Assembly: GCA_037381445.1 (NCBI GenBank)
Contig: JARRQT010000035.1
Coordinates: forward strand, 1 to 23,836
Source of the DNA: Calditrichia bacterium
GTDB taxonomy: Bacteria; Calditrichota; Calditrichia; RBG-13-44-9
Direction of reading: 5' to 3'
Length of the DNA: 23,836 bases
Under the pieces are notes generated by a model. That model was not told the DNA's origin. It saw nothing but the letters and a program-made list of their open reading frames with translations, and ran no database searches. The translations under genes and the position numbers were made by a program. Of this stretch, positions 1 through 23,836 are shown in pieces; position 1 is the first letter of the stretch, and each line of letters starts with the position of its first letter.

Positions 1-45
1 TATTGGTTCGAATCTTTTCAAGTGGAATGAGAAGGAGATAATCAG

Positions 46-1371
46 ATGAGATATCGTTTCTTTTTGTTTTTACTTATGCTTTTTACGGTCACCGATTTAT
101 TACCAGCCAAAGAGTATGATTTAGCCGCCATCCTCAAACTGGCCGAACAGAATAATAAAGATTTAAAATTGGCCGGTTCCGATTTGGAATTCGCTTCAGC
201 GCAGTTGAAGGAAGCAATTTCCACTGCCCTGCCCCGTATAAATGTTGACCTTGGGTATAACCGTAATTTTTTGGAAAGCAAATTTTATTTTACCGTCACA
301 GATTCCGCCGGTAAACAACGGACGGAAAGCTTTAAGGCTTCCTTCACGAATGAATATCAGCTTAATGCGGTTTTGAATCAGACTCTGTTCGGATTTGGAA
401 AAGTTGGCAATGCCATCAGGGCTGCAAATTATTTCAAAAAATTCACCAACTTCCAGTATAATGGCCAATGGCAGTATGTGATAACGGAAGTCAAAAAAGC
501 GTTCTTTCAGGTGCTTCTGCTGAAAAAGGTGTGGGATGTAAGCAGGCAATCTGAGTTGAGCGCGCTGGACAACTATGAGAACATTAAATTAAAATATGAT
601 AGCGGCGTTGTTTCGGAATTTGAGCTGTTGCAAGCTGAATCCCGCTGGCAGAATGCCATTCCAGAAGCAATGAAAGCCAGGAAAAATTACGAATTGTCCA
701 TCAATTATCTGAAAGCGCTGGTCGATATTCCCCTGCGTGAGGAGATCACGCTGATCGGTGATCTGGAAACCTACCCCATTGTCCCCGATTCCTTAACCTA
801 TGATCAGATTTTCGAGCAGCGTCCTGATTATAATGCCCTTATGTGGGAGAAGAAACTGCAGGAGCGGCGTGTGGCCTATGAATTTTCCAATTACCTCCCC
901 ACGCTGCAGGGCAACTTAATTTATACCTATGGTGCCAGGTCTGACCAATTTCGGCTGGAAAACAAAAATGACAATATCATACTGGGTATTACGTTAAACA
1001 TCCCGGTATTTACCGGATTTTATACCAGTGCACAGGTTCAGAAAGCCCGGATAGATGTTGAACGGGTCAAGACCCGCATTTCCAAGGCGAACGATGACAT
1101 CCGGATTGAAATACAGAATATCCGCCTGCGTCTGCAGGAATCCAGCGAGCGCATTGCCGCCAATAAAAAAAGCGTGGAGACGGCGCGGCGGGCTTTTGAA
1201 ATCGCGGAGAGCCGGGTCGAGCACGGACTGGCCACCCAGCTGGAATTGAAAGACAGCCGGGTATTCCTGGATCAGGCGCAGCTCAATTATTACTCTGCGA
1301 TCTATGACTATCTGGATGCACTCTTCGACTGGCAGAGAGCAACCGGTCAGGTGACTGTGGCAGGAATTTGA
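46..1371 (+). CDS. TolC-family outer membrane efflux protein (OEP)
   Basis: 441 aa ORF with an N-terminal signal peptide and AAGGAG RBS upstream. It has two OEP-type repeats (ALPRINV...YDSGVVSEFELLQAE and YLPTLQG...VEHGLATQLELKDSR) and is the first gene of an OMF-MFP-RND triad. Confidence 0.93.
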   Translation: MRYRFFLFLLMLFTVTDLLPAKEYDLAAILKLAEQNNKDLKLAGSDLEFASAQLKEAISTALPRINVDLGYNRNFLESKFYFTVTDSAGKQRTESFKASFTNEYQLNAVLNQTLFGFGKVGNAIRAANYFKKFTNFQYNGQWQYVITEVKKAFFQVLLLKKVWDVSRQSELSALDNYENIKLKYDSGVVSEFELLQAESRWQNAIPEAMKARKNYELSINYLKALVDIPLREEITLIGDLETYPIVPDSLTYDQIFEQRPDYNALMWEKKLQERRVAYEFSNYLPTLQGNLIYTYGARSDQFRLENKNDNIILGITLNIPVFTGFYTSAQVQKARIDVERVKTRISKANDDIRIEIQNIRLRLQESSERIAANKKSVETARRAFEIAESRVEHGLATQLELKDSRVFLDQAQLNYYSAIYDYLDALFDWQRATGQVTVAGI

Positions 1372-1440
1372 TCAACAGGAGATCTGACAATTCTTGTTCA
1401 AAATATTATTGGATAAAAAACTTATACTTTCGGAGGTTTT

Positions 1441-2478
1441 ATGTATAAAATAATTATAATCATTTTCATTTTCATGACCGGCTCTCTCCTGGTTCAATGC
1501 TCCGGGGACAGTTCAGCCGAACAACAAACTCCTTCGTTTAGCGGAACGCCCATCAGGACCATTGTTCTGGAACCACGCCCCTTTTCCGAATACCTGCAGC
1601 TTACCGGCACAGTGGAAGCCAGAAACCGCATCAAAATCATTGTGGAGGAAGGCGGCACGCTGCAAAAAATAATCAAGGATAAGGGAAATATGGCGCGGAC
1701 CTCAGACACTTTGGCGATTCTGGAAAATCGAATTCTGAAAGCGGGCTATGATGAGGCACGGGCCGCACTGCATCAGGCGCAACTGGACTTCGACAGCAAG
1801 AAGGTCCTTCATGACAAACGCGCTATTTCGGAAAATGAATTTCTGGTTTCCAAATTTGGACTGGAAAGAGCTGAGGCCGCATATCAGCTCGCCAATGCCA
1901 GATATTCCAAGCTCTTTATCGCTGCCCCCCTCAACGGATACGTGAATGATCGCATGTATGACAGAGGATCATATGTTATGCCCATGACCCCTATTTTCGA
2001 TTTTATCGATAATGCCGTAATGAAAATCAAAGCCGGCATTGCGGAACGTTTTTTGAGCGATATTCAAATAGGAACGCCCGCCGAAATCACATTTGATGCC
2101 TTCCCCGAAATGCAGCTCACAAGCACCGTCTCATTCCTCAATCGCAGCATCGACCCGCAAAGCCGCACGTTTCAGATAGAAATTGAAATTCCCAATCCGG
2201 ACAGGAAACTGGCGCCGCAGATGATCGCCAATATAAAATTGCTCAGACGGTCGTATAAAGACCAGATTGTCATCCCCCTCGATGCAATTATTGAATCGGA
2301 GACGGGGCGTTATGTTTTTGTGAACAATAATAATCTCGCCGAGAAAGTTCCGGTTGAACTGCTGGCTGTTTACGGAGACAGTGTTTTGGTAACGGGGCTG
2401 GAATCTGAACGGGAACTGGTGGTTGTGGGACAGCAGGAATTGACAGAGGGCGATTCTCTCTTGGTTAAAAATAATTGA
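1441..2478 (+). CDS. RND efflux periplasmic adaptor subunit (MFP), probable lipoprotein
   Basis: 345 aa with a GGAGG RBS and lipobox-like LLVQC. Lipoyl half-motifs (GGTLQKIIKDKG, IAAPLNGYV) flank an alpha-hairpin, and IDPQSRTF and VIPLDAI are typical MFP motifs. Confidence 0.93.
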   Translation: MYKIIIIIFIFMTGSLLVQCSGDSSAEQQTPSFSGTPIRTIVLEPRPFSEYLQLTGTVEARNRIKIIVEEGGTLQKIIKDKGNMARTSDTLAILENRILKAGYDEARAALHQAQLDFDSKKVLHDKRAISENEFLVSKFGLERAEAAYQLANARYSKLFIAAPLNGYVNDRMYDRGSYVMPMTPIFDFIDNAVMKIKAGIAERFLSDIQIGTPAEITFDAFPEMQLTSTVSFLNRSIDPQSRTFQIEIEIPNPDRKLAPQMIANIKLLRRSYKDQIVIPLDAIIESETGRYVFVNNNNLAEKVPVELLAVYGDSVLVTGLESERELVVVGQQELTEGDSLLVKNN

Positions 2479-2582
2479 AACTGAAAGAAGGCGCATTCCA
2501 GAAACGTTTTTTTAATAGTTTTGACTGGCTGGATCAATTTCCGAAGTGATATTCAAACATCATTAATTGAATTGAGGGTGCC

Positions 2583-5500
2583 ATGAAAATAAGTGATTGG
2601 TCGCTTTACCATAAAGCAAGTGTTTTTGTTTTGCTGGTCATCGTAATCATCGCAGGATTGGTCTCATACCGCAATCTTCCCGTAGAATCCTTCCCGCAGA
2701 TTAAACAGCCGGTGGTAATTGTGGCTGTTCCGTATATCGGGGTCTCCCCTTCCGACATGGAAACGTTGGTGGCTCAGCCGATTGAGAATAAACTAAAAGA
2801 AATTTCCAAGATCAAGAAAATGACCTCACTGAGTTCTGAAGGCTACACAAATGTCACGGTGGAATTCGAATCGGATATGGATATTGATGAAGCAGTCCGG
2901 AAGGTGCGCGAGAAAGTTGACCAGGCAAAACCTGATTTGCCGGATGATGTGGAAGAGCCATTTGTGCAGGAAATCAATTTCGAGAATATCCCCATCATGC
3001 TGGTCAGCATTGTGGGGCAGCATTCCCTGGTCCGACTCAAGAAAATTGCGGAGGATTTGCAGGATGAATTTGAGCAGGTTCCCGGTGTGCTGGATGTGAA
3101 AATATCCGGAGGACTGGAGAGGGAGGTCAAGGTCAACCTGAATCCTGCGCGCCTGAGATATTATAATCTGGGGACGAGTGATGTCATTTCGGCCATCCAG
3201 CAGGAAAATACCACCATACCGGGCGGCGCGGTGGAAAGCGGTAACTTGAAATATACGGTCCGCGTTCCCGGTGAATTTGATAATATTGAAGAGCTGAAAA
3301 ATGTGGTCGTTAAAACCATCAATGGCTATCCCATTTATGTGCACGACCTGGCGGATGTTCAGTTTGGCTACAAGGAGCAGACCAGTTACTCGCGACTCGA
3401 CAAACAGTCCAGCGTCACGCTTTCGATCCAAAAAAGAAGCGGCGAAAATATCATCCGGATTTCAGATGATATTAAAAATATTCTTGAGAAGGAGAAAGCA
3501 AAATTCCCTGCCAGGACAGACTACATCATTTTAGGGGATCAGTCGAAGGAAATCCGTTCCATGGTGAACGATCTGGAAAACAACATCATCGCAGGACTGC
3601 TGCTGGTGATTGCGGTTCTGTACTTTTTCATGGGCGCCCGCAACGGTTTTTTGGTGGGTATCGCCATTCCCCTCTCCATGCTGCTCTCCTTCATCGTACT
3701 CAGTTTTATGGGCTACACGCTCAATATGATTGTTCTGTTTAGCCTTATCCTTGCGCTGGGAATGCTGGTGGATAATGCAATTGTCATTATCGAGAACATA
3801 TACCGTCATCACGAGGAAGGCAAACCACTGTTCCAGGCAGCAAAAGAAGCCTCCGGCGAAGTGGGAATTGCTGTAGCCACCTCGACTTTGACAACCCTGT
3901 TCGCCTTTTCTCCGCTGGTCCTGTGGCCGGGAATTGTCGGGGAATTTATGAAATACCTGCCCATCACGCTTATTATCACGCTGACCGCTTCTCTTTTCGT
4001 GGCTTTTGTGTTCAATCCGGTAATTGCATCCTCATTTCTGCGGCTGGATGAAAAAATGAGCCGCCTGCCGGGAGACCGGCTACTGCGCTACCTTATTGTC
4101 CATTATGAATCATCACTGAGATGGGCCATCAGCCACCGCAAGATCACCCTTGCGCTCACTTTTGCAGGATATATTGGTATGTTCATCTTCTATGGTATGT
4201 TTAATCATGGTGTGGAATTTTTCCCGGATATGGAACCCAGCCAGGCATGGATCAAAATAGAGGCGCCGGTGGGAACCCGCCTGGAATCTTCGGACGACAT
4301 TGTGAAGGAGATCGAGAAGCGGATTGAAAACACACCGGATATGGAACACTTTGTTACTGAAGTGGGAAATGTCTCTACTGATTTCGATTTCGGCATGGGG
4401 GGCGGCGTTCCGAACAAATCACAGGTAACACTCGATTTTCTGGAACGTCCCGACCGTTCACAAAATTCTCTGAAAACCCTGGAAGAGGTAAAAAATAACG
4501 TCCAGGGAATTGCCGGCGCCCGGGTGGATGTTTCCAAGCCTCAGTCCGGTCCGCCAACCGGAAGTGCGGTGGAAATTCAGGTCAAAGGAGAGGATTTCGG
4601 TGTTCTGGAAAATCTTTCCAATCAAATTCAGAGAAGAATAAAAGATGTTCCCGGACTGACGGAACTGCGTGATAATTATGAAAAAGGCAGACCTGAACTG
4701 CGCATCAGAATCGATCGCGAGAAAGCGGCGCTGCTGGGATTGAACACTGCGCAGATTGCCGGCACCATCCGGACAGCCGTTAACGGAACCGCGGCATCGG
4801 AATACAGGGTTGGGCAGGACGAATACGATATCACCGTCAGATTCAGTCAGGATTTCCGCCGAAGCTACACCGATCTTCTGAACCTGACAATCTTTCATGA
4901 AGGTAAACACATTCCGCTGGCCAATATCGCAACCGTGGATTTTTCCTCCGGGCTCAGCAGCATCAATCATGTGGATGGTGATCGTGTGGTTATCATCACT
5001 GCCGACGCCTTCGGCAGGAGTTCCGCAGAGGTACTGGCGGATGTAAAACAGCGGCTTGCCGGTTTTCAGACGCCGGAAGGCTATTCCCTCCTGTATGCCG
5101 GGCAGGATACGGAACAACAAGCCGCTTCCGACTTCCTGAGCAGGGCATTTATGATTGCATTGCTGCTCATCTTTTTTGTGCTGGTAACCCAGTTCAATTC
5201 CGTTACCCTCCCCTTTGTGATAATGATCTCCGTGCTGCTCTCCTTTTTTGGGGTATTCTTCGGACTGCTGGTGACCTTCAGACCCTTCGGCATCATCATG
5301 ACCGGGATCGGCATCATTTCGCTGGCCGGCGTAGTGGTGAACAATGCCATCGTGCTCATCGATTACATTCAGCAGCTCCGCAAGCAGGGAATGGATAAAC
5401 TGGAAGCAATTATTCAGGGAGGGAAAACCCGCCTCCGTCCGGTCGTTTTAACGGCGGTGACGACTATCTTAGGTCTGATTCCGCTCACCACCGGTATCAA

Positions 5501-5744
5501 TATCGATTTTATCGGTTTATTCAAAGGCAACCTGTCGAATTTCATTGAATTTGGCGCAGAAAGCTCACAGTGGTGGAGCAATATGGGCGTAGCAGTTATC
5601 TTCGGGCTGCTGTTTTCCACGGCCTTGACGCTGATTATCGTTCCGGTCCTGTATTATATGCTGAGCGATGTCGTCGCTGTGACGTTGGAAAAACTCGGCT
5701 GGCAGAAAGGCGATCAAATCTCGGAAGCTGTGGAAGAAGCCTGA
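2583..5744 (+). CDS. RND efflux transporter permease subunit (AcrB/AcrD/AcrF family)
   Basis: 1053 aa with RND layout (TM1, large loop, TM cluster, repeated). Motifs: LPVESFP, GMLVDNAIV (TM4), GVVVNNAIVLID (TM10), RLRPVVLT (TM11). Confidence 0.96.
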   Translation: MKISDWSLYHKASVFVLLVIVIIAGLVSYRNLPVESFPQIKQPVVIVAVPYIGVSPSDMETLVAQPIENKLKEISKIKKMTSLSSEGYTNVTVEFESDMDIDEAVRKVREKVDQAKPDLPDDVEEPFVQEINFENIPIMLVSIVGQHSLVRLKKIAEDLQDEFEQVPGVLDVKISGGLEREVKVNLNPARLRYYNLGTSDVISAIQQENTTIPGGAVESGNLKYTVRVPGEFDNIEELKNVVVKTINGYPIYVHDLADVQFGYKEQTSYSRLDKQSSVTLSIQKRSGENIIRISDDIKNILEKEKAKFPARTDYIILGDQSKEIRSMVNDLENNIIAGLLLVIAVLYFFMGARNGFLVGIAIPLSMLLSFIVLSFMGYTLNMIVLFSLILALGMLVDNAIVIIENIYRHHEEGKPLFQAAKEASGEVGIAVATSTLTTLFAFSPLVLWPGIVGEFMKYLPITLIITLTASLFVAFVFNPVIASSFLRLDEKMSRLPGDRLLRYLIVHYESSLRWAISHRKITLALTFAGYIGMFIFYGMFNHGVEFFPDMEPSQAWIKIEAPVGTRLESSDDIVKEIEKRIENTPDMEHFVTEVGNVSTDFDFGMGGGVPNKSQVTLDFLERPDRSQNSLKTLEEVKNNVQGIAGARVDVSKPQSGPPTGSAVEIQVKGEDFGVLENLSNQIQRRIKDVPGLTELRDNYEKGRPELRIRIDREKAALLGLNTAQIAGTIRTAVNGTAASEYRVGQDEYDITVRFSQDFRRSYTDLLNLTIFHEGKHIPLANIATVDFSSGLSSINHVDGDRVVIITADAFGRSSAEVLADVKQRLAGFQTPEGYSLLYAGQDTEQQAASDFLSRAFMIALLLIFFVLVTQFNSVTLPFVIMISVLLSFFGVFFGLLVTFRPFGIIMTGIGIISLAGVVVNNAIVLIDYIQQLRKQGMDKLEAIIQGGKTRLRPVVLTAVTTILGLIPLTTGINIDFIGLFKGNLSNFIEFGAESSQWWSNMGVAVIFGLLFSTALTLIIVPVLYYMLSDVVAVTLEKLGWQKGDQISEAVEEA

Positions 5745-5794
5745 TTTATTTAAGAGGGATGGAGACTATCTCTGAACATATTTCGGAATTAACA

Positions 5795-5825
5795 GAGGAG
5801 ACCTTTTGCGTTAGAAGGTCTCTTC
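5795..5825. terminator. Hairpin between the convergent RND permease and alsT genes; probable (bidirectional) intrinsic terminator
   Basis: GAGGAGACCTTTT-gcgtt-AGAAGGTCTCTTC forms a 13-bp stem with two G-U pairs on the + strand. It sits between two converging stop codons, but the U-tracts are weak. Confidence 0.6.
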
Positions 5826-5840
5826 TTCATTCCATAAGAA

Positions 5841-7196
5841 TTAATATTTTCCATCAAAATAGCTTTTGGTTTCGCTGACGATAACCGGCGTCAGGGCCAG
5901 CAGACCAACCAGGTTGGGGAATGCCATCAAGCCGTTGAAGACATCGGCCAGCGCCCATACCAGATCCAGTTTCAGAATGGCCCCAACCCCCACGAATATC
6001 ACAAAAATAGCCCGGTATGGCCTGACCGCGGCTTCTCCCAAAAGATATTCTATGGATTTCTCCCCGTAATAACTCCAGCCTAAAATTGTTGAATAGGCAA
6101 ACAAAATCAGGCCTACGGCCACGATAATATTGCCCCACTGACCCGGCAGGCCATGGGAAAAAGCGAAGGATGTCAGCTCGGCGCCGTTTTTTCCGCTGTC
6201 CCAGGTGCCGGTGAGAATCAGCACCAGCCCGGTCATCGAGCACACAATGATGGTATCGATGAAGGTCTGAGTCATGGAAACCAGCGCCTGGGTCACGGGA
6301 TGTTTTGTCACCGCTGCAGCCGCAGCAATCGGCGCACTTCCCAAACCGGATTCATTGGAAAACACGCCGCGGGCCACCCCCATTCGAATGGTCAGCATCA
6401 CCGTTGCTCCCAGAAATCCGCCGGTAGCGGCGGTGGGTGTAAAGGCCTCTTTAAATATCAATTCAAATGCCTCAGGCAGCAGATTTATTTTAAGAATGAT
6501 GATAAGCAAAGCGCCCGCCATGTAAAAAACAATCATCACCGGAACCAGTATCCCCGTTACCCGCCCGATGCTTTTAATTCCTCCCAGAATCACCAGACCG
6601 GTGGCGACCATCAAAACCAGGCCCGTGACGTAGAGGGGAATATGAAAAGTCGCCTGCACCGCATCGGCAACGGAATTGGACTGCACCATATTCCCGATTC
6701 CGAATGCCGCCACAGAAGCAAAAATTGCGAAAAGCGCTCCCATCCACCGCCAGCCCAATCCGTTGGAAATATAGTACATGGGACCACCACTCATGGTCCC
6801 GTATTTGTCCTTGATCCGGAATTTTACGGCGAGGACGGCTTCGGCATATTTTGTGGCCATTCCCACCAGACCGGTAATCCACATCCAGAACAGGGCTCCC
6901 GGCCCTCCGGCAGCGATGGCAGTCGCTACGCCGGCAATGTTTCCCGTACCCACCGTGGCCGATAAAGCGGTCATCAGCGCCTGGAAATGGGAGATGTCAC
7001 CGGGCTCATCCCCTTCCTCCTTGCGCTTGATCAGGGCCAGATACAGGGCATGAAATAACTTTCTGAACTGCAGCCCGCGAAGAATGATCGTGATCAATAA
7101 ACCGGTTCCCACCAGCAAAATCATCAACGGCAGCCCCCATATCCAGGCACTCAATTCTTTCACCAGGATTTCAAAGGATTTTAGAAAACCATCCAT
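5841..7196 (-). CDS. alsT: Sodium:alanine/glycine symporter (AGCS family, AlsT/AgcS)
   Basis: 451 aa polytopic membrane protein carrying the AGCS signatures [43 protein letters not shown] and NGLMAFPNL. Confidence 0.95.
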
Positions 7197-7248
7197 GTTG
7201 TCCCTTCGCTGTTTTGTGTTTGGAATTTCGGTTCTTTATCGGGAATGC

Positions 7249-7264
7249 GTATTGAAATCAATAC
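7249..7264. promoter_or_regulatory. Inverted repeat upstream of alsT; candidate operator
   Basis: Perfect 7-2-7 palindrome GTATTGA-aa-TCAATAC about 53 bp upstream of the alsT start. It overlaps a TTGATT hexamer on the - strand. Confidence 0.35.
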
Positions 7265-7323
7265 TTTAGAGGATTGATTATTAAAACGCAGGCATAAAAT
7301 TTTATTTGATATTTCACAAAATA

Positions 7324-8163
7324 TCAAAAGCTTTTGGAGAAGCGTTCCACTTCCGCCAGAACCGCTCCTGCCACACATTTGTGCCAGAATCCGAAATGCG
7401 CGTAACCTTCATTTGGCGGACCTTCGTAAATCAATGCCAGGGGCTGCCTCGCTGACACCAGGCGGCCGCTGTGGAAAATTCCCCATAACTGCCCGGTATA
7501 GGGCGAACGGATTTCAATCCCCTCCACACTGCCCAGGCTGTCATGATGCTGTATCTGCTGTCCGATATCGCGGGAAGAGACAAACAGGCCGTCCAGGGGA
7601 GAAAGCACTTCATTGAACGGCTTTTTGAAGAGGTGAATGTCAAAATCCGGTCCGAACTGCGGTTTTGATAGATAGACATCGCCGGTCCGGTAGCTAAGAC
7701 CGGCATCGACCGCCACATGGCAATCGGTTCCTGCAATATGGTTAGGATGAAGTCCGATGACGAAATCTGCGCTTTCCAGAGAAATTCCACTCCCGGCTCC
7801 CGGCAGTGTCCTGATGAAAACGGCAGGCTGCAAAATTTCGAGAAAAGAAGGCAGCTCGCCGGTCAAAAAAATCGGAATATCCCTGTTTTGAATATGAAAT
7901 GAAACGGCCTCCCGCCAGCGGGCATCAAAATTCCTGGAAGGGGCTCTATCTAAATCCTCTTCCGTTATCAATAACCCCCGGATATCATCAATCTGCTTCC
8001 GGCCGGTGAATGCGGCTTCCGCAAAGCAAATAGAACGCCGCAGATACAATTCCTGCGGCTCTAAAGCTATCGCTACCGGAATAAATGATTTCCTCAAATA
8101 ATATGCGATTGCAGAACCAAGCTCCCCTCCACCCAGAACCAATGCCGGAGCCTTTTTACTCAT
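7324..8163 (-). CDS. yqeB: Divergent YqeB-like protein (EF2563 family, selenium-dependent molybdenum hydroxylase system)
   Basis: 279 aa, collinear with YqeB as I recall the family: N-terminal VLGGGELGSAIA, LRRSICFAEA, VIGLHPNHIAGTDCHVAV, a biotinyl/lipoyl-like C-terminal domain (SPLDG...IG...SPYTGQLWG) and terminal VAGAVL. Several conserved motifs are missing. The start overlaps the upstream stop (ATGA). Confidence 0.75.
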   Translation of the reverse strand: MSKKAPALVLGGGELGSAIAYYLRKSFIPVAIALEPQELYLRRSICFAEAAFTGRKQIDDIRGLLITEEDLDRAPSRNFDARWREAVSFHIQNRDIPIFLTGELPSFLEILQPAVFIRTLPGAGSGISLESADFVIGLHPNHIAGTDCHVAVDAGLSYRTGDVYLSKPQFGPDFDIHLFKKPFNEVLSPLDGLFVSSRDIGQQIQHHDSLGSVEGIEIRSPYTGQLWGIFHSGRLVSARQPLALIYEGPPNEGYAHFGFWHKCVAGAVLAEVERFSKSF

Positions 8164-8918
8164 CTAACAGATACCTTTTTTATCAGATTATTTCTTAAAT
8201 TGGCAAAATATATGTTTTCAATTTTGTGTAAAAAAAGGTCGCGTGCCAGATTAATGGACCGGTTTTCCAGAAGCGGATTGTTCACGTCCGTGAAAACCAG
8301 TATCCCCGGCCACTGCTGCGTGAAAAGCGATAATGCGCCCTGCTCAGCGTCAATCAAATACCGGACGATGAGCCGCTGATCAAAAACGCGGGAGGATGCG
8401 AAATCAGGGAAACTTTTCAGGAACTCTTCCGGATTTTCCGCAACTTCTCGGTCCAGTTCCCGGTCAATATAATCGATCTGAAAACAGTATATCAACTGAT
8501 CCAAAAAATCCATTTTGGCAAGTCTGGCGATGTGTTTGTGGGAAAATACACTCACTTTTTCCGGCGAGCCCACCACCAGCAGCAGGTAATCGACCTTCCC
8601 CAAATTGATGATTTTTGAAGCAATTTGAGCCGTTATGCCGGAGACGAAATGATCTTTGACGCCCCGACCGGCATAGACGACAGGAGTTTTTTCCAGTTCT
8701 TTTTCAATTTTTTGAAGAAGCTCTTCATCGTTTTCACTGTACACAATCTGGCCCGAGGTGGGCAGCAAATCCTTTCCCAATTGGCCAATAACAACTTTTT
8801 TGCCGCTTCGGCCAAATTCTTCAGCGAATTCATTCACAAGGTAATTGCGTCCTTTTCCTCCGGTAAATCCGATAATCTTTGCCTGAGGATTTAATAACAG
8901 TTGTTGCGTAATCGACAT
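8160..8918 (-). CDS. Divergent YqeC-like protein (degenerate P-loop; selenium/molybdenum hydroxylase accessory family)
   Basis: 252 aa. IIGFTGGKGRNYLVNEFAEEFGRSGKKVVI aligns by eye with the YqeC N-terminus (VGAGGKTT...LAxEL...GKKVLVTTTT), and VDYLLLVVGS sits where D.xLVEADG normally lies. Adjacency to the YqeB-like gene supports the call. Confidence 0.6.
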   Translation of the reverse strand: MSITQQLLLNPQAKIIGFTGGKGRNYLVNEFAEEFGRSGKKVVIGQLGKDLLPTSGQIVYSENDEELLQKIEKELEKTPVVYAGRGVKDHFVSGITAQIASKIINLGKVDYLLLVVGSPEKVSVFSHKHIARLAKMDFLDQLIYCFQIDYIDRELDREVAENPEEFLKSFPDFASSRVFDQRLIVRYLIDAEQGALSLFTQQWPGILVFTDVNNPLLENRSINLARDLFLHKIENIYFANLRNNLIKKVSVR

Positions 8919-8922
8919 CTCC

Positions 8923-9348
8923 CTAACCTATACTTTCCGGAACAATTTTGAATCCCATTTTGCTGTAAGCCATATTAGAAGTCATGATAAAACGAATATT
9001 TCGGCGGTTCATCAGCACCACATTTGCGCAGTCGAACAGCGTTAACTGAGAATCGGGGAATTTTTTAAAAAGCTTGATAGCATCCCGCTGGGTACGACGG
9101 CCGATCCATAAAATGTGCAGATGGGCCCCGGACCAGGCCTCCTCAATAATATCATAAAAGCGGTTGGCGCGGACTGCCCCATGCTTCAGTTTCAGCCGGG
9201 AAATCACATTTCCCACGATAATATTGGTTGTATAAAATCCGTGTCCGTCATCCAAAAAACTCTGCATCTGCTCCTTCATTATTTGGTGCAGCGGATCATC
9301 ACTGCCCGCTATGGCATACCATGCGACTTCATCAACGAAAATTTTCAT
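8923..9348 (-). CDS. vapC: PIN-domain protein, VapC-like (COG2402 type), with partly degenerate active site
   Basis: 141 aa with IFVD..AWYA....DDPLH, YTTN, LTLFDC and terminal MGF matching COG2402 PIN proteins. It has a GGAG RBS and lies 11 bp downstream of an AbrB-type gene. Confidence 0.85.
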   Translation of the reverse strand: MKIFVDEVAWYAIAGSDDPLHQIMKEQMQSFLDDGHGFYTTNIIVGNVISRLKLKHGAVRANRFYDIIEEAWSGAHLHILWIGRRTQRDAIKLFKKFPDSQLTLFDCANVVLMNRRNIRFIMTSNMAYSKMGFKIVPESIG

Positions 9349-9359
9349 CTTCTGCTCTC

Positions 9360-9554
9360 CTATTCGTTTTCAAACTTCATCAGTTTATAGAGCGGATTTT
9401 CGCTGATGAGAATCTCCAGCCGCCGGGTTTTGATTTTTTTCACGGTGACTTCCAGCTTGTCACCGGGCCTCAAATCAAGCTTTTCGCGGACTTCTGCAGG
9501 TATTTCGATGCTGTTCTTGGGACCTATTTCGGCATTAAAAGTCGAAAACTTCAT
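9360..9554 (-). CDS. AbrB/MazE/SpoVT-family DNA-binding protein (VapB-like antitoxin)
   Basis: About 64 aa with the swapped-hairpin signature IEIPAEVREKLDLRPGDKLEV, directly upstream of the PIN gene. ATG at 9554 is preferred over GTG at 9557 on RBS (GGTGA) spacing. Confidence 0.88.
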   Translation of the reverse strand: MKFSTFNAEIGPKNSIEIPAEVREKLDLRPGDKLEVTVKKIKTRRLEILISENPLYKLMKFENE

Positions 9555-9574
9555 CACATCACCGTTTTTATTTT

Positions 9575-9616
9575 AAATTAGCAATATGCCCTTTCAGATA
9601 CAACAAATTTGTTATA
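9575..9616 (-). promoter_or_regulatory. Sigma70-type promoter of the abrB-PIN-yqeC-yqeB unit with overlapping palindromic operator
   Basis: On the - strand, TTGTAT (9603-9598), a 17 bp spacer, then TAATTT (9580-9575) preceded by TGn. The palindrome TAcAACAAA|TTTGTTaTA (9599-9616, perfect core 9602-9613) overlaps the -35 element. Confidence 0.6.
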
Positions 9617-9806
9617 AGCCCCTGCTGAAGCAAAGAGATACAAATACAAAGCCGTTCCGAAATAATAATCCGTTGTAAAAATCCATCGATTGCCGGAATA
9701 AAATTCCTTTCTCCGCTGCCACGATCTTTGCTAAAGAGCTGGCAGAATGGCGATCAAAAATTCAGATTTCTTCACAGAATGTGAGGCGGTTGATCCCCCG
9801 CTGAGC

Positions 9807-10736
9807 TCAGGCCACAGCGTGTTTATTTTTGAAGAACTCCACCGTTTGTTTGAGTCCTTCGTCAAGGGTTACGCCCGGTTTCCAGCCCAGCTCGCTGTAA
9901 ATCAGGTCGCTGGTCAAAACACTGCGTTTTTGTTCGCCCGGTTTGGCTGGCCCATGCTTTTCCGGCAGATCTTTGCCCGTATATTTCACAATGGTCCTGA
10001 ACAATTCATTCACATCTGTCTCAACGCCGGTGCCGATATTATAGATCTTGTTTGTGCCGGAATCCAGTGCCAGTTCATTGGCCTTTACCACATCACCCAC
10101 AAAAACATAATCGCGGGTCTGCAATCCATCGCCGTTGATAACGGTCTGCTGACCTTCCAGAATCCTTTCCGAGAATATTGCCACAACGCCGGCTTCTCCG
10201 TGAGGATTCTGCCGGGGTCCGTAAATATTGGCATATCTTAAAATCGTGTAATTAAACCCGTAGGTCTGATTATAAAAGTAGAGGTATTTTTCGGTGGTTA
10301 GTTTTGTGATTCCGTAAGGCGACAAAGGACGCAGGGGATGTGCTTCATCCGCCGGAAAATAATCCTGTTCACCGTATATCGCACCGCCGGTGGATGCGAA
10401 AATAAACTTTTTAACATCATATTTTATACAATTCTGCAGCAGGTTTAAGCCGCCGATAACATTGACGTTCGCATCATAAACCGGATCCGCAACGGATTTG
10501 CGAACATCCATCTGCGCGGCATGGTGATTCACGATGTTTGGCCGCTCCTTTTCAAAAATGGCTGCAAGCCCTTTATCCCTGATATCCGCCTCATAAAATT
10601 TTGCAGCGGAGGGAATATTCTCCCGCTGTCCCGTAATCAGGTTATCTACAATGACCACTTCATGCCCCAATTCCAGATAACGATCGGCAACATTTGAACC
10701 GATAAATCCCGCACCGCCAGTAATCAGTATTTTCAT
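9807..10736 (-). CDS. NAD-dependent NDP-sugar epimerase/dehydratase (extended SDR, UDP-glucose 4-epimerase-like)
   Basis: 309 aa with TGGAGFIG Rossmann motif, HHAAQ, ASTGGAIYG, catalytic YGITK (YxxxK), RYANIYGPRQ and GDGLQTRDYVFV. Confidence 0.93.
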   Translation of the reverse strand: MKILITGGAGFIGSNVADRYLELGHEVVIVDNLITGQRENIPSAAKFYEADIRDKGLAAIFEKERPNIVNHHAAQMDVRKSVADPVYDANVNVIGGLNLLQNCIKYDVKKFIFASTGGAIYGEQDYFPADEAHPLRPLSPYGITKLTTEKYLYFYNQTYGFNYTILRYANIYGPRQNPHGEAGVVAIFSERILEGQQTVINGDGLQTRDYVFVGDVVKANELALDSGTNKIYNIGTGVETDVNELFRTIVKYTGKDLPEKHGPAKPGEQKRSVLTSDLIYSELGWKPGVTLDEGLKQTVEFFKNKHAVA

Positions 10737-10784
10737 TCTTCAATCCTCTTTTTTCCTTGTCATTCATACGACTTTTTACACAGC

Positions 10785-10813
10785 AAAATATAGCCTGCCA
10801 ATTCCTTATTCAA
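10785..10813 (-). promoter_or_regulatory. Candidate sigma70 promoter for the epimerase gene
   Basis: On the - strand, TTGAAT (10813-10808), a 17 bp spacer, then TATTTT (10790-10785), within the 123 bp purD-epimerase gap. Confidence 0.35.
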
Positions 10814-10859
10814 GTGACGGATTTCGCTTATGAGAAACAGCTAAAATAAATATATAGAG

Positions 10860-12134
10860 TCAGGAAATCATCTTCCAGCCGCGCTCGGCAATATCTGTGC
10901 GGTAATGCATCCCTTCGAAGCGTATTTTTTTGATGTTCCGGTATACCTTGTCCACGGCGCTTTTCAGTTCATGATGCAAAGCAACCACGCCCAAAACCCT
11001 TCCGCCGTTCGTGACAACATGATGGTCCATCCTCCGGGTTCCTGCGTGGAAGACCACAACATCCTCTTCCACTTCATTCAGACCGGTAATCCCTTTCCCT
11101 TTCTGATACGCGCCGGGATATCCCCCCGAAGCCGCAATGACGCAGACCGCATATTCTTTTCTAAATTTCACTGTCTGTCGGCCTAGCTTCTGCTGCACGG
11201 CAGCAAGCAAAAGCTCCATCAGATCCGTATCCAGGAGCGGCAGGACAACCTGGGTTTCGGGGTCCCCAAAGCGACAGTTGAACTCCACCACCTTCGGACC
11301 TTTATTGGTGATCATCAGACCGCAGTATAGAACACCTTTATAGGTAATCCCTTCAAATTTGAGTCCTTTCAGTACCGGCTCAATGATTTCGGTTATGGCC
11401 CGTTCATACATGGTTTTCGTCAGCACCGGGGTCGGCGCGTAGCTTCCCATTCCGCCGGTATTTCTTCCGAGGTCCCCGTCCAGCGCTCTTTTGAAATCCT
11501 GCGCGGGCGAGAGCACGGCATAATCCTCGCCGTCGGTGATAACGAGCAGACTGGCTTCCTGCCCCTGCAAATATTCCTCGATGACCACACGATTGCCGGC
11601 TTCGGAAAACACCTTCTCCACCATCATCTGCTCCAGCATCTCTTTTGCTTCATCTTTATTTTCGCAGATCGCAACCCCTTTCCCGGCTGCCAGGCCGTCG
11701 GCTTTTACCACAATTTTCCCGTCCTCCAGACTATTTATATAGGTTACTGCTTTTTCGAAGCTTGTAAAATCGGCATAGGTCGCGGTAGGGATTCCGTATT
11801 TCTGCATCAGATTTTTAGCGAAAATTTTACTGCCCTCAATTTGGGCCCCTTTCTGGCCGGGACCAAATACAGCACGTCCGCGGGCTTCCAGAAAATCCAC
11901 GATGCCATCCACCAGTGGCTGCTCCGGACCAACCACTGTAAAATCAATATTCTGTTTTTCGATATAGGCGTCGATCTCCTCGAATTTATCCAGCGGTATT
12001 TCGGTGCATTCCGCAATTTGCTCGATCCCGGCATTGCCCGGAATACAATAAATCTTGTCCACTTTGGAGGATTGTTTGAGTTTCCACACAATAGCATGTT
12101 CGCGTCCGCCGCTTCCTAAAACCAGAACTTCCAT
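10860..12134 (-). CDS. purD: Phosphoribosylamine--glycine ligase (GAR synthetase)
   Basis: 424 aa with LGSGGREHA, VVGPEQPL, KADGLAAGKGV, NTGGMGSYAP, EFNCRFGDPETQV, GGYPG and YRTDI. Confidence 0.98.
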   Translation of the reverse strand: MEVLVLGSGGREHAIVWKLKQSSKVDKIYCIPGNAGIEQIAECTEIPLDKFEEIDAYIEKQNIDFTVVGPEQPLVDGIVDFLEARGRAVFGPGQKGAQIEGSKIFAKNLMQKYGIPTATYADFTSFEKAVTYINSLEDGKIVVKADGLAAGKGVAICENKDEAKEMLEQMMVEKVFSEAGNRVVIEEYLQGQEASLLVITDGEDYAVLSPAQDFKRALDGDLGRNTGGMGSYAPTPVLTKTMYERAITEIIEPVLKGLKFEGITYKGVLYCGLMITNKGPKVVEFNCRFGDPETQVVLPLLDTDLMELLLAAVQQKLGRQTVKFRKEYAVCVIAASGGYPGAYQKGKGITGLNEVEEDVVVFHAGTRRMDHHVVTNGGRVLGVVALHHELKSAVDKVYRNIKKIRFEGMHYRTDIAERGWKMIS

Positions 12135-12146
12135 ACCAATTCTCCT

Positions 12147-13697
12147 CTATGTTTTGGATTGTTTTTTCCGGTGGTTTACAATATACTTTTCCCGTTCCAG
12201 AATTATTTTTGTGTATTCATCATCGCAGGAGGAAGCTTTTTCGAGCGCCTCATTGGCTTTTTGAAACTCCTCCGTTTCGCGCAGAACCCGGGCATAGTGG
12301 ATATAAACCCAGGCGCGCTGAAAATCATCGTTTATTTTGCCGATATTGGCCATCAGGTTCTCATAAATTTCCAGCGATTCTCTGACTTCGCCCTTCTGAA
12401 GATAAAGAATCCCCTGAAGGTCCTGAACCAGATAAATCAGGTATGGATTATGGGCAGCTCCGGAATTGGTTTCCAGAATATTCCGCAAATTCCCGATTTC
12501 TTTTTCAGCAGCAGGTATGTTAAGCGTGAAGATGTCATTCTCCGCAATAACATAATGACGCATCAGCGAATCAAAATCATATTTCACATATATTCGTGAA
12601 GTGTTGTACCAATATTGGGTTTCGCGGTTATCGACAACCATATTATAATAGCGGTCCGCCGCATTGTGTTCTCCTTTCATGTCCGACAGCAAACCTTTGT
12701 AAAAGGCAAGTGCCGCCACATAATAGCGGGATTTTCGCAGGGAAGTATCCATGAGCAGATTGAAATATTTTTCCGATTCCGGGAAATTGTTGAGGCGGAA
12801 GTAACAGACCCCCAGATTGTAAAATTTCATGATGGAAATCTGCGGCAGGGTCAGGGAATATTTTCCCGGCACAGCGTTAAAGTAGCGAAGCGCCTCCAGG
12901 ATATTGCCATTACGACGGTAATGATAGCCCAGAAGCAGGGTCAATGCCGGATTGTCCGGATAATCCCGGTGCAATTTAAAGAACGTCTGCAGGGAATTCC
13001 GCTCATCACCCTCCAGAAAATAGCGGAAGGTCGCATAGACAAAACGGGCCTCAACTTTGAAAAAACGGCCTCTGTTTGCCGTCAGAAGCATTTCCCTTAT
13101 TCCCTTCTCCCGGTCTCCCTGGAATCCGAGAATCTTGGCAAAAAATTTGACAATGCCGGGCAGCAAATCCACATAATAATGGAAAACACCCAAACCGACA
13201 TAAGCATCGTAATAAGTTGAGTCCGTTTCAACCACCTTCTCAAGATAGTCTTTACCCCGTTTTCCGTAGATATATCCCTTCAGATAATTCCGGTTCAGGA
13301 CGTGATAAATACCCAGAACACCATAAGAGGCACCCAGATAATAGAGGGCATCGGCGCTGTTATCGGTACGCTTTTTATACTCCTCACCCTTTTCAGCAGC
13401 TCTTTTCACCGTTTCATTCAATAAAGAATCCAGCGCCGGATTGGCCCGGTCCTGCGAAAAATATATGGCGGTGATATACGCTTCATAAAAATAGCCGTGC
13501 GGATATTCGGGAAATTCATGCTGGATTTCCCGGAATATTGTGAGGGCGCTGTCCAACTGAAAATTGTAGATTTCCTGTTTCCCGGCGTCAATCAACTGAT
13601 AGAGCCGGTCTGTATTCGATTGGGCCAAGACGGCCGTGGACAGCAAATAAAACACAAAAACATTTATGAATAAGGGTTTTAAGCCCGCAACACGCAT
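12147..13697 (-). CDS. Secreted TPR-repeat protein, TTC39/IML2 (DUF3808)-like
   Basis: 516 aa with a signal peptide (…STAVLA|Q) and all-helical TPR-like segments. DAYVGLGVFHYY..LLP..VKFFAKILGFQGDREKGI resembles the DUF3808/TTC39 core. The start overlaps the uvrB stop (TAATG). Confidence 0.7.
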   Translation of the reverse strand: MRVAGLKPLFINVFVFYLLSTAVLAQSNTDRLYQLIDAGKQEIYNFQLDSALTIFREIQHEFPEYPHGYFYEAYITAIYFSQDRANPALDSLLNETVKRAAEKGEEYKKRTDNSADALYYLGASYGVLGIYHVLNRNYLKGYIYGKRGKDYLEKVVETDSTYYDAYVGLGVFHYYVDLLPGIVKFFAKILGFQGDREKGIREMLLTANRGRFFKVEARFVYATFRYFLEGDERNSLQTFFKLHRDYPDNPALTLLLGYHYRRNGNILEALRYFNAVPGKYSLTLPQISIMKFYNLGVCYFRLNNFPESEKYFNLLMDTSLRKSRYYVAALAFYKGLLSDMKGEHNAADRYYNMVVDNRETQYWYNTSRIYVKYDFDSLMRHYVIAENDIFTLNIPAAEKEIGNLRNILETNSGAAHNPYLIYLVQDLQGILYLQKGEVRESLEIYENLMANIGKINDDFQRAWVYIHYARVLRETEEFQKANEALEKASSCDDEYTKIILEREKYIVNHRKKQSKT

Positions 13698-15685
13698 TAA
13701 GTAATTTTCCCTTTCAGCTGCTTGATTTCGTCCCGCAATTGGGCCGCTTTTTCGAACTCCAGATTTTCGGCGGCTTTCTTCATTTCCTTTTCCAATTGCC
13801 CGATGAGTTCCTGACCGGTCAGCCGGTCCATGTAATCGAACTCACGGACCTGTTTTTTAACCTTGTAGCGCCCCCGCACATCTGCCACGGAAGTGGTCTG
13901 CATGATCTCATCCAAAGTTTTGTAGATGGTCTGGGGAGTAATGCCATGTTCTTCATTATATTTCTGCTGGATTTCCCGGCGGCGCGATGTCTCGTCCATT
14001 GTATTCTGCATGGATTGTGTGATGTGGTCGGCATAGAAGATAACTTTGCCGGCTGCATTCCTGGCGGCGCGCCCCGCGATCTGCAGCAGGGAAACGCCGG
14101 AGCGCAGGAATCCTTCCTTGTCCGCGTCCAGAATGGCCACCAGCGAAACCTCCGGAATATCCAGGCCTTCCCGAAGCAAATTAATCCCGATCAGAACGTC
14201 GAATTCCGACAAGCGTAAATCACGCAGAATGTCTACCCGCTCCAGAGAATCGATTTCGGAGTGCAGGTATTTGGCCCGGATATTCAGATTCTGCAGATAA
14301 TCCGTCAGATCTTCCGCCATCCGTTTGGTAAGGGTCAGCGCCAGCACCCGTTCATTTTTCTTCACCCGGACGCGAATCTCTTCCAGCAGATCATCGATCT
14401 GACCCTTCGTAGAACGCACTTCGATTTCCGGGTCCATCAGCCCGGTCGGACGGATCACCTGTTCCACAACCAGGCCGCCGCTCTGCTCTATCTCAAATTC
14501 AGAAGGTGTGGCTGAAACGAAAATTGCCTGATTCATTTTTCCCATGAATTCATCGAATTTCAGCGGACGGTTATCCAGTGCACTTGGCAGGCGAAAACCG
14601 TATTCCACCAGCGTCTTCTTGCGGGAGTGATCCCCATTATACATGGAATGCAGTTGCGGGATGGTCTGGTGCGATTCGTCGATGATGCACAGAAAATCAT
14701 CCGGGAAAAAGTCAATCAAAGTATAGGGCGGTTCTCCTGGCCCACGTCCCGAAATATGCCGGGAATAATTCTCGATGCCGTTGCAGTAGCCGATCTCCTG
14801 CATCATCTCCAGATCGAAATTGGTCCGCTGCTCCAGGCGCTGGGCCTCCAGCAGCTTCCCTTTTTTCCGCAAGTCATCGAGGGTAACCTTCAGTTCTTCC
14901 CGAATGGACACCATTGCCCTTTTCATTTTCTGCTCGGTCGTCACATGATGGCTGGCGGGATAAATAGCGACCTGGTCCACTTCATCCAGTATCTCGCCGG
15001 TCGTTGCGTCGATATAAACGATTTCTTCCACTTCATCTCCGAAGGTATCTACTCGCACCGCATATTTTTCATACGCCGGATAAATTTCGATAACATCGCC
15101 GCGAACGCGAAAAGTCCCCCGCTCCCGGCTGATGTCATTTCGCAGGTAGTGGATGTCAATCAGTTTTCCGAAGAGTTCATAGCGGTTGAGCCGTTCACCT
15201 TTTTTAACAAGCGCAACCATTTCTTTATAGTCTTCCGGCGAGCCGATCCCATAAATGCAGGAGACACTGGCCACAATAATCACATCCCGGCGGGACATAA
15301 CCGAAGCAGTCGCTTTTAGCCGCAGCCGCTCGATCTCTTCATTTACCGAACTGTCCTTTTCGATATACATATCGCTCTGCGGGATGTAGGCTTCCGGCTG
15401 ATAGTAATCAAAATAGCTAATAAAATATTCCACCGCATTTTCCGGAAAAAACTGCTTGAATTCCCCGTACAATTGGGCAGCCAGTGTTTTATTGTGAGAG
15501 ATTACCAGGGTGGGTTTGCCCACATTCTGTATTACATTGGCCATGGTAAAGGTTTTTCCGCTGCCGGTCACTCCCAGCAGTGTCTGGAATTTCCTTTTCT
15601 CCAGAATTCCCTCGGTAAGCTGTTTGATGGCCTCCGGCTGGTCGCCGGTCGGTTTATATTTGGAAATCAGATTAAATTTCTTCAT
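13697..15685 (-). CDS. uvrB: Excinuclease ABC subunit B
   Basis: 662 aa with PTGDQP, Walker [19 protein letters not shown] beta-hairpin, [24 protein letters not shown] and a C-terminal UVR domain ([18 protein letters not shown]). Confidence 0.99.
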
Positions 15686-15752
15686 AGAATTCCTCAGAAA
15701 TCATCGTGCAAATTTAGAACAAATAAGAAGTCAAAACAAGTCAAGCTGAAAA

Positions 15753-15771
15753 CGAACCTCGCCAATGTTCG
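15753..15771. promoter_or_regulatory. CGAAC-N9-GTTCG inverted repeat upstream of uvrB; candidate LexA-type operator
   Basis: CGAAC-ctcgccaat-GTTCG lies about 68 bp upstream of the uvrB start. The half-sites match the Gram-positive SOS box, but the spacer is 9 bp rather than 4. Confidence 0.3.
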
Positions 15772-15810
15772 CACTTTTTTTAAGAAATTTCCTCAATTCT
15801 CAGAAAAACT

Positions 15811-15839
15811 TTGAATTTTATCGAAAAAACTGTTAAACT
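15811..15839 (+). promoter_or_regulatory. Candidate sigma70 promoter for the GNAT gene
   Basis: TTGAAT (15811-15816), a 17 bp spacer, then TAAACT (15834-15839) with extended -10 TGn. Confidence 0.5.
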
Positions 15840-15922
15840 AAACGGTAATCTGTGAAAGTCTCGATTCTTCCGTTTTTCCGGAATTTCGCATTGTGTTATA
15901 CTTTCAAAAACGAGTAAAGATT

Positions 15923-16699
15923 ATGAACAAGAAAGAATTTGACGTTATTTTAAAAAACCGCCAGGACCAGTTGCTTAAACTGGTGACGAAAAGCTTCTTC
16001 AAAGAGCTGGTGAATTACGGCATCGATAGCAGCGATATCGTGACAGTTTCCATGAATCTGCTCGATCATGTGACAAAAAAAGAAAAGAAATCAAACAATG
16101 AAAACGGTTTTTATCACCACCTCTTCACGCTGAAATCCGTAAAAGATTTTTGGGACACTACTAACACACTAACCATTGAGAAGGTATCAGTTTCTCCCCT
16201 GACGCCCGAGGGCATACCGCAGATTGTGCGGTGGCTGCGGAATAATGAAATAACGCACACATTTATAGATTTCTTACCCAAATCGCAATCTGCGCTGGAT
16301 ACCTATTTTTTCGGGGACCCATTGCGGGCCTATTTTGAGATCCATTTTGAGAATGAGTTTGTGGGAATTATCGGCGCTGAAAATATCGATGAACCATGTA
16401 AAAAACTGGAAATGAAGAAATTTGTCGGCGCGCCCGGTTTTAGCGGCAAGGGAATCGGCAAGCGGGCCACCTTCCTTTTCCTGTATCATTCATTTATGAT
16501 TCGAGAATTCAACAAAGTTTATATTCATTCCATGGATACAAACATCCGAAACATCAATATCAACAGCAAATTCGGATTTGAACTGGAAGGCGTCTTTTTT
16601 CAGGAAGCATGCAAAAATGAAAGATTTTATGATGTGGTCCGCATGGGATTGCTTCGCCGGCAATGGCTGAAAATATTTAACGCCGAGACAATTAAGTAA
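15923..16699 (+). CDS. GNAT-family N-acetyltransferase (RimJ/RimL/PseH-like) with an extra N-terminal helical domain
   Basis: The C-terminal ~170 aa has acetyl-CoA motif A (FSGKGIGK) plus NIRNININSKFGFELEG and YDVVRMGLL. ATG at 15923 is preferred over the track's GTG at 15893. Confidence 0.85.
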   Translation: MNKKEFDVILKNRQDQLLKLVTKSFFKELVNYGIDSSDIVTVSMNLLDHVTKKEKKSNNENGFYHHLFTLKSVKDFWDTTNTLTIEKVSVSPLTPEGIPQIVRWLRNNEITHTFIDFLPKSQSALDTYFFGDPLRAYFEIHFENEFVGIIGAENIDEPCKKLEMKKFVGAPGFSGKGIGKRATFLFLYHSFMIREFNKVYIHSMDTNIRNININSKFGFELEGVFFQEACKNERFYDVVRMGLLRRQWLKIFNAETIK

Positions 16700-16775
16700 T
16701 TATTTTATATTCACATAAATGATCGCTTTCACATCTTTAAACTTTCCCTGAATTTATACAGCTTTTCCAATTTTC

Positions 16776-18017
16776 CTATATTTGAACTTTCAACCGGCGC
16801 AGTACATCCATGGCGACTTCCGGTTTGTTGGTCAGAATGCCGTCGATGCCTTCCTGAATGATCTCATACATATCCTGAGGATTGTCCACCGTCCAGTAAA
16901 TAACACAGCGGATTTGTCCCTCCGGATTAAACTCGCAATTGGTGAGCTGCCCCCACTGCTGAAAATTTTCCGCGATCTGTTTGACGGCAGTTTTATGGGG
17001 ACATCCCAGAATAAATTCCCACCCGGGAGCGTCCGGATTTTTCAGGATTTCATATAATTTTCCGGCAAAGACAGACAGCGCACCGGTTTCCTCCAGCAAC
17101 AAATTTTCCTCAATTTTAAGATCGAGAAAAAACAGGATATGCGAATTGCTATGGATCTCCAGATTATTCAGGATTTCTTTCAGCAGCGGGGGATGCACAA
17201 AGCGCTTCCGCGGATGACGGTAGGCAAAAAGCCGTTGCACTTCCGGAAAAACGAGTTTTAGCGCGTTGAGTTGCTGCCGGGCATCCAAAAGCTTCCAGTT
17301 TGAATATGTACCTTGGACTTCATCGACTATCGACCGCCACTGGTGAACACCGTCTGCAAATTCAATTTCGGGAGAAACCAGCGGGTACGGCAGCCGCTCA
17401 GCCAGGTTACGCATGGGCGTAACAAACGGATCGGGATCATGCAGAACGACAATTTCATGGTCCGCGGACATACACAGGTCCATTTCCAGCGCATTCGCTC
17501 CCAGCTCAATCGCCCGTGAAAAGCTGTCCGCACTATTCTCGGGGAATTCATGCGGCGCACCGCGATGACCAAAAATAAAAAGGGGCCTGAACAGTATGAG
17601 GAAGGTCAGCGGAGCAGCTTCGGAACCCAGCGATTGATTGCGGATTCCATGAAAAAAACCGGCCTCGCCGTGGTCCGCTTTCGTCTCCAGGCTGCTCCAG
17701 GTGATAAGCGGCACCGGATATCGAGCGAACCGGGCAGGGATTTTATGATTCTCATCCGGCGAATAAAGAAGGCCGTCCCTCAGATCCAGATTGCGCTTCA
17801 GAAAACCGACCCTGAAGAATATATCGCTTTCCCGCTGAAGCGGGACGTCCTGAAAAGCAAACAGGCCCGAATCGTCACAAAGCCTGCTACGTGCCAGTAC
17901 ATCAAAATTGACATCCCGGTTAATCGACCGGCAAATCTGCACTCCAATTCCGTTCCTGATATAATCCCGGGCATTCCTATGATGATTATAATAGGAAAAC
18001 TTTAAAAAGGCTTTCAA
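16776..18017 (-). CDS. Glycerophosphodiester phosphodiesterase (GDPD) family protein with ~145 aa N-terminal extension
   Basis: IFGHRGA..PENS, ALEMD, VVLHD, FLDLK and YWTVD...GIDGILTNKP are GDPD motifs. The TTG start is 12 bp after the S8 protease stop and its position is uncertain. Confidence 0.82.
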   Translation of the reverse strand: MKAFLKFSYYNHHRNARDYIRNGIGVQICRSINRDVNFDVLARSRLCDDSGLFAFQDVPLQRESDIFFRVGFLKRNLDLRDGLLYSPDENHKIPARFARYPVPLITWSSLETKADHGEAGFFHGIRNQSLGSEAAPLTFLILFRPLFIFGHRGAPHEFPENSADSFSRAIELGANALEMDLCMSADHEIVVLHDPDPFVTPMRNLAERLPYPLVSPEIEFADGVHQWRSIVDEVQGTYSNWKLLDARQQLNALKLVFPEVQRLFAYRHPRKRFVHPPLLKEILNNLEIHSNSHILFFLDLKIEENLLLEETGALSVFAGKLYEILKNPDAPGWEFILGCPHKTAVKQIAENFQQWGQLTNCEFNPEGQIRCVIYWTVDNPQDMYEIIQEGIDGILTNKPEVAMDVLRRLKVQI

Positions 18018-18029
18018 TTCTTCTGTTGT

Positions 18030-20051
18030 CTATTTTCTTTTCAATTTAAATTTTAATACGGTCAACGGGCCGAAAATCAACAGGATATTCAGCAGGAAGG
18101 TGAGCGAGGCGGAAGCCACCGGTTCTCCGGTTTGGATGGTAGCAGCCGCTGAACCGCAGCAACCGCCGCCATTTGTGGTACCATCGACCCGGAAGGTATA
18201 GAAACGCGACTCGGCGTAATTGCCGTCGGTGTCCCGGGCAAAGATTTTATATTCCACCGAACTGCCCTTTTTAGCGCCGGGAATGTTCGTCTTATAAACA
18301 TACGGTTTATCCGTGGTGAGTGTCAGCGTATCGCGGGAATTTGTAGTGCCCGAAATCCGGTAGAAAAGTTTTCCCACGGTAATGGTATCGTTATCGACTA
18401 TTGAAGCCTCTACCGGATAAGGGCCTGTTTCATCACTGGTATCGAAAGGTTTTTCAATGACAGCAATCAGAGGATTATCAGAAAGAGAATTGTTTACGTT
18501 CAGACGCCCGTCCAGAAGCACTTTGTTCTCCAAATTTCGCACATAATCAACCGCGCCAAAGAGGCGGTATTTGACAATAGCTTGATTGACATCGGGCAAG
18601 AATCCGGCCCAGACCAGTGCTGCCGCTCCCGCAACATGGGGCGTCGCCATGGAAGTACCGCTCAAATATTGGTAGCCGCCGGGCACGGTGCTGTATATAT
18701 TGACTCCCGGTGCGGATAAATCAACGGTGGTGGCGCCATAATTGGAAAAATTCGCCAATTCATCCCGATTGTCGGTTGCTGCCACGGCGATCACATTTTC
18801 CACATCATAGTTCGAGGGGTAACTGGGACTATTATCATTATCCGAGGATTCATTGCCGGCCGCCGCGATAAAAAGCGCTCCTTTATCATTGGCATACTCA
18901 ATCGCTTCCTTGAGGGCCTGCGAACTGCCGCCCCCTCCCCAGCTGTTGCTCATGATATTGGCTCCGTTATCTGCTGCATAAATAATTGCTTTGATTGCAT
19001 TGGAAGTGGAGCCCGAACCGCCGGAGTTCAAGAACTTGAGGGGCATTAAGGTGACCACCCAGTTCACTCCAACAACTCCGATGCCATTATTCCCCAGCGC
19101 CCCGATGGTGCCGGCACAATGGGTACCATGCCTGTTATCATCCATGGGATCGGAATCATTATTGACGAAATCCCATCCCAGGTAATCGTCGATAAATCCG
19201 TTCAGGTCATCATCCTGGCCGTTGTTTGGGATTTCACCCTGGTTGACCCACATATTCCCAATCAGGTCCGGATGAGTATAGTCGATTCCGGTGTCAATGA
19301 CAGAAACAATAACTGCCTTCTTCCCCTTCTCCCGGTCCCATGCTTCCGGGGCGTCGATATCGGCATCAAACTGTCCCCCGTTCTGGCCTTCGTTGTTCAA
19401 TCCCCAAAGTTTATTGAAATCCGGATCATTGGGAATTTCCAGCGCGTGAAGAATATAGTTTGGTTCCGCATATTCCACATTCGGGTCAGCTCGCAAGGAG
19501 GTCAGCACTTCGCCGACTGTCCGGGTGGATACGATTTGGTATACTTCGATATTCAATTGGGGAATCTGAGCAATAGCCTGAATCCCCACCTTTTGTGCCA
19601 GGGCCGATACGGCCCCTTGCGGTCTGCTTTCCCTGAACTTGACAATAACCTCATTCGGAACAGAATCAATTGAAGTTACTTTATAAAATGGTTGAACTTC
19701 TGCGAGTGTATCCAGGTCTCCGGAGCCCGCCTTCTCTTGCAGGACCGTCCTTACGATTCTCACCTTTTCCGCGCGCGGATTTAATACAGGTTGAACATTG
19801 TCCACAAAATCATATTCCCTGAGCGTCCGGACAATTTTCCAAAACTGTGCCGGCTCGGTAACTGCAAAATTGAATATTTCCGAATCCATGTTCCCGGAAA
19901 TTTTTGTGATATTAAGCTGACTTTCCAAATCCCCAATCTGCCGAAGCGTCGGAACCTGTTTAAACTTAACATTTATATTGAATTCAGACCCCAATCCCAA
20001 ACTCACCACGGTTCCTAAAAAAAGAATGACCAGGAAATAAACCTTCTTCAT
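18030..20051 (-). CDS. Secreted, membrane-anchored S8 (subtilisin-family) serine protease
   Basis: Catalytic triad motifs [14 protein letters not shown] and [11 protein letters not shown], and oxyanion AAGN. A signal peptide begins at MKKVYF (ATG 20051), followed by a prodomain ending in VEYAEPNY, and the protein ends in a hydrophobic helix plus KFKLKRK. The track's longer start (20228) runs through a terminator and promoter. Confidence 0.95.
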
Positions 20052-20118
20052 GGCAGCCCCCAGGCTTTTATTCCCCTGTTGTCCTTCCTGGATTGATTTT
20101 CCCGAATGGATTTTGTAA

Positions 20119-20147
20119 AGTTTAGCAAAGAATAGATTTATGTGCAA
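20119..20147 (-). promoter_or_regulatory. Candidate sigma70 promoter for the S8 protease-GDPD unit
   Basis: On the - strand, TTGCAC (20147-20142), a 17 bp spacer, then TAAACT (20124-20119) with extended -10 TGn. Confidence 0.5.
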
Positions 20148-20188
20148 GGAAAAAGGCGTGTAATTGGGAAAAAGCAAGATGAAGGAAC

Positions 20189-20217
20189 AAAAAACCCCGG
20201 CCGAAATTGACCGGGGT
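20189..20217 (-). terminator. Rho-independent terminator after the TolB-like gene
   Basis: On the - strand, the GC-rich hairpin ACCCCGGTC-aatttc-GGCCGGGGT runs into a T tract about 25 bp after the stop at 20241. Confidence 0.85.
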
Positions 20218-20240
20218 CTCGGTTCCAAATTTTCAATAGT

Positions 20241-21551
20241 CTATTTGCCCAGCAAATTATCCAGACGTGCTATCAGCTCCTGGACCGTCGGCTCACTGAC
20301 AGTCTCCAGATTGACCAAAAAGATATCATAGTTGCCGCCACGATTTGAATTGAATGCAATTAAATTACCGTCTGGAGAATAGGCCGGATCGGTATCTTTG
20401 GCGGGATTAAATGTCAGCCGTTCTATCTCCCCGCCATTCAGTTTTGCACGATAGATGTCATAATTGTCACCGGCATCGCTGAAAAAAGCAAAATATTGTG
20501 AATCAGGCGATACAAACGGACCAACTTCGTTGACCCCGGGTTCTCCCAAAATCATAACGGGATTACTTCCATCCGCTTTCATGCGGTAGATATCATAAGA
20601 ACCGGTGCGGTTGGAGTGGAAGAAAATGCTCTTGTCATCCATTCCAAAACAGGGGCCACCGTCATTTGCCGAATCCTTTGTCAGGCGGATGTGGAAGGCG
20701 CCGTCATTGTCCATCAAATAGATATCGCTCTGTTTTTCCGTATAGGGAACACTGCGCAGATCACTGCGCTCGGAAACAAAAACGATTTTTGAACCGGAAT
20801 GGCTGAAGCGGGGCAGCCAGTCGTCGGCGACAGTCTCGGTCAGGTTCCGCACAAATCCGGACTGCAGATCCTTTTGATAGATTTCACGGACCTTGAATTT
20901 ATCATCGATGGGACGGCGGTCATCCGCATTGGATGAATAAATAATTTTTGTTCCGTCCGGACTGTAACAGGGCAATTCTTCGTCCGCCGGAGAATCCGTT
21001 ATGTATTTGACTTCGCCGCTGCTCAAATCTCTTTCCGCAATATCCCAGTTCCCCTTTTCATGGGTCTGATAGGCAATCTTTTTCCCATCCGGTGAAAAAC
21101 AAGGGAATGCCTCATCTGCTGCATTATCCGTAACCTGCTGAATGGCGAAATTCCCACCCAGATATTTCCCGATCTCAGGCGTATATGAATTTGCGTCAGG
21201 AGATTTTAATACACTCAGGAAAGCCCGGTAGGCCGGCATATTTTCGCCACGCTGGATCATCAATTTTCCATATTCAAACTGAACTTCGGTCTGCTGCGGA
21301 TCCTGCTCAATAATGGATTTCATGAGTGGCAGCGCCCTGTCTTCGGTGCCCATCCGGAGATATTCTTTATACAAATCTTCCTTTGCCTGAATGTCATTCG
21401 GATTTTTTTGAACATAATTCTCAAGATAGGCAACCCGCTCCTGAGGAGACATATTGGCGAGCTCCTCCTGGGAGAGTTTCCTGGTTCCGCCGCACTGAAT
21501 AAGAAATAGGGAAAAAGCAAACGTCAGAGAAAGAAGTATGATTCTTTTCAT
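20241..21551 (-). CDS. Lipoprotein with N-terminal TPR repeats and a TolB-like (PD40) beta-propeller
   Basis: GGAGA RBS before ATG 21551 and lipobox FLIQC. TPR-like helices are followed by six PD40-type blades (P.FSPDGKKIAY, P.YSPDGTKIIY, PRFSHSG, PCFGMDD, PFVSPDS, PAYSPDG) with recurring G.YDIY motifs. Confidence 0.87.
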   Translation of the reverse strand: MKRIILLSLTFAFSLFLIQCGGTRKLSQEELANMSPQERVAYLENYVQKNPNDIQAKEDLYKEYLRMGTEDRALPLMKSIIEQDPQQTEVQFEYGKLMIQRGENMPAYRAFLSVLKSPDANSYTPEIGKYLGGNFAIQQVTDNAADEAFPCFSPDGKKIAYQTHEKGNWDIAERDLSSGEVKYITDSPADEELPCYSPDGTKIIYSSNADDRRPIDDKFKVREIYQKDLQSGFVRNLTETVADDWLPRFSHSGSKIVFVSERSDLRSVPYTEKQSDIYLMDNDGAFHIRLTKDSANDGGPCFGMDDKSIFFHSNRTGSYDIYRMKADGSNPVMILGEPGVNEVGPFVSPDSQYFAFFSDAGDNYDIYRAKLNGGEIERLTFNPAKDTDPAYSPDGNLIAFNSNRGGNYDIFLVNLETVSEPTVQELIARLDNLLGK

Positions 21552-21641
21552 CCGATCTCCTTCAATATTAAAATAAATCCAATATACAGAATTTTGCCAT
21601 TTCATGGCAATTTATTCTTTAAAAGAAAATGTATCGCGCAA

Positions 21642-23836
21642 TCAACCACTGTTTTTCAGCTGCTCAATTTTTTTCTGGGCTTCCCTCTTCAATTCCACCA
21701 TAATTCCCGGGCGGTTTACAATCTCCTGATACATGCGGATGGCATCATCATTTTTGCCCATCTTTTCATACGCCTGGCCGGAATAGTAAAGCGCACTTGC
21801 TTCCCACTGTAATTTGGTCTGTTTGGATAAAAGGGGAATTTTGACAAATTCCCGAATGGCATTCTCATATTGACCGGCATTAAAATAGGCCTGTCCGATA
21901 TAGAACTGCACCTCCGGCTCCTGCTCGCTGTTTGCCTGAAATTTCAGGGCTTTGAGATAATCTACCGCCTCGGAATAGCGGTTCAGATTAATAAGCGCGG
22001 ACCCGACCAGGATTTTTTTATCGATCACATCTTCGGCATTAGGGAAAGAAGCTATGTAATCCCGCGCCTGGCTCAAAACGCCGTCCCACAGGCCAAGGTC
22101 CTGATAGACTTTAATCAGATTTGACAGCGCAGTCTTTTTGGTGGCGGGGTCCTTTGCGGATTCAACCGCCCGTTTGAAGGCGCCCATCGCAAGATCTCGC
22201 TTATCGCTGCGATAAAAAAGAGTTCCCAGGGTGATGAAATTATTCGACAGCAAAGTGCTGTTGGGATACTTTTCCACAAATTTGGAAAGGATATCCTGCG
22301 CCTTCTCCACCTTATTCAACGTTGTGTAAGTCAAACCGAGATAATATTCGGCGTCATCGGCAAGATCGGTTTTTTTATACTTTCCGGTCACCCTCTCAAA
22401 CTTTTTGATGGCCGCATCAAAATTTTTATTCCGATAATCATATTTTCCGATCTCGAATTGAAAACTGGCCAGATAGTTATCCACGTTTGGCTCTTTCTTA
22501 AATTCTTTTTCGAAGAGGGGGAGCTTTTTATCAAACAGTTTAAGCTTACCCTGGTTAATGAGGCAAATCAATTCCCGGCCGCTGTAATGAATTTTCTGCT
22601 GTAAATCAGTAGTTTTTGCTGAGAGTTTTTCATATGAAATCTGCGCATTATCGAAATCCTGATTGTTAAAGTATATATCGGCACTTTTTGCCATGGCTTG
22701 AATGAAAAACGGAGAATTTTCATTCCGGGTAATCAGTTTCAGGTGCAGCAGGGCCGAGGCATTGTCACCGCTCTGCGATGCCACGTCCGCCAGCAGAAAC
22801 AAGGTCTCATCCCGATATGTTTTTTCGGGACTGTCATAGAGGTATTCAAGCAGCAGAGTACGGGCTTCATCCAACTGATCCAATTGATAATGCGACTTGC
22901 CGGCAAAGAAATAGAAGGTCGGCTGATGCATCATCTCCAAATTCTTTAAGACAAGATCATCGCTATTTTTTCGTCCCACATAGGGTTTGACATAAGCCAG
23001 TGCCGATTGATAATCTCCGGCCAGCAGGTAGACTTCCGGGATTCGCACCATAGCTTCGGCGGCGGCAGTGGAATAATTATATTGTTCCTGCAACCTGGCC
23101 CATAGCTGCGAGGCGCTTTTATAATCGCCCTGTGTTTCACTGATCCCGGCGAGCCGGGCAAATGCTTTTGCCCGCAGCGGATGCACCTGAATGTTCAGAA
23201 GGAAATCTTTCAGATATTCGGAAGCTTTCGCCAGATCGTTCTGCCGGAAATAGATGTCGGCAATTTTGAAATATGTCGTGCCGGCCAGATCCGGATTCGC
23301 AGATCCCTTCACCGCATTCAGTTGGATCAGCGCATTTTGCGCGTCTGCCGCCTGCAGATTTAGATCCGCCAAAATGAGGCGGGCCTTATCCGCCAAACGG
23401 GAATCGGGATAACTGGACACAAAATGATTCCAGAATTTTATTTTTTTAGCCAGAGGAATTTGCTCAGCAGAATGTTCGCTGGTGGTTTCCTCCAGAAATG
23501 CATAGGAGAGACTGTCCTTTTCGGGTATCGCATTGAGATAACCCATGGCATCCTTAAGCGCTGTCTCGGCTTTGGCAGTATTTGACGAATTCTTCTCTCC
23601 CCTGAATTCTTCTAATGCGGCCAGACGCTGGTAGCTTTTTCCCATCAGAAAATAGGCCTGTCCCACCAGTGAGGAATCGGTATTTCCGGCGATAACAGAC
23701 TCACAAATACGGATCGTTTCGGGAATGTCCTTCAACTGCTCCAGGTAGATATGGGCCAGTTCCAGTTTCAGCCGCTGAACGTTCTCCTGTGCCAGAACGC
23801 GGCCGATCAGACGGGCCAGTTTATTGACCCCCACAT
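21642..23836 (-). CDS. Large tetratricopeptide-repeat protein (CpoB/BamD-like repeats), 5' end outside the window
   Basis: An open frame of at least 730 aa runs to the window edge. It has many TPR units of the YP.S..A..A.Y.LG type (SYPDSRLADKARL, KYKKTDLADDAEYYLG, KYPNSTLL). Confidence 0.85.
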   Translation of the reverse strand, partial: VGVNKLARLIGRVLAQENVQRLKLELAHIYLEQLKDIPETIRICESVIAGNTDSSLVGQAYFLMGKSYQRLAALEEFRGEKNSSNTAKAETALKDAMGYLNAIPEKDSLSYAFLEETTSEHSAEQIPLAKKIKFWNHFVSSYPDSRLADKARLILADLNLQAADAQNALIQLNAVKGSANPDLAGTTYFKIADIYFRQNDLAKASEYLKDFLLNIQVHPLRAKAFARLAGISETQGDYKSASQLWARLQEQYNYSTAAAEAMVRIPEVYLLAGDYQSALAYVKPYVGRKNSDDLVLKNLEMMHQPTFYFFAGKSHYQLDQLDEARTLLLEYLYDSPEKTYRDETLFLLADVASQSGDNASALLHLKLITRNENSPFFIQAMAKSADIYFNNQDFDNAQISYEKLSAKTTDLQQKIHYSGRELICLINQGKLKLFDKKLPLFEKEFKKEPNVDNYLASFQFEIGKYDYRNKNFDAAIKKFERVTGKYKKTDLADDAEYYLGLTYTTLNKVEKAQDILSKFVEKYPNSTLLSNNFITLGTLFYRSDKRDLAMGAFKRAVESAKDPATKKTALSNLIKVYQDLGLWDGVLSQARDYIASFPNAEDVIDKKILVGSALINLNRYSEAVDYLKALKFQANSEQEPEVQFYIGQAYFNAGQYENAIREFVKIPLLSKQTKLQWEASALYYSGQAYEKMGKNDDAIRMYQEIVNRPGIMVELKREAQKKIEQLKNSG

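Follow-up and report, generated by a model that had tools for sequence, protein, structure and literature searches.

A conserved Calditrichota operon joins an apparently disarmed toxin-antitoxin-like pair to eroded YqeC-like and YqeB-like proteins

We analysed 23,836 nucleotides of a Calditrichia bacterium (contig JARRQT010000035.1 of assembly GCA_037381445.1; by "the window" we mean this whole stretch). Four genes lie close together on its minus strand: an AbrB-type gene, a PIN gene, a yqeC-like gene, and a yqeB-like gene (Table 1). The first two are 11 bp apart, PIN and yqeC-like are separated by 4 bp, and yqeC-like and yqeB-like overlap by 4 bp (ATGA). A preliminary description, made from the sequence of the window, had reported this order, this spacing, and four intact frames, and we found all of them. 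It had also remarked that the window contains no selD, xanthine dehydrogenase (XDH) family subunit, or XdhC gene; this is so, and all of them are present elsewhere in the genome. The downstream neighbor is a symporter gene, which has a promoter-like site of its own in the window. At 38 of 79 loci, it directly follows the operon in the same orientation (31 loci have none, 9 were too short, and in 1 it is inverted). Rfam gave no match in positions 5500-11000 of the window.

Table 1. Features of the four-gene locus and its surroundings in the window.
Feature	Position	Strand	Description
abrB	9360-9557	-	AbrB/SpoVT-type DNA-binding protein of 64-65 aa; starts with GTG and has an ATG in frame at 9554
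PIN gene	8923-9348	-	141 aa; VapC20/VapC26-like; incomplete active site
yqeC-like gene	8160-8918	-	252 aa; eroded P-loop-like motif (GGKGRN); E218-N219 newly conserved
yqeB-like gene	7324-8163	-	279 aa; Rossmann-like domain; a biotinyl-carrier-like barrel is inserted around residues 181-248
Sodium:alanine symporter family transporter	5841-7196	-	PF01235; downstream neighbor, often linked
Housekeeping-type promoter	9575-9603	-	TTGTAT - 17 bp - TAATTT
Perfect palindrome, 12 bp	9602-9613		over the -35 box; read in the window sequence
T-tract/A-tract	9565-9577	-	candidate operator for AbrB; extends from the -10 box across the likely start site

PIN orthologs are present in 75 of 86 Calditrichota genomes, including 51 of the 53 high-quality ones. 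(We prefer 51/53 to a looser tally of 41/41, which took in a weak match to a paralog.) The operon is single-copy, and the gene trees (a quick tree in the case of PIN) track the host families with the fewest, or nearly the fewest, label changes. For pairs with dS below 1, dN/dS was 0-0.18 for AbrB (12 pairs), 0-0.12 for PIN (8 pairs), 0.04-0.24 for YqeC-like (5 pairs), and 0.08-0.19 for YqeB-like (8 pairs); pairs with dS above 1 were excluded as saturated. This is a conserved, single-copy, vertically inherited operon of the Calditrichota that is under purifying selection.

Could the linkage be a chance juxtaposition that is decaying? The preliminary description had named this outcome, with a linkage seen in one genome and dN/dS near 1. 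We found linkage across the phylum and dN/dS far under 1. The YqeC-like protein does diverge quickly (its apparent dN/dS reaches 0.85 in near-saturated pairs), and its gene is split in genome G037, but decay is contradicted by frames that are intact across eight families, by the low dN/dS of the unsaturated pairs, and by new invariant motifs. We consider it exceedingly improbable.

Named database matches are mostly from Calditrichia, with single labels of KSB1 and Caldisericaceae, both attached to proteins that group with those of Calditrichota. A metagenome scan with an outlying PIN found two loci, both in the same four-gene order, and a search of plasmids found only five distant PINs (25-28% identity). 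Three outlying PINs (P0131, P0132, and P0158) carry no taxon.

We then examined the PIN protein, the toxin-like half of the pair. The window's protein itself has no match in Pfam or NCBIfam. Its homologs carry PF01850, the PIN profile matches VapC20, and the structural model (pLDDT 94) matches VapC20 at TM 0.84 and entry 5x3t, named as VapC26 in PMC5737657, at TM 0.80. In the window, D6 and D106 are kept, with Asn at 47 and 125. The full four-acid site is found in none of the 72 PIN orthologs, as compared to 121 of the 130 nearest other VapC-like proteins; 24 of the orthologs have three of the four acids and 48 have two or fewer. Loss of hallmark residues, which the preliminary description had proposed for PIN, is seen in every ortholog. 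The missing acid differs: the taxonomic order of the window has lost the fourth, and other orders the third. The family also has a motif of its own, W81-x-x-R84-R85, with W81 in 72/72 orthologs and R or K at 84 and 85. The motif is present in just 4 of 130 other PINs.

The antitoxin-like half is a recognizable AbrB protein (TIGR01439, 40.8 bits versus a cut-off of 28.3; it is also above the PF04014 cut-off). With 42% identity between orders, it is the best conserved of the four (PIN 26%, YqeB-like 23%, YqeC-like 16%). P20, G32, N54, P55, and L56 are invariant among 64 aligned sequences, and the chain stops soon after the N-P-L helix. In 73 of 73 loci, the C-terminal tail is 9-20 amino acids long and lacks D-x-Y, which is also missing from all 120 AbrB database matches. 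By comparison, the antitoxins of paralogous pairs with an intact VapC-like protein have tails of 27-34 amino acids, with D-x-Y in 5/5. (There are only five of these control pairs, their N-terminal domains differ from AbrB, and one of the PIN reading frames is truncated.) VapB tails cover the active site of the toxin, according to PMC5737657. The short AbrB tail may reflect the loss of the part that would cover the active site. As no PIN has the full tetrad (0/72) and no AbrB has the distal D-x-Y tail (0/73), both halves look to have been disarmed together.

It is possible, although unlikely, that PIN remains an active ribonuclease whose metal site has been remodelled. It might then be a toxin that acts conditionally or a housekeeping enzyme with a narrow role in RNA processing, with AbrB restraining or positioning it. 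D6 is present in 71 of 72 orthologs, D/E106 in 28 of 28 from the window's order, D125 in 43 of 44 from other orders, and T or S is retained at positions 40 and 123. Three orthologs retain the first three acids, and many have Glu at position 7; together with the 24 orthologs that have three acids, this makes an alternative metal site possible. PIN is also nearly always accompanied by abrB, and some flexibility of the active site has been published, since VapC1 employs a shifted fourth acid (PMC4229260). On the other hand, a review states that PIN nucleases need at least four acids (PMC5499597), and two thirds of the orthologs (48/72) have at most two. The lack of the distal tail in AbrB, whose C-terminal segment is net basic (median +5), also argues against an active nuclease.

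The two downstream proteins are distant relatives of YqeC and YqeB. The preliminary description had proposed this homology, and both proteins do match the corresponding profiles, but in the window the scores fall below the cut-offs. The YqeC-like protein matches PF19842 with E = 0.015 (16 bits versus a cut-off of 27.6) and does not match TIGR03172. Among its orthologs, one is above the PF19842 cut-off and two, labelled f4, score 43 and 54 bits against TIGR03172 (cut-off 73). The Atlas model of the window's protein aligns to YqeC with TM 0.86. The YqeB-like protein scores 69.8 bits against TIGR03309 (cut-off 220), and none of the 86 genomes reaches that cut-off. Its model has a pLDDT of 93, and in a structure search no single solved structure spanned the whole of it.

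Both proteins have lost hallmark residues while their frames stayed intact, as had been described for the window. The window's YqeC-like protein retains 1 of 11 canonical polar invariants. Among 53 orthologs, the K of the G-x-G-G-K-T motif is found in 28% and the T in 9%; the window has neither. The window's YqeB-like protein retains 4 of 26 polar invariants, which we took from 60 of 70 canonical-type sequences, and the mean across the phylum is 18%.

Might these proteins nevertheless be fast-evolving, working maturases of selenium-dependent molybdenum hydroxylases, with the upstream pair being incidental or their regulator? We detected no other YqeB or YqeC homologs in the Calditrichota genomes examined, and selD and XDH-family subunits are widespread (81/86 and 73/86 genomes). 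Also, yqeC-like is more dispensable than yqeB-like, which resembles what is reported for C. difficile (PMC11448449). But selD is so common that there is little contrast for its co-occurrence with yqeB-like, and in one 98% complete genome (G082) we found yqeB-like and no selD. More tellingly, yqeB-like is kept in 11 of the 13 genomes in which neither an XDH-family subunit (PF02738) nor XdhC was found. Seven of these 11 are 94-99% complete, and they come from three families; in three pairs among genomes of this kind, yqeB-like has a dN/dS of 0.19-0.29. This persistence argues against a role in selenium-hydroxylase maturation, as do the failure of every genome to reach the TIGR03309 cut-off and the loss of most of the canonical polar invariants. 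No molybdenum hydroxylase genes were present among the annotated neighbors of the operon (70 selected ORFs), and within 3 kb of 80 canonical-type yqeB loci, the AbrB and PIN profiles of this family matched nothing. Overall, we consider working maturases to be quite improbable. (The biochemistry of YqeB and YqeC is described as unknown in PMC11448449.)

How tightly are the four genes bound to each other? Of the 70 loci that contig ends leave whole, 44 carry the complete set of four genes, and abrB-PIN is present at 69. The partial loci are abrB-PIN-yqeB (17), abrB-PIN-yqeC (6), abrB-PIN only (2), and yqeB-like only (1). A yqeC-yqeB pair without abrB-PIN, which the preliminary description had given as a sign against the association, is not seen at any of the 70. 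YqeC-like is missing from 20 loci and yqeB-like from 8, and the two were lost separately, several times. These independent losses imply that neither gene is obligatory, so a complex that needs all four parts is not supported. Where a partner gene was lost, we saw no clear signature of residue relaxation in PIN, AbrB, YqeB-like, or YqeC-like, in a low-power comparison of few conserved columns and 4-8 lineages.

The losses would also suit another explanation: the yqeC/yqeB-like genes could have functions separate from that of the disarmed AbrB-PIN pair and share no more with it than an ancestral transcript, with the pair as the core gene set and the others having non-catalytic jobs of their own. 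That in other orders the operon sits among other housekeeping genes is consistent with this. However, the gene order and near-zero spacing were kept although the upstream context changed between orders; yqeC-like, once gone from the operon, was not found elsewhere in the same genome; and the same kind of erosion affects all four genes. Separate functions seem to us a somewhat doubtful explanation.

The preliminary description had also considered an extended toxin-antitoxin or defence system. In an anti-phage or addiction system of several genes, the YqeB/C-like proteins would sense infection and release PIN as the effector, and the toxin-antitoxin-like architecture with extra genes is what such a system might look like. 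Yet a defence role fits poorly because the operon is fixed, single-copy, and vertically inherited: its order is conserved, its trees are congruent with the hosts, and its neighbors are housekeeping genes. The active site of the would-be effector is incomplete, and PADLOC 2.0 models matched 0 of 10 proteins at E 0.01. We view this as very improbable.

We then turned to the region upstream of abrB, where a good promoter had been described. It is real and conserved: in 21 of 27 genomes from the same order, the pattern recurs 48-59 bp upstream, while shuffled sequences gave a mean of 0.34 and a maximum of 3 (the pattern was composed after inspecting those upstream sequences). Its spacing is the genome-wide peak, found in 212 of 2039 upstream regions versus 43-90 at other spacings. 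The palindrome over the -35 box, which had also been pointed out, is present in the window, but it is not conserved in the 27 other upstream regions compared. A candidate operator for AbrB is the T/A tract, which is found in 19 of 21 orthologous promoters versus 19 of 200 promoter-like sites across the genome. In other orders, abrB lies behind cutA and an eIF2B-like gene; it has a promoter of its own in just 1 of 45 cases, and the T/A tract is found in only 1 of 40 cutA-upstream regions, so autoregulation is not evident there.

Our preferred explanation, which we hold tentatively and at a little under even confidence, is that the disarmed toxin-antitoxin-like pair is a non-toxic DNA-binding regulator and that the YqeC-like and YqeB-like proteins are non-catalytic accessories. 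The taming of the pair into such a regulator is likely why these genes stay conserved despite their lost residues. AbrB would act on DNA as a dimer, and its candidate operator is the T/A tract at the start site. PIN may still dock on the invariant N-P-L helix of AbrB and serve as a co-repressor; an inactive VapC1 mutant still makes a promoter-binding complex, as stated in PMC4229260 with reference to earlier work. The basic W-x-x-R-R face of PIN might bind RNA without cleaving it, which would couple repression to the state of RNA or the ribosome. The least certain step is that the YqeC-like and YqeB-like proteins would be optional modulators of the AbrB-PIN regulator that bind a ligand or a protein, perhaps in connection with the symporter downstream and its uptake of amino acids. 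Of the repurposed non-catalytic module that was first proposed, then, the conserved operon, the purifying selection, and the loss of hallmark residues stand; an obligatory complex and the palindrome as operator are not supported, and the defence role fits poorly. A bolder version, which we think rather unlikely, is that the ancestor of the Calditrichota converted a toxin of the sarcin-ricin-loop type, along with its antitoxin, into a core regulator that attaches to RNA or ribosomes but does not cut, and that it took on two catalytically dead proteins of selenium-cofactor maturation as its sensing subunits. The result would be a pseudo-enzyme signalling module, found across the phylum, that controls amino-acid uptake.

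Our literature search found no description of this operon, but there are several systems to compare it to. VapBC modules (VapC20 and VapC26, which cut the sarcin-ricin loop) also have an antitoxin-like gene directly upstream of a gene for a PIN fold. As a rule, toxin-antitoxin pairs are patchily distributed and mobile, a point also made in PMC10127717. In contrast, the Calditrichota operon is single-copy and vertically inherited across the phylum, with an incomplete tetrad throughout, a short antitoxin tail, the new W-x-x-R-R motif, and extra, putatively co-transcribed genes. Canonical YqeB (TIGR03309) and YqeC (TIGR03172, PF19842) are markers of selenium-dependent molybdenum hydroxylase maturation. 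The Calditrichota proteins are full-length homologs that share the YqeC fold and the yqeC-yqeB order, but they score below the cut-offs, have mostly lost the polar invariants, lie away from selD and hydroxylase genes, and are kept where hydroxylases were not found. Domesticated toxin-antitoxin systems include GndRX of Legionella (PMC12457610) and VapB14 of the Sulfolobales (PMC10127717), which are likewise unusually conserved and for which those authors propose a regulatory or non-canonical role. However, GndRX is RES-Xre-like with reported NAD depletion (PMC12457610) and VapB14 still neutralises its toxin (PMC10127717), whereas both halves of the Calditrichota pair appear disarmed across the phylum and travel with two eroded homologs of cofactor-maturation proteins. 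Finally, Utp23 is described as an inactive PIN protein with a reduced acidic site, like the operon's PIN, and with a proposed role in binding RNA; unlike the Calditrichota PIN, it is a eukaryotic ribosome-assembly factor and has no antitoxin-like partner (PMC5499597).

For annotation, this means that the PIN gene should not be labelled as an active VapC toxin, nor should the yqeC-like and yqeB-like genes be taken as a sign of the selenium-cofactor trait. By contrast with their canonical relatives, the eroded YqeB and YqeC copies that are kept without hydroxylases mark the residues that are likely to be important in canonical YqeB and YqeC. The parallel loss of acids from the toxin and of the distal tail from the antitoxin, in a pair found in nearly all good genomes of the phylum, would offer an unusually clear example of domestication in nature. 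It also opens to testing what toxin-antitoxin modules do after the killing stops.

The preliminary description reported four intact genes in a row, abrB, a PIN gene, a yqeC-like gene, and a yqeB-like gene, and their reading frames, intergenic gaps, and overlap match the sequence as described. In a profile search, AbrB scored over the cut-offs of both TIGR01439 and PF04014. The 141-amino-acid PIN protein has no family match from its own sequence; its homologs carry PF01850, a profile built from 30 of their sequences matched VapC20, and its predicted structure (pLDDT 94) has a TM score of 0.84 to VapC20. The 252-amino-acid protein is YqeC-like by its Atlas structure (TM 0.86) and also via its orthologs. 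The 279-amino-acid protein scored 69.8 bits against TIGR03309, below the cut-off of 220. Its model suggests a Rossmann-like domain carrying an inserted barrel that resembles biotin carboxyl carrier proteins (Z 11.3, rmsd 0.9, 64 residues). By the source names that homologs carry, the window's genome belongs to Calditrichia.

The operon is real, ancient, and phylum-wide. Among 86 Calditrichota genomes, PIN orthologs were found in 75 (51 of the 53 high-quality genomes), yqeB-like in 71, and yqeC-like in 57, each essentially single copy. We mapped 79 loci in 78 genomes; in 8 genomes a contig end truncates the locus, which leaves 70 complete. All four genes in the same order, the recurrence that had been proposed as a check, were present in 44 of these. 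The yqeC-like gene is missing from 17 and the yqeB-like gene from 6 (one of the six has a split yqeC-like gene), abrB-PIN stands alone in 2, and yqeB-like is alone in 1. These absences mark abrB-PIN as the core, with the two downstream genes lost separately. (Locus L183 of genome G069 lacks abrB, PIN, and yqeC-like, and its yqeB-like gene comes immediately after the eIF2B-like gene; a search of this genome, 97% complete, found no PIN ortholog.) Protein trees for the four genes (built by a quick method or with FastTree) track host families, needing the minimum number of label changes or one more. Because kin are not independent, the locus and genome counts describe inheritance, not statistical enrichment. 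A literature search (yqeB/yqeC, toxin-antitoxin, and VapC in Calditrichota) found no description of the operon, but supplementary tables could list one.

The surroundings vary. In families f4-f8 of the other orders, the string is preceded at almost zero distance by cutA and an eIF2B-family gene. (Loci L094-L110 and L147-L168 have this arrangement before abrB; in the window's genome, the cutA/eIF2B-like pair is on a separate contig, C100, at about 23262-24315.) The eIF2B-family protein scores far under the MtnA and ribose-bisphosphate isomerase cut-offs and most resembles eIF2B alpha-type structures, which makes it a possible further ligand binder without catalytic activity. A sodium:alanine symporter gene lies downstream on the same strand at 38 of 79 loci (31 have none, 9 are too short, and 1 is inverted). 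The gap is 1-5 bp in four genomes, and G006 has a more distant, inverted copy at the same position.

Features of the window near and beyond the operon
Feature	Window coordinates	Remarks
Sodium:alanine symporter	5841-7196	After operon, same strand
GNAT-domain protein	15893-16699	N-terminal extension of ~100 residues, unannotated
Glycerophosphodiesterase-like ORF	16776-18017	Adjoins GNAT gene; 5' third matches no family

In the window's order, the string has a promoter of its own. As the preliminary description had recognized, a promoter precedes the operon: 21 of 27 genomes have TTG-N20-TAnnTT at 48-59 bp upstream, and this spacing is the commonest genome-wide in the window's genome. (Its 2039 upstream regions show a sharp spacing peak for this pattern, with a -10 box leaning to TAWWTT.) The palindrome described over the -35 is not conserved in relatives' upstream regions. 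A T-tract/A-tract across the start region occurs in 19 of 21 orthologous promoters versus 19 of 200 genome-wide and is only a candidate operator; in the other orders, just 1 of 40 cutA-upstream regions has it.

We also estimated dN/dS, another suggested check, and relied only on pairs with dS below 1. Values were 0-0.18 for AbrB (12 pairs), 0-0.12 for PIN (8 pairs), 0.04-0.24 for YqeC-like (5 pairs), and 0.08-0.19 for YqeB-like (8 pairs). Near-saturated YqeC-like pairs, with apparent values up to 0.85, were set aside. For pairs involving the window's genome, synonymous sites are saturated (pN 0.18-0.47). That the operon is simply decaying is barely credible.

The disarmed state of the AbrB-PIN pair is the best-supported part of our reading. 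Compared to VapC20, the window's PIN keeps D6 and D106 but has Asn at 47 and 125. The full acidic tetrad is present in none of 72 orthologs (24 have three acids, 47 have two, and 1 has one), whereas 121 of the 130 closest PIN representatives outside this group have it. The fourth acid is gone in the window's order (0 of 28 keep it), whereas the third is gone in the other orders (0 of 44, mostly with His instead), so the losses are not the same in both lineages. All 72 orthologs have an invariant W81 with R/K at 84 and 85, as do 4 of the 130, and they are net basic (median charge +4 versus -2). (The W-x-x-R/K-R/K motif is also present in the outlying PINs P0131, P0132, and P0158, whose acidic residues are fewer still.) PIN could instead be a remodelled, still active nuclease: three orthologs retain the first three acids, Glu is at position 7 in 18 of 28 orthologs of the window's order, and H. 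influenzae VapC1 is reported to work with a shifted fourth acid (PMC4229260). However, a review states that at least four acids are required (PMC5499597), and we consider an active nuclease unlikely.

The antitoxin side appears to have changed as well. In VapBC26, a C-terminal antitoxin helix is described as covering the active site (PMC5737657). Related genomes supplied our controls, five paralogous VapC-like pairs, of which four have the full tetrad and one has a truncated PIN ORF. Their antitoxins have tails of 27-34 residues that run from a D-P-x helix (K-R-L in one case) through Gly to D-x-Y. All 73 operon AbrB proteins end 9-20 residues past an invariant N-P-L, and D-x-Y was not found in any of them; 120 of 120 database matches agree. 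AbrB thus appears to have kept the docking helix and lost the blocking segment. A caveat is that there were few control pairs and that their antitoxins carry a different type of N-terminal domain.

Canonical YqeB is linked to selD and hydroxylase loci (PMC2276186) and is reportedly required for purine use by C. difficile (PMC11448449). For comparison, we gathered 80 canonical-type loci with one over-cut-off query and used 60/70 YqeB and 41 YqeC, not individually scored. The window's YqeB-like protein keeps 4 of 26 invariant polar residues and YqeC-like 1 of 11, versus 22 of 46 and 4 of 12 non-polar or Gly/Pro invariants, but this set is less diverse (YqeB mean identity 53%) and errors are likely in alignments at 14-26% identity. 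YqeC-like carries a new E218-N219 motif. No genome of the phylum (of 86) reached the TIGR03309 cut-off, and none of the 80 loci had a family AbrB or PIN profile match within 3 kb. As for the canonical genes that the preliminary description proposed seeking elsewhere, the window's genome (91.85% complete) contains no further homolog of yqeB or of yqeC; it does encode selD, five XDH-family subunits, and XdhC. (Two selD forms occur in many Calditrichota: a likely fusion with a frame of ~740 amino acids, and a form that contains an in-frame TGA. The window's genome yielded only the long-frame one, at C191:5001-5927.) Thirteen genomes of the phylum have neither a PF02738 nor an XdhC match. Of these, 11 keep yqeB-like (seven are 94-99% complete, from three families), still under constraint, and 4 keep yqeC-like. 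A canonical selenium/hydroxylase role for the Calditrichota YqeB-like proteins is unlikely, and it is quite improbable that YqeB-like and YqeC-like are working selenium maturases. The 2008 paper mentions lower-scoring homologs and, in its available text, leaves them undescribed (PMC2276186).

By these tests, the operon is neither a canonical VapBC nor a canonical selenium-cofactor locus. As a whole model, we tentatively favor a domesticated pair: AbrB would bind DNA, PIN would dock on it as a non-cutting co-regulator whose basic face might bind RNA, and YqeC-like and YqeB-like would be optional, non-catalytic modulators. The link of these two to the pair is the weakest part, and that the genes are independent passengers is possible if doubtful. 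A defence system, which had also been suggested, seems very remote. Legionella GndRX (PMC12457610) and Sulfolobales VapB14 (PMC10127717) are reported precedents for domesticated toxin-antitoxin modules. Overall, the most fitting interpretation of the operon is a domesticated pair whose partners have eroded.
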